Origin: Styela clava
Taxonomy: Eukaryota
Direction: 5' to 3'
DNA: 64,000 nucleotides
NCBI RefSeq assembly: GCF_964204865.1
Contig: NC_135254.1
Location: forward strand, 15,190,001 to 15,254,000
The notes beneath the pieces are model-generated. The model saw only the letters and a list, made by a program, of their open reading frames with translations, did no database searches and was not told where the DNA came from. This document shows positions 1 through 64,000 of the stretch, piece after piece. Position 1 is the stretch's first letter, and every line of letters starts with the position of its first letter. Both the position numbers and the translations under genes were made by a program.

Positions 1-594
1 GTTTTGAATTGGTGTTGTGATTTCTTGCACGACGAAATAAACGTATTGTCTATTATACGCGATTCACGAAAGGGAGGCAACAACGCACGAAGCCTGTAGA
101 CACGCGGTATGCTACAGCATTCAAAAAGTTCTGCAAAGAATTTCATTTTACCAAGGATAATTGTGAACAAGGATATTTTTCGTTTTACATCCGTAAACAC
201 CCTATTCATAATATACATCAAAAGATTTGAACAAACTCTTTAATATATCTATTGAATGTTAAACGAAAGATTTCCTTGTTCATAATTAACTATGTTGATG
301 TTGCAAGTATTCTTGCTATTGTGAAAACAAATTCTCCACAGCTTCTGGACCAATTGCTTTGGGATTTTCAGTGGTTAAACATTGTTGTTGTCGCCAAAAA
401 GGTGTTTTATTTATTCATAAGTTTTCTTTGAAATCTGATATTTCATTCAAAATTCCGGTTTTATTTTTATTCATGGGACAAGGTTTTTATTCCGCCTAGG
501 GTTTAGGTCAGAACTGTCCTCGGGTTTGATTTTACGAACTCGTGATACGCGAAAGTCAGAAGGATTTTGAGACGGGTACAGCAGGCGACGGTGG

Positions 595-883
595 GTCTAG
601 TGTAGTGTACTTCCAATGGGCGTAACAACTTTTACACATGTCATTCCTGACTACGAAATACAAGAATTACGTCCCTATGCCGCCGAGATCAAGTCAATAC
701 GAGAAAGATAGCTGGCTTTAGTGAGTTCGTTGTCACAAGCGTTATCACGGGCGATCGTCTCTATATTTTAGCAGGCTATATTACGTGATTGTGACGTCAT
801 TTTTGGGTGACGTAGGCAGGAATGAGATATGCGAAATTTGTTACACCACGGCCACTAGAAGTACTTGAGGTACTACACTAGAC
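595..883. mobile_element. Possible MITE (short inverted-repeat element)
   Basis: GTCTAGTGTAGT at 595-606 is the reverse complement of ACTACACTAGAC at 872-883. No coding capacity inside; TSD not resolved. Confidence 0.35.
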
Positions 884-2953
884 ACACGGGTACGCTTACC
901 ATTCCAGTTTCGTTCAGGATATGGTTTGGGGGAAATTGTGGCTAAAATATTTCATTTTAGCCTTGATCTCTTGTTATTAGTAAAAGGAATTAGGGTCAGT
1001 TTTATTATTAATGTTTATCACTTGTAATCCGGTATGATTTTTTCTAATCATTCAAGTATACATATCTGACAATGAATTTGAAAATAATCCACGAAGGCGA
1101 AAAGGTTTCATGGCCGTTATATGTCATAGCATCAAATATAAAGTTGTTATAAGACAGTGGTTCTTAACCCTTATAAGCATACAAAAGCACATGGCTAATA
1201 AAATTTATTGAGAAGAAATTTCATGAATTCTCTTAGGATCTTTTGTACAAAGCCCCCGCCAAATTAGGGTTAGGAATGCAGATATGGCCCGCGGGCCACG
1301 GATTGGACGACCCTATGGACGAACTATGGAAATAAATCGCAGACTCTGAATTGTCGACAAACATAATTTTTCTATCGGTAATATTGTAATAAAAATATTT
1401 ATGTTCGTTTTTTACTACATGGACGCGGGTGTTTTCTTTCTGTATTTTTATAAAAATATAACCTATATTCGTCGAGAAAATGTTTTGTATAATGTAATTT
1501 CTCGGTCCAACGTTTTCCCGGGGTACACCGATCCAAGGGACCAATCCAATAACGCGTGCAATCCGTTAGCGAAATCTGTCAATTAGCATGTAGACTGCAA
1601 ATCGCTCATCGCAAATTCTGGCAATCAAGAAATTTGCTGAAAATTTTCACTGCAGTTTACTGGTCGAATATCGGAATTTTGAAAGTTTAGAACCTATTTA
1701 GTATATATATATAATGATAGAGAGAGAGATAAGGTTTGTTTAGGCTATTCACGCGTTGTTATATTTAATAGCAATAACAGTACCTACAATTAATATTTGA
1801 TGAACACCATGATATTGCCCTTTTTCTTCATTTACTTGCTCCTATCAGACGCATATCCGACGAGGGGTTTTGAGCAAATCAAAGACTCCAACACAGGACA
1901 GCCAAATTTCATAAAACTAATCATTACCGCTATAAACGACCAAAATGAAGAAAGTGCGTGTACCATTTAGTATAGTTTTTGCACGCATGTTGAATCAATA
2001 TTGCAAAGATGTGATTGTATTGATAATGCAATCGTAACGTCTTCGACCTATTTTGCAAAATTTCACGTTTAGTAAACAACTCTTGAGGTGAGAACATAAT
2101 GCTATTCTTTGGGCCTGAAAGTTATTTTTGTGACAGAAGGTAGTATGTTTGTACGATAGCGACAGATCGTTACGAATTATCAACAGCCCCCGCTTTAAAT
2201 ACAAAAGCAAATATCAATTTAGTTGTCCAGATTAATCGTTGTCTGGATTATCAAATACAAACAATGAACCAAACAATTTTATGCATTCTTTTTTGGTGTC
2301 CGGCTTGGTTGCAAATCAAAACTTCGCTTATTGAATGTATCCATTTCTTTTCTTTATCATTGCCTTTCATGCGTGGGTGATGTATAAAGATCATAATTAT
2401 TCCTTAGACATGGTTGTTCAATCGCATTTTGAACAGTTATCCTGTGAAGAAGTTTCATGTGGATGCAGTGCGGTATAATCTGAAGATATAATATCATCAT
2501 ATAGATGCAGTGGAACAACGAGCATGATATCTGTTCGTGCTTCAATAGTTTGTGTTGTTGGCCAGGGTACCGCGCTACACTCTACTGCAGAAAGAAAAAA
2601 CTTCAGATGCCAACGTAGGAATAACTGTTTGTATAGTCTGTGCAGAACGTTTTATGACGTGTGCTGAGGAAATGTTTTTGAGACATGATTATGTTCTCAA
2701 AGTGCCATTGCACCATTGTATGATATTCTGCAATTGCACTGAGCGTCTTACTACCGCGTCCCACTTTATTATTATTTGCTGATATCGTAAAATTGTCTTA
2801 GTGCTTAGATTGACAGAAGCTCTTTTACATTTATGCATCTGTGTATCCTGTACTCAGTTGTAGCTACGGCAATTCAAGTGTCATAAGCTTTTAAGGGTTC
2901 TGTTCATCCTGTATTTAGTTTTATATTAGCTTGATTCTCCAATCGTAACGGAT

Positions 2954-5900
2954 ATGAAGTGCTGCAGAAGACGTGAAAAGTGTGATGAGGCAGCTGAAGA
3001 TAACATCGAATCAGAGAATGACCTTTTGTATTCGGTGGACGAAACACCACCATGGCATTTATGTATGCTATTGAGTCTCCAGGTAAACTTTTGTATATAA
3101 GTAGTGATTCAGGTTAACATTCATTATATCCTTTCGTGTTCTGCGGATTTATTTTTATATACAATATGGATAAGTGGTTGTAAATCCGAACCTTCCTCAT
3201 TTTTATAGTTCAAAATGAATGAGCGAATGTTGATTACTGTATTTGAATTAAAATTTTTACTTGCAGCATTTCTAATTCTTACTAAAAAAACTCCCGGAGA
3301 TAATCGACGACCGCCAAACACGCAATTTATTTTATTAATCACTAATGCTGCAAATACTCTTGGGTTATTTCATATATTTTAACTTGATAACTAATTCCTA
3401 TTTGTCATGGAACGCGTAAGACTGGTTTGTATTCAGATTTTTCAATAAATTTTTCAAATCACGACACTGTATATATTTTAAAAATTGTGGTACATTCAGG
3501 CGTTTCCATGTACATACTTGCAAAACAAAAATTCCGTTAATTCCGGTTCTTGGAAATACTTTTTGTGTTCGACTTCGTATTTTTGACTTCTGCAGAGTTA
3601 TCCAAAAACCGGGCACGTTTGCAATATGCACTGATAGATAGTTCTGGGCACCTTTCTAATGCGAAATGATGGGCTTAAAATTTGAAGTAATCACACTCAT
3701 CCAATGCGTTTACATGCGTAAATTGAGGTCTTCGTTATGTTATGTTTTCATTTAAAATACATCATTACCGTTAATTTCAATGATATGCATGAACGTTTTA
3801 AATATTTCATCTCTATATTTCATCAGACAACAATGGTAAAGATCCTTGTTTTAAAGAAAAGCATTGTTGCATGTTGAAACTGCATTGTTTTCTCGTTTGT
3901 CTTCACGAGACGGTATTGATTAATTCCCATCGTTCTCTCTCTTTCAGTGCAGTTATGTTTGTATTCGTCATTTCCTATATATATTCTTACATTTTAGTGT
4001 AAGGGGTTTCAAAAAATTAGGGTTGGCACAAGGCGCCGAGAATACAATATAGAAAAAGACTAATACAAGCGATTTATTGCACCTCCTACATCTTATATTT
4101 TATACCTATTTAGCACCTCACTTTGAAAAAGGCTATCCAGAAGCAGTCAGCGTGAAATAAAGAGCTACCATATATCTATCTATCAATAATATCGGAATCA
4201 TACCACAGTCCCCAACAACCAACTCCAAAAAATCTTGCGCCAAATATCTTCAAAACTGCAAAGCCAGCATGAAAGAGCCCCAATTACTAAACTAGGCATT
4301 CTTTCTCTTACTGAATTTGTTTATAAGACTTAACAATGACTATCTATGAATGTCAACCAACTAAATGCATTTCTGTTAAATGAGACATTATTTGATAAAT
4401 TTCACACCAATTATTGTTTTTCAGCAATACCTTATGACGATAAGTGGTGTTATAATGCTTCCACTATTGGTGATGAACGTAATCTGCTTTGACGACAGTC
4501 AGGCAGCAAACCTTGCGCGAACAAAAGTTCTGGGCACAGTTTTAGTTGTTTGCGGAATATCTACGCTACTACAAACAACTCTTGGATTGAGGTATTTTTG
4601 ATCGTTTATTACTATTTATTCCGAAGAATTAAAAGGAACACACGACCGAACGAACCATGGCTTCTCCTCTTGCTACCATTCCGTGTCGGAAATCAGTGTA
4701 GTTAATCATGAAAGCAATAAATTCATGGTCGTCGTTAACTAGTCAATGTAACCTATCATACCATGGGTGACTGAACCACCTAATGGCACTTCCTAATCGT
4801 TTATTGGTTTGAATAAAAAGATTTGTCAAATGTAAAAAAAATTCGAAAATATTAATCAAATTATTAATGACCAATCAAACTCATATTCATAGTTTATTTT
4901 TTCGATGGTTAACTATCAGCTACTTAAAACAACTGAGCATTTAAACAAAATTTTTAAACACTTTGTGCTTTTCAAACCTATCTATATTTTCATTTCCCTC
5001 ATTTGTTACAGACTTCCAACATTTCAAGGTATTACAATCGCGTACTTCATCCCAACCGTGATAATCATGGGAACTGATAAATGGAAGTGTCCGGCACCTA
5101 TTAACTTTAACTTATCTTCTTTGCCTGCTAATTTGTCAGTATTTTCAGTGGATACTAACTCATCTTCGAGTCAGCATCTCACAGATCATTCTTCTAACAT
5201 GACGTTAGAAATCGACACGAATTATTATCATTATTATATTGATAACGATGGTGAATTTGTAGACAGCAACGAACTGTGGGCGAAACGTATACGAGAGGTC
5301 AGTAAGGCACAGTTAAACGAGAAGATTGACCAAGTTTATTTTTGACCAACCGATGTAGACATTGATTAAATAAACTTTCAAAATACGACTTCAGTCATCC
5401 TGTTTATTGTGGATGCTTTGCAATAATTACCACCGGAACGAATTAAATATATAAGGAATATTTTCGGTTCACCAACCACCCGTTTTTTCTACTTTTCTTA
5501 TCCCCTGCCAGGCATTAAAGCTTTATTGTTGTCCAGCCCGATTTGTGGAAACAATCAGAATCAGTGGTTCGCTGAGATACGGCCACAGGTGCGTCTAACT
5601 CTCGTCTGAGGGCTGCGCTGTTGACGTAATTATTAATTTGACAACATTAAGACTGAGACGGTGCTGCTTTTGAATCATTTTTCTAAAATAAACACACTAA
5701 AATCTTTCATTTGTTCTTTTTTCATAATATTTCGTTCCGAACATTTGACGTGGAAAATAACCAAAACTACACATATTTACTAATATCGAAACACATTGGG
5801 GAGTGCACTTACATATTACTATTTTATTTATTGAATATTTTGGGCAGGTTCAAGGGGCAATCATAATAAGTTCTCTTATACAAATATTCATCGGGTTCAG

Positions 5901-8900
5901 TGGATTTATTGGATTCGTCATGCAATATATTGGACCTCTCACCATCACACCCATCTTGGTATTAGTGACGATATCACTCAAGGAGATCACTGCCGCTCAA
6001 GCCAGAACACAATGGGGAATTGCTCTTCTGTAAGACCAGAAGCATATTTCTATTGTTTATATAATCATTCAATTCATATACAGTAACGCAAAATTAACAG
6101 AAGTTAATATTAAATGCTACTTGGAACGTTTAGAGACTAACACCCTTTAACAGTATCAAATTACGATGTACTGCCATTTAAACATTTCACGCCTGACGTT
6201 TCTTAACAGTTACTTTTTTGACCTTGCCACGACGAAAAATTTTATCCTAATTTTTGCGTAACTTTTTTAACACACTGTATATTTGATTCATTTCCAAGTC
6301 ATCCTCCGATAAAGATGAGCTAAGATTTAAAATATCAATAATATTCCCAATTCGGTGGAGCCGATACTATTTTGTTGTTATCAACGTGAGTTTTAATGGA
6401 TATAGAAATTGAACTAATGATCTTTAACATGTATGACCCAAATAGATATACCGGCGTACTAATAAATGGGTCATTAGCTTATTGCGAGTGTTGGTCTCTG
6501 GTTGATCTGGTGAATGTTTACTGAATGAATCAATGTATGTCACTAGACCAGGCGAGCGTTGTTCTGGTTGTTGACGCGTTGAGTGACATGTTTATTGTTT
6601 TCCAGATTCGTGGCAATTTTTATTCTCTGCAACATTATTTTAAAGAAAATCACTATTCCATTTCCATTGATGCATCCACACAAAAAAACTTTAACAACAA
6701 TGAAAATACCCATTTTTGAAATGTTTCCGGTAAGTTTTTGACCTAAATTCAAACGTTCGAAGATTAAACAATACAGGTCCTATAGTATAAAACATCAACT
6801 CGCGGAAAAATTTAAGAGATTGTATTTGAACCCTATTGACAGTTAAATTTCACATGTTATATAGTCTATCAGAAGAGTGGTTCCTAAACTAGGTCCATCG
6901 ATTGTTATCGTTTTCTATCAAACCCTAGTGAGGAGGGAAATTGTGTCGGCACTTTTGAACTGACGTGATATCAAACCTAGTCGAGAGTCCGCAACGTGTG
7001 TTTTTCAGTGTCGATATTAGCTCTGGCTATAAAACCAAGTATCCCGAATACAAAACAACAAATTTAGAACACGCATATATGACTAGCGTTCCCAATACTA
7101 TTTCCATTTGCCTATTCGCATTTGTCTCTAATAAAAACCCAATTCCAAATTTGTCGATGGAAATGCCATTGCAGTCGTCACTTCGACCAAGATGCTGTTT
7201 GGTGAAAATTAAACTACACCAAATTCGTTTTACTGCTTGCAATGTACATGTATTACGAAAATCGGTCAAGGCTTCGCCATATGCTTGAAAGACGTAATTA
7301 GGGGAACTTGAACCAAAAAAAGGATGGTAACCGCTATATATATATAAAAAAAATTCGGGCGCAATGTTGGGTTTTATGTACAAACGGGGAATTCTTCGGA
7401 CTGCATTTTAATGGGTATACTTTTTTGGGGGATGCGGTATTTTATTGATGTAGTTTCAAGAGGTGTAATCGGTAGAGTATGTTTCTACATGAAATGAAGT
7501 AAATATATGTTAAATGTACAATTTAGTAGCTGTTGACACTGTTACTTCAACTTGAATATATGATGTAGTTCTGTGTACAAAACATGCTGACGGCAAACGA
7601 GCACATTTACAAGTTGAAATTCGGAAGTTTACTATCTCTCAGTAAACACTGTAGTGTATGTACAGAGTTAGGTACTATTTCGTCCCCATATGACTGGATC
7701 GATTGTCGCGAAAATATTGTACGAACGTGCAAAAGCATTCCGTGTAAAATCAACATTTCTTATCTAAGCAATATTTCGTAATATGTGGCCTAAACGGTAT
7801 TAATATTATCGACCATGATCATGTAAATGTGTGTGGCAAAAAAGTTCAAAATATAATTTTAATAAACAAAAACAAACGGTCATCATTGACACCGATTCGA
7901 TGCATAGATGTAGGTCAATTTCAGGCCTATCAAAGTTCTATAGGAAGACAAGACATGGGTGGTCGAGCTTCAACATGTTGCTCTTGTTGTTGGTGTTGAA
8001 AATTACCAAAAAAAGAGGTTGCAGAAAAGGACGACATCGGGTACAAATACCGAAATACGAAAAAAAAAGTCAAAAGTCACTTGTCCGGTCAGCAATGGCA
8101 TTGAGAAATAGAAGTTAGATTTATATGCTTTACATAAAAGTGAAGAATTTGAAGAAACTCCAGCGCATATTTTGCAAATTCGTTAAAAAAATTTCACTGT
8201 GTTTCACTTACAATCCATCAATAATATATATATCATACAATTTTGATACTGACAAAAAAACTTTCATATCTCAGTTGCAAACTAATTTTTCTTTTTTTTT
8301 AAACAGATTCTGATTGCAGTAGTGACAACATGGTTACTTTGTTACATTATTACTGTTGCTGGTGGATTTCCAGATGATCCTACAGTCCCAGCTTACCAAG
8401 CAAGAACTGACACAAAACCTGGAGTAGTTTCAAATAGTCCATGGTAATAAAATTGCTTTGCATGAGCATATCAATAGTGGGAGCGGTGGTCAGGTGATAA
8501 CTCGCTGGATCTTCTTATATTGGTGTCGACTGTCGACACTTGAAGTTATCGCGTTGAAACACCGCGTAACTAACATAATTCATGATGTATAACATGGATG
8601 GTTTGTGTTCCAAATCAACATTTATTTTTCTTCAAATAAACATTGTATCTTTCTGCATAAGATGGCTAGAATCTTGTCGGCGGCAAATGTACGTTATATG
8701 AAACGAATATCACAAATCAATGCAGATGAGATGTGATACCATTTCAATTTGTTTTCTTCCTTTTAGGTTCCGGCTACCATATCCTTTCCAATGGGGTACT
8801 CCAACATTCAGTGTGATTGCCGTATTTGGAATGTTTTCGGCGATTTTTCCAGGAATATTTGAGTCACTTGGAGTATATATGACATGTAGTGAAATGTGTC

Positions 8901-10761
8901 GCCAGCCTCCCCCACCGAAACATGCAATTAACCGGTTTGTGCGTTTCATCGTATTTAATTTTTCAACGATTCTATACCTACGATGATATTTTATTAAAGT
9001 ACCAGTTCACCAGCCACTAAATGTCTGTTCACATTATTGGCCCGTGTGAAACTCTGAACAAAATCACGAGGCAAGGCAAAAACCGTATTCAACCTTCTCA
9101 ACGTATATCCTAGTTTAAAATTCATAACTGCGGCAATAAAACTTTATTAAATTTTAACGGTCAAAATTAAAAATAGTTGACTGAATCGGCAAAAAAGCCC
9201 TCGAAAAAAAATTACATTTCAAATTTCAGAGCAGTTTTAATGGAAGGATTTGGTATGTTTTTCGCTGGACTTTTTGGAAACGGAAATTCCACAACATCTT
9301 TTATGGACAGTGCAATTGCGGTTGGAATTTCAAGAGTTGCTAGCAGAAGAGTAAATATTTATACTTTGATCACGAAAGAGAGAATTTTGCAGAATATAAT
9401 TTAAGAAATGCCGGGAAATAAATTTTGTCTTTCCGTGAAATACACAATTGTTGCTGTAATTTTATTATTCAGACCTGTGTAAAACACATAAATGGAATTG
9501 AGCGGCATTAGTTCTTCGCTATAAAACAGTGTAACTATTCTATCACGTTCAGGTACTGCAAGGAACTGGGTGCATATTGATATTCACTGGTCTGTTCACG
9601 AAATTTTGCAGTTTGTTTGTTTCTTTACCAAGTCCAGTGATCGGCGGTGTTCTACTCTCTGTTCTGGGCATGATAGCATCAGTTTCTATAGCTATGTTGA
9701 GAACAGTAGATTTGAGAAGTATAAGGTATTCATTACTTATTTATTTACGCTTTATTGAATAACGTCACCATTAATACAATACAATCTGATTTCATTTTTC
9801 AGGAATTTGTTTGTGTTGGGTTTCAGCATATTCTTTGGACTGGTCGTTTCGGTTTACGCCGCTGATGGAATTGAGGATATTGACGTCGGCGTTCCAGAAA
9901 TAAATAATGTGATCGCGATTTTCCTTCAAATACCGATGTTTATTGGGGGCGCTGTGGCGCTAGCTTTGGATAACCTGTTGCCAGGTATGAGCTAGTTATC
10001 TGATTCTCAGCATTAACCGGAAAAAAATTAACATGAGCACAATTTTAGAAAGGAAAAGAGTTGTTTAATTCGAACTTTTGCTTTCATGTATTTGTTCCAT
10101 AATGTAACCACACGAAGATATTTTTAACAACGCGTATATTAACATAGGATTCAATTGTTTATATATAAATTATTACGACTCAAATTTTCCAACTTGAAGA
10201 TTGTAATCAGATCCTCCAGCAACAATTAATTTATTCATTCATGTGCAGCTGCTGGTTGTAAATGTTTTCGATATGCTGACTTGTTGCTGAAGATGCCATT
10301 ATTGCAAATTACACATTTGACAAAGTTTGAAATGAGTTTAAAGGTCTAGCAGGTTTTCAGAGTAATTTATTTAAAATTGAGTGGTTGTAATAAAATTGAG
10401 CTATGCTGCAACTGATTGAGGCATATATTTATATATGATAAAGCTTTTTTAGTTTATATAGTGAGAAGCAATCCGCGCATTGATGACTTCTAAATGGCGA
10501 TCACAGCCGCCATAAGAAAAAGCAATTGAGATAATAACGCGTTTGTAACCTTATATATTCTTCACAGGCTCTAGAGAATCACGAGGGTTATTTCATGACC
10601 AAATATCTTCAGAAACTAAAGGAATGGAGGCTTATGATCCTCCCTGTTGTGTTGGTGTGAAAGGTTTGAGATTGCTGCCGTTATGTCCTGATTTTGTTGA
10701 ACCGACAGTGGAGGAATATGGACTAGAAGAGGAAGCTCAAAATTTTGTGACACCTACTTAG
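2954..10761 (+). CDS. SLC23/nucleobase-ascorbate transporter (NAT/NCS2) family protein, ~620 aa, 11 coding exons
   Basis: Exons 2954-3082, 4425-4591, 5012-5297, 5848-6029, 6606-6729, 8307-8443, 8767-8934, 9230-9350, 9553-9725, 9803-9984 and 10568-10761 join in frame through GT-AG introns (1863 nt). Family motifs: LYSVDETPPW, LLQTTLGLRLP, QGAIIISS, IGPLTITP, ARTD, PYPFQWGTP, PPPKHAINR, SRRV, PVIGG, RNLFVLGFSIFFG, LDNLLPG. Orthology within SLC23 is not assignable. Confidence 0.93.
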
Positions 10762-11864
10762 GATAAAACAATATCATCAATTCCTTAATTAGGATGAAGG
10801 AAATAGATCAGGCGCCTACAAGGATCATCAGAATAGGAATAAAGATTGCTTGCGCTTTTGAACTTTTCATTCAATTGTTTTGGTTTTCTTTTCTGAAAAT
10901 CTAGATTGTATCACCAGCCATGATCGTTTCCAATTCAAAAATATATATCAAATATATATATTCTATAAACAGAAATGTGTTTATGATTATCTTATGTTTA
11001 CGTATTATTAGAATACACAGGACAATACATGCAAGTTTGCTTTTGGTATCAAAAACACTTTTGGTCCCTAGATTTTCTTTCTTCGTTAGTTTGGTCAGGG
11101 AGCATAAATAGTCTACGTGTAAGTCTTTTCCTCATTCAGAATGACAGAGGGAAATAGTGGATGAAAAGCCAATTAACTAAGCCCATTAAAGTACATTAAC
11201 TCAGCACCGTCAAAAATAGTTTTTGGCAAACAATTGCAACAAATAATACATGTGCAACAAAACACCCAGAAGTGTGAGCATTGAGCAAGCTCATGCAGAA
11301 AATTTTTTTCTCCCGACAAATGCAAAGACAGGTCTGAGGAGTAAATCTGACTCACTCATATATATATATAATTGCAATGTACCGGCAATAAAACGAGCCA
11401 CATTGAAATATAAGTATTAGAGTACGTCGCTATAATACTTTTGGTAAAATTCAAGAAATGGCATTTTCTGCGTTTCTAATATCTCGAATACGTTTCTTGA
11501 ATGTTACCATTCCGAAGTTCCTATGTTGCAAACCTGGCATCCTAGTTATTATCGAACCCACTAACAATCAGTTATAATATTGATAAATAACCCACACCTT
11601 CCCTTCACAAATAGCGGACATTGAAGCGTTGCTCATTCAAAACTATTCGCATATCGTATTGCTTCATTCCAGTTACCGAAGGCTTTCTTCAAACTACTCT
11701 ATTATTAGCGCTTGTCGATATTATTGTAAGTCAGCTATGGATACCGTTGTTTGCGCAGGCTTTCTTCTTTGTGTTAGTCGCATCGTATAAGGTAAATAGT
11801 AGCCTAATTCGTTGTCGAACCACGTATTAAGTTGGTCAGAAATCTTAACTTACATGAATTGGCA

Positions 11865-14800
11865 ATGGGCTCTTCGGGATCGAAAAATAGCGTAACTGTA
11901 CCAACTATTGGACAAAGCAAAGGTAATTTTAGTTGCACTCCTTGAAAAGTGTAATGAATATAACGTATAATGTATTGCCTATTTAGTTCACCAAGATTAA
12001 ATATTCTGACATTTATTATTATTATTACTTGGCTTCAGTTAGTGATTTGAGTTTTGCATCTTTACTACGTCGACTCGAGGAAAAACAGACTGAAATCGAA
12101 CGGTTGAAAGCTGCAAACCAAGCCCAACGAGAGGAGATTAAGAAATTGAAATATGAATTGGAGACCAGTCGTATATCAGCGACGATACAGAAACCAATCT
12201 CAAACAATGTGAGTAGCTGTCAAAAAATAACTTAGCATCAGCATGTTTGGGAACGTGCCTATACTCTATATTCCTGTATAATTTAACGTAATAGCTCTAA
12301 CCTGACTCACTTTAGATTAGATGTCAAGGAGCAAACAATATCTGCGTTGCCAGATATTGAAAATTTGCACAATCGAATTGAAAAGCTTGTCATCGTAAAT
12401 CACATAAGGAATGCTGTTCCCATGCAATAACAAGCATTATTAGTACTTAGTTGAAAGTATTGAAATCCATAATAACCATTAGTATAGGGATACAAGCATA
12501 TACCCACAGATACGGTCTTCTTATCTATCTCGTAGTAAAAATATCACAGCTTCACTATTATTGAAACTCGCGGGAATCGGCAAACAAATATTTTTCTCCA
12601 AATTGTTATAATTCGACGGTTTCTATGTGAGCTCAGCAAATGGCAATTTGGTATAACGAACGATCTGTTCCAATGATAGATTTATTCTGGATTTTAGCCA
12701 TCCTAACAGTTTTAAATAAGCGCTGTTTAAAGTTGGGGTTTGCAATTTAAGGGTTCAGACCTTCAGACAAAATGTACAAGATAATAATCTGAAAGAATTA
12801 GATTTACCGGTACTTTCTTATTGATATTTTTATTGTAACGTATGGGAAGCATTATGGCTTATAACATACCGGATTACCGGTATTTGGTTTCTGAATCTTT
12901 AATTGCACCTTCCTATTGTGTTTCCGCAGGAACAACCAAATTTCAATTCTTCAAATATTCTGACACCTGAAGATGTTATTTCGTCTCAAGCTCCTCAAGG
13001 CAACATGCCGAAGATTGGAGATCACGTGGTATCAATGTGGGGCGCAAGCAAGTGGCAATATTTTACAGGTAAACATGGGCTTATACCTAAAACAGTACGT
13101 ATTTGATAGACAATTATGGATTGGAAACCCACACACTATAAGTTGAATGCGAGTTTCACTCTCACATGACCTGACCTTTGTCACGAACGCTGGTTTTCGG
13201 GAGATGATAAAAACACGAATTCGATATTATTTCAAATTACTTCAAAATTACCTCATATATATTTTAGAATTCAACAAGTTAGAATTCAATTCGTTTCAAA
13301 ATTGTACAATTTTTTGTGGCCATTACCTCGGGCAGCACAGAAAAATTCTGGGATAAGGCTTTCAATAAAGTTTTTATTTTAAAAGTATCGAATCAACTTG
13401 ACTTTTATTTTCTTTAACAGCGACGATTGTTGGATTTGATTCCTCCAGCCTAAAGTATACAATAGAATGGGATGATGGCGATCCCACTGGACGAGTAATA
13501 GATTACTACAATCTTGCACTCGATAAAGTACCTTCTCCCGATCAAATTGGAGTTGGATCAAAAGTGCTGTTTCACCAGGGAGAGTGAGTATTTCACATGA
13601 ACATTTTCGTTGATTGTTTTCGTATGATTCATCAAAAGACAACATTGTTGACATTTGAGAACAAACAAAATATTTATTTTAGAATAAAAGAATATCCGCC
13701 AAAACTCAGACTAACTCCCTGTTGGTGATTATTAGCCTACTATACCCACTGTGTAACCTTATCAAAAAAATCAACTCTGAATTGTGCAGAAAAATTGAAT
13801 CGATGAACGTATTATTTGTTTGTCAGTGGTGCCATGATTCCCTAGTTACCTAGTATATTAGACCATCTTTTTCCATTTATGTAGAAGCTAGGTTTAGGGG
13901 ACAGACAGTCCTCATTGGCAATTTTTTATGTTGGGTTCAAGTTGTTTACTTTCTAGTTATATGTTTGGTATTTATCTGGTTTCACTATTTAGACTATATA
14001 GATATTTGTGTCCACTGCTTCTTGAGCAGACTATTCAGTTTATCAAGTATTTCGTAGTTTTTTGTTTTAAATTTTATTTTGTTGTTTGGTCTCAAAGTTG
14101 AGAAAGAATATGTTTACGATAACTGTATATTTAACAAAAAAGCATAGATATAGAAATATCTCATCCATATCAATTTGTTTCAATCACAATTCATGAACAT
14201 GAATAATTTGAAATGAGGTATCTTAATGTACGTAGTTTGCATTAATATATATTCTTTATGTCCATTCTGTTCAGGTGTGCAACTGCAGAGTAATAATCGA
14301 ACATGAGTGTCAAGCGCTAAGTGTATATTATAGCAAAAATATCTTTTCGTACACTTTTTAATATTTTTCAATATTGTCGCGTCTATCGGTAATATTCTCA
14401 TGTTTTCCGCTTTATAGCAGAGAATATAATCAAAATTATATACAGAAAAAAGTTTAAAGTTGTTCTTTAGATACAAGCAGCAAGAAGTACACGGAGTTAC
14501 AAGATCTGGCGGATTCAGATGGCACCAGGGAGAAATTACTAAAAGTGTCAGACAGCCGGACGGTACAAGGAAATACCAAGGCAAACATACAAAGGGGGCA
14601 AGTGACGGAAAATGGGTGTTGTACAAGGTGATGTTTAAACTATCACCAATGAAAGATAGCCACTTTCGTAATGTTCAAAAAGTAATATTGTTTTGTTGTT
14701 ATATTAGGACTATTCTGAATATTTCTACAATTACAAAATAGATGATTTTCGAATGCCACCGAACGTATTTGACATTCTGGACTCCGTAACGGGTTAGTGA

Positions 14801-17800
14801 ACTATCTATGTATATACTTAGTTTAAAACAACATAATATGTTATGAAGGTCAAAACGAAAGTATTTTGCTTTTATTTGCAACATTTCTTCAATCAGGGCC
14901 ATCCGAAGGAACTCGCCCGCAGCAATCTGAACAAGGAAGTATAGATGTTTTCATATCCTATGCTAAAGTTAACAGTCCTGCAGCAATAAAAAATCATGAA
15001 ATAGAGTCAAGTCTTCTTCCTCCATCGTATGAAGAAGTTATGATTGAAGAGTTATGCGATCCAAGAGATATAGTATCGCACTTGAAGGAAATGGGTTAGT
15101 GATTATAATGTAAAAAATGCAGAACATGTCACAGGTAACAGTCAAGGGGCACAATAAGATTTATATGCCATTTTATAGATCAAAACTTGTTACACTTTTG
15201 TCTGATTCAACAAGATCAAATCAGCAGTATGTTGTGCTATGGCATAATCTGCGCATAATATGTTTCGCGGAACAGGCTATTATAAATAATATTTAGCAAA
15301 AAAATGAAAAAAAAATTGATAATTTAACCCAGTGCCTTTTATACTTTTTCTGTGCGACTCTGTAATTTATTGAATATTTTTATTAATATGATGCATATAA
15401 CGTTATAGGAGTTAGTGTTTACATCACAGAGGATATAGTTGATGATAATGAAGCAGGTCTGTTGGAAATTGTATCGGCTTTAAAACGGTCTAAAATCTTT
15501 ATCGCATGTCTAAGCGATGAATACGCGAGTAACGACAGGTGTCGGATGGAATTTCAGTATGCTAAGAAAACAATGAGAATACCTGTTATCCCGCTGGTGG
15601 TAAGATCATTTGAAGGCATTCTGTCTTTTTTTTACAATCAACTGTTCCGTAACAGTCAAATTGTTTCAGGTCGGCACGGGTTCATTTCAGTGGAAAATGA
15701 CTGTTGTCGGACTTCTCATTGCGGGGGAACTTTACATTCATTTCAAAGACAAAAGCGTGGAAGGATTCAAAATGAACGAACTTTTCCGCTCTATCAAGAA
15801 ACATATTCCCGAACTTCAACTAAAAAACGTTAATTTTGCGGCGACTGGAAACGCCTCATTAGATCTCATAACAACGCCAGGACTAACTCTAACAGGTGTG
15901 TTTTTTTAATATTCTCGCCCGGGATACAAACGTCCACTTGCTATATGCGAGAATACGCATAGCCTATTTAATTTAACAATGGGTGAAAAAATGCATGGTT
16001 ATGACAACTGACCCGTGGCCTCTGGCCCACTTCGCCAACACATTTAGCCTGGTGGAATTCAACTAAATATTTACTAGACTAATATTGAAATATATTATCA
16101 TAACTTTACAATCATTGAATTTTGAAAAAGCGCAATCGCATTTTATGCATGCGTACAATTCACCTCATGCAAGTCAAGTGCTTCAGCTCATAATCATCAT
16201 ACCTCAATCTACCATGCATGTACGCTCTGTATTTATGTACCAAATTAAAATTTACGGTAGGGGTGTGTAACATTTTTTGTCGGTGGGCCACATAACCAAA
16301 TTCAGACATCTAGCTGGGCCCCAAAACAAAATTAGTTTTCCTATGTACACAACGAATTAAAAAAATATCGACTACTAGAGCGCCGGGGGAAAGGCAAGAG
16401 AAGAGAATGCGGCTATCGCTTTTCCTTCCACTAATAAAGGCACCGGGCAAAACGGCAACAAAATTAACGCAGAGACAAGAGGAAATATCATTAAATATTT
16501 TTACCTATGTAAGTGACTTTTCAATTAAGGATAAACTGTCAAATTAGGATTTAATGCTTGATGATGAAAAATCTGAGTGTTGATAAGGGCCACACTTAAT
16601 GGCTTGGCGAGACGGGTTGTGGCCCGCGGGCCGTAACTAACAACAAGCTTCTCTGCAATATTTCCTGTTCCGCCTTAAATGCCAACTTCTGCAAATTCTA
16701 ATATCAAGGTGCGCAACTCGAGACGGGAGTGCCTGACATTTTCTTCAGCTATTGTTGGTCAAACTCCAAGTCTGCTGCTGATAGAAATCAAATATCAAAA
16801 TATATTGGAAACGAGTGGAATGATCCAAGGGAAATTGCAGACAAGTTAGCACAAGCAAGCGGAGCTGCCACGTGGATCGACATAAAACGTCTAGAAAGTG
16901 CTGCCGATGGCATGGGCATGGTAATCAAATAGATATACCTCTTATATATATACCAAACATTATATTCTGGGTAGAAAATTCAATAGCATCATCGAAACGA
17001 ACTGTCAAGTCAGGAGATTATATTGAATATTATAAAAACATTATTACAGATATAAATGATCATGCGATACGATGTCCCCATTTTCGAGGACAAACGATTT
17101 TGGACAAAGAAATGTGAAAATGCGTTCAAAACCAGCGTTATGCTATACCATATGATTACTTGTAGCTCTTATAATCATATTCAGTCAGACAGAATTTTAA
17201 ATCACCAAGTATTTTATTACATTACTGAATATAATATTAATTTACAATTTTACGTTTAGTTTGGACAAATCGCTTCAGCTATTGGAGATTGCAAAGCGGC
17301 TGTGGCGTGTGTTAGCAATGAATATGCCAACAGCGATAATTGTAGAATGGAGTTACAATATGCTGGTTCTTCCTTGCAAAAACCGCTCATTATTCTCGTT
17401 GTGGGTGAGTCATAACCATAAAGTACTTTCAACGGTGATGAACCTAAGTTGCAAAAATGTAAAATAAACTATCTTTCGTTATCAAGAAAGCTAACAAACT
17501 ATTGTGCAGCTTGAACGAACAAGTAGACTCAATTTTTCCCCCATTGTTTCCAGTCTATCGTACACTTAATGCTGTATTGTATATCGTTGTCCTAATGCAT
17601 GTAGTAATATTTTAGATCGTTTTTTATCTAAAATGTCTGTGATTCGGGAAATGTTCTTTGTTCTAATTCACAAGAAAATTCACACTCTTTAGTTGTGTCA
17701 TTATGTTGTCTTCTTTCTGAAACAGTTTTAAAATAGCCTACATAATTTAATGAAAATCATGATCTTTTAAACGTTTTTATGGCGGCGACAAAGGATGTCA

Positions 17801-20427
17801 CAAGTAACAGTCAATGAAGCACAAATATATTTATAGCTCATTTCATAAATCAAACCTTTTGTCTGATTCATCAAGGAAAATCGTCCAGCATTCTGTTTAC
17901 TCTGGAGAATATAGTATTATTGTGTTATATTTGTTCTCCATTGTTACAGCATATCCACAGTAAACAGTTCATTGGCATCTTCTTTAGTCATGTCGTTGAT
18001 CGTATTTGTTCTGCTTTATTTATGAGAACAGTAAAATCTGGCTTAGAGACGAGTTTGTAAATATCATGCAGCCGACTATTAGGGAATCAAAAAAAATTGA
18101 CTCTGGCACCGCATTTCAACAAACTTCGCTTCTGTCCCGACTCACAAGACTTCAAAATGTCGACTCTGTATGCAATTTTAATGTAAAAGCAAACACTCTA
18201 TCCCGACTTTATCCCACTGCTATGTAACAGTCAACATGGTCGATCAAATAATAATCTTTTATAATATATATATATCAAAGGCGAAGGGTCAGAGTGGAAG
18301 GAAACCGTAGTAGGGAAAGTGTCGTTGCTCGGAAATGCCACAATTAATATGCAAAATATAACAAGCACTGAGGAACTTGATCGAAAAATCACGGAAATCA
18401 AGTAAGTTGGTCGTGATGATTTAGGCTTCAATTTCAATAGCAAACAAGAGAGCTATGCTCAAATATATGGACACGTAGCGCCACCCAGTGGCAATAATTT
18501 TGATGACGTCATAGCGAAAAAAAGTCTTCGGGAGAAAAATTTTATCTTTAACCACTGAAAATATCAAAGCAATTGGTCCAGTATTCGAAGAGAAAAGCGA
18601 TTTTTTTAAAAATGGAGACGGAGACAAATAACAATAACAACAAAATTTTGAAACGATCGTTATGGCCACTAAACGTGTCCAATAATTCGTTATCGGGTAC
18701 AATGAAGTATGCGTACCAAGTATTTGTACCTAAAATTATGGCCTAACCTTAACCAGGTACACATACTACGTCGCGGTGTCCGCCATCTTGGTACGCATAC
18801 TTCAGGAGCGCCCGTTGTTGTAATGCCCGTTCTTGTTGTTAAAATCACAAATAACTGATTACAGTTTTGTTGTTACATGTTGTCAGAAACGCAATTTTTG
18901 AGGTAGATGCTTTTGAGGAATCGTTGGGTGATAGTGTTCTAAGAGACGAAAGTGAAAAGGCATCTTCCGCGAATGAGCGAGTGGTAACGCTGAAAAAGAA
19001 GAAGAGAGCGGTAAAATTTTTCAAAGAAAAATCAAAAATTGTGACAAGATCTATTGTACCAACTTCACCTATAAAGTTCAAAGCTCCAATGATTGGAGAC
19101 CATGTCGTCTGTTTGCATCAAGGATGGGCTTACTATACAGCCACTGTGGTCGAGTTTGACCCAACCGATCTTGTTTACACTGTTGATTGGGACGACGGCG
19201 ATCCTTCCGGCAGAGTGCAATCTTATCAGGTAATGGAGAATTTAGTTTTCAATTTTCATTATTCGCAATTTGAATCACAATTATACCTATAATTAAAAAA
19301 TGCAATTTTTATTCAATTTGTGTTTGCAACCTGATAAAAAGATATATCAATGGTAGGCTATTTGTGCCAAGTTCAGAAACTGTTTATGCTGTCAGCATAG
19401 TTAAACCACTGGCAACAGATTTTGATAGTGGCATATCATGGTAACAAAATTCTAGTAATTCGAAGAACGCCTCGTCTTCCGAACTGGGTAAAATTGTGAT
19501 TTGCTGTCTTATACAGGTCATATGTATATATATATATATATATATATACAACCATGATACGTCTGTTTTTCTTTATATATATATATATATATATATAAGA
19601 GATAGTGGAGATACCGAATGGTATGAATCCATTGAAAAGTTACTTTGCTATAGCACGTTTTAAAGAGAGGCTTCGAGCGCACATTCAATATTGTTCCTTT
19701 TTCGCACAGGATGTTGCAAAGGATGTTATTCCTGATTCTTCTGAAATAGGGGTTGGATCAATTGTAATTTTTCCACAAGGCTCCTATGGTGAAACTGAGG
19801 GAAATAATACAGGTGGAGAGCGTTATCACCAAGGCAAAATTACTTCAATTGACACAAGAGAAGATGGAATCACACGGTAAAAATACATTGTATTTTGCAT
19901 AAAATATAAACAAATAAATGGTATTTTGAGTGAAAATTAGATGAGAGTCGGTATAATTTTAAAAGCAATTAATAGACATCTGAGTCAAACACAATAAAAA
20001 GTAAATTGAACGAAGTGCGACTCGAAATATTCCCTATCCAGTTTCAGAACTTGATGTACTGTCAAACTGCCACATATTGTGATTTAACGTAGTAATACTT
20101 CATTTTTGTAGAAGATGTATTTTTTGTGATTGAGCTGTGGATAGCGTCTTTATGATAACTATTACAGAACAAGCAAATTCCTTAAATACAAATACGTTGT
20201 GTCGTAACTAAATTAGATGCTTATTATAAAATGTAGATCTTTGACCCTTAATTCTTAAATTTAGGTATAATGGAATACACACGAAAAATAAAGATGATGG
20301 CAAGTGGGTGACATTCAGAGGCTACAATTCTTCTTTCCAAAATTTGACGTTGAATCAACTACGTATTTCACCGAATGCTATGGATGCACTTATGGCTTGC
20401 AAGCAAGCTTTCAATTTGAATGGCTGA
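11865..20427 (+). CDS. Myristoylated coiled-coil / tandem-Tudor / TIR-TIR / tandem-Tudor protein, ~845 aa, 15 exons
   Basis: Exons 11865-11922, 12039-12208, 12930-13068, 13421-13583, 14471-14627, 14708-14792, 14897-15094, 15409-15599, 15670-15895, 16709-16920, 17260-17404, 18281-18401, 18887-19229, 19710-19876 and 20265-20427 join in frame (2538 nt). The N-terminus is MGSSGSK. TIR motifs: DVFISY...IFIACLSDEYASNDRCRMEFQYA and DIFFSY...AVACVSNEYANSDNCRMELQYA. Two internal repeats read IGDHVV...Y(F/Y)TAT(I/V)V.FD...YT(I/V)(E/D)WDDGDP.GRV...IGVGS.V.F.QG...HQG.IT...DGKWV. Confidence 0.85.
16258..16655. mobile_element. Degenerate non-autonomous hAT-like element in an intron of the TIR gene
   Basis: Starts TAGGGGTGTGTAAC with GGGCCACA subterminal motifs. 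The end region carries GGCCCGCGGGCCG, a subterminal motif typical of hAT MITEs that also occurs at ~1286 and, partially, ~61460. TSD not confirmed. Confidence 0.4.
18694..18814. mobile_element. ~120 bp MITE; related copies at ~60095-60156 and ~63634-63745
   Basis: TGAAGTATGCGTACCAAG near the left end and CTTGGTACGCATACTTCA near the right end form an inverted repeat. The same GAAGTATG(C/T)G(C/T)ACCAAG...GGTACACA core recurs at 60105 and 63643. Confidence 0.55.
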
Positions 20428-20941
20428 GGTTTAACAAAATATCACTGTCTTCTGATTAAACAGTATTAATACCTTGTTAACTATAGTTCGTAGTTTTCAG
20501 TTCACAATTTATATATATATTACTTTGTCTTAAATAAATATTATGCATTACAAATAAATTCACGGTTTATATTTTTGTATCTAACCAACGATTATCATGT
20601 AATATAAATATATATATATGTGATTAAGTTATACTGTACTGTTTTTGTTGTCATCTTGATGAAAACAGAGCTTTTACAAATGCCTAGCTGTCAATTTTTA
20701 ATGGGCCTTAATTAGTATGCTGGTTGATATTCTACAAGTTTTATTGAGGAGAGGTGATTAAACGCGATTCACAGATTTCAGCAGCAACCCTCCTAGTGCA
20801 TCGATGACTTGAGATGTAACGAGAGAGCAATGGTTATATATGTGGACACGACATTCCAATGACTATGCGCAGTATCTGTCATTTATTCGCCTCACACTTG
20901 GCTCTTGACGAGCAGCTGCACTTTCAACAATAAGTGCATTA

Positions 20942-21250
20942 CATAGGCGTAGATAGGAGGGAGCGAGAGGGGCCATGACCCCTCCCAAATTTCCAAGATT
21001 TTCATTCCTAATCAACCAGTTTTTGTGACATTTACTATTCGGTCGCAGTCATGCTTGCTAATTACATTGCATCGTGTGATATTTCGGGGAAAGAACAACT
21101 AAGCATTGATTTGAGGTATGTGGGCGGTAGCGAAGTGTGCGAGCGCTTCACAGGATTTGGAAATGGATTCCGTTTCTGCCAAATCAATTTTATCAAATAT
21201 TTTGGCCCACCTCACTGGGATAGGACTGGATCAAATTGAGACGTATAAGG
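20942..21250 (+). mobile_element. hAT (Tip100/ZMYM1-like) transposon fragment
   Basis: A CATAGGCGTAG...GGGGCCATGACCCCTCCC left-end-like sequence is followed by ORF 21051-21239 containing DISGKEQLSIDLRYV...CERFTGF, a characteristic hAT catalytic-domain segment. Confidence 0.65.
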
Positions 21251-21982
21251 GTGATTTCAGTTGGTCTTTCTCATAATTATCGATAAGGGAGGGAATTTCA
21301 AACAATCCGTCTCAAAACTAATTTAGTCGTCGATGACGTAATCTGTGGTGTTTTGTCTACACTTCAATTGCTTCACCCAAATGGTAATCTGCAAACTGCC
21401 GGAGAAAATTGGATTATGACGTAATAATGAACGAATGCATGATGGAGTAACTCAAAGTGACTATGAGGACACCGAGTGCAATGATGCGTATCGGCCGCCA
21501 TTCTGGGTCCGGCGAAGCGCGGGTCCGCAACCAGGCTCAGTCTGTTTTGGCTTCGTCAGTCTACTGATCAGGTTTCGTTAGTCATTTAGTCTTTGATTTG
21601 TAACTGTTTTGGATTTCATTCTGGTGAGTTTAGTATTTTTCTTTTGCTGTTTGCCTAGTATAATAATAATTCTACCGTGCGGTTTCGTGAAAGCTGTGAT
21701 AGTATCTCATCTTAACCGCACTGCGTCTTGGGCACTGAGCTTCAAATACATATGGAGCAAACTTCTCTCTCGTTTTGTGTTGGGTTGCCTGTTTTTCGTA
21801 TACTCTTGTAGCGAAAGAGATAATGATTGAAGTAAGCAAACATAGTACGGTGCCTAGCAGTACGGTACCGTATTCGTAACAATATCTGTGTTTACTGGTT
21901 TATGGGATCTTTGCTGTTCAGATTTTGTTTCATTTAGTCTTTCTACATGTTGACATGCTGTAAAGGTATGAAGTTTAATGGT

Positions 21983-22320
21983 GCGGCGGTGTGGCTCATC
22001 GTGCTAAGCGTTAGGAATACGCTCGCCACCGCATCTCTGATTACCCTGCGAGGGTTCGCAGGTTCGAATCCCATGCGGGGTAGTTATGTGCGAGAGGATT
22101 GCTCGACTCCTCGCCGTCGTAGGGTGGTTTACGTAACCGCTGGTTGGTTACGGCTTCCTCCACCATCAAGTCTATGCTTCCGAAAAACAAATAACTAAAA
22201 CTAATCCCATACCCGACATGGACTGGTAACCGGACGAGAGGCCGTGGTTCGCCATATGGTTAAGTCGTCTTATCGGCTTTCCTCTCCCTCGGGATAAATA
22301 TGTAATTCATATCCTATCCT
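21983..22320 (+). mobile_element. tRNA-derived SINE, copy 1 (inside P1)
   Basis: Pol III A-box-like TGGCTCATCGTG and B-box GGTTCGAATCCC, a ~340 bp body and a short ATCCT-repeat tail. Highly similar to the copy at 31438. Confidence 0.85.
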
Positions 22321-22667
22321 AATGTGTGAATCCTACAGGATTAATGAGTTTGATTACTGAAAAATGGTAACTTGTACCCAGAATTTAAAAAAATAACAAA
22401 TGTCACATATTTTATGAGGTAATTTGTTTTCGAAAATCTTGCATTCTAAAATAAAGCTCACTGTAGAAATTATAGTAAGAGGTAGAGTAGTTCGTTGTTC
22501 TGAACTTGAAATTTTTCACAGATGGAAAGTGTACCTGTCTGTCTGTAGGTTCTGTTAGGTGTCATTTATATGCAATTGCTCTACAAATGATATTACAGTA
22601 TAAAATCATCTGTATCATAATCTTGCTAGCCTATGTGATGAGCAAGATTGTTTTTATTCAACAATTA

Positions 22668-25600
22668 TCAAAATTCCTTGCAGGTCGAAAAAGAAATCTT
22701 CATTATTTGTGAAGCAGGAGCGGAAAGGGAAATTGGACAATGTGCTCCATGGCCGCCCATACTCGCAGAACGTTGATTCGCCTACAAATTAATAAAAGAT
22801 TAAGGGTTTTCTTACAGCATTTAAAAACAGTAAAATGCCTTATCTGTCGGGTCGCGCAACCATGTAAAATCCATTGATGCCGCGATAAAGACCCTAGGAA
22901 GAAAAACTTGACTTCTTACTCTTTTTCTAATAAAGCACATCAATATGTGCACAAAGTCTTAAATGTCACACCCAAGCGTCATAAGAAGATGGTGCTAAAT
23001 TCTTCCAGCTGAGCCTGGTTTCACAAAATTTGCTTTTCATTTGATTCAGCTAAATGGCAATGTTTTTTCAATGTAGTGTACTTTTTAAAGTGAAGCTTTA
23101 CCATCGTTTAAGTCTTCCTATGTATTTGATTATGACTATGTCCATCGTATTTCAACGGGATGGCTAAAACCGAATGCCTAAATATTCAGAATTTGTTCAA
23201 AAATAGATTTTCAAATATAGAACATATTCTATACTGAAAATAACTTTAATTACAAAACTGCATTATTCTGTATGTATTTGCTTCAATCACATTTGAAATA
23301 GCGCAAAGATGAGGACCTTTGTTATCACATTTTTGCATGCGTTTGATGAACATTGCTTTGCCCTGCTTGATCGATGCCAAATGTACGTCTCAATCGACAA
23401 TTTGCGAATTTTGATTTTTCAAAATGTTGCTAATGGAACTAAATCATTATATTGAATATAACAAACTTCTAATATATTTGACTGTTGAGTTTTGGACATC
23501 TTGATATCAGGCTTCCATTCCATAAAGTGCTTATACTACAGTCAGAACCAGAGCATTCTGCTTGGTGGGCTTCATTTTTGGGCGGGTGTTTCCCAATTTA
23601 GGAGGTGGTAAATGTTTCGCTATTGCGATTAAAACTATTTGGAGCAGTAATGTGAAAGTGTGGAAATCATGTTTACTTGTTTTATATCAGTGGAAATCTC
23701 CGCCATGTCAAGAGTAAATATGCTTTAGTTAGTTCATGAGCAGTCGAACTCGGCCTAGTGTGGATCTCGTGCTTGAAAATGTAGTTGTTTAGGCGATTAC
23801 ACAGTACACACTATATATAAGTGGAAATAATTGTTTTTGACTGATCTCATAAAAACGCAATAACCTCCACGAGAGAGAAGTTCACCAAAGTCAAAACGGG
23901 ATCTTCAGATGATCCCGCAAAATGAGAGAGAATCGCATATTATTCCATATATATAGTGATAGCTCGGGGACTACAAAGACATATTATATTGTGATCTAGG
24001 CTTGCACGTAATTTACGGATTTACGGAATTACGTAATTATTTGGAGTTACGGAAGGGAAGTTACGAATTACGTAAAGTCGTAATTATTGCATTGAAACGA
24101 GCTTTCTTCAAAGCAGTCAATTTCGTCGATTGCGAAAAATGAAAGCTCAACAAGTAGAAGAGAGTTCCGGTATTCGCAGCCGTTTTTCTCTCTCTTGTTA
24201 CGTAGGTGAAGGAAGGCATGAAGCGTTGCCATTTACTAACCTATTATCAACTTATCTGGCATGGCCAATGTAAATTATTAACGTAGTTAAGGGGGAAGAA
24301 CTGAGTAGGGCCGTTTGACGCCAACACACCTGGTTTTAACTTCTCCCGCAACTTAACCGTAGATAAAGGATAGAATTGCGATGAGACTGATTGACGCCAA
24401 CACACCTGATTTCAACTTCTCTCGCATCTTATCTAGCATGGCCATGGCCAATGTACATAATAACCGTAGATAGGGGGAAGAATTGTGTTAAGACCAATGG
24501 ACGCTAACACGCCCGGTTTCAACTTCTTCGGGTGAAGTGACTAATGAACGCAGGGGATCAATCTATCAAACACGGTCTATCAAACATTTGTATCCATATT
24601 ACTTTTATTTATCATTTACTTGTTCCAGTTTTCCGTTACTTATGGTATATATGTTTCGTTTCTATGTTATAGTCACGCGTTTAAATAGTGGGAATTCCCC
24701 ACCAAGTGTGGATTAGCAATGCTTAACCATTCTTTATTGTTAATATCAACACTTGATATATGAACATGGAATATCATACTGTTTTTGGCTGTTTTATTTC
24801 AGACTTGGGGTATAAACAGGAAAATATCCATAACCTTTCAACACGACGAACTTGTGAAATTTAACGAAGAGCTTTCGCGACGAATTGGAACCAAATAAGC
24901 GAAAAGAGCGATTGATCACTCGCGCCAATTCCTCGCCGTGATAATTAATGTCGCGCGTATCAAATAGCAATATGACGACAAAAGAGAGATTGCGAAATGA
25001 ACCAACGCAACTTCGTCTTCTCGGCATCGGTAAAGCGATTGAGACGGCAGAGAAACAAAAAAACGACGGATTCCTCGCGGACCGCTAAAAATTTTAACTG
25101 CTATCAAATATGAGCCAGTGTGTTTATTCTGTGAGAGATCCATTTTCTATTACAAAATCTTGATGTTCTGTTAACGGTTTTATCGTTATATATCAGTCCG
25201 GACTTGGCCTTGCTCATGATGTTTTTCACAATTCTTCTCAATATTTCGGCCATATATGATTAACTGTCCCACCAAATGCGGCAACTTATTTTGGTTTATC
25301 GTCGACTTGAATACCACCGGCACTCGACCAAATTTGTGTCAATCTTGGCCGATAGGATCGCCGACTTGAGTTAGCAAATAAATGTCGTGAGTGTAAAATA
25401 AATGTCACAAAATGCATTGTTTTGCGATATAACTTTGTATTTTCGGAGAAGGCATATCATGTAAGTTCGGTATTTAAATTATACGCAAATAAATAATATT
25501 TGATCTAAATTTATCGCAAATAATGTTATAAACATTCAGTCCGCGAAATGATTAAATGTAAAATGAAGCATTGTAATCGGAATATCGTCAATAAGTCGAC

Positions 25601-26306
25601 ATCAATAATTATTATTATAAAATGCTAACAAGGCAGTAATGTCGGATAATGCAGAAGACGCTGCAAAAACAAGTCTTCGTCGCGAGGAAATCGCAAGTAT
25701 AATCAAACGAGAGAATACGCTCGTCGTTGGTTAATAAATTAGAAACCCGTAATTTTTATTCAGTACTAAGGTGGTTTTAAAAAACTATCGTTTTCATAAA
25801 TATCCGTATATCAGTGTCGGTAATGATAAAATAAAATTGATCGCATAAAAATGGGACGGTTAATTTGCGAAGGTGATAAAGGAAAACCAAAGCTAACACA
25901 AAAGATAAAAATCAGAATAAAATTAATTTGAATTCACCCCTTGATATTTGTATTTAACATTTGCCGCCGGCGTGTAGTACTGCCAAGAATATGAAAACCC
26001 AATTTCAATGTCCCATTCGGAAAAGATGTGGATTCAATTGGTTGTTATGATAGGTTTAAATGCGTGGAAAAATATCGCAATTACGGGGTCATTACGTAAT
26101 TGATTTTGCCGTAATTACGGAATTGATTTTTGTCAATTACGTGCAAGCCTATTGTGATCGGAACACATAAGATAGAGAAAGACAATAAAATGTGGCCAAA
26201 TACATGTACATGGAAAGTCGATTCCGGTTAGCCACTCTGGGTAATGTTCTGTGGCCGTAAATTTCCGCTTCCTACGGGTCGTTTCATTCACCTGGTCCTC
26301 ATTCAT
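22668..26306 (-). pseudogene. Second, divergently oriented spliced gene of P1 (unknown family, decayed)
   Basis: ATG at 26306 opens MNEDQVNETTRRKRKFTATEHYPEWLTGIDFPCT, followed by a GT donor (~26203). With the hAT insertion removed, a ~70 bp intron leads to a phase-compatible acceptor (exon starts 23970). Further exon-like segments follow: AILSHFAGSSEDPVLTLVNFSLVE, a 54-bp intron, CVLCNRLNNYIFKHEIHTRP..., LIAIAKHLPPPKLG... Stops and frameshifts are present; the 3' limit is approximate. Confidence 0.6.
23997..26151. mobile_element. Non-autonomous hAT element, 2155 bp, nested in P1
   Basis: TIR TAGGCTTGCACGTAATT / AATTACGTGCAAGCCTA. 8-bp TSD TTGTGATC at 23989-23996 and 26152-26159. TTACG subterminal repeats, plus three internal imperfect repeats GACGC(C/T)AACAC...AACTTCT at 24317-24530. 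Confidence 0.9.
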
Positions 26307-26402
26307 TTTGCCAATACTAGTTTTTATAACGCCTAAATTAATATAAACTTGTTCAGTCTAATTTTAATAGTACTGTACATAGATACCACGAAATAAATCA
26401 AG

Positions 26403-29400
26403 ATGGTAGGATGCTCAGCACTGAATTGTACCGGAAGATATGAGAAGGGAAAAAGAATGTTCAGGTTTCCAACAGATCTTTCCAGGCGAAAACGATGGTC
26501 AATCAACTGCCGTCGAGATAAATGGTTTCCATCCAAAAATGCTCGTCTGTGCCAGGTGACATTTATGACGTTTTAATCTTGTGTAACCTTTTCACATTTA
26601 TTTAGTTTATATTTCTCATTTAAACGTTACCTAGTCCCTAGTGCATTGTAATTGCCCTAATAAATGTTATAATGGTCGTGTTAACACATTTCACTCCTTT
26701 TTAGGATCATTTTGAGAAATCTCAGTTTGAAGGTCAAAGATTGGATGGCAATACCAAGTTGAAACCAAACGCGATTCCTACCCTATTTGATGTCCCAAAT
26801 TGTCCGAAACTATTAACAAGCCAGCGACGTGTTCTTAAGCGTGCAATGTTAACCGAGGCAAAAAAGATTTCGTGTTCAGGCAGTGAGTAATTTAACAAAA
26901 TTTATGTAGGTAATTTAGTTCTCTCATTAATATTTGTTACATTTCAAAATATTTATAGATATAGCCGAGGAGCATTGCTACTATAGAAAAATAGAAAACG
27001 TTAGCGATGTTCAGTGCAAAGTATTTGTTAAGAATAACGAGATGCTGGAAGATTCTAGGGAAGAAAACAATGAGTTAGATGGAGGAGATACATTAGAACA
27101 GGTTGATGGCGAATGTGTTCAATGCAGAGAGAAAGAACTAGAGATCCGACGCTTAAAAAGACAAGTATGCCCATGTTTTATAATCAGCTGGCAGTTCAAG
27201 AAACAGAACAGACTTATACGGGATATTGGCTACTCCCACCAGGATAACTGAGTCAGGAGTTCTTGAATCTCTAATTAGGTGTAGTTTTCGTGCTTTTAAA
27301 GTGCATAGTAAAAGAATAACATGGTATTCATATACATCACACAGAAAGATGTACATCTCCACATAAGAAGTAAAACTCTTATTAGAAATTTACTGGTTTA
27401 CCCTAATTCAGAATTGTGTTCATATGCGTCTAGATCCATCAGTTGAAGCAAAAAAATAGATAATGTGGAGTTGAGGGTTGGTAGTTTTTTAAACAAAGAT
27501 CAAATGGATGCAATGAAGAATTCATCGGGAAAGCCAGTTATTTGGGAAAATGAGACTGTTTCAACAGCGCTTAAAATTCGGTGTGCAAGGGTGAAATTAT
27601 GATATTTATATTTATACATAGCTGTCATTTTCTTCATACATATAAAGCAGTTTATTTTCTATGGTCTTTGAACTGGACTGTCTTCGAAAAATAATGCTAT
27701 ATCAGAATGGTTATATTGTTTAATTTTTTCTTTTGAAACAAAGGATAAAACTCGGTATTCGTTTTGCTTTTAGGTACAAATTCCTTTGCAGTCTCGGCTA
27801 TCCATTGCCATCTTACCGCACACTGTGTCGGCGCATTGTCAGTTTAGACTTTGCTCCAGGAATACAGCACACTGTGTTGGAATGGATGCAATAAAAAGGT
27901 GTAAATATGACTGCGACAGAAAAGCTATGTTTTTTGATGCTTGATGAAATTCAAATAGCCAAGGCAGTGGATTTTGATCCCGGACTGCATCGTCTTATCG
28001 GATACATTAGTTCCGAATTTTCGACAGCAAAGGAACCTGACGTAGCATCCCATATTATATGTTTCATGGTTAAAGGCATAACAACAAAGTGGAAGCAACT
28101 AATAGGTCAGTAGAAACATAAGATCTTTGTACAAATCCCCGCTCATAATGCAAAAACGGCTTCGTACCAAATATGCGAAATATTGACATAAAAAGAGGAT
28201 TTAATATTTATCGAGTAATTGAGTGTATGTGACAAAATAACATTTTGCTATTTTAGCATATTTTTATACCGGCATGTCCGTAGCCCCATATCAGCTGTGG
28301 GGGATGATTAAACAGATTATATGTCACCTTGGAGAATGCGAATACAAGGTTGTTAATGTGGTTAGTACCATGGCTTCATCCAACCAGGGTATGTGGAAAG
28401 AAGCGGGAGTGATTACAAACAGGTAGAAGTTTGATGTATGTTAGTATTGGCTAAAATGTTACAATATATGGTCATTCATATTTTACACTTATACAGGTTT
28501 CAGATTTCACCATGTGTTGTTCATCCTTCCTATTTTGCTAATGAAAATTTATATTTTATGGCCGATGTGCCTCATCTGCTAAAAAATTTGAGATCTGCTG
28601 TATTAAAATACGATGTGGAACTACCAAAATCAACAGTAGAAAAATATAATTTGCCAACTTCAGTGGTGAGTTTTACTACTTAGTTATCATATTATGTATG
28701 TTTTCGTATGTGATAATATAACACATTTCATTATTTATCTTAAGGTATCCTCAAAATTTTTCCATGCATTGGTGGAGTTGCAAGATGGAAAAGAACTGAA
28801 ACTAGCACCTAAACTTGCGAGAAAAAATGTTAATCCATCACACTACGAAAAAATGCGAGTGAACACCGCCTCGCAGGTAAGTAAATATTCATTCAATTTG
28901 TTAATGATGGGTGTTCGGTACAGCAGTTTCCATCGTTTTATATTTTGGCAGTTACTGAGCCACACCACTGCATCGGCATTGAGAACACTTGTCGCACACA
29001 AAGCTATGGATGAAAATGCTTTGACAACCGCCTTCTTTTGTGAATTCGTGAATAATTGGTTTGATATAACCAATTGTAGACATATGGGAGATGCTCTATT
29101 CGAAAATTCTGAAAAAAAGGTGGAACTCTTATCTGAGGTGAATATTTTTAATTCGGAAATAGTCTGGTTGCTGGGTATTTGGGACGCCGGTTTTTTCCTG
29201 TTGGTGTTTGATCAGAATACCTAATGCTAGTTTGGAGCTTTTTTTAGTAGTAAACAATAAGGCGACAAGGACAAAAAAGAAGTTTATTTGAATTTTTTGA
29301 AACCATGTTTCAGGCATTGAACGTTATACAAAGTATAAAATTCGTGGGGACTGGATGGAAACCTGTGCAGTCTGGCTTGCAATTGTCAACAACCTCAATG

Positions 29401-30297
29401 CTTATATACACAAAAAGTTTGTGATGAATGGAAAACTTATTTTTCTCATGGCAGGAAGGCTTACACAGGATGCCCTGGAAAATTTATTTTCACAAGTACT
29501 AATGAAATATAGGTTTTATTTTAAATGTTATTTCATTGTAAAAGAAGTTTGTAGTATATTTAATTACTTTTCAGGTTCGTGGCAAGGGAGTTCAGCACCC
29601 GAAACCAACGCAATTTCGTGTGGCTGTTAAACTTATATCAGTCTCACAATTCATGACCACTCCGACCACGACAAATTATGACAACGACGACACACCCCAT
29701 TTACTCGAATTCATCAAAACAAATTTAGAAAACCAGCAATTAGACCCTGAAAAAACAACAAGTGAGAACTCCAGTGCAATGGAGGTGTTACTTGGCGCTG
29801 CAACAGCTTCCTTTGACACCTGTGAAGCAGATGCTTTGTATTATTTAACTGGTTGGGCTGTGTACAAGGAAGTAAAAAAACAAGACTGTGAAATTTACAA
29901 AGATGCTTTTGTTACTATGGATATTGTCAATCCCGATGAATGCCCACAATCGCTATTAACTCTTTTTCGGTCTTACACACATGATAAAAATTTGAAAATT
30001 GATAGTTTTACCCAACATTTGTGCCACCCATCCAAAAAAGCAATCTTATTTTTGCGCGAAGTAGAAACAATATTCCGCGCCAATGTTAATGCTTTTTTAT
30101 AATATAAGTTCGCCAGTTACTTTTCTGACAGAGTTGATAGCTCTAAATTTGATTTTCCATCTTGCCGCAATGCCGCTTTCAAAATTTTGAAACGTTTTCT
30201 TAATATAAGATTAAATATACACGCAAAAGAAGTAACAAATAAAATTATTGAAAAACAGTTTGCAAGTAAAGCTGCAGCAAGAGCTCAAGTCAAATAA
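26403..30297 (+). pseudogene. THAP-domain P-element transposase (THAP9-like), ~11 exons, disrupted
   Basis: THAP C2CH finger MVGCSALNC...RFP...RW...LCQ|DHF...NAIPTLF. Catalytic-core motifs LMLDEIQI, MADVPHLLKNLR, YEKMRV, NNWFD and RLTQDALENLFSQ|VRG. In-frame stops (~27892, 30100), a frameshift near 29395, and the SDMG motif reads STMA. Confidence 0.9.
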
Positions 30298-31437
30298 ATT
30301 CGTTTATTATTTTGAACACTCCATATTATTAGAATATTTTGTTATCTTTTTTGATATATCGTCATCCTTCAATGCACGGAGTATATTTTTTACCTTTATT
30401 CCTCGGTTATACGCTGGTTTTATATTTCATTCAATACTCGGTAATATCTAGTAATAAAAAAATCCATTATTCGTTGCAAAATTTATATGGTAAAAGTTCT
30501 GTTTACGTAGTGGTGCTCGCACCATTTTTATAATAAATTGTGTTACTCTTTGTTTAATATTTTTGGGTCGAGTTATCTGAGAAAACATCTGCTGAGAATT
30601 CATTTCAGAATAATATTCATTCGTTTAGGTCCGAATTATAGACGGACGTTTTTTTTTGTTCAACTGTTTGACGATTTTTATTATATAGATATAATAGTTT
30701 GTTTGTAATCTTCATTAGACTCTATCAACTTTTGTAGTTGTTGTACGAGTCTCTAAATTGTATCTGCTGTAAATATTTTTGTGTTAGTGTTTGCATTGTC
30801 TGGTCTATAGTTTATTAGCCTTTCCTATACTTTGCTTTCCTCGCATTTTTATTAGTAAATATTCCGAGATAGTTACATATCCCTAGTTTTACTCTGTGTC
30901 ATAATATCAAATATTTCATATGTCGCAACTACTGTATATATTTGCATCAGCTGTGACTCGTTTGTAGGGTCTATGTATTTTATCCCTCATTTATGTTGCT
31001 CTTTATTTTAACCTGTAACAGCGCTGTAGGTGTCGCAGCTTGGAGACCTTTTCAGGTCGCTCGCGACTCCGGTTACACAAATAGTATAATTAGTACTGTA
31101 TATTTATTCATTGTATCAGTTTTATTTGAACTTGTTTCTGTGATGACAAATAAACAATTGATTGGTCGCAGCGTTAAATCACTTGGGGATCATATACAGC
31201 GATGGAAATTTGGACCCAAAATGGCGGGTGTGACGTCACACAAGCGCTTATAACGTTACCAATGCATGTCCTCACTTGGGTTATAGTCACTTTGGAGTAA
31301 CTGAAGACGCTCACGTGTCTTCGACGTAAATAAAGTATGCACGAATCATAATACAGTAATACCGGTATGTTTGATCGAAACATGATGAATCGTATCTTGC
31401 AGTTTATTTTCCCCTTAAAATAACCAAGGCGAGAAGA

Positions 31438-31783
31438 GCGCGGTGGTGTGGCTCAACGGGCTAAGCGTTAGGAATACGCTCGCCACCGCACCTCTAATCA
31501 CTCTGCGTGGGTTCGCAGGTTCGAATCCCATGCAGGGATGGTTATGTGCGAGAGGATTGCTGGACTCCTCGCCGTCGTTGGGTGGTTCACGTAACCGCTG
31601 GTCGGTTACGGCTTCCTCCACCACCAAGTCCATGCTTCCGAAAACAAACAATACAGTAAAACTAATCCCATATACCCGACTTGGAATGGTAACCGGACGA
31701 GAGGCCGTGGTTCGCCATATGGATAAGCCGTCTTATCGGCTTTCCTCTCCCCCGGGATAAATATGTAAAATCATATCATATCC
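31438..31783 (+). mobile_element. tRNA-derived SINE, copy 2
   Basis: TGGCTCAACGGGCTAAG A-box and GGTTCGAATCCC B-box, the same body as the 21983 copy, and an ATCAT-repeat tail. Confidence 0.85.
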
Positions 31784-32111
31784 AGAGTCGCATTAAATCG
31801 GAGCAAGATCCGCATGCGGCTCGCCACCCCTGTACTACCGTACTGTACCAGCGACAGTAAACGGATTGGGTTTTAGTTTTTTTAGTGATAGTCGAAGTTT
31901 TTCCAAGAAATTTAGAAATAGGGTTTGCATATTTATTCGGGGCAGAGTAAAGACGATATGACAGTGATATCCTTGGTTTTTATGAGTGCCATTCAAAGAA
32001 AATGTTTAAAGGTGTTATACAAATTTATATTTCAGATGTTCCTATATTTTTATACTATAGTGTGTGTGAAATTGTTCAGCATTTGATCAGACATTCGACA
32101 AACGTCTGGAA

Positions 32112-33035
32112 ATGCCAGATAAAAAGATTACCTCGGATGTCACGAAAACCTTCAGATATGAGCATTTGGTTGCAGGTTTGAGCGGAGGAGTTACATCAAC
32201 ATTGGTGCTGCATCCACTCGATTTAATAAAAATCCGATTCGCAGTTACAGATGGACTAACTTCACGACCCAAATATAAAAGCTTGTGGCATTGTGGAACT
32301 ACAGTTTGGAAATTGGGTGGAATCCGAGGATTATACAGCGGAGTAACCCCAAATATTGTTGGAAATGGCCTCAGTTGGGGACTGTATTTTTTTTACTATA
32401 ATACATTTAAAGTGTTATTAGGAGATGGGTCGGCAAATCCCCATTTAACGGTTCCTAAATATCTTTTGTGTGGATGTATTTCGGGCTCCATGACCCTTGC
32501 CCTTACTAATCCAATCTGGATTACAAAAACCCGACTTTGTCTTGAATATGAAACACAAAATCAGCGGTATCGTGGAATGACCCATGCTCTAACTGTTTTA
32601 TATAAGGAGGATGGTTTCAAAGGTTTGTATAAAGGTTTCGTTCCTGGCTTAGTCGGGACATCACATGGGGCAGTACAATTCCTTGTCTATGAGAATTTGA
32701 AACATTGGTACAGGGATAAGCATGGCCATGGCGTGGATTATAAAATGGGTGCTATGGAATGTATTTTGATGTCTGCAGTTTCAAAAATGATTGCAGCAAG
32801 TTCAACTTATCCGTATCAAGTTGTTCGTGCAAGGTTACAGGATCAACACCAAAGATATAATGGTGTTATTGACGTTGTCAAAAAAACATGGAAAAATGAG
32901 ACATGGAGAGGATTTTATAAAGGTCTTGGAGCAAACTTGTTGCGTGTTACACCTGCTTGTTGTATAACGTTTTATATGTATGAAAGCGTATCACATTATT
33001 TGATACATGGTTCTACAGCCAACAAATCGTCATAA
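32112..33035 (+). CDS. SLC25A32: Mitochondrial folate/FAD carrier, 307 aa, intronless CDS
   Basis: Three mitochondrial-carrier repeats (HPLDLIKIRF, NPIWITKTRL, YPYQVVRARLQDQH). YEHLVAGLSGGV...SWGLYFF and the Trp in the second signature are characteristic of the SLC25A32/FLX1 subfamily. Confidence 0.9.
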   Translation: MPDKKITSDVTKTFRYEHLVAGLSGGVTSTLVLHPLDLIKIRFAVTDGLTSRPKYKSLWHCGTTVWKLGGIRGLYSGVTPNIVGNGLSWGLYFFYYNTFKVLLGDGSANPHLTVPKYLLCGCISGSMTLALTNPIWITKTRLCLEYETQNQRYRGMTHALTVLYKEDGFKGLYKGFVPGLVGTSHGAVQFLVYENLKHWYRDKHGHGVDYKMGAMECILMSAVSKMIAASSTYPYQVVRARLQDQHQRYNGVIDVVKKTWKNETWRGFYKGLGANLLRVTPACCITFYMYESVSHYLIHGSTANKSS

Positions 33036-33735
33036 AATGATGAAATTTTTGGTGCAATCGTAACTTCTTACAATACTGTTCTAATTTATTAATTCTAATT
33101 TATTCACTACAAAATTACTTCAATTTTTTGTTTTTTTAATTCAATAAATTTAATTTTCGATAGCACAATTATTGAGTTCAATCTTATTACAATAATCGTT
33201 TCTGTATTGGACAATCTTTTTATTCCGTGCTCCATAAGGGGCTTTCTATGCTAAATATATACAGCTGCAGTGTGATGAATATGGCATGTTTGCTTCACTC
33301 ATAACCATTGTGGTTTTGCCAACAACTACACCAATTTTTCAATAAATTGTTATGACTGATTCTGGAAGTGAATATTAAACAATCATATTATGATAGGATT
33401 TAGAAACTCTATATTTGAATAATATTTATTGTTATTGATATGATTTATCCTCTTCAAAGCAAACTTAACAAATCAAAGTTAGATGAAAAATTCTTTATTT
33501 AAACCGTATATATGAAATTGCATAGTAGGCCTACATATTTAGCTAGTTTTTAATGTAACTGATAAATTTTAATTATCTTATATGATTATCAGCGTCTTCA
33601 CAAATAATGTGACATTTCATATTCACCATGAAGACCAACCACCCTAGACAAAATATCTCTCCATTGTTTTACCACTGTTCTTCATATTGTTAGGCTTATG
33701 GTTGTTGAATAAGTTTGTAATGCTGCAAAGTGGCA

Positions 33736-36700
33736 ATGCATCCATCAGGTTTACTCATATTGACAACTCATATATCATCACTATGTAAAGGTGATGCTGT
33801 GGCAAGAATACTGACCAATGTTGGAAAATTTGTGAAATCGACTCTGTATGTTCACTTGATCAATGTTCATGGTAGTACAAGCATCAATAAAGATTCTAGT
33901 TTCACCGTATCCAACTTACTTCATTCAACTGGTTCTCGCCCTCTAACACCACATACCTTCAATGCAGATGTTCTGCCATTTGTGACAAAATTTTATTCAC
34001 AATGTGCATTACACTGTGGACATCTTGATGTCAATGTACTTCTTCACAATATTGGAGAAAGTTCTTCGCACCCTCAACCTCTACCAAAACCAATAAATTG
34101 CATTCTGGTGGATTTGCCAAAAAGCAGTGATGAAGTGGAAGACACACTTAGGACATATGTTGATTCAACTTATTCCAACCGCAAAGATGAAGCAGGTGCT
34201 ACCTCACAAGGCACTTCAGTAGATCCAGTTGAAAAGATGCCTGTTTACACTTTCAACCTCACAGATAGTGATGTAAAATGCGACAAGTCCGATGAAAATG
34301 TAGGAAAAACATCTACCATAATAAAAAGAGAAGCGGTTGTATTGGGTGGTACGTTTGATCACTTGCATTCTGGACACAAAGTTTTACTTAGTGAAGCAAT
34401 CCTAATGGCAAGCAGGAAGATTGTTATAGGTGAGGCATTTTATGATGTCACAATCATGGTGGTGAGTGTTTAATAGGGCTATTTTTCAGAAATGCATCAA
34501 TATGCCTTCTGTCTTTATCCACTATGTTATTAATGGAGTTTGCCTCTGAAGTCTGAATTTATTTAAATAACATGTTCAGTCGAATATTTGTATGTGGTTG
34601 GAGTGTTGAATAATCATATTGTAGTTTATTAAAAGCTTCAATTTTTATATTGTAGGACTTTCAGATGGACCACTTCTTGCAAGAAAAACTTTGAAAGATC
34701 TCATTCAGCCCATATCTTTACGAAAGAGACTTCTTGAAGAATTTATATTATCTGTTGCAAGGTTTGGGATTTTTTACTTGAAATTTGAAATATTTATCCC
34801 TGAAATTAGATATTTTGGCCATTTGGCATCTGAAGATCTTACCACTACATGCTTATTTAAACTAAAGTAACTGTAGAAATAGTGAGCCAGTTGAAACAAT
34901 GCTAATCTTGACCTTTCTGCACTATAAAGTTACCTATGCACTATTGATATACAGTGATTGCTGCATAGAATATATAGAATATGACCACAATTAGATCAAT
35001 ACTCTCTTTTTGAAAATATTTTTTCTTACTAAACTTGTTCAATTTTCAGTCATCCCTGATTGTAGTTTTTTTATGAATTATAATAAAAATATACCATTAC
35101 TGATTTTTATATTTGATGTCGATTTATAGTGTTAATACTCAAGTAGACACCAGAGTCAATAATGTAAAGTAGTAATTTTATTGTATAAAAAGACCACAGT
35201 AATATTTGGCTTGATCATGGATTCCACTTTCTGTCATCAAGTTGTCTAGGATAAATGGTAAATATTTTATACTGAAGTTACCTGAAAAGATGATTCATCA
35301 ATTCTTCTCTTTGTTTTCAGGCCTGGTATTGAACTTATTATAGAGAGCATCAATGACCCTTATGGCCCATCCATCGTTGATCCAGATCTTCAAATGATAG
35401 TAGTCAGTGGAGAAACGGAAAAAGGTGGTCATATGGTTAATGATAAAAGAAGAGAAAGAGAATTGTCTATATTGGATGTACATATCATTGGACAAGGTAA
35501 AATATTTCTATTATTATAAAAAAAAACTTTCGTTCACAAACTCTTGGTGCTAAGTTGAGCTATAATGATGCTCACTCTTTAATGGAAGCAAATCAAATCT
35601 ACTGGATAAAATCTGGTAACTCGCAGTGGTGTCTTTACCGAACTTGTGACTTGCGAAATGGAAATCAGTAATTCAACTTGAATAAGATTTAGAATTTGTC
35701 TAAAACTTGTTAAAATTTCACTATGTATCAAAATTTTATGCATTGATATTTGCTAATCAATTACAAGTTGATTTAATCAATATTTTACTAGAATTTTCCT
35801 TATGCATGAAATTATGATTGTATTTTACAGGTACATTACTCGAGGACTCTACATCTGATACTATTCCTTTCGAAGAGAACAAAGCAAGTTCTTCGAGTGC
35901 TAGATTTCGTCTTCTTGGTACATTGCTGAAGCCTAGCAAAGATTTATCTCTTGATTTTATTCCAACTTCAAAGATGCCAATTATTCCTTACATAATCGGC
36001 CTCACAGGCGGAATAGCTGCAGGGAAATCATCTGTGGCTAAAAGAATGGAAGAAATGGGGGCTATAATCATCGACTGCGATAAATTAGGACATAAATCTT
36101 ATATTCCTGGTTCTAATGCGTACACTGCAATTGTTGAACATTTTGGAAAAAATATTGTATCTGATATAGATAATGTGATTGATAGAAGAAAGCTTGGTGC
36201 GAAGGTTTTTGCAGACAAATCTCAACTTAATTTTCTCAACTCGGTAGTCTGGCCAGAAATCGAGCGCCTGTGCAAGCAAGAAATTTCTAATCATATGCAA
36301 GAATTGATAAGTGTGAGTATTTTTTTTTTTGTTGAACTTTTTGCAAGGTCATAAAATTAGAGTGGTAAGCAGGGGTGAAGGTCATCATGATTGTATCTAG
36401 CATAAAATTCGAAAATTGAGTAATTTTTATACACATTTCTAGAAAATTTCTCGGTATTTAACCAGATTAGATTATTTTTTTTTAGTTTAATTTGTTTATT
36501 AGGCCAAAGATGTATCAAAGCCTGTTCAAGTTTTTGTTTTGGACGCTGCCATTTTATTGGAAGCTGGTTGGGATGGTTTTGTACATGAAGTCTGGGCAGT
36601 AAATGTACCTGTGGAAGAAGCAATCCAACGAATCATTGAACGTAATAATATTTCTGAGGAAGATGCAAGGAAGAGAATTAATTCACAGTCAACAAATGAA

Positions 36701-37251
36701 TGGAGAACAGAGAGAGCTAATGTCGTTTTGAGTACGCTTTGGGATCCAGCAGTAACACAGAAACTGGTATATTTGTTTTACCTTCCACAAGTGTGCCCAT
36801 AAAACAAAGACTTGAGTACAAAACAGAAATAAGTATTTGGTACCCTGTTCATCTCCATTTAATCACACTTATAATAATCAACAACCACAGACTCAAAATT
36901 ATTATAATAATTATTAAAAAAATTAAATATTAAATTAAGTAATTATTTGATCACGAAAGTTGATTGATTACTTAATCCTTATAAAAATGTGTTTTAAAAT
37001 AAAAAGGATCTTTCCACAAAGAAAACTAGTACTAGTTTCAAGGTGATAATATGGTGTGTTTTCACGCTTCATTTGCCCACCTCTGTCTAGAATTAAAAAT
37101 GGAATTATTGTGTCCAACTAACGCTGATCTCATATTTATTTAGATTGAGAAGTCATGGGATTTGCTTGGACAAAGGCTTAATAAAAGGACTTCGAAAGCG
37201 AATCTGTGTAATATGGCATCATCTGTAGGAGATAAGAGTCACAAGCTCTAA
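33736..37251 (+). CDS. COASY: Bifunctional coenzyme A synthase (PPAT + dephospho-CoA kinase), 6 coding exons
   Basis: Exons 33736-34429, 34656-34761, 35321-35496, 35831-36312, 36503-36766 and 37144-37251 join in frame. PPAT motifs: VLGGTFDHLHSGHK (HxGH), DPYGPS, VVSGET. DPCK motifs: P-loop IGLTGGIAAGKS, DAAILLEAGW. Confidence 0.93.
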
Positions 37252-37883
37252 TGTGCATGGTGCAGTATCATTTTCTTGTTGCACCATTTGTTTGTTTTGC
37301 TTCATCTTTTGAGAAGCTTATAGTTTTGTGCAACCGATAAACTCTAACTCTTCCTTAAACACTTTATTGTTGCCATCAGTAGTGGGTATTACCCAGTGAC
37401 TGATGTAAGTAAATTTAATTATGTGAAGTTGATTTCGTATTAATCCTATTATAACTGTGCAACATTTTTCGTTAAACATAAAAATTAAGCTAAAAATTAG
37501 TCTAAATATATATTTTAGTTTACTTGTAAAGTTTGTGGTTATGCTTTGGACTTCGATATATTTCAAAATAGTGTGATTGGTTCCGGTTTGACATTATTAT
37601 AGACAATATGTTAAATTGTGATCAGGTGTACATTATTACACAATGTTAATAAGTGTTATTGTTGTTTAAATTCCGTTAGTTATGTTTAATTACATTCTAT
37701 GCAAAATAATTATTGTAATTGTGTTTTGGGATTGGATTTATTTTGTGGGAGACGAAATCTGCTTAAGTGAAGCTAAGTGTGATGCGCAAACCGGCTTTCT
37801 TTTTTATTGGACCACAATATAGTTTAAAAGGACAGAGTACTCAAATTTTTCAACTTCCAATAACATGGTGAACATAGTTACTT

Positions 37884-38187
37884 TCGTTACACGCATGAAT
37901 ATAGAAATATTCAGGTAATAAATATTGAGGAGCCACAGGTGAGAACAGCCATATTAAATTACAAGATTCTTAAAAATTGTTTGCTCGTTACACGCATGAA
38001 TAAAGAAATATTCAGGTAATAAATATTGAGGAGCCACAGGTGAGAACGGCCATATTAAATTACAAGATTCTTAAAAATTGTTTGCTCGTTACACGCATGA
38101 ATAAAGAAATATTCAGGTAATAAATATTGAAGAGCCACAGGTGAGAACAGCCATATTAAATTACAAGATTCTTAAAAATTGTTTGCT
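37884..38187. repeat. Tandem repeat, 3 x 101 bp
   Basis: Unit TCGTTACACGCATGAAT...CTTAAAAATTGTTTGC starts at 37884, 37985 and 38086. The units are nearly identical and have no spacers. Confidence 0.95.
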
Positions 38188-39715
38188 GAAAATAATAGAA
38201 GCCACCAGGAATCCGCAGACGTTTGAATGCGGGTAGTGAGTTTCCAGTAGCGTTGTGGTTCGAAACTGATTTTGGAAATATTGCACAACCACCCCGCGAT
38301 TTTTCGTTTCAATTCAGAAAGCACACACATGAACTTAATAACGAAAGGTACAATAATTTGAAATATTAAAGCGTAGGCTCGACTTGTAAACAGGAGCCTA
38401 TTGAGGCGCAAATGTTTGTAGGCACTTGGACTATTTTCAAAACATATCATGCTAAGTAGTCATAATTTAGCACTCGATCAGTAATGAATATTGAAAATAC
38501 CTTATTCAATTTTAAAATTAGATGACACGGAACATTCCTAATAATAATATTTTTTGTATATAGGACACCAAAGTTTAGATTCGTAGGGCATCTAAAGGCC
38601 GCGATCCGGCCCTGTTTGGCCAAAGCTCGAATATCTCCTTCATGACTTAATACAAAAATGAATTACAATACAATCGAATTTTTTTAATTTCTGATTGTAT
38701 TCTGTAACGCTCGTTAGCTCTCGCTTACCCTTTCTGTCAATGCTATCCAAATTTGGCTGACCCTCTTCTGTTAGCTTCTTTTTATTTCTCCTTGCTGACT
38801 CTTTGCCTCTGCAAAGAGATGTCAAAGACTTATCTTGACAAGATAAGTGATCTAATGATCAAGCTATGACTGCGATCCATAAATAATTCGATTCTCATAT
38901 CTTACACTGTTCAAATTGATAATGATACCCCATTATAACTAAACGTACTTAAATATAACTTCACAATCCTTTAAAACTTTTGTGGTAACGTAAAATGCTC
39001 AAATTCAACAGCTCTTGTTAACAGAATCTAGCTGCCCCACTTCTCTGTCTATCAGGAGGACTTTCGCACGTATGGAAATTGAATCGCTGAGTCACTTTGG
39101 CTGTTCCGCGATTTTCTCACATATTTTGAATTGTTTATAACCAGGGTATACATTACTACATTCTCTTTTTCGTTTCTAAAATTTGGTTTTATCGTGATAG
39201 AATGATATGATATAAACCCATCCAAAATAAGTTATTTATAATATAACTTTCAATATTCCATCCCATATTAATATCACTAATTTCTATAGATTTAATTAAG
39301 CGATGAACCTAATCCTACCCCCTGAACTGGGGTCAGTGGACTCAGAAAACACTTCAATTACCACCATAAGTAGTGTCGGTATTTGTCTGTATGTCTGTTA
39401 GATGAACGCGATATCTCAAGAAGGCGAGGTTGAATCTGCTCCAAATTGCATGTGCATTCATCATATCTCGGACCATAAGCTTATTGATTTTGGATGAATT
39501 ATGTCGTATAATTAACGAGTTACTAATTAATTAGTGATGGGACACGCGGTGTCACTATAGAGTCATGGATCTCAAAGTCCTTATATACCTAAGTTGCGCA
39601 ACAATGGAAATTGGCCGCCATTTTCGATCATAATCGCTACGTCGTCTTTCGTGCGTACCGGCGGTTCTGTCTGTTGTACCTGATTCGCGTTCAGGCTGCT
39701 ACTGTGTGCTGTAAA

Positions 39716-42700
39716 ATGACAGGCTGTTCAGCGCCCAACTGTAATGGAAATAGCCAAAAAGGTTGGTTATTCAAGTTTCCGGTAGATAACGAAAGAAGAA
39801 AAAAATGGGAGGTTAATTGCCGGCGGGGTGGGGGATGGAAGCAGAACTTTCAATGGTGCCTTAGTGTTTAATAAAATATTACTAGCTGGTCTGACTACTT
39901 AGACTGTTCGCTTATTTTATTTTTCAAGTTTAACTTTAACCTTCTTCATTAATGTTTGTAGGTTTGCTGCTTTTGGTTAATAGTTTACGTGTTTTAACTT
40001 GAAACCATTCTAATCTTTAAATTAGAAACGAACTCTTAACGAGTCATAAAACACGTAACAAGTCCTGCAGGCTGTAATAACGATAACGCCTCATGCCCTG
40101 ATGATACCAATACCAGCTTAAAAGCGACCATTCTTTAGGAGAAAAAGGAGAACTTGAACAATGTACAATCAACGAACTCGTTCTTGCCCCTTGCAGTGAA
40201 ACTTTAATTTTGTTTGGCTTATCAGCCAGCCATGATTTGAACCTGTTCATTTTATGCGTGAAAATATATCATATCATTACATGTATACGGAGATATGTAT
40301 ATACAATGTCAACGTCAGATCAGAGCAACAGAATTAGACAACAACATAAGTACCAAATTATGTTTTCTAAAAAATGGTATCTCCGACAGACGTACTAGCG
40401 CATTTTTAAGATGAAGTCAGATCAATCGTACGAAAGGTGACTCCCAAAGACATCAACTGCACAAGCAAGCCCATGATAAAAAGATCAAGGAAAAACCAAA
40501 AACAACAACTCGATATCAACCAAAAATCAGCGATGAATCCATGAATAAAAGCGAAGAGCCAAAGACTATGACAAAAAGAAAAAGACTGTTATGTTAAAAA
40601 AAATGTGTAAAACATTCATATTATTGGAACTATGGACTGTTATAAAAAAAATGTGTGTAAAAAAAATCATACTATATGAACTGTTTTTCATACCGAAAAA
40701 GAGACTGTAAAATTGAAAACTAGTCAGGAATCTTGACTCCAAAAACGAATGAGAAAGATATGAAATGAAAGAACTCCAGAAAGAATCGCCCGCGAATCAA
40801 CTTCAAGAAACCGCGCGGTTATAGCATTTTATATCGTATTATAATTATTTAAATTTCGTTTACAAAATGGACAGACATTCTTCTTCTTCACAGGTATTCC
40901 ATACTTCTTTTTTCTAATCTTTAAGGCGTTCTATATTTGGTTCTGAACCCAACGAGGTTTACTCAAAAATACTTAATTTATTTGGTTATGACAGATATTA
41001 GCATTCGTTTTCTTCAAATATACTTCACGTTGAAGTTAACATTTTAAGATTTTAAAATGATCGTATTTCGAACTAGCTCATTACTGATGTATTTGCATAA
41101 ACGCAATCCTCATTTTTATTTTTTAAACGACCAAAGGGGCTCATCACAATTACAGCCGGAAAGGCTCATCAACGCAACACGCATATTTTTATTTATTATT
41201 TTTCAGCGCTTCAAAATTATTAATGTGAAACGAACTGTATTAGAGATAACTATTTGTAGTAATTTGTCACCTAAATTTAAAATAAACTAATGCCAAATCT
41301 TTTTCTTTCCAGACACTGTTTAACACACACAAACTCTGTCTCATACTCATGATTTCAACTTTCTTATATTTTTAAGAATTTTGTTACATGCGTGTATTTT
41401 TTCACTGCACGCTCAAGCTTGGCCACTGCTCCGCAGTTATAGTAGGTGCATTGTATCGGATATTGGTTAAATTAGCTGCTTTTGGTTAATAGTTTACGTG
41501 TTTCAACTTAAAATCATTCTAATCTTAAAATTAGAAACGAACTCTTAATCATAAAACACGTAACACGTCTTGTAGGCTGTAATGACGATAACAATGGACA
41601 AGTAACTAACGAACTCGTGCGTGCAGTGCAACTTGGTATTTTGTCTGGCTTATCAATCATGACTGGGAACTGTCCTTTGTATTTGTAAATATATACAATT
41701 GCAATACATGTATTCGGAACCATAAGTACAAGATCAGAACAACAGAATCAGCTAGCAACTACTATTATATTTCCTAAACTATCTGTAAAAAATCATCACA
41801 CATCAGGATTAGGGTTAGATGATTTAGTTGTGGTCTCTAGACTCTATGGTTGGGGTGGAGAATCTCCACTGGATTGATTCTATTTTTATAATATAAAAGG
41901 ATTCTATTACTGTAAGCAGTGCTTAGGAATTCAAGTGTATACTGAAATAGAGTACGTTTGAGCCTGAGTACGTATCATTTGTTGTAGAACACCAAGACGA
42001 AATATAATGTTGAAAAAATGGGATGCATAGCGCTCAATATTTCAGAACTACGTTTACTGTATATAATTTACTCCATTTTCAGACTCATTTCGGAGAATGT
42101 CAATTTGAACTGAGAAGGAAAGATAATTGGAAAAAACTGAAATGGAATGCGATACCAACATTATTTAATGTGCCAAATGCACCAAGAAAATTAAAGTCAT
42201 CAAGACGTGACTTGACCAAAATATTAAATGAGGCAAGAAGTGTCGATAAAGAACAAAACAATAAGTTGTGAACTCCGAAATGATCTCTGTTTAAGAGTTT
42301 GAGCGCCATAAAAATAATTTCATCAACGTATAAGGTTTGAGTGAGCACTCCTACGCTAAATGCCACCAGGACGAACCAGTTGTGTCCGAAACATTTAATT
42401 TTGAGGCATATACAGATACAGAACAGGATTGTAAGAACTGTGCAAGCTTGAAGAACGAAGTCTGGAGTTTAAAATATCAGGTATAATTTATATTTGTTAA
42501 TCACGAGAATAATAAGTCTCCATACAATCAAGTTATCAACGTCTCAATGCTTTAAGATCGCGCAAGTCGAGCAAAAAATTTCAAATATGGAGCGAAATCT
42601 CAAGTCCTGTTTCAATGAGGACCAAATTGACGCATTGCAACGAACATTCGCGTCGAAGGGAAACAAATGGGCGAATGAAACCGTGATGACTGCTTTAAAA

Positions 42701-45371
42701 GTTAGATGTGCTCCTGGTGTGAAAGGGTATGTGTCCTGTTTCATTTAATCTTCAGATTGAGGTGTGATGAAAAATTTCCAAACCTATTCAATGAATTAAC
42801 AAGCATGTTTAAAATGCATCACTTCTACTTTAATAATATCATTGCAGCCTTCGATTCTATACTTATATTTCGGATATATATCCTTAATTTATTTTTAGTT
42901 ACAATTTCATTCGAAGTTTGGGCTACCCGTTGCCATCGAGTAGAACACTTTGCAATCGTGTGGTTAATTTAAAACTTGCCCTGGGGATTCAGCATACTAT
43001 AGTATTCTGGATTGGATGAAGATAAAAATGGACGGTTTCTCACCGCGTGAACGACTTTGTACTCTTCTACTGGATGAAGTACAAATAGGTTATGCTGTGG
43101 AGTACGATCCGTCTCTGAATATGATCGTTGGCTACATCAGTAGCGAGTTTGCAACTGGCCAGACAACAACAATGGCGTCGCATGTTCTTTGTTTTATGGT
43201 TAAAGGCGTCACGACGAAATGCAAACAGTTAATTGGTAATGTGTGACTTTATCATCAATATCACGTTGCACTTCTAATATATTTAAATAAACAATTTTGC
43301 ACAAACTTTTTTAGCATATTTTTATACGGGATCATCCAGTAACACAAAAGCTTGTGTTGGAAATGGGGAAACGAGGTTTTATTGTATGTTGCATAGTCAG
43401 TGATATGGGGCCCTCCAATAAGGCTATGTGGCGATCTGCGGGTGTGTCATGCTACAGGTATATTTACTGAAATTGAAATGCTCTTATTTTATAGGTATGG
43501 GACAATCTGAAAATATAAAGAAACTGTCTATATTTACAGGACGGGAGTTAACTGCAAAATTAGACATCCCTACGACGAGAACTTCAACTTGCATTTCATG
43601 GCCGACGTTCCTCATTTATTAAAAAATATAAGGACTGCGTTTTCGAACCATATTATTTCGTTACCTGACGCCACGGTTCGACGCTATGCACTCTCAACAG
43701 CTTCAGTGAGTAAATCAATTGGAAATTCCACCAAAAATTTCTAAACACAACAATGTATAAATAATTTTATGATTGCCTTATTTCTATACATTCCAATGAA
43801 GTTTTTGACCTATATTTGCATTGGAATCTTTGCAGGTTGATTCATCCTTTGTGAAAAGGCTGGTTGCATATCAAGGCACAAAAGAGATGAAGTTAGCCCC
43901 GAAGCTTACGAAAGGACATGTGTTCCCTTCTACATATGAGAAAATGCGCGTTAATATGGCGTGTCAGGTAGAATTTGTCTACAATTTCTCCCATTAAACT
44001 CAATTATTTTATGCTGCCACGGAGTTTTTTTTTATCTGTAGTTCATGATATTCAGAATTTGGATGGCAAATCACTGTTTTGTTATAAATAGGTGATGAGC
44101 CACACAGTCGCTACAGCACTAAGATCACTCGTAGCGGCTGGTGTTTTTTCAAATCATGCGCGGACAACAGCGTTTTTGCTACAGCTTGTGAACAACTGGT
44201 TCGACCTGATGAATTGTCGTCATACAGGCACGACACTTTATGCAGATTCAGATAGCAAGTTGGAGAAAACTAATGAGGTGATTTTAAATACTTTAATCTT
44301 TTGAAAGAACAAAAATTCGAGCCACTCTGCAGCAAAGAGATAAACATTTATCTTTCATCATTTGTTAGGCCTTGTTTGTACTTCAAAACATCGCTTTTCC
44401 TGATAATGTTTTTGAACCTGTGATGAGAGGAATTAAGTTGTCCACAACTGCTTTGCTATCACTTCACCAAGAGTTGGTTGTTAATGGAGAATTAGATTAT
44501 ATATTGAGCGGTCGCTTCACCCAAGATGCTCTTGAAAATTTGTTTTCACAGGTGGGTTTTAATAATAATAATAATAAATTTCTAATACAATCACAAGTAA
44601 GCGACCGAAGATGATATACCACCAGGCATAAACGCAATATTGTTATTCAGGTCAGAGGTTTCGGAAATTCCCATCCTTCTCCGATTCATTTTAGAAATGT
44701 TTTGAAGCTCGTGATAGTGGGACAATTTATGGATGTGCCGACGTCGTCCAACTATGATGTTGACGATACACCTCATTTACTAAGCTTCGTTAAGGATCAT
44801 TTACCATCTGTGAAAAAAGAAAACGGTGAAGGCATATCTCCTGACCCTTTCGATACACTCGTTGGTGCCGCCACTCCCTTGTTAGATTTTATCGAGGGAA
44901 ATGGGTTATATTATTTAATTGGGTGGGGTATCCACAAGGAACTTCCTAAAGAATGTGCCTTGATTTATGAGTGCTTTTGTTACATTAGACATAAACATAA
45001 TCACACAAAAGACAGAAGCAATACTTTCGCTATTTAAATCCCACAACTCCAATCAGAATCTGACCACTGACAACCTAACCGCTCATCTTTGCCATCCAAC
45101 TCCATTAATTTTTGAACATTTTGTTCGAGTAGAATGTATTTTCCGATCGATTATCGAAAGTGTCAAAGAACTTTCCAACATCGAAAACGTTGTTTTGTCC
45201 TCGTTACCACCACCTCCAGCTAATATTCCAGAATGCCATACTACGGCAGAAAATTGTGTAAAGCGATTCATCAAAGCGAGGCTTAGGATCCATGCACGAC
45301 ACATAACCGCAGTTGCATCTGTTAAGCAATTTGGGAGCAGAACGGCAGCGAGAATTACTAATATTAAGTGA
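39716..45371 (+). pseudogene. THAP-domain P-element transposase of element A, intron-rich, disrupted
   Basis: MTGCSAPNC...FKFP...KW; THF...WNAIPTLF (42083); LLLDEVQI; SDMGPSN; MADVPHLLKNIR; YEKMRV; NNWFD; RFTQDALENLFSQ|VRG. Frameshifts or deletions occur in several exons (e.g. end of exon 1, ~44960). Confidence 0.88.
39965..41750. repeat. Diverged direct repeats inside the first intron of transposase A
   Basis: GCTGCTTTTGGTTAATAGTTTACGTGTTT...TTAGAAACGAACTCTTAA...CATAAAACACGTAACA...AACGAACTCGT...GGCTTATCA...AGATCAGA occurs at ~39966-40330 and again at ~41475-41750. Confidence 0.75.
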
Positions 45372-46762
45372 TTATTAAAAGTATACTGTTATTATTTACT
45401 CACATATATATATTTATTCAAATTACCTAATAGTGTACTATTACACTTCATCATTCGAGCATTTTAGAAGTAGCAAATTGTTAGATCCATTGGGAAAATA
45501 TAGTAATTGTAACTTATGACTGGTTGTAATTCTGTCACGAATGATAAATTTCTGCTATTGAATCATATTCAGAATTTCACATCATTTTATGTGGTAATTC
45601 CATTTTGCTATAATACTACTTTGTTGTGCGTACTTAGTTAAACATATTTCCGAATGTCCCATTCATGACATTCGTTTCTGTGATTTACCGTACATTATAT
45701 CCTTAATTTGTGACAAAGAAATTTAAAGGGAAACTGCGTTTTAATCTTTTCATCGGTGTCTCTGCTGCACCTTTTTCCTGGGTTATTGCGTACCTTATTT
45801 TATTTTAATCACAAAGTATTGACTCTGACTTTCTATGACTAGATCATATATATTATCTTTGTTTTTAATTTGTATTAGCTAATACACTCCTCGAATATTT
45901 CGTTTTCTTTTCGCCAATAGACTCGCCATAGTATTTGTTGTTGGCCAGAACAAATAAAACTTTAGTTTTATGTCCTGCGTTTTATTGTAATTTTATCTCA
46001 CGTCGGATACACTATCATCACATTATATGAATCTGGGAAAATAAGGATTCTCTACAAAAATTTGTCTCCACTAAATAGACTAATGGCATGATATGAGTAA
46101 ACTCCCCTCCCTTCGATTTTGTTGTCATTATAGTGAAAACGTTTACCTGTTCAAGCTAGTTTTCCTAATCTTGAACCCGATAATCGATAGCAATGAAGGT
46201 AGGAGCTGACTTAGAGAACCGTGAGGTAGTAATACACCATTTTGTTTGTACCAGGAATTTTTTTTTTTTGTTGCTCCATTTTTTGTTGTTGTTACGATGA
46301 CTATGTTCTGGGTTGACGAAATAAATTCTCTTTCTCTCATTTATTTCAATCGTTAAAATACTACAACCTAGATCGGGTAGATGAGTGATATTCAGCAATA
46401 CTTAATTTTATACCTGTTCGCGACTACATGAGTTTTAATAGATGGACGGGGTGATAATAATTTTAACAACAACGTCAGAAGGGGGTGGGCGGAGTCTTAT
46501 GGGTTGTATATATGATATTTTGTTTGTTACCGGGAGGGTTGCATCTGGCACGTTAATGTAATTGGGTTCTATGCCGATTAGGACGTCCTGACGGAATCCC
46601 ACACTGCCGAAAGAAAATTACCGCTCCAAAACCGCCCCAAGATCCATCAAAAACCATTGAAACTAGGCTTGATCGCGTTACACTACCCATGCCGAATGAT
46701 CGAAAATGGCGTCCATATGACGCCATAATGGGACAAGTTAGTTGCACGGGGTTGATGGATCT

Positions 46763-49700
46763 CAAAGCCCATATTTACCTAAGTTGCGCAACAATGGAAA
46801 TTGGCCGCCATTTTCGATCAACATCGCCTGCGAGATTACGGCGGTTCTGCGTGGTCCGCGGCTAGACTGGTGCCTTCTGCTATAGAATTAAAGGCCGTTC
46901 GGCTCTTAATTGCAGCGGGAATAGCAAAACAGTGCAACTATTCAAGCTATCATCAGAAGCAGAGAAGGAGGAAATGGGAAAATAATTGTAGGCGACGTAA
47001 AGGCTGGAAATCTGGCCCAGGCAGTTCCTTGTGTGAGGTTAGTCAAACGAATGGCCTAATGTCGAACTAACACCAGGAAAGATAGGTTGTACACAGTTTT
47101 AGGATGATGTCATATTTAATTATTTATGTCACGTTGCCGATTCGACTCATTTAAGTTAGCTCTGACCCCAGGAAAGTTGAGAGTTAAATTAGTGAGATTT
47201 TCTAAAATAAACGCTGGCTTCAGGTGTCAGGTTAGGGAAACTGTTTTCAAATCTTCCTAAGTAATGCAAAGTCAGAACATTGCATTGAATGTATCAGATT
47301 CATTGTCACGATTGTTTAAAGCACTGCGGTAACAAAAATTTATAGTAATTAGCAGCATTATGAGTAGACAATTCGGAGCTTAGTGGAAATAATGAATTTC
47401 TGAACTGAATGCGTGTTTCGTTAAGTCACTGTCAATTATATTTTGTGTTAAAAATGGGATTCGAAAATACGTTCATTGTGTAACCTACAACTCATTCCTT
47501 TTTCAGACTCATTTTTGAAGAATACCAATTTGATCCGAAGAGTACGGATAAATGGAAAAAATCTAAATAAAAGGGGATGACAATATTCGATGTGCCAAAT
47601 CCACCAAATTATTCAAATCATCAAGACCTGAATTAACTAAAATATTGACTGAGATGAAGTTTCAAAAAATAACAATAGCCCTACAGTGAGTTGTGAATGC
47701 TAAAATTTTTACTATTGAGAAATTCAGGATTTCAAGACCACCATCTTGTAGACTCTACAACAGTGGTTCTTAAAGTATGGGTCGCGACCCAAACATGGGT
47801 CGCGGAAGGTTTAAAAATGGGTCGCGACAAGGTCGTCAATGCAAGGGCAATCTAAGAGGAGAAGGAAGATATTACAGCTTTCCCAATGTTTCAATTTAGC
47901 TTCTAAACTCTGGTATTTAAAAATAATGAAATATAAAATTTCATTCACGGAAAGAACTGTCTTGAGCTCATTGTTACATCACAATTCTGATATGCTAGTC
48001 ACGTGTATTATTTTTATGGTATCGGTAACCATGCACGTCGCTTGTCGTTGTGTTGACCGCGTGGAATGTCGTATTAGTGGATTAAAAAAACCAAAAATGG
48101 GTGTCTTTTTGGTAATGTAAATTGTAATAGACGACGCAATGAAAAAGCTCGCTTCTCGACATTAGATTATTCAATATCTAGGGAAAATGTGACTTCATCT
48201 CGAGGCACTATTTACCGCGAACGAAGCAGTGTGTGCACATTTGATGAGTAAAAAGTTGTATATTGCGAGAGATACCGAAGGCCAGCTAGGATGTCGTGTT
48301 TGCGACGGACAGCGGACGCCTTTTCTGCTACAATTCGCGACAAGGCACTTGTGCGAGCGAGGATATTTGGCACTGACGGTTATCAAAACTAAGCTCGCAA
48401 TCGCCTCGATACCCGTGACAACTTGCGTATTGCGTTAAGTAAAATAGAGCTGTGTATTGAAGATATAATGAAAAGGAAATTTCAGTTTCATCAATCTCAC
48501 TGAGTCAATGGACTGTTTCTAATAAATAGTTGTCTGTATTTGAGTCAAACTGTACTAACATTAAAAACACATTTTGCGTTATTTAGGATTGGGTCGCGAG
48601 TATTCATAAAACTCAAATTTGGGTCGCGCTCGAAAAAGTTTAAGAACCACTGCTCTACAAGGTGGTGGTCTTGAAATCCTGAATTTTTCAATAATAAATG
48701 TAAATAAATACAATGTAGAGCATGGCTCGAAACATCAAAATATTGAAAAAAGATAGTCCTAAGTTCCAATATGATGGGCATGAGAAATTAAATGTCCGAA
48801 AACTTACATCCCTAAAAATTTGTTCAGTGCAACTTAGGCCTAAGTCACCTTGTTTTACCTTTCATCCCATACAAAAAATTTCAGAAATTGTTGAGAAGAG
48901 AATGGGCCAAAAAGCTTTATAGGGATAAAAAGCAGGGAGGAATTGAAGCTGAAGTGGCAAAAATATTGTTTACAAAGATATTCTCATGCACATCAAAATA
49001 ACCAGAGCTCAGGTCTTTACTAAGTGTGAATATCTAGCTAGATATTCAAAAATGGAAAAAATCCAAATTGTTTTGTGCGTTTTTCTCAAAATTGTGGTTG
49101 TGGCTATTTTATTGATGACTGTATTTTTTGGTTGACAAAATAATAAAATATTTCTCTCATTGTACTACCATGTGTAAGGACGTTTACAATTCAGTTATGC
49201 AGCTGGAGCCTGGAGTGTATAAAAAGAGCGAATTTCTAATGTAACATTGACATCAATATTTAGCTACAGTCCCATTTGACGTCGCCTTCACTGTCGAAAA
49301 ATTTAGTTCGTTTTAGGCCTGTTGTACTGTGAAACTGTGTGTGTCTACTATCCTAATGGGAAAATCAACATGGATGTTTTGTTGCGCCATCAGGACGCCT
49401 TGGTTGTCAGCAAATTCTGGGACGCCAGACGTCAAATCCGGGATTGTCCCGGCCATTACCGGGACGGTTGGTAGCTCTAGCATAATCAGGTCTCGAAGAG
49501 TTTTAGATTTTGCCTACTTTCCCGTAGGCTATATGTGTGTGTGTTGACTTGCATTGCCTATATATTTGTTTTAGTGTTACGGAAAATCGAAATAAACTTT
49601 ACTTTACTAACCGTGCGTTGCGTCTATATTATGTTTGTTGCCGTGCCCCGTATCGGGTTCGATACTGATTGAGACATCCTATCGGATTTCTGCGCCCTCG

Positions 49701-49845
49701 GAATATAACTACTGATTTAAATCTGCCCCAATAGCCTTTTAAAACTACTAAAATTAGGCTTGTTTGCGTTACACTACTCGAGCCGAATGATCGAAAATGG
49801 CGTCCATATGACGCCATAATGGGACAAGTTAGTTGCACGGGGTTG
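46763..49845 (+). mobile_element. P-superfamily transposon B (3083 bp), internally deleted, second unit of the tandem dimer
   Basis: Termini nearly identical to element A (CAAAGCCC.../...CACGGGGTTG). Flanked by ATGGATCT at 46755-46762 and 49846-49853. Retains only degenerate THAP exons (SALNCSGNS...KWENNCRRRKGWK...LCE; exon-2 remnant at ~47507). Confidence 0.88.
47761..48652 (+). mobile_element. Non-autonomous hAT of Buster/Charlie type, 892 bp, nested in element B
   Basis: TIR CAGTGGTTCTTAA / TTAAGAACCACTG. 8-bp TSD CTCTACAA (47753-47760, 48653-48660) fits NNNTANNN. GGGTCGCG subterminal repeats. C-terminal transposase remnant LLQFATRHLCERGYLALTVIKTK...LRIALS...FHQSH*. Confidence 0.92.
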
Positions 49846-50233
49846 ATGGATCTAAACCGCAGTTTCGATCGATAAGTCTTCGGTCTCCGACAGATATTCT
49901 CGTTTATTCATTCAACGGGTCACAACATTTCACCATACATTCACTTAATTCAGTTTTATTTTCCCATCACTTTTTCTCCATCCCTATAACACAATTTTTG
50001 ACTGTGGCATTTTCTCGAGGGAAACAAGACTGGTAGTTTAGTTAAGCTTTGTTAGGCTTGGGTACCGTTAATTTTAGAAAAAGGACACTAAAATATTGGG
50101 ATGAATTCGCGCGAGTGTTAAAATTGTTATTTGAATAACGTTTCTCCCTATTTAACTTATCTATTGAATAAAATGTCATCTACTCCCAAGTGTAAGATTT
50201 TTTAACAGTGGGGTTGATCGTTCGTTAAAGGTA

Positions 50234-50500
50234 TTATTACTTAATCGATCTTGATCGGTAAGTATGTTGATAGGTATTTGCCTGTTTGTCTGTTAGATAG
50301 ACGCGATATCTCACGAAATCGAGGTTTAATCTGCTCCAAAATTTGCACGTGCATTCATTATATCTTGGACCAAAAGCCTGTTGATTTTGGATGAATTATG
50401 TCGTATAATTAGCGAGTTATCAATTAATTAGTGATGTGACACGCGGTGTCGCTATTGAGTCAGAGCGCAGTATACACACCGCTAGATCGATGGCGATCTC
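50234..50500 (+). mobile_element. HINE/DINE-1-like repeat copy (3'-truncated)
   Basis: TTACTTAATCGATCTTGATCGGTAAGTA 5' end, GTCT repeat, and the same core as the 39380 and 55330 copies. Confidence 0.7.
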
Positions 50501-51290
50501 TGATTGCTATCTCGTATTATTAGATTCGAATGTAACTAGTGAACAAGTATGTTTCAATATTCATTACTGATTGAAGGCCAAATTATGATAAATTTACATG
50601 ATATTTTTTTGGAAATGGTTCTCTTGCCTCAAAGTTCTCAAACATCTATAAAGAGGTTTATGATGATACTTGTAAAATAAGCAAAATTGATTTCAACCAG
50701 GCCAAGATTGTCTCACCAACTCGAATCATTTCATTAAATTATGAACATTTTTGTGGTGTCCCCTTTCACTTGGTGCCCTAAGCATGTGCTTAATTTGATG
50801 TTTTTTTAATTAATTTATTGGTTAAACCAGCCCTGGACGCAGCACAGTCAAGATAAGTTGCAGGTGCTGAGTAGCCCAAAAGAGCATATGCTCTTTTATT
50901 CAAATTCTCCGCAGCTGGGTTTGTTTTCTTTATGTTTTCAGTACATACAAGAACCAGATATATATGGTAAATCTAAACTCAAACGATTGGCTTCTAAAGA
51001 AGCCCGTTTTCCGTGATGAAAAAGAGAGGAAAACCAACAAGCTGAGATATACGATGAAGATATTGAGCTGGACACAAATGCGATACAGCCAGGACCGGAT
51101 GTACCATTAGGCAGAGTGGGCTGAAGCCTTGTGGATTCGGCGTTAAATTCTATATATATTTATGAGTCGTATTTTAATTAAAAAAAATTGTTTCAGATTT
51201 TAACCAGTTTATTTTTTATTAGGTCAATAATCCTTGTCTGAAATATTTGTAAGATTACATAATTCAATACGATCGGATAAATGAAAAACT

Positions 51291-52562
51291 CTATCCCTTA
51301 ACTTTAAAAACAAGGTTTCCCTTCAAAAACTTGATTATTTCCCTCCACGATTCTTCTTGGGCATCAGAATGATATTTCATAATGCCCCCGAAATCAGTTG
51401 GTATGCCGGGATGCCCTTTTGAGTGATAGTGGTATTTAATTGGAGGAATAAAAGGGGGCCAAATTAAATGCCCAGTATTTGTATATTTTACAAATTTACA
51501 TGAATTATGCCCCGATGTTTGGAAGAGTTGTTTTGCAATAGACATACTTTCATCGCAATCCATTATGCCGTCATCATCTCCATAGATAAAAAGAAACGAT
51601 GCGTCAGACTTGAAAAAATGGGGTATGTGTTTTTCAGTTTCAACTACGGAGGGTATAGTATGAGTTTTGGCGTGGTTTTGAAAGCCTTTGTTGATTGATA
51701 TTTTCTGCTCATCGAATTCGACCGACTTCCAAACTCGTTTTCTGTAATGAATGTCAATTCCCAAGCAAGCGTATGTCATACCACATATGTTAACGACACA
51801 CTTGATGCTCGGTGAGAACGCCGATATTGCCAAAGCTATCGTTCCTCCCAGTGAGAATCCGACGACTCCTATACCGCACTCAAGAACATTTTTGTGACGG
51901 ACCAGGAAGTTTACTCCACGCTGTACGTAATCTAGGTCTATATACTTCAATTCATCTGGTCTATTATCACATTTGAAATATCCCAGCACAAGAACAACGA
52001 ACCCGTGATTTGCTAAAAGTGATGCACGGAACTCCGCGACACCGCCATGATATCCGTCGATATATAAAACCCCGGGTAACTTTTGCGTACAACGGGGTCT
52101 AAAAAGTGTACCGCATATGTCACCGTTGTTAATTTGTATCCTGTCGACTGTTTTGCAGATATACTGCCGTTTTATTGTTAGAGAGGCGATTGGTTTAAAG
52201 TTCCAAATATCTTCTTCTTGTAGAAAGTTATCGTACAAATTCAACTGAATTTCAGCTGGTACAACCAAATTGTATTTTGTTAGAGTTCCATAACTTTTAC
52301 CAACGTAGCTTGGTCTCTTCATCGACCAAAACAAACCCATTTGTTCAACGCCGACATAGCTTCCACCTAGTGACTCATCGCTGGACACAGTCACTAAACC
52401 CGTTTCACTCGCGATGTAGTGAGCAAGAGCATGAAACAGTTGACCTTTTTCGCTAGTCTGCCGCGACTGAATTGTAATTTTCTGTTTCGGCTTCAAGCCT
52501 CGTGCTTTTATTTCAACAAGTTCATCGATTAATGATGTCAGGGGGGCAACAAGTTCTGCCAT
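51291..52562 (-). CDS. Type I acyl-CoA thioesterase / bile acid-CoA:amino acid N-acyltransferase family (ACOT/BAAT/ACNAT), 423 aa, intronless
   Basis: N-terminal SLGGSYVGVEQMGLFWSM; EFRASLLANHGF; nucleophile elbow GFSLG; Asp in YGDDD; His in YTNTGHLIWPPFIP; HSDAQEESW. No C-terminal SKL. Confidence 0.92.
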   Translation of the reverse strand: MAELVAPLTSLIDELVEIKARGLKPKQKITIQSRQTSEKGQLFHALAHYIASETGLVTVSSDESLGGSYVGVEQMGLFWSMKRPSYVGKSYGTLTKYNLVVPAEIQLNLYDNFLQEEDIWNFKPIASLTIKRQYICKTVDRIQINNGDICGTLFRPRCTQKLPGVLYIDGYHGGVAEFRASLLANHGFVVLVLGYFKCDNRPDELKYIDLDYVQRGVNFLVRHKNVLECGIGVVGFSLGGTIALAISAFSPSIKCVVNICGMTYACLGIDIHYRKRVWKSVEFDEQKISINKGFQNHAKTHTIPSVVETEKHIPHFFKSDASFLFIYGDDDGIMDCDESMSIAKQLFQTSGHNSCKFVKYTNTGHLIWPPFIPPIKYHYHSKGHPGIPTDFGGIMKYHSDAQEESWREIIKFLKGNLVFKVKG

Positions 52563-53485
52563 TAAAATCTAATTTTGGCACAATATAAATCTAGTCGACA
52601 AATGAACAAAACCAAACTATTACATATATACTGTATTTGAATTTGCAAAGGTCTAACTAATATAATCTCTGATTCAACAAAAATTAGTTATAAACTGGAG
52701 TTTAAAAACACCCCCTCAAACATATCGTCACGCTAATAACCGAATTTCGTAAGTCATTTTTGGGGATTTTGAGTTTTTTTTATAAAATATGTATTTATGT
52801 AATGCTGTCTGTTAATTTAGATTTTATTTTAGGAATTTCGAAACCCATAAAAATGGAGATTTAGTATGACATGCACATTTGTGCAATTGTTTCGTCATAA
52901 TGAATTATCATTGTTACCGCAGGACTATTATGACGTCACAAATACAAAAACCCTCGCCGAAGTATTTTCGAGTTTTTGCATCTCGGATTCTAGCTTAGCA
53001 CGTATTAATTTGAATTTATACTATAGTATAGGAAGGCGTTCACTGGTGATATTCACTGTCCGAGTCAATTCACTTTGGTTGGCTTTTATATTGGGTGTAT
53101 TGCTGTTTTGTTCTTTATATTTAATCTTAGTCTTATTTCGGTGGGTGTGCAGAACGTGTTATATTGGTGAAATATATATTTTTGAACATGAAAATATTGT
53201 AATTGAAACTGATTAGCTATTTTGGGGATTAGACATTGTAGATACCGAGAATTACATTTGTATTCGGAATGTTTAGTTTTCTGGACTGGTGCATATATAG
53301 CAATTAACCCCCCAAATGTACTCCATTTCATGTTAAAGATATGAAAACAAAGGTAATTTTCCCCAAAATTCGAACAAAGACTTTCGTTTGAATCAAATTA
53401 ATCCACTTTTAGGAAAATAACAAGTTTCGTCCGGCCATTATCAAATTGAAATTTATTTTATCACGATATTTAAACACTAATTATA

Positions 53486-53957
53486 TGTAAGTTCTCATCC
53501 GTACGATGTTCATAATTACCCATATTGAGATAATAGGCGTTTCTGTTTATAACGTGAATCACGAGCTCACGTTTATAGTATTTAATTAGATTTATGATCA
53601 ATGTATGAATACGATTCGATATCTTTCAATGTGAAGCTAGTCTGGATAAATGTTTTAAGATTTGTATTCTGTGTATCGTGGAAATCTGAGAATAAAATCA
53701 GAGTTTTCTAAAGTTTCTTCATTAACGTGAGCATTGAAGCTGAAGGGTGAACGGGCGACTGGCAGTTCTGAGACGGTCTACGAAATAGCAATATACGGTG
53801 ACATCACATTCATTTACCAATCATATATGCTATAAATGGTGATTCCGACGTGATTTGAACACGCAACCTTCTGATGCGACTGACAGTTCTGAGACGGTCT
53901 GCGAAATAGCAATATACGGTGACATCACATTCATTTACCAATCATATATGCTATACA
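53486..53957 (+). mobile_element. Solo-LTR-like unit with an internal tRNA-Trp-derived segment and a duplicated 3' (U5-like) end
   Basis: TG...CA ends with TATA on both sides (53482-53485, 53958-53961). AATAAA at ~53692. An ~80-bp direct repeat at 53755-53836 and 53876-53957 is separated by a TGG-initiated tRNA complement. The left boundary is less certain. Confidence 0.55.
53837..53875 (-). pseudogene. 3' half (nt 38-76 including CCA) of tRNA-Trp
   Basis: The minus strand reads ATCAGAAGGTTGCGTGTTCAAATCACGTCGGAATCACCA. This matches the conserved metazoan tRNA-Trp(CCA) 3' anticodon stem, variable loop, T arm and acceptor strand plus CCA. The 5' half is absent. Confidence 0.85.
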
Positions 53958-54632
53958 TATAGTAAAGTTGCAAAATTGCGTATGTCCCCAAGTCATAGAC
54001 ACATGTCTGCCTAAGTCACAGTGCGCCATTATGACGTCACTTAACTGCGTCATTCCAATTAACTTAATTCTGGCTACGATCAAAAAATTGAAACATGGAA
54101 AATTATTGACTCTCAATGGCATAACAATATCATTAGGAAGTTTTTTACGTTTTTCTCAAAACTGCTAAAAATGACTTACGCAATTCGGTTATTAGCGTGA
54201 CGATATTCATATTTTTCCTGACTTCCCAGCGCATAGCACTTTATATTTGTTGTATATATCTCAGTCAATTCCGATAAAAAATATTTTTATACACTGAGTA
54301 TGCTATTAGATATTAGTAAATTAGCAATTCAGACATGTGTGGCGACTCAGTGTCGCAGCCAGTTTCGAACCCGAAATTTTGGGAAGAATGGAAAAGTCGC
54401 TAATAACGCGTGAAATTGCATTTTGTTAAAACCGCCGATTGTTTTTGTTGGCGTGACGTGTTATTCAATCCGTAAACACTTTGTTTCATGTTTATTCTCC
54501 CTAAATCACATATTTTATTCATATATATATATATGTCTTGTGCCACGAGGACGATGACAATTACTTCCTTTGTACTAGCACGGAACTGTGACTCCTGAGA
54601 GAAAACGAGCTATTATATTTTAAGGAACACAC

Positions 54633-55921
54633 TTGTTACTTATCGATTTTAATCGGTAAGTATGTTGATAGGTGTCTGTTGGATCTCCGCTCTATAGGAG
54701 ACCCCTATTATCAGTGTTCTGTCTGTGTATCTGTCTGTCTGTCTACGTCTGTCTGTCTGTTTAGACGTAGCGTCTAAACGACTGGACCAATTAAGATGAA
54801 ATTTGTCACGTGGGTTATCTTATCACCCTGGTATTGTGCGTTTCATAGAAAGTCCGGATGGAGGTTTCGTTTCCATGAAAACAGCGAAAAACGCGCTGAT
54901 TGTTATGAAATTTTAATTTTTTCCACAATTCATCGCCGTTTTCTCGCCAACCAAGTCGAAAATTAAAATTCCAAGAACGCTACCTTCCGCATAGCAAAGT
55001 ACTCTTTCCAATAGGTCGTTTTTGGTCTCGATACTCCATAAACTGGAAAAGCCTCAGGGATTTTAGTGGAGATTATTTTTTAATTTTCAGCCACAATATA
55101 CCAGTCACGCGAGTAAGACTACGAAACGCGCAGCGCTTGAAATGAACTCAGCGGAACGCGCAGCGTTTAATTAAATGAACTGGCGTTTTTAGTAGTGTCT
55201 CCTAATCAGTTAGTAAACTGAAACGATGCGGGCCTCAAAGCAATGGCGGAGATCCAACTGGGCGCCTACCGGCTTGTTACTTATCGATCCTAAGATCGGT
55301 AAGTATATTGATAGGTATTTGTCTGTCTGTCTGTCTGTGTGTCTGTTAGATGCATGCGATATCTCACGAGAGCGAGATTGAATCTGCTCCAGATTTTGCA
55401 TGTGCATTCATCTTATCTCGGACCAGAAGCCTATTGATTTTGGGCGAATTATGTCGTATAATTAGCGAGTTATCAATCAATTATTGATATAGTGATCTAG
55501 ATTTTTGTAAAGCGAGAGAATTTTGAAACCCGCCGAGTGTGTGTGTGCGATGCGCAGTGCGCAAGTTACAAGAGCGGATGAATCGAAACTGCAGTTTCTG
55601 TTTTGGGGGATCCCTTAACTATCGATCGATAAGTCTTCGGTTTCCAACCGATATTCTCGTCTGTTTGTTTGTCTGTTAGATGCACGCGATATCTCACGAA
55701 AGCGAGATTGAATCTGCTCCAGATTTTGCATGTGCATTCATCATATGTCGTACCAGAAGCCTATTGATTTTGGATGAATTATGTCGTATAATTAGCGAGT
55801 TATTAGTTATTAATTAATTGGTGATGGGACACAAGGTGTCACTATGAAGTAAGAGCGCTGTTTTGAGGGAACCCCATAACTTTCGATCGATAAGTCTTCG
55901 GTCTCTGATCGATATTCTCGA
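54633..55921 (+). mobile_element. Cluster of Helentron-associated (HINE/DINE-1-like) elements, two families
   Basis: Family 1: 5' ACTTATCGAT / 3' ATCGATAAGT subterminal inverted repeat, a 3' TCGGT..CCGA-type hairpin and (GTCT)n; copies at 54633-54678, 55275-55660 and 55660-55921. Family 2 at 54679-55277: TTGGATCTCCGC / GCGGAGATCCAA inverted repeat and (GTCT)n. Confidence 0.75.
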
Positions 55922-56434
55922 TTAAATATTCTTTCATATCTATACTTTAATCTTCAGGAACGAGATGCCAAAGATAAAGAAAGGATTGAATCCGCAGCCC
56001 AAATTTTCTAGATTGAAAAGCGGCCGTATAAAATACTAAAAATAAAACGAAGAACACGCAAGTGTTGTTTTAGGAGGCCCGCGACAGATTAAAACGCTTC
56101 TTTAGACATCGTGAATCGCAAAATTTCGTGTGCGTACGGCTTACATTATTAAGCAGTCCATTGTGTGCGAGAAGTACCTTTTTATCAATTCTGAAACTAC
56201 CCACGGGGCCCGGAATATGATGATTTTAGATAATTATTGTATATTCAATTAATTTTTTGAAATAAATTTCATTCCCAAAAATATTGCAGACTTGGGGATT
56301 TAACGGTGATATATATATATTTAAAATAATTTGAATGGCAGCATTGCGGCAGAGTAGAGTCAAGTCAGTGTTGCTAGAACATCTCAGATTTTTTGAATTC
56401 GCAAAAATACGAATCACAACAAGACGATTTTTAC

Positions 56435-57020
56435 GTCCGCGGACTGTCGTGGTATTTCAGAGTAGTATGGCTTTTATGTTGTTGACGCAACCACAGGTTA
56501 AATTAAACACAATTGTATTAACAAAGCAAAACATTTTAAATATGCCCGTATCGCGTCAACCGTTTCAGAAACCTCTCGCAGGAATTTCGAGGAGAGATTT
56601 TGATATAATAAAATGTGTTTTTATTGTACACAGTTCAATTGTACTCTCTGAGATTATAGCAGATCTTGGGATTTTTTTAACGGCGATAACGAATTCGCAA
56701 GATCGCATAAATACGTATCCAAACTAAATATAATTGGACAGTTTACCACACAATATTCCGTCCGCAGATTGCCGTGGTGCTTTAGAGTAGACTTTTAGAG
56801 TAGTAATGCTTTAATTTTGCTGTGGGGCGACGCAATCACGGGTTACCTTAAACACAATTAAATTGATATAGAAAAACATTTTAAATTCTCACAGTTGTCA
56901 TGGATTGAATATTACGCAGCAGAAAAAGTCATTATACCTGAAAAAGCTCTTTTAATGAACTCGTAATCGCGAGACCGTTTCGAAAGCCGTTGCATCGGAA
57001 TTTCGGATCACGATTTTGAC
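56435..57020. repeat. Degenerate direct repeat (~325 bp period)
   Basis: GTCCGC(G/A)GA(C/T)TG(T/C)CGTGGT...AGAGTAGTA...TTAAACACAATT...AAAACATTTTAAAT occurs at ~56435 and ~56760. Confidence 0.55.
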
Positions 57021-60000
57021 CCCCTTTAGGAAATCCTGGCCGGCCCCAGTTCCTGGCGTTTCTTGTTTTATCTGTAATTCCCTATCAAACGTTAAATACA
57101 GATGTATCGAGATACTTGTATAGCACTGCTTCTTCCTTGCCTACTTTTCCTGGAAAAATCGAACCTTACACGAAATGACGATGTGAATCTCCTCATAGCA
57201 ACTCAAAACTATTCTAGAAAGAATTGCTAAAGCTAAATAACTGTTTGCAAGCCCAAGCTCCGGTTTTGTAGTTTACCAAACTCAAACGCGATGCTCATTT
57301 ATTACGCCAGGCCTGCCTTGTGTCGTGACTTCAAATAAAGTGTGAGATATTAGCAAAACGATGAAAATATAACCAGCAATTCCATTGAACTTCGGAAGAC
57401 TTAGATTTTATACTAATGGATACTCTGCCATCAGTGTCTCGGCCTCCTATTTGACTTTCTCTCAGTCTGAAAGAGGATATATACGCTGTCGAGTGTCGTG
57501 TGTGTAATTTGTGTCTCTGGATCAGTCCGCCTTGCAGAAAAATCACGTAGTATGTGCAAATCCTCTGTTGTGGCAACATCGAATTTGTGACGTATCCAAG
57601 ACAGGTAAGCAAAGTATATGCTTCAGTGTCTCAGGTTACTGTGTTCAACACATTGAAAGAGCTTGTGTGGCGGGACTGGAGTTGTCCTATTTTTTATTGT
57701 TTTGTATTATATTTATATTTGTGTCTAGTTATTGCATATGCATTGGTGTGTGGAGTCTGAGCCTTAATTCGCCCGACAGTTGATTTCAGTTACTCGACTC
57801 CAACCACCACTGCATATGTAAACTGTGCTGCGGATTCGCAGTGTCAGTCTCTCTTCTTGTTTCTGCTGTCGCTGGATGAGAACCGTATTTTGTCGCTCTT
57901 ATTTTATCTGGTTTAAGCGTGGATTTTACACCATTTTAATAAAGTCTCTTCGTTTGCATCGTGAACACTTTATTGTCCTCATCTCTTTGTTCAATGTGAT
58001 TTATAAAATAAATAAAACTTTTTAATTTTGCGTTACTTTTTCCACTTTTAAAGATTAAAATTTGCGTTATTTTTTTAACACTCTGTATATTTTACAGCTT
58101 TGCTTCGACTGCTTTTGGACATGGAAGGATTCGAAAAAGAATCATAACGATCAATCATTAAAATTTTCTATGAGTGATGAGAAATTTGGCCAAATCCTGG
58201 AAGAAATACAAAAACCAAAAATCTACATTTCAATATGAGTCATCTTACTGTATCGCTATTTTTTCAATCTGAGGTTGATACGAAAATTTATCTTTTAATA
58301 ATAAAGCGTTTATATTTGAAAAAAATACTTTTATTCAAATTGTTATGTTTTGTATTAGACCAGTGGTTGCCAAAATTTTTAGTATTGTTAATTTGTTACC
58401 CCTAAATCGAATTACCAATAGTTCAATTATCCCTTTCATAACAATACAATAGTCATATCGTTAGCCCTTTACATTTGACCAAAAATGGCGATAACACTAA
58501 CACCCATTGCTTCTCCCGATTCAACTTTAAGATGCTAAACTTGTGCAAACTCAGCATTTTTGCCCACAATAATGTATGGCGAAGTAACATTATCTCCCCA
58601 CGAACTTCGTGACTAGATGACTCATTGATGCAAGAATTGCATTTCAAGCTTTTCCACAGACTAGTCACAAGTACGCAATTACAAAAGAAATTGTTAAAAC
58701 AGGATGGTGTGGTATATTTTATAAGGTCTGTTTTAATAGATTTTTTTCTTTCAGATATTGAATTAAGCATAAATAATTTCACGTTTTCTAATATTTGTTG
58801 TTGATTCCATCAGGTAACAAAATTGATAAAATTTATCCCTTACCATATTTATTTCGGAATGACAAATATCTTGGATTACCAATAATGGACGCAGTGAAAA
58901 CGCATTCATTTGAAGTAACTCGATATAAATATTGTTAAATGTAACAAATAAATTCAGTTTTCAGCTAAATTTATTTATATTTCAATATTAGGAATCTAAC
59001 TGGCACAGTGGTCGACGAAAGAGAGTTGGTTGTATCAGAAGTCAAGGCTGGTAAAACGATAAAACTAGAAGTTATTTTCAAGTATAAATTAAATCATATT
59101 TGATTCAATGTATACCAGCAAGTTTCAAAGTTATCTTTGACAGTTTCCATCGTAGCTATCATTGAAGGCCCTAAATTTAAGGTGTTTACAATTTTTTGTA
59201 AATATTTGACATTAGGAAACGGCAATTCTCTCAGTAATCCTTGCATTTTTTCACTTTGAATTTTTCTTACTGTGACGCGTAATATCACAAAATATTGTAT
59301 CTCATGCAAGGGCAACACTTCGGAGGCCGAAGACTGCACCGGCCCGCCGAGAGAATCCACAAACGGTACATTTACCGGCTGTAGCATTTTAAACTCCAAT
59401 TGACATATAAAAAAAACGATATTTACAAGATCACCCATGACCTTCCTGACTTGGAACAGCACATTCATCTGAACACGGCTCTTAACCACGGTGTTTGATA
59501 TTACCAATTCAACCAAATTTTCGGTCTAATATGTGTCACTTGCAATTTGAAGAATGGTCTCCTGCGGCTTTCTTATTTTGGCATGCGATAGAAGGAATTT
59601 GATCTGGAATTTTTCATTGCATAAGCTGATATGGCTTTGTTTACGTTCAAACATTCTGTTGCGCTCAAAGAAGTTTTCGTGCAGTGTGTATATTTATTGA
59701 TCACATTGAAATGCCAGTCAATGAGCATACCATTACAAAAAAAGGTGACCGTACATTTGAACCCACGTACATACGTGTATATAGTGAAACTTTGTCTTAA
59801 TAAGCAAAGTTCTAAAAAAGATTTTCTGTTTATGTTTTAATATTTACATATATGGAATAATATGCCAAGATTTAAATGAGCTCTGGCCAGTGAATTGTTT
59901 TAAAGCAGCCTCCAGAATCGAAGCCTAACTTGCTTCACATATGTTATATAAATTAAAAATATAAAATCGAAACGCCATGATGGCGATTTATACTCCACTC

Positions 60001-60156
60001 AGTCATTTTTTGATTTTTATTAAATGAATGGGAAAATGACGGATTTTACATACCTCCAATGAAATAGAGTAATAATTGTACATGGTACAATTAACGGTGC
60101 TCCCGAAGTATGTGCACCAAGATGTCGCATAACCTGAACCCTAACCTGGTACACAT

Positions 60157-61346
60157 TAGAGATGTACCGATACCACTTTTGTCGCCGATACCGATACCAG
60201 TTAAAAACGCCAAAAAGGCCGATATTCCGATACTATGTAATTATTACTCAATTAGGTGTGCTGTGTAGGGCAGACGGGTTAAAACAATGGTCTTTGAGCA
60301 TCGTTCATAGTACACATTATTTCAGATCGGAAAAAGAGATATCACATAATATGAAATTGATGTTTGGTATCCAGATGCTTTTGATTAGTGACGCTAGTAA
60401 TCTCGCTGTTCAATTAGAAAACTCATAAGCCGGGATGTCCAATTCGAATTTAATGTTAATATCACGACCTTCGAATCTCGTTATTCGTGTTTAAAAGAAT
60501 ATCGAATATCGCCCACACATTGTAGCGCTGCCGTCCTTCGTTCAAATTAAAAGCATTTTACAAATATTTTATTTTGTGGTTAATCGTAATCGTCGCCGCA
60601 ATAAATCGAAGCCAACATTAAAGAATATCAATCAGAACCGACAAGAAGAGGGCCTACCTATAACCGTCGAGGATGTTTTTTTACTTCACCTATTTATAAT
60701 ATTTTACAATTGCTATCATATATTTGAGACAGTCTACTAGTCTAGGGCTTTATGCGGTCATGTCAATATATCAATAAAGAAATTGTGTAGTTAAACAAAA
60801 TAAAATTAATACCTGCGTAGAGGGATAATTGTGTCGGAATTTAGTTTATCGATGTCGACGGACTAAGTGACACTCGTAATTGACAACGAACAGTCAGAAT
60901 TCAAAGCCGTGCCCAAAGTGCATGTGCCGTTAATAAGGACTCCAACTCCACTATATGATTTAATAAACTGGGCGCCTAGTTGCTTTTTGTTATGTGCCGT
61001 GTTGATATATTTCTTCATAATTACTATGTAATATTAAAAAATGTCAGTATAAAAATTTGACAGCGAAAATAGCCAAATTAGTCTAGCTAGTTTTGCTGAT
61101 AAATAGCTAAAAACAGGTGAATCCTATTCCCTCACGGGGGTGGGGACATGTATGGCTCATAGCTCACGATCTCTCCAGACGAAAAAATAAAAATTAGTAT
61201 TCTTACTTAACTTTTAAAACATTCTGGACCGTATCAAAAAGATAAATGTATCGGAAATATCGGGCTTAATCTAACCGATACCGATACATGGCCGATACCG
61301 AAAAAATGGCCGATATTGCCGATACCGATACATCGGTACATCTCTA
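60157..61346. mobile_element. Non-autonomous hAT (Ac-like) element, 1190 bp
   Basis: TIR TAGAGATGTACCGAT / ATCGGTACATCTCTA, with multiple CCGATAC subterminal repeats at both ends. An 8-bp TSD is not retained. It directly abuts the left part of a MITE copy. Confidence 0.75.
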
Positions 61347-62535
61347 TTTCAAACGTGCATTATTTCAAGAAGAAAAAACCTCAAAATTATCGAAGAGAAC
61401 ACCAGTCAGAAGAATTTGTGGCGTTAAGGTTACTTTACAGTAGGGCTCACCAACCCGTTGCCCGCGGGAACCAAGTCGCCCGCAGAGACCATATGAATCG
61501 CCCCCAGGTCTGTTTTAAAATAACTCAAATAACGGCGATTATCAGTAAGCTACATCTATTAATTTTATGATATGAGAAATGGCAATATATTAATTACTGT
61601 GACGGTCTACCTTTTCTATATGTGACATCGGTAGGCTTACCATACGTCCCGCTTTAGGCGGGACAGTCCCGCGTTAGGCACTAGGTTTATAGTCACATTG
61701 CTCTGTAGTAGGCAGTAGGCTACTACTGCAGTACCAATCAATTTTATTTTGGTCGCTCTGGCATAAAACGAGGCAGAGAGAGAGAGAGAGAGATTTATTT
61801 CCACAAACAATAAAAAAACAATATTAAATAATATCGATAATTTTTACAGAGTTAGACTATAATGAAAACAATGAAAAACAGTATAAAACAATATCGATGA
61901 TTTTCATAGAAGTAGTCCATGTTTTGTGTTGGCCAGTATGCCAGACCGTTGAAGGTCATCAAGGCTCCTGACCAATTTCACACTGTTATTGATTAAGAAG
62001 TCGGAATTAATTGTTACAATATAAATATAAAAAAGACGGAGAATGAGTAGGCAGATATTTTAGTTCCACGATTACACACTAAAAGCCCATTGTGATAGAG
62101 TTTAGAGGACATGTGTAAAATATATATAATACCAGTGCTACATTGTGATCTAGTACATTAGGCAACAACAAACGGTCAAACAAAAAAAACAGAGATTTCC
62201 CGGAAGACGAGCATAACTAACATAAAATTGGACACACGATAAAAACATCGGCAATAACTTTTAAATCGATTTAATTGATGCCAATATTAATAATTGTCAA
62301 CGTGTTTATATTGCTTATTATTGTGAGACGAATTAACATACATACAGAACACTGATCAAAAGGACAGGGCAACACTTTGTACAAACGAGAATTCACGTAG
62401 CTTTCACGGAATATTGCATATATTGATTGACCAATGAACCAAATGTACACTTGAGTAATTATCTGTAGATCTGTGAAAAGTTCGCATAACTCAACATATA
62501 AGAACATTGATTTGAGCAAACTTATAAAAGTCATA

Positions 62536-63390
62536 TTGGGGATGGCAAAATAGGGATGGCGAAATACGGTCGAAAGGTGGCAGATTAGGGATGGCGAAAT
62601 AGGGACGAAAAGCCAAATTGGGGATGGCAAAATGCGGTCGAAGCGTGGCAGATTAGGGATGGCGAAATACGGTCGAATGGTGGCAGATTAGGGATGGCAA
62701 AATGCGGTCGAAGCGTGGTGGCAGATTAGGGATGGCAAAATGCGGTCGATGGCTGTCAGTTTTTGCCAAATCGACTGTCATAATGCGCTGTTTAGTATAC
62801 AGATAACAATAAACAATTGCCTCAAAATTACAAAGAAATATGGCCAAAGTGTTTAGATTTGGGGCTGATGAAATGGATTAGTACCTGTCAAATTCGGGCT
62901 GGGAAAACACAGTCGATGAGTGTCAAAATGGGATGGCGAAATGGGGTCGAAGCGTGGCAGATTAGGGATGGCGAAATGCGGTCGAAGCGTGGCAGATTAG
63001 GGATGGCAAAATGCGGTCGAAGCGTGGTGGCAGATTAGGGATGGCAAAATGCGGTCGAAGCGTGGTGGCAGATTAGGGATGGCGAAATACGGTCGAAGCG
63101 TGGCAGATTAGGGATGGCAAAATGCGGTCGAAGCGTGGTGGCAGATTAGGGATGCCGAAATACGGTCGAAGCGTGGCAGGTTAGGGATGGCAAAATACGG
63201 TCGAAACGTGGCAGATTAGGGATGGCGAAATGCGGACGAAGCGTGTCAAATTGGGGGTGGCGAAATAGGGTCGATTCCTGTCAGGTTAGAGATGATGAAA
63301 TATGGTCGATGCGTGTCAGATTAAGGAGGGCGAAATAGGGCAGTGGGTTGACGGGTGTCATGTTAAGGATGGCGAAATGCGTGTCAGATT
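62536..63390. repeat. Minisatellite, 30-33 bp unit, in two arrays (~62536-62750 and ~62930-63390)
   Basis: Unit GGCAGATTAGGGATGGC(A/G)AAAT(G/A)CGGTCGAAGCGT(GGT), homogeneous centrally and degenerate at the edges. Confidence 0.92.
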
Positions 63391-64000
63391 TGGAAACAAA
63401 CATTGTCAAATTTAAGGAACTAATCTGATCAGTGTTTCACATTTTAAAATTCATTTAAAAGGTATTGTCCGATTTTACATCGTGTCTTTATTTTATGATT
63501 AATTTTAATGTTTTATATATTATTACATTTTTCTCATCAAGTCTTGAACATTTTTATTATATTTTTCTGATTAATAATTTTAATACAATCTTTTAATGTT
63601 TGATATATTATTACGTTTCTCTCATCAAGTTTTGGGTACTCCTGAAGTATGCGCACCAAGATGTCGCACAACCTGAACCCCAACCTGGTACACAACTTGA
63701 GTTCAGGTTGCGCGCCAGCTTATTGCGCATATTTCAAGAGGTCTGCATTGGCTGGCATAGCATTGTGGATCGTGCCATCATTTATGAGGTCATATGTTTT
63801 ATCTCTTTCGTCATGGAAATTTCAGTTTTTCCCTGGTAATATTGTCCCTACAATTTTTTACGCCACCCCGAAGCTTGCGATATTTCTATTCCAAATACTG
63901 TTATTAAACAATTCTTTTCAATTACAAATATTTTAAATTGCTCAAGTATATATGTAGAAGAATCCTGTTTTGCTTTAAAATATTTTTGGCATAATTCACG

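What the first reader, a model, noticed from the sequence alone, without database searches (positions are those of the whole stretch)
11865..20427. Candidate immune/signalling enzyme: myristoylated TIR-TIR protein bracketed by two tandem-Tudor modules
Seen: an intact 15-exon, ~845 aa ORF. It has an MGSSGSK N-terminus, a coiled coil, a ~150 aa beta-rich repeat, two TIR domains, and a second copy of the repeat. Both TIRs keep the Glu of CRME(F/L) (codons 15549 and 17350). Known: Gly2/Ser6 is the N-myristoyltransferase consensus. The equivalent alphaC Glu is catalytic in SARM1, plant and bacterial TIR NADases. The repeat pattern VVSMW...WQYFTATIV...YTIEWDDGD parallels 53BP1-type Tudor domains, whose aromatic cage reads methyl-Lys/Arg. 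Inference: a membrane-anchored TIR enzyme or adaptor whose sensor is a Tudor/SH3-like barrel rather than LRR, ARM or NACHT domains. I know of no characterised protein with this architecture.
Basis: partly seen in the sequence, partly recalled or inferred. Interest (0 to 1): 0.88.

Follow-up and report, generated by a model that had tools for sequence, protein, structure and literature searches.

The report
Lipid-anchored Tudor–TIR–TIR–Tudor signalling protein
This is a real, expressed, single-copy sea-squirt gene for a probably membrane-anchored protein in which two immune-type TIR domains sit between two tandem-Tudor "reader" modules; the family dates back to the single-celled relatives of animals, and I found no paper that describes or tests it.

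Summary
Fifteen GT-AG exons (11865-20427, + strand) give an uninterrupted 845-aa frame. It matches, exon for exon, the public protein 'uncharacterized protein LOC120344759 [Styela clava]'. Spliced transcript contigs from four runs in three studies reproduce junctions 1-2 to 10-11 and read on into exon 12.

Pfam and predicted folds support this order:
- an N-terminal MGSSGSK myristoylation motif
- a coiled coil
- tandem Tudor module 1
- TIR1 and TIR2
- a disordered linker
- tandem Tudor module 2

The gene is single-copy in this genome. The same architecture occurs in other tunicates, a sea urchin, an acoel, many cnidarians and choanoflagellates. In most of them the N-terminus reads MGCxxS, a myristoyl plus palmitoyl motif.

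Both TIRs keep the alphaC Glu (39/48 in TIR1, 46/48 in TIR2). This Glu is not diagnostic, because non-enzymatic TLR TIRs keep it too. The Trp of the WxxxE motif is missing.

My best reading (about 0.45) is a membrane-tethered TIR enzyme that cleaves NAD+ and is gated by the Tudor modules. The main rival (about 0.35) is a TRAM-like sorting adaptor.

I found no paper that links TIR and Tudor domains. The one survey likely to have catalogued the family (Gerdol 2017) was not held. The scan has not reported this on other DNA.

The parts
11759..11864 (+). 5' UTR (minimum extent). It contains an in-frame stop at 11805-11807 and an out-of-frame upstream ATG at 11855. That ATG opens a 13-codon uORF ending at 11896, which overlaps the start codon.
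   Evidence: Transcript contigs are contiguous from 11759 (X4) and 11814 (X2) into exon 1. Frames; sequence.
11865..11922 (+). Exon 1: start codon and N-myristoylation motif MGSSGSK (Gly2, Ser6, Lys7).
   Evidence: It fits the PROSITE-type pattern G-{EDRKHPFYW}-x(2)-[STAGCN]-{P}. 25 of 48 homologues match the pattern at their N-terminus, and 4 more match at a Met within their first 60 residues.
12039..12208 (+). Exon 2: coiled-coil helix (residues 25-69).
   Evidence: AF2 model has a helix at 25-69 with pLDDT 87-89. Only weak coiled-coil family hits.
12930..14792 (+). Exons 3-6 (12930-13068, 13421-13583, 14471-14627, 14708-14792): tandem Tudor module 1, residues about 103-256. Candidate cage codons: W113 13038-13040, F121 13062-13064, W139 13468-13470, D141 13474-13476, D143 13480-13482.
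   Evidence: Tudor_3 35.2 bits (cut-off 25.8) at residues 107-145 of P0159. Strands at pLDDT about 90. Conservation: W113 41/48, W139 44/48, D141 48/48, D143 45/48.
14897..15895 (+). Exons 7-9 (14897-15094, 15409-15599, 15670-15895): TIR domain 1, residues about 271-442. AlphaC Glu371 is at 15549-15551.
   Evidence: TIR_2 30 bits and TIR 25.8 bits on exon 8 alone. VIA-align: SPARTA TIR Z 14.9; RUN1, L6, RPP1 and C. elegans TIR-1 Z 12.7-13.6. Glu in 39/48 homologues, Gln in 6.
16709..18401 (+). Exons 10-12 (16709-16920, 17260-17404, 18281-18401): TIR domain 2, residues about 469-622. The last helix continues into exon 13. AlphaC Glu564 is at 17350-17352.
   Evidence: TIR_2 28.9 bits on exon 11 alone. 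VIA-align: human SARM1 TIR Z 15.8 (rmsd 2.1, 128 aligned) and Hydra TRR-2 TIR Z 15.8. Glu in 46/48 homologues; Asn560 in 47/48.
18887..20427 (+). Exons 13-15 (18887-19229, 19710-19876, 20265-20427): end of TIR2, disordered basic linker (residues about 640-680), tandem Tudor module 2 (residues about 689-840), and stop at 20425-20427.
   Evidence: Tudor-clan hits on exon 13: PTM_DIR17_Tudor 3.5e-4, Tudor_3 1.3e-3. Family profile against KDM4A hybrid Tudor 1.7e-4. Model of a 50%-identical homologue of this module (P0037): SETDB1 Tudor Z 11.4. W723, D725 and D727 are near-invariant.

Best explanation
The locus is one expressed, single-copy Styela clava gene (public model LOC120344759).

Architecture (shown): N-terminal acylation motif, coiled coil, tandem Tudor, TIR1, TIR2, flexible linker, tandem Tudor. 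It belongs to an orthologous family that predates animals.

Mechanism (inferred):
- N-myristoylation holds the protein on a membrane. Most orthologues also carry a Cys3 that could be palmitoylated.
- The coiled coil pairs or clusters the protein.
- The two tandem-Tudor modules act as ligand-binding regulators. Module 1 carries a conserved W/F/W pocket with two Asp residues, like a methyl-lysine or methyl-arginine cage.
- The built-in TIR1-TIR2 pair is the output. TIR2, the more conserved of the two, uses Glu564 to cleave NAD+ or make an NAD-derived signal, as SARM1, plant TIRs and bacterial TIRs do. TIR1 is the partner that completes the two-TIR active assembly.
For: Gene, splicing and start codon.

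Single copy: only this locus matches in the 377-Mb assembly.

Domains.

Age and conservation: full-length homologues with the same order occur in Clavelina, Ciona, Lytechinus, Convolutriloba, Nematostella, Hydra, corals, Rhopilema, Salpingoeca rosetta and other choanoflagellate transcriptomes.

Membrane targeting:
- An MG start fits the myristoylation pattern in 25/48 homologues, 21 of them with Cys3. Four more fit at a Met within their first 60 residues.
- One homologue has a PH domain at its N-terminus instead (P0028).

Enzyme reading:
- Glu564 is kept in 46/48 homologues and Glu371 in all 35 most similar sequences of the alignment (all named ones are animals).
- The Glu aligns with the C-x-x-E-L Glu of Cat1, SNC1, RPPT-TIR and RPP1.
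- Exon 8's only TIR sequence matches in the PDB are TIRs of families reported as NAD-cleaving (that they are enzymes is my own knowledge).
- TIR_2 scores above TIR.
- TIR2 matches the SARM1 TIR at Z 15.8.
- TIR2 keeps many invariant polar residues: S482, D501, R503, D520, N560, E564, Q566.
Against: - The Glu is not diagnostic. The WxxxE region is also conserved in mammalian TLR TIRs.
- The Trp four residues before the Glu matters for AbTir activity and product choice. Here it is an invariant Asn in TIR2 and variable in TIR1.
- Fold matches do not separate enzymatic from scaffold TIRs. MyD88 scores Z 14.9, IL-1RAcPb 14.9 and Hydra TRR-2 15.8.
- The choanoflagellate-type sequences have Gln at the TIR1 position.
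- No ligand is known for the Tudor modules. Module 2 has His/Cys/Ser where module 1 has the first cage Trp.
- An out-of-frame uORF overlaps the start codon.
- Lipidation, localisation and activity are all untested.
Confidence: 0.45

Rival explanations
1. Non-enzymatic membrane sorting adaptor. Like vertebrate TRAM (N-myristoylated) or MAL (lipid-binding), the protein sits on a membrane and its TIR pair seeds or bridges TIR-TIR assemblies with receptor TIRs. The partners would be TLR-like, IL-1R-like or, in choanoflagellates, Kinase-TLR proteins. The Tudor modules recruit downstream partners.
For: - TRAM uses a myristoylation site and a polybasic region for membrane delivery (PMC3369926).
- The MGSSGSK N-terminus, and a PH domain in one homologue, fit that logic.
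- TIR2's top fold matches include scaffold TIRs: Hydra TRR-2 Z 15.8, MyD88 14.9, IL-1RAcPb 14.9.
- The Trp of WxxxE is absent.
- The C-x-x-E arrangement with Cys at position 2 is also that of TLRs.
Against: - The family exists in choanoflagellates, where no MyD88 was detected (PMC6040629).
- The near-absolute conservation of Glu564 and of neighbouring polar residues over this evolutionary distance is more typical of an active site.
- TIR_2-type TIRs and exon 8's PDB sequence matches lean towards the enzymatic classes.
Confidence: 0.35
2. A TIR enzyme acting on another substrate, or a non-immune housekeeping role. Examples are a 2',3'-cNMP synthetase or nuclease on nucleic acids, as reported for some plant TIRs, or a metabolic or neuronal NAD+ regulator. 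In either case the Tudor-like barrels would bind nucleic acid or a lipid head group rather than methylated protein.
For: - Single-copy, slowly evolving orthologues look more like a core cellular function than a fast-evolving immune receptor.
- SH3-like and Tudor barrels also bind nucleic acids. PWWP-ssDNA, KOW, NusG and Spt5 appear among the lower fold matches at Z 6-7.4.
- A Trp/Phe/Trp pocket with two Asp residues could hold any cationic group.
Against: Nothing here points to nucleic-acid binding. The best matches of the module are histone methyl-mark readers. A membrane anchor argues against a chromatin or RNA-granule site of action.
Confidence: 0.12
3. Gene-model artefact: two or more separate genes, or a pseudogene, merged by reading frames across introns.
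For: None found.
Against: - A 2564-nt spliced contig spans exon 1 to beyond exon 10, with the right amount left over for exons 11-15.
- An independent public 845-aa model is identical in structure.
- The same full-length architecture appears in transcriptome-derived complete ORFs from distant taxa.
Confidence: 0.02

Closest known systems
SARM1 / C. elegans TIR-1 (ARM-SAM-SAM-TIR NADase)
   Same: Intracellular animal TIR protein with regulatory domains, an oligomerisation element and a TIR that keeps the alphaC Glu. TIR2 superposes on the human SARM1 TIR at Z 15.8, rmsd 2.1 A, 128 residues. Like this family, SARM1 homologues are found in choanoflagellates.
   Different: No ARM or SAM domains. 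Two TIRs in tandem instead of one. Tudor modules and a lipid anchor instead of an NMN/NAD-sensing ARM domain. The Trp of WxxxE (W638 in SARM1, from my own knowledge) is Asn or variable here. Not an orthologue.
TRAM/TICAM2 and MAL/TIRAP (membrane-bound sorting adaptors)
   Same: A TIR protein held on membranes by N-myristoylation (TRAM; PMC3369926) or by lipid binding. The motif MGSSGSK resembles TRAM's N-terminus (the TRAM sequence is from my own knowledge). One homologue has a PH domain in the same place.
   Different: Those adaptors have one TIR and no Tudor modules. They are, from my own knowledge, vertebrate inventions. No vertebrate appeared among the named homologues here.
Tandem Tudor methyl-mark readers (SETDB1, SGF29, UHRF1 TTD, KDM4A, 53BP1/Crb2)
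   Same: Two SH3-like barrels in tandem. Fold matches: SETDB1 Z 11.4/11.3, SGF29 8.6, UHRF1 8.1, 53BP1 6.4. Pfam Tudor_3 is above its cut-off and the family profile hits KDM4A at 1.7e-4. The conserved Trp of the W-D-D-G motif aligns with the Phe of KDM4A's N-F-D-D-G. From my own knowledge that Phe is a cage residue.
   Different: Those are nuclear chromatin proteins. The second barrel carries a long hairpin insertion with its own invariant F-x-Q-G-x-Y and His residues. The ligand is unknown.
Plant TIR / TNL receptors and bacterial TIR effectors (RUN1, RPP1, L6, SPARTA TIR-APAZ, Cat1, ThsB, AbTir)
   Same: TIR_2-type domain with the C-x-x-E-L alphaC motif. These are the best sequence matches in the PDB (Cat1 1.2e-4; SNC1, RPPT-TIR, RPP1, L6). 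Fold Z is 12.7-15.2. Activity in those systems needs two or more TIRs packed together, which a tandem TIR would provide in one chain (the last point is from my own knowledge).
   Different: Different sensor domains (NB-LRR, Argonaute, CARF and others). The Trp of WxxxE is absent here. Only weak ThsB matches in PADLOC.
[quoted passage not shown] 2017)
   Same: Described as intracellular TIR proteins widespread in invertebrates, apparently absent from vertebrates, and of unknown function (as summarised in PMC6321704). This family fits that description.
   Different: I could not read the survey. Whether this architecture is one of its numbered families, and whether its Tudor modules were recognised, is unknown. 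No function was assigned in any paper I could search.

Membership tests
TIR domain superfamily | Sequence match to the Pfam TIR / TIR_2 models above the curated cut-off | tested here: met
   Exon 8: TIR_2 30.0 (cut-off 28) and TIR 25.8 (21.3). Exon 11: TIR_2 28.9 and TIR 22.0. P0159: TIR_2 75.5 bits in two stretches.
TIR domain superfamily | Flavodoxin-like TIR fold | tested here: met
   AF2 model has pLDDT mostly above 85 in both domains. Residues 470-627 against SARM1 TIR: Z 15.8, rmsd 2.1. Residues 270-442 against SPARTA TIR: Z 14.9.
NAD+-cleaving (enzymatic) TIRs | Catalytic Glu in helix alphaC | tested here: met
   E371 and E564 align with the C-x-x-E-L Glu of Cat1, SNC1, RPPT-TIR and RPP1. 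Kept in 39/48 and 46/48 homologues. The residue is necessary but not sufficient, because TLR TIRs also keep this region.
NAD+-cleaving (enzymatic) TIRs | Trp of the WxxxE motif, four residues before the Glu | tested here: not met
   The position is Arg367 in TIR1 and variable across the family. It is Asn560 in TIR2, in 47/48 homologues.
NAD+-cleaving (enzymatic) TIRs | Glu-dependent NAD+ turnover in vitro | not testable with these tools
   Needs purified protein and HPLC or LC-MS.
Tudor 'royal family', tandem Tudor | Sequence match to a Tudor-clan Pfam model above its cut-off | tested here: met
   P0159: Tudor_3 35.2 (cut-off 25.8) and LBR_tudor 23.8 (22) for module 1. Module 2 is below the cut-off in Styela (PTM_DIR17_Tudor 21.5 against 27.2) but above it in homologues P0033 and P0008. 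On single exons there are only sub-threshold hits.
Tudor 'royal family', tandem Tudor | Two five-stranded SH3-like barrels in tandem | tested here: met
   Full model: Foldseek top hits are 53BP1, UHRF1 and SETDB1 at E 4e-5 to 1e-4, probability 1.00. Module model (P0037, 50% identical to residues 667-837): SETDB1 Z 11.4 over 121 residues, SGF29 8.6, UHRF1 8.1. The window's own module was not folded alone.
Tudor 'royal family', tandem Tudor | Aromatic cage that binds methyl-Lys or methyl-Arg | tested here: inconclusive
   Module 1 keeps W113, F121, W139, D141 and D143 in all 33 most similar sequences of the alignment. W723 aligns with the Phe of KDM4A's N-F-D-D-G. No coordinates were available to check the geometry, and binding is untested. 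In module 2 the position equivalent to module 1's W113 is not Trp; it aligns near residues 697-699 (Cys/Ser at 697; His in the consensus).
N-myristoylated proteins | Met-Gly start with a small residue at position 6 (the N-myristoyltransferase consensus) on the true N-terminus | tested here: met
   MGSSGSK fits the pattern. The start codon is fixed by transcripts and an upstream in-frame stop. The motif is conserved across phyla. Actual lipidation cannot be tested here.
SARM1 orthologues | ARM repeats and two SAM domains before the TIR | tested here: not met
   No ARM or SAM match in Pfam on P0159 or six homologues.
ecTIR-DC families (Gerdol 2017) | Listed as one of the numbered families in that survey | not tested
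   The paper is not held. Citing papers give no architecture.

The most novel reading that the evidence does not exclude
This is a pre-metazoan TIR signalling pathway not seen among vertebrates here. A dually acylated, membrane-resident tandem-TIR enzyme would be switched on when its tandem-Tudor modules read a methylated protein or another cationic ligand. It would then produce an NAD-derived second messenger. That would be a sensor-effector logic (methyl-mark reader coupled to a TIR) not described in animals, plants or bacteria.
Probability: 0.3. Interest if true: 0.85.

Novelty: new variant of a known kind. Interest (0 to 1): 0.62.

Why it matters
TIR domains are the shared currency of innate immunity in bacteria, plants and animals. 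In animals only SARM1 is established as an enzyme, and the ancestral animal TIR toolkit is poorly understood.

This family has four useful properties:
- It is old: choanoflagellates, cnidarians, an acoel, an echinoderm and tunicates.
- It is single-copy in this genome.
- It is strongly conserved.
- It combines three things not known together: a lipid anchor, a built-in TIR pair and methyl-mark-reader modules.

It offers a tractable candidate for asking what TIR proteins did before the TLR-MyD88 pathway existed. Orthologues exist in organisms where genes can be manipulated (Ciona, Nematostella, Hydra, Salpingoeca rosetta). If it proves to be only an adaptor, it would still extend the TRAM/MAL 'sorting adaptor' principle far beyond vertebrates.

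Tried and rejected
- Complex prediction of the TIR1-TIR2 core (residues 268-632) with Tudor module 2 (686-845): no verdict (score 0.00, controls not run). This is neither for nor against docking. Two earlier tries found the machine busy.
- Literature searches found nothing that links the two domains: TIR + Tudor + bivalves, ecTIR-DC, TIR + Tudor + Nematostella/choanoflagellate, NADase + TIR + Tudor, and Ciona + 'two TIR domains'. The Gerdol 2017 survey is not held, and the placozoan paper's supplement shows its TIR architectures only as an image.
- PADLOC defence models gave only weak ThsB-like hits, E 5e-3 to 6e-5.
- Exon-level Pfam for the Tudor modules is below threshold. The calls rest on the full public protein and its homologues.
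- Paralogue search in the genome found none. This removed my first guess of a lineage-expanded immune family.
- The intron 9 element has no terminal inverted repeats, so I did not call it a MITE.
- Earlier scan notes contain nothing on this locus.
- My own joined 15-exon model was not sent to any search or fold. One script joined the exons only to count length, frame and stops. All full-length work used the public protein P0159, which differs from the window's translation at about four residues.
- Fold searches could not separate enzymatic from scaffold TIRs, so that question stays open.

Full report
**What is there**

The stretch 11865-20427 (+ strand) carries 15 exons. All are bounded by GT..AG introns with consistent phases. 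They give 2538 coding bases, or 845 codons, with no internal stop and TGA at 20425-20427 (sequence, frames, model).

The script joined the exons only to count length, frame and stops. Searches on the window were made exon by exon, by reference.

P0159 is an 845-aa public protein named 'uncharacterized protein LOC120344759 [Styela clava]'. The window is therefore from the tunicate Styela clava, and an independent public gene model has the same structure. All full-length analyses used P0159, which differs from the window's translation at about four residues.

**Expression and splicing**

Eight runs hold 6-26% of the sampled words of the 8.6-kb stretch, five of them 20-26%. The exonic share is 30%.

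Contigs of four of these runs, from three studies, were laid on 11500-17450. They skip exactly the predicted introns 1 to 10, all GT..AG. A loose end at 17405 reads the first bases of exon 12.

One 2564-nt contig runs from exon 1 to beyond exon 10. It has 984 nt left over, which is the size of exons 11-15 plus a short 3' UTR. They rest on the public model and on homologues.

Contigs are contiguous from 11759 and 11814 into exon 1. An in-frame stop lies at 11805-11807, with no in-frame ATG before 11865. The N-terminus MGSSGSK is therefore well supported. One caveat is an out-of-frame upstream ATG at 11855, which opens a 13-codon uORF overlapping the start codon.

**Domains**

- TIR. TIR_2 and TIR pass Pfam's cut-offs even on the single exons 8 and 11. 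On P0159, TIR_2 scores 75.5 bits in two stretches.
- Tudor, by sequence. Tudor_3 (Crb2 Tudor) scores 35.2 bits against a cut-off of 25.8 for module 1. In homologues, other Tudor-clan models also pass their cut-offs: SGF29_Tudor, PTM_DIR17_Tudor, LBR_tudor and DUF4537. Tudor_5 and 53-BP1_Tudor do so only in P0001, a separate multi-Tudor protein without TIR domains.
- Full-length model. An AlphaFold2 model of P0159 with a 48-sequence alignment has mean pLDDT 80.3 and pTM 0.64. It shows a long helix at 25-69, beta-rich modules at about 103-256 and 689-840, two alpha/beta domains at about 271-442 and 469-640, and disordered stretches at 1-23, 70-98 and 640-680.
- Foldseek. The top matches for the whole model are the tandem Tudors of 53BP1, UHRF1 and SETDB1, and the plant TIRs RPP1, RPV1 and RUN1.
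- TIR folds. VIA-align gives TIR2 against human SARM1 TIR Z 15.8 (rmsd 2.1, 128 residues) and against Hydra TRR-2 15.8. TIR1 against SPARTA TIR gives 14.9. MyD88 (14.9), IL-1RAcPb (14.9) and AbTir (14.0) lie in the same range. The fold is certain, but it does not say enzyme or scaffold.
- Tudor fold. A separate model of P0037 has pLDDT 85.8. P0037 is a 199-aa database fragment 50% identical to residues 667-837. It matches the SETDB1 Tudor domains at Z 11.4/11.3 over 121 residues, SGF29 at 8.6, UHRF1 TTD at 8.1 and 53BP1 at 6.4.

The modules are therefore tandem Tudors.

**The two halves resemble each other**

Exon 4 is 55% identical to residues 708-760. Exons 5, 13, 14 and 15 are 41-47% identical to the other module. 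The cores of the two TIRs are 49-50% identical.

The order Tudor-TIR-TIR-Tudor is mirror-like, not a simple tandem duplication. The intron positions differ between the two modules.

**Family**

A search with exon 13 alone found 137 proteins at E of 0.001 or better. Several of them, at 740-850 aa, have two matched stretches. Searches with full-length proteins then gave homologues with the same order of domains in:
- tunicates: Clavelina and Ciona
- a sea urchin: Lytechinus
- an acoel: Convolutriloba
- cnidarians: Nematostella, Actinia, Acropora, Montipora, Desmophyllum, Hydra and Rhopilema
- choanoflagellates: Salpingoeca rosetta PTSG_10079 and complete transcriptome ORFs whose species the database does not name (I take them for choanoflagellates)

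Every name given by a source is 'uncharacterized', 'hypothetical', 'TIR domain-containing' or 'Tudor domain-containing'. No vertebrate, arthropod, nematode or mollusc appears among the named hits. That is suggestive of loss, not proof.

In the Styela assembly only this locus matches, so the gene is single-copy. This removed my first guess that it was a member of an expanded immune family.

**Conserved features (alignment A1, 48 sequences)**

1. The N-terminus. 25 of 48 sequences start with an MG motif that fits the N-myristoyltransferase pattern, and 21 of those have Cys3 (MGCxxS). From general knowledge, that is the classical myristoyl plus palmitoyl signal of Src-family kinases and G-alpha subunits. 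Four more have the motif at a Met within their first 60 residues, which points to over-extended models. Most of the rest are truncated or carry another N-terminal domain, such as PH in P0028 or EF-hands in P0053. Many cnidarian-like members add a small zinc finger (zf-Di19) after the motif.

2. The TIR Glu. TIR1 Glu371 is kept in 39/48 sequences. Six have Gln, four of them the choanoflagellate-type sequences. TIR2 Glu564 is kept in 46/48. The Glu aligns with the Glu of the C-x-x-E-L motif of Cat1, SNC1, RPPT-TIR and RPP1.

3. The missing Trp. The position four residues before the Glu is the Trp of the WxxxE motif, which matters for AbTir activity (10.1101/2023.05.19.541320). Here it is variable in TIR1 and an invariant Asn in TIR2. 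The same paper notes that the WxxxE region is conserved in mammalian TLR TIRs. The Glu alone therefore does not predict catalysis.

4. The Tudor pocket. In module 1 the first barrel keeps W113, F121, W139, D141 (48/48) and D143. By the profile alignment to KDM4A, and from my memory of the 53BP1 and SMN cages, these sit at the canonical cage positions. In module 2 the position equivalent to W113 is not Trp.

**Mechanism**

Shown:
- one transcript and one protein
- the domain order
- single copy in this genome
- deep conservation
- a conserved acylation motif
- a conserved Glu in both TIRs

Inferred:
- The protein is tethered to a membrane by myristate, and in most species also by palmitate.
- It is paired through the coiled coil.
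- Its built-in TIR pair is the output.

I favour an enzymatic output, with confidence about 0.45, for four reasons. TIR2 is conserved at many polar positions around Glu564. The domains score best with the TIR_2 model. Their few sequence matches in the PDB are TIRs of families reported as NAD-cleaving. The TIR families that predate animals which I know of are enzymes; this last point is from general knowledge.

The main rival, at about 0.35, is a TRAM-like sorting adaptor. TRAM's membrane targeting by myristoylation is documented (PMC3369926).

The Tudor modules are most simply regulatory ligand readers. Whether they dock on the TIR core could not be decided, because the complex test gave no verdict.

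**Novelty**

No paper in the searchable library links TIR and Tudor domains. Richter et al. list Ank, Arm, SH2 and kinase partners of choanoflagellate TIRs but not Tudor.

The survey that defined 'evolutionarily conserved TIR-domain-containing' invertebrate families (Gerdol 2017) is not held. It may already list this family without a function.

I therefore rate this a new variant of a known kind: a TIR signalling protein with an undescribed sensor and anchor combination. The gene itself is already public as an uncharacterised protein.

Noticed in passing
window 11855-11896: An out-of-frame upstream ATG lies 10 nt before the start codon. It opens a 13-codon uORF that overlaps the start of the main ORF and lies inside the transcribed 5' UTR. 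It may damp translation.
   Followed up: partly
window 16077-16673 (intron 9): This stretch is covered at high depth by RNA-run contigs from all four runs (up to 182 in X4). Many of these contigs have loose ends that continue into unrelated sequence, so it looks like a dispersed, transcribed repeat sitting in the intron. No terminal inverted repeats were found.
   Followed up: partly
window about 19520-19600 (intron 13): Two (TA)n microsatellite runs separated by about 25 bases.
   Followed up: no
proteins P0001 (1084 aa) and P0004 (2489 aa): Database proteins carry 14-17 tandem copies of a Tudor unit related to this gene's barrel A. P0001 scores Tudor_5 395 bits with 15 stretches. They form a separate multi-Tudor family without TIR domains.
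   Followed up: no
homologues P0028, P0053, and P0148/P0152-P0161/P0172: The N-terminal region ahead of the first Tudor module is swapped between lineages. It is a PH domain in P0028, EF-hands in P0053 and a zf-Di19-type zinc finger in many cnidarian-like members. This suggests different membrane or calcium inputs to the same core.
   Followed up: partly
window 11700-17450 against RNA contigs (table 3): About 37 single-base differences separate the window from transcript contigs of different runs. Most contigs are 95-99% identical, and there are about four amino-acid differences from the public protein. This looks like polymorphism between individuals or haplotypes rather than editing.
   Followed up: no

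What the first reader, a model, noticed from the sequence alone, without database searches (positions are those of the whole stretch)
39565..49853. Head-to-tail heterodimer of two different P-type elements sharing one target site (three copies of the TSD)
Seen: ATGGATCT-[A, 7182 bp]-ATGGATCT-[B, 3083 bp]-ATGGATCT. A and B have near-identical terminal ~55-70 bp but clearly diverged THAP exons and right arms, so B is not a simple duplicate of A. Removing the dimer and two TSD copies rejoins the two halves of a HINE repeat. Known: P elements can form tandem dimers by repeated insertion into the same target, leaving a TSD at the junction. Inference: two distinct subfamilies hit the identical 8-bp site in the same orientation. 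This implies strong target-site preference or end-directed homing, possibly targeting the abundant HINE repeat.
Basis: partly seen in the sequence, partly recalled or inferred. Interest (0 to 1): 0.8.

Follow-up and report, generated by a model that had tools for sequence, protein, structure and literature searches.

The report
Two P transposons in one target site
Two different jumping genes of the P type sit head to tail in exactly the same 8-letter target site of a sea-squirt genome, which is a clean chordate example of the "double insertion" already described for P elements in fruit flies, not a new kind of element.

Summary
ATGGATCT occurs at 39565, 46755 and 49846. It brackets element A (7182 bp) and element B (3083 bp), which lie in the same orientation. 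Removing both elements plus two copies of the 8-mer restores one copy of a ~255-bp interspersed repeat.

A carries the exons of a P/THAP9-type transposase (THAP, RNase H-like, GTP-binding insertion domains). B is a non-coding relative. B's arms are 90-96% identical to at least 9 dispersed copies, each with its own 8-bp duplication. A has two dispersed relatives. So B is not a local duplicate of A.

The best reading is two successive integrations into the same 8 bp. This is known for Drosophila P elements (McGurk & Barbash 2018).

The family prefers a palindromic site: T at -2, R-T at duplication positions 1-2, and the mirror image. The element termini CAA/TTG restore the outer bases of this site, as Linheiro & Bergman (2008) described.

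The idea that the ~255-bp repeat is the target is not supported. None of the other 22 independent insertions checked against it lies in it, and this is the family's only dimer.

Short-read evidence across the junction was inconclusive. The scan's notes showed no earlier dimer report. Verdict: a new member of a known kind, of modest interest.

The parts
39378..39564 (+).
   Evidence: 92-95% identity to many genomic copies, 2821 first-look candidates. Aligned to intact copies.
39565..39572 (+). Target-site duplication, copy 1 (ATGGATCT)
39573..46754 (+). Element A: 7182-bp autonomous-type P/THAP9-like transposon
   Evidence: Termini shared with about 49 genomic right ends. Two dispersed relatives, at C1:16291816-16302124 and C18:11662166-11668934, with their own TSDs.
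39612..39630 (+). Left subterminal inverted repeat of A (TGGCCGCCATTTTCGATCA, 40-58 nt from the end)
   Evidence: Only the first 3 nt (CAA/TTG) are inverted at the very ends.
39725..39868 (+). THAP domain, first exon of A's transposase gene
   Evidence: Pfam PF05485 E=9.8e-6, profile positions 1-46
39963..41592 (+). ~1.6-kb repeat inside A's first intron, also present in the C1 relative, so ancestral to the A family
   Evidence: ~80% identity to many genomic copies. The C1 copy shares it.
42074..42166 (+). THAP domain, second exon (C-terminal part)
   Evidence: PF05485 profile positions 57-87, E=0.023, below the cut-off on its own
42968..43467 (+). Exons for the RNase H-like catalytic domain, N-terminal part
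   Evidence: PF21787 E=6.8e-13 (42968-43243) and a weak continuation, E=0.06 (43315-43467). Weak match to Drosophila P transposase 6p5a, E=0.14.
43809..44301 (+). Exons for the GTP-binding insertion domain
   Evidence: PF21788 E=3.3e-4 (profile 23-66) and E=6.2e-5 (profile 67-111), collinear
44369..45368 (+). Open frames for the C-terminal part of the transposase
   Evidence: Only a weak match to P transposase residues 492-537, E=0.16. 61% aa identity over 31 residues to the neighbouring P element at 21453-31294. Assignment inferred.
46628..46754 (+). Right terminus of A (87% identical to B's; last 64 bp identical; subterminal repeat at 46697-46715)
46755..46762 (+). Target-site duplication, copy 2, at the A/B junction
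46763..49845 (+). Element B: 3083-bp non-autonomous member of a dispersed subfamily
   Evidence: Arms 90-96% identical to at least 9 dispersed copies with their own TSDs. Decayed THAP exon at 46801-47070, no Pfam hit.
47708..48698 (.). MITE nested in B (45-nt inverted ends), private to this copy
   Evidence: 97-98% identity to abundant genomic copies, 968 first-look candidates. Inverted arms. Absent from the other B-family copies.
49846..49853 (+). Target-site duplication, copy 3
49854..49912 (+). Right part of the interrupted ~255-bp repeat

Best explanation
This is a tandem heterodimer made by double insertion. One element of a P-type (THAP9-like, cut-and-paste) family integrated into ATGGATCT inside a ~255-bp interspersed repeat and duplicated the 8 bp. 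Later, or in the same burst of activity, a second element of the same family but a different subfamily integrated with its 8-bp staggered cuts on exactly one of the two duplicated copies, in the same orientation. That leaves TSD-A-TSD-B-TSD. A encodes the transposase type. B is a non-coding relative with the same termini and the same subterminal 19-nt inverted repeat, so it is presumably moved in trans. The site can be reused because a duplication copy keeps the 8 bp. The element termini (CAA at the left end, TTG at the right end) also put back the preferred T at -2 / A at +2 of the family's palindromic target motif. Shown: the anatomy, the family relations, the 8-bp duplications, the motif and its restoration. 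Inferred: the order of events (unknown), trans-mobilisation, and any attraction by the resident element.
For: Three identical 8-mers lie exactly at the boundaries. The empty site is reconstituted on intact repeat copies. A has THAP, RNase H-like and GTP-binding insertion domain exons in P-transposase order. 15 of 15 other copies have matching 8-bp TSDs, all different from each other. B's arms are 90-96% identical to at least 9 dispersed copies, and A is 90-97% identical to two dispersed copies. A and B share only their termini plus 187 bp at 75%. Terminal sequence variants (CAAAGTCC.. and CAAAGCCC..) occur in both subfamilies, which fits one shared transposase. Target motif from 38 half-sites: T at -2 in 28/38, T at TSD position 2 in 26/38, G or A at position 1 in 28/38. 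The dimer's site was left out of the training set. It scores 3.71, in the top 1.2% of window positions. It stays at 3.21 or 4.53 once a resident end replaces one flank. [quoted passage not shown] The three terminal nucleotides of the P element restore the 14-bp target motif, which allows re-insertion at an occupied site (PMC2577343).
Against: Only one such dimer exists in this family, so no statistics on mechanism are possible. The site is an ordinary member of the motif, not an outstanding one. By my own rough arithmetic, a top-1% site means millions of equally good positions in 377 Mb. With roughly 25-50 fixed insertions, the chance of any coincidence from the motif alone is about 3e-4. Some extra local factor is therefore needed and has not been identified. 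The junction was not confirmed by independent reads.
Confidence: 0.8

Rival explanations
1. Resident-end-directed integration (homing). Transposase bound to the end of the element already in place recruits the incoming transpososome. Strand transfer then hits the very bond at the resident end/TSD junction. The coincidence would be caused by the first element, not by the quality of the site. This is a refinement of double insertion, not an alternative origin.
For: More than 2800 candidate copies of the same repeat carry nearly the same site, yet none of the 22 other independent insertions checked lies in one. The site is only typical for the motif, so the motif alone makes a coincidence very unlikely. 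P elements are known for local hopping (PMC7776569). Integration into a TSD copy uses the same phosphodiester that transposase cleaves at the resident 3' end (my inference from the staggered-cut geometry).
Against: There is a single case. No second dimer and no inverted dimer of the family was found. If ends attracted insertions strongly, more would be expected among about 49 copies. The Drosophila data favour motif quality as the driver (PMC5932611).
Confidence: 0.25
2. Assembly artefact. One haplotype has A at the site and the other has B, and the assembler strung both together.
For: Ascidian genomes are highly heterozygous (general knowledge). My read check did not show reads bridging the junction. 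At 46775 all laid reads and contigs of runs X3 and X9 carry the family-consensus A, not the T of this B copy.
Against: The two paths would share only 8 bp at the join (A's right end and B's left end are not homologous), which is far too little for an overlap or graph join. No flanking sequence is duplicated. The laid data were short unitigs and about 5x Hi-C reads from other samples, swamped by about 49 family copies, so their silence says little. Even if true, two elements would still have hit the same 8 bp.
Confidence: 0.05
3. Recombination or gap-repair product. B first replaced A at the site by P-type 'targeted replacement' (double-strand-break repair copying an ectopic element). An A/B heterozygote then produced the dimer by an unequal exchange or template switch.
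For: A and B share termini (65 and 127 bp) long enough to prime repair synthesis. Replacement of one P element by another at the same site and orientation is known in Drosophila (my recollection of the literature, not checked here).
Against: The final join would need an exchange within 8 bp of homology. Repair from an ectopic donor would bring the donor's flank into the junction, not the local TSD. It needs more steps than a second integration.
Confidence: 0.07
4. Local duplication of one ancient element, followed by divergence, with the termini homogenised by gene conversion.
For: The termini are much more alike than the interiors.
Against: B's interior arms are 90-96% identical to at least 9 dispersed copies, and A's interior is 90-97% identical to two dispersed copies. 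A and B interiors are essentially unalignable with each other. Conserved termini with free interiors is the normal pattern for autonomous/non-autonomous pairs.
Confidence: 0.01

Closest known systems
Tandem P-element dimers formed by double insertion in Drosophila melanogaster (McGurk & Barbash 2018, Genome Res 28:714, PMC5932611)
   Same: Head-to-tail P elements are separated by exactly one 8-bp copy of the target-site duplication, explained by two integrations at one site.
   Different: Here the two partners are clearly different subfamilies (7.2-kb transposase-coding and 3.1-kb non-coding). The host is an ascidian, and the structure is old enough to have a nested MITE. It is in a reference assembly and was not inferred from junction reads. 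In flies, dimer junctions match the preferred motif better than single sites do; this site is only average for its family.
Palindromic target-site model with motif restoration by P termini (Linheiro & Bergman 2008, NAR 36:6199, PMC2577343); the singed-weak double P insertion cited there
   Same: The family has a palindromic preference that extends beyond the 8-bp duplication. The terminal 3 nt of the element restore the outer motif positions, so an occupied site stays a target.
   Different: The motif letters differ (T at -2, R-T...A-Y, A at +2; termini CAA/TTG instead of CAT/ATG). The singed-weak pair is described there as inverted, whereas this pair is direct.
P elements / THAP9-like transposons of chordates (Ciona P elements, Kimbacher et al. 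2009; zebrafish Pdre; both cited in PMC7776569)
   Same: THAP plus RNase H-like transposase with a GTP-binding insertion domain, 8-bp TSDs, and subterminal inverted repeats.
   Different: No long terminal inverted repeat: only 3 nt at the tips plus a 19-nt subterminal repeat at 40-58 nt. I did not compare the sequence with the published Ciona elements.
Bacterial IS tandem dimers with a target duplication between the copies (cited in PMC5932611)
   Same: Two transposon copies in tandem with the duplicated target between them.
   Different: Different transposase families and hosts. Many IS dimers are reactive intermediates, and nothing suggests that here.

Membership tests
P superfamily of DNA transposons (P/THAP9-like) | 8-bp target-site duplication | tested here: met
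   15 of 15 other family copies have matching 8-bp direct repeats at both ends (12 perfect, 3 with one mismatch), as does this locus.
P superfamily of DNA transposons (P/THAP9-like) | N-terminal THAP DNA-binding domain in the transposase | tested here: met
   PF05485 E=9.8e-6, 26.7 bits against a cut-off of 23.9, in A's first exon. The second exon continues the profile at positions 57-87.
P superfamily of DNA transposons (P/THAP9-like) | RNase H-like catalytic domain interrupted by a GTP-binding insertion domain | tested here: met
   PF21787 E=6.8e-13 is followed by two collinear PF21788 pieces (E=3.3e-4 and 6.2e-5). Each piece is just under the cut-off because the domain is split over exons. 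The exons were searched singly; the joined protein was not built.
P superfamily of DNA transposons (P/THAP9-like) | Terminal inverted repeats (31 bp in Drosophila P, 13 bp in zebrafish Pdre) plus subterminal repeats | tested here: inconclusive
   Only CAA/TTG are inverted at the tips. A 19-nt inverted repeat sits 40-58 nt from each end in both A and B. The subterminal repeat is present; a long TIR is not.
P superfamily of DNA transposons (P/THAP9-like) | Intact catalytic acidic residues / active transposase | not tested
This needs the spliced protein.
TE tandem dimer by double insertion (sensu McGurk & Barbash 2018) | The junction between the two elements holds exactly one TSD-length copy of the target, identical to the outer duplications | tested here: met
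   ATGGATCT occurs three times at 39565, 46755 and 49846, with complete element ends on both sides of the junction.
TE tandem dimer by double insertion (sensu McGurk & Barbash 2018) | The two units are separate insertion events, not a duplication of one | tested here: met
   A and B belong to different subfamilies, each with dispersed relatives.
TE tandem dimer by double insertion (sensu McGurk & Barbash 2018) | The structure exists in the DNA of an individual (reads span the junction) | tested here: inconclusive
   The output showed no bridging record. The data were k-mer unitigs and low-depth Hi-C reads of other samples.
Site-specific transposon targeting a host repeat (like R1/R2 in rDNA) | Most copies lie at the same position of the same repeat | tested here: not met
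   None of the 22 other independent insertion sites whose flanks were compared lies in the ~255-bp repeat. The 24 other TSDs are all different.

The most novel reading that the evidence does not exclude
The resident P element itself directs the second integration. Transposase assembled on the resident end would offer the end/TSD junction bond as the target for an incoming element. That would be a homing mechanism in a chordate P family, one that builds tandem arrays at otherwise ordinary sites and could seed satellite-like arrays.
Probability: 0.2. Interest if true: 0.5.

Novelty: new member of a known kind. Interest (0 to 1): 0.27.

Why it matters
It shows that double insertion of P elements, so far documented from junction reads in fly populations, also left a fixed or at least assembled trace in a chordate genome. 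In this case the two partners can be told apart, which rules out simple duplication. It also shows that restoration of the target motif by the element's own terminal nucleotides, described for Drosophila P, holds in a distant P family with different termini. That supports the mechanism as a general property of the superfamily. Beyond that it is a single locus of no evident consequence for the host.

Tried and rejected
- **Other dimers.** L023 (C10:2665866) and L024 (C19:6835113) have CAAAG 8 bp after a right end, but nothing beyond matches a left terminus, so I take them as chance. L024's CAAAGCCCATGT could be an excision footprint; I did not pursue it.
- **Inverted dimers.** None were found. 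The first two patterns were too long for the tool and were shortened.
- **HINE targeting.** Rejected.
- **8-mer-only motif.** This made the site look poor (score 0.15). Extending the motif to the flanks showed it is a typical site, so I dropped the argument that this is a bad site.
- **Read support.** One read-laying run on 45500-50400 with four runs gave no decisive record at the junction.
- I stopped that step and recomputed the same table from the stored loci by coordinates.
- **Two insertions in one repeat.** The right ends of two family copies appear to lie 5 bp apart in one young repeat (L025, L032). This looks more like truncated copies of that repeat landing beside the P ends, so I did not use it as evidence of targeting.
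- **Spliced transposase.** It was not joined. The exons were searched singly.
Full report
**Observation**

The 8-mer ATGGATCT lies on the + strand at 39565, 46755 and 49846. Between the copies lie A (39573-46754, 7182 bp) and B (46763-49845, 3083 bp). Both start with CAAAG and end with GCACGGGGTTG.

A and B align only over three stretches:
- the first 65 bp, at 92%;
- the last 127 bp, at 87%, with the final 64 bp identical;
- 187 bp at 75% around the second THAP exon.

The window has no N.

**The flanks**

The sequence left of the first 8-mer (about 39378-39564) and right of the last one (49854 to about 49912) are two parts of one ~255-bp interspersed repeat. First-look candidates number 2821 for the left part and 1695 for the right part. 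On intact copies the two parts overlap by exactly the 8-mer, for example at G000:C9:3756480-3756743, which has one ATGGATCA.

**What A and B are**

*Element A.* A carries, in collinear order on the + strand, open frames that match:
- THAP (PF05485, E=9.8e-6; the second exon continues the profile);
- the TNP-like RNase H N-terminal domain (PF21787, E=6.8e-13);
- the GTP-binding insertion domain (PF21788, two collinear pieces, E=3.3e-4 and 6.2e-5).

There are also weak matches to the solved Drosophila P transposase 6p5a (E=0.14 and 0.16). I searched the exons singly. The joined protein was not built, so I cannot say whether the gene is intact.

*Element B.* B has only a decayed THAP-like frame and no Pfam hit.

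*Ends.* The element ends are real. 15 other copies in the genome have the same termini, flanked by their own matching 8-bp direct repeats, all different from one another. There is no long terminal inverted repeat. Only CAA/TTG at the tips are inverted, plus a 19-nt inverted repeat (TGGCCGCCATTTTCGATCA) 40-58 nt from each end in both A and B.

By these features the family belongs to the P superfamily. I did not verify the species.

**Family structure**

The right terminus has about 49 candidate matches in the 377-Mb assembly. After collapsing copies that share a flank, 24 independent insertion sites remain besides this locus.

A has two relatives:
- C1:16291816-16302124, about 90% identical;
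- C18:11662166-11668934, 90-97% identical, with an internal deletion.

B's left arm (1-942) and right arm (from about 1890-2340 to 3083) are 90-96% and 85-94% identical to at least 9 dispersed copies of about 3-4.7 kb.

The middle of B is a ~990-bp MITE (47708-48698, 45-nt inverted ends). It is 97-98% identical to abundant genomic copies, and the other B-family copies lack it.

The two left-terminus variants, CAAAGTCC.. and CAAAGCCC.., occur in both subfamilies. This fits mobilisation by one transposase type. It also refutes the idea that B is an old local duplicate of A with homogenised ends.

**Is the dimer special in the genome?**

- A pattern for right end + 8 + CAAAG, with up to 2 mismatches, finds this locus and two others. 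In those two nothing beyond CAAAG(C) resembles a left terminus.
- Patterns for tail-to-tail and head-to-head pairs find nothing.

This is the only dimer of the family in the assembly.

**Target choice**

None of the 22 other independent sites whose 300-bp right flank I compared with the ~255-bp repeat lies in it.

From 38 half-sites, with the dimer's own site left out, the family shows a palindromic preference:
- T at -2 in 28/38;
- G or A at duplication position 1 in 28/38;
- T at position 2 in 26/38;
- the mirror image on the other side.

This resembles the staggered-cut palindromic model for Drosophila P (PMC2577343).

With the 8-mer alone the dimer's site looked poor. With the flanks included it scores 3.71, within the range of the 15 fully known sites (1.3-7.7) and in the top 1.2% of window positions.

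Once one flank is replaced by a resident element end, the score stays at 3.21 (A first) or 4.53 (B first). The termini TTG and CAA supply the preferred T at -2 and A at +2. This is the property that Linheiro & Bergman described for the Drosophila P element: its terminal three nucleotides "complement and restore" the target motif, allowing further insertions at an occupied site.

**Mechanism**

Three identical copies of the target, with complete ends on both sides of the junction, are the signature of two integrations into the same 8 bp. A second integration with its staggered cuts on one duplication copy gives TSD-A-TSD-B-TSD.

The alternatives do not give this signature:
- Repair synthesis from an ectopic donor would bring donor flank into the junction.
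- Unequal exchange between allelic A and B would need a crossover within 8 bp.

McGurk & Barbash (PMC5932611) found the same junction structure for most tandem P elements in fly populations and drew the same conclusion.

The order of the two events cannot be read from the sequence.

Motif quality alone does not explain the coincidence. By my own rough arithmetic, a top-1% site has millions of equals in the genome. With roughly 25-50 fixed insertions, the chance of any coincidence is of the order of 3e-4. Thousands of near-identical sites in other copies of the same repeat are unoccupied. Some local factor is therefore likely. It could be local hopping (PMC7776569), open chromatin, one burst of activity, or attraction by the resident element's transposase-bound end. 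One case cannot tell which.

**Reads**

I laid 45500-50400 (4901 letters, within the operators' limit) on four runs.
- Run X3 (same species label, Logan unitigs) holds A's unique right arm with a few differences, at depth about 30. Its unitigs break at the family-shared termini.
- Run X9 (Hi-C raw reads of another sample, about 5x read) has almost no depth on unique A sequence or on the unique right flank.
- At 46775 every laid read or contig carries the family-consensus A, not this copy's T.

No record bridging the junction was among those shown, and much of the output was cut. This neither confirms nor refutes the assembly.

An artefact is unlikely on structural grounds. The two haplotype paths would overlap by 8 bp only, and no flank is duplicated.

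**Verdict**

The reading as a double hit by two subfamilies is supported. Targeting of the host repeat is not. The phenomenon and its likely enabling mechanism are already described for Drosophila P elements. This is a clean chordate heterodimer example of modest interest.

Noticed in passing
G000:C5 2.67-4.72 Mb (e.g. L038, L039, L043-L046, L056-L058): At least 14 copies of this P family on the same chromosome share one flank (TSD CGTAAAAG followed by TACGGTGCTTGCC...). One insertion was evidently carried along in a large dispersed segmental amplification over about 2 Mb.
   Followed up: partly
window 47708-48698: A young ~990-bp MITE with 45-nt inverted ends (97-98% identical to abundant genomic copies, 968 first-look candidates) replaces the ~1.4-kb middle part that other B-family copies carry. 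It is private to this B copy.
   Followed up: partly
L025 (G000:C1:8575774) and L032 (G000:C19:9224392): The right ends of two family copies abut the same very young repeat (at least 1264 candidates, 99% alike) at points 5 bp apart. Intact copies of that repeat start about 57 bp further upstream, and the other flank of the one P copy I checked (L032) is not that repeat. It looks like 5'-truncated copies of the repeat landing at P ends.
   Followed up: partly
window 21453-31294: The neighbouring P element, 8 kb upstream, is a different P family (47-61% aa identity in the THAP, RNase H and GTP-binding pieces). It also begins with CAAAG and has a GGCCGCCATT subterminal motif.
   Followed up: partly
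L024 (G000:C19:6835113-6835143): A family right end is followed by 8 bp and then CAAAGCCCATGT, 11 of 12 matching a left terminus, and after that by unrelated sequence. This is possibly the footprint of an excised second element, or chance.
   Followed up: partly
G000:C10:2789812-2791497 and G000:C14:16752999-16753873: The ~255-bp interspersed repeat also occurs as short tandem runs (copies about 280-340 bp apart), so it is not purely dispersed.
   Followed up: no
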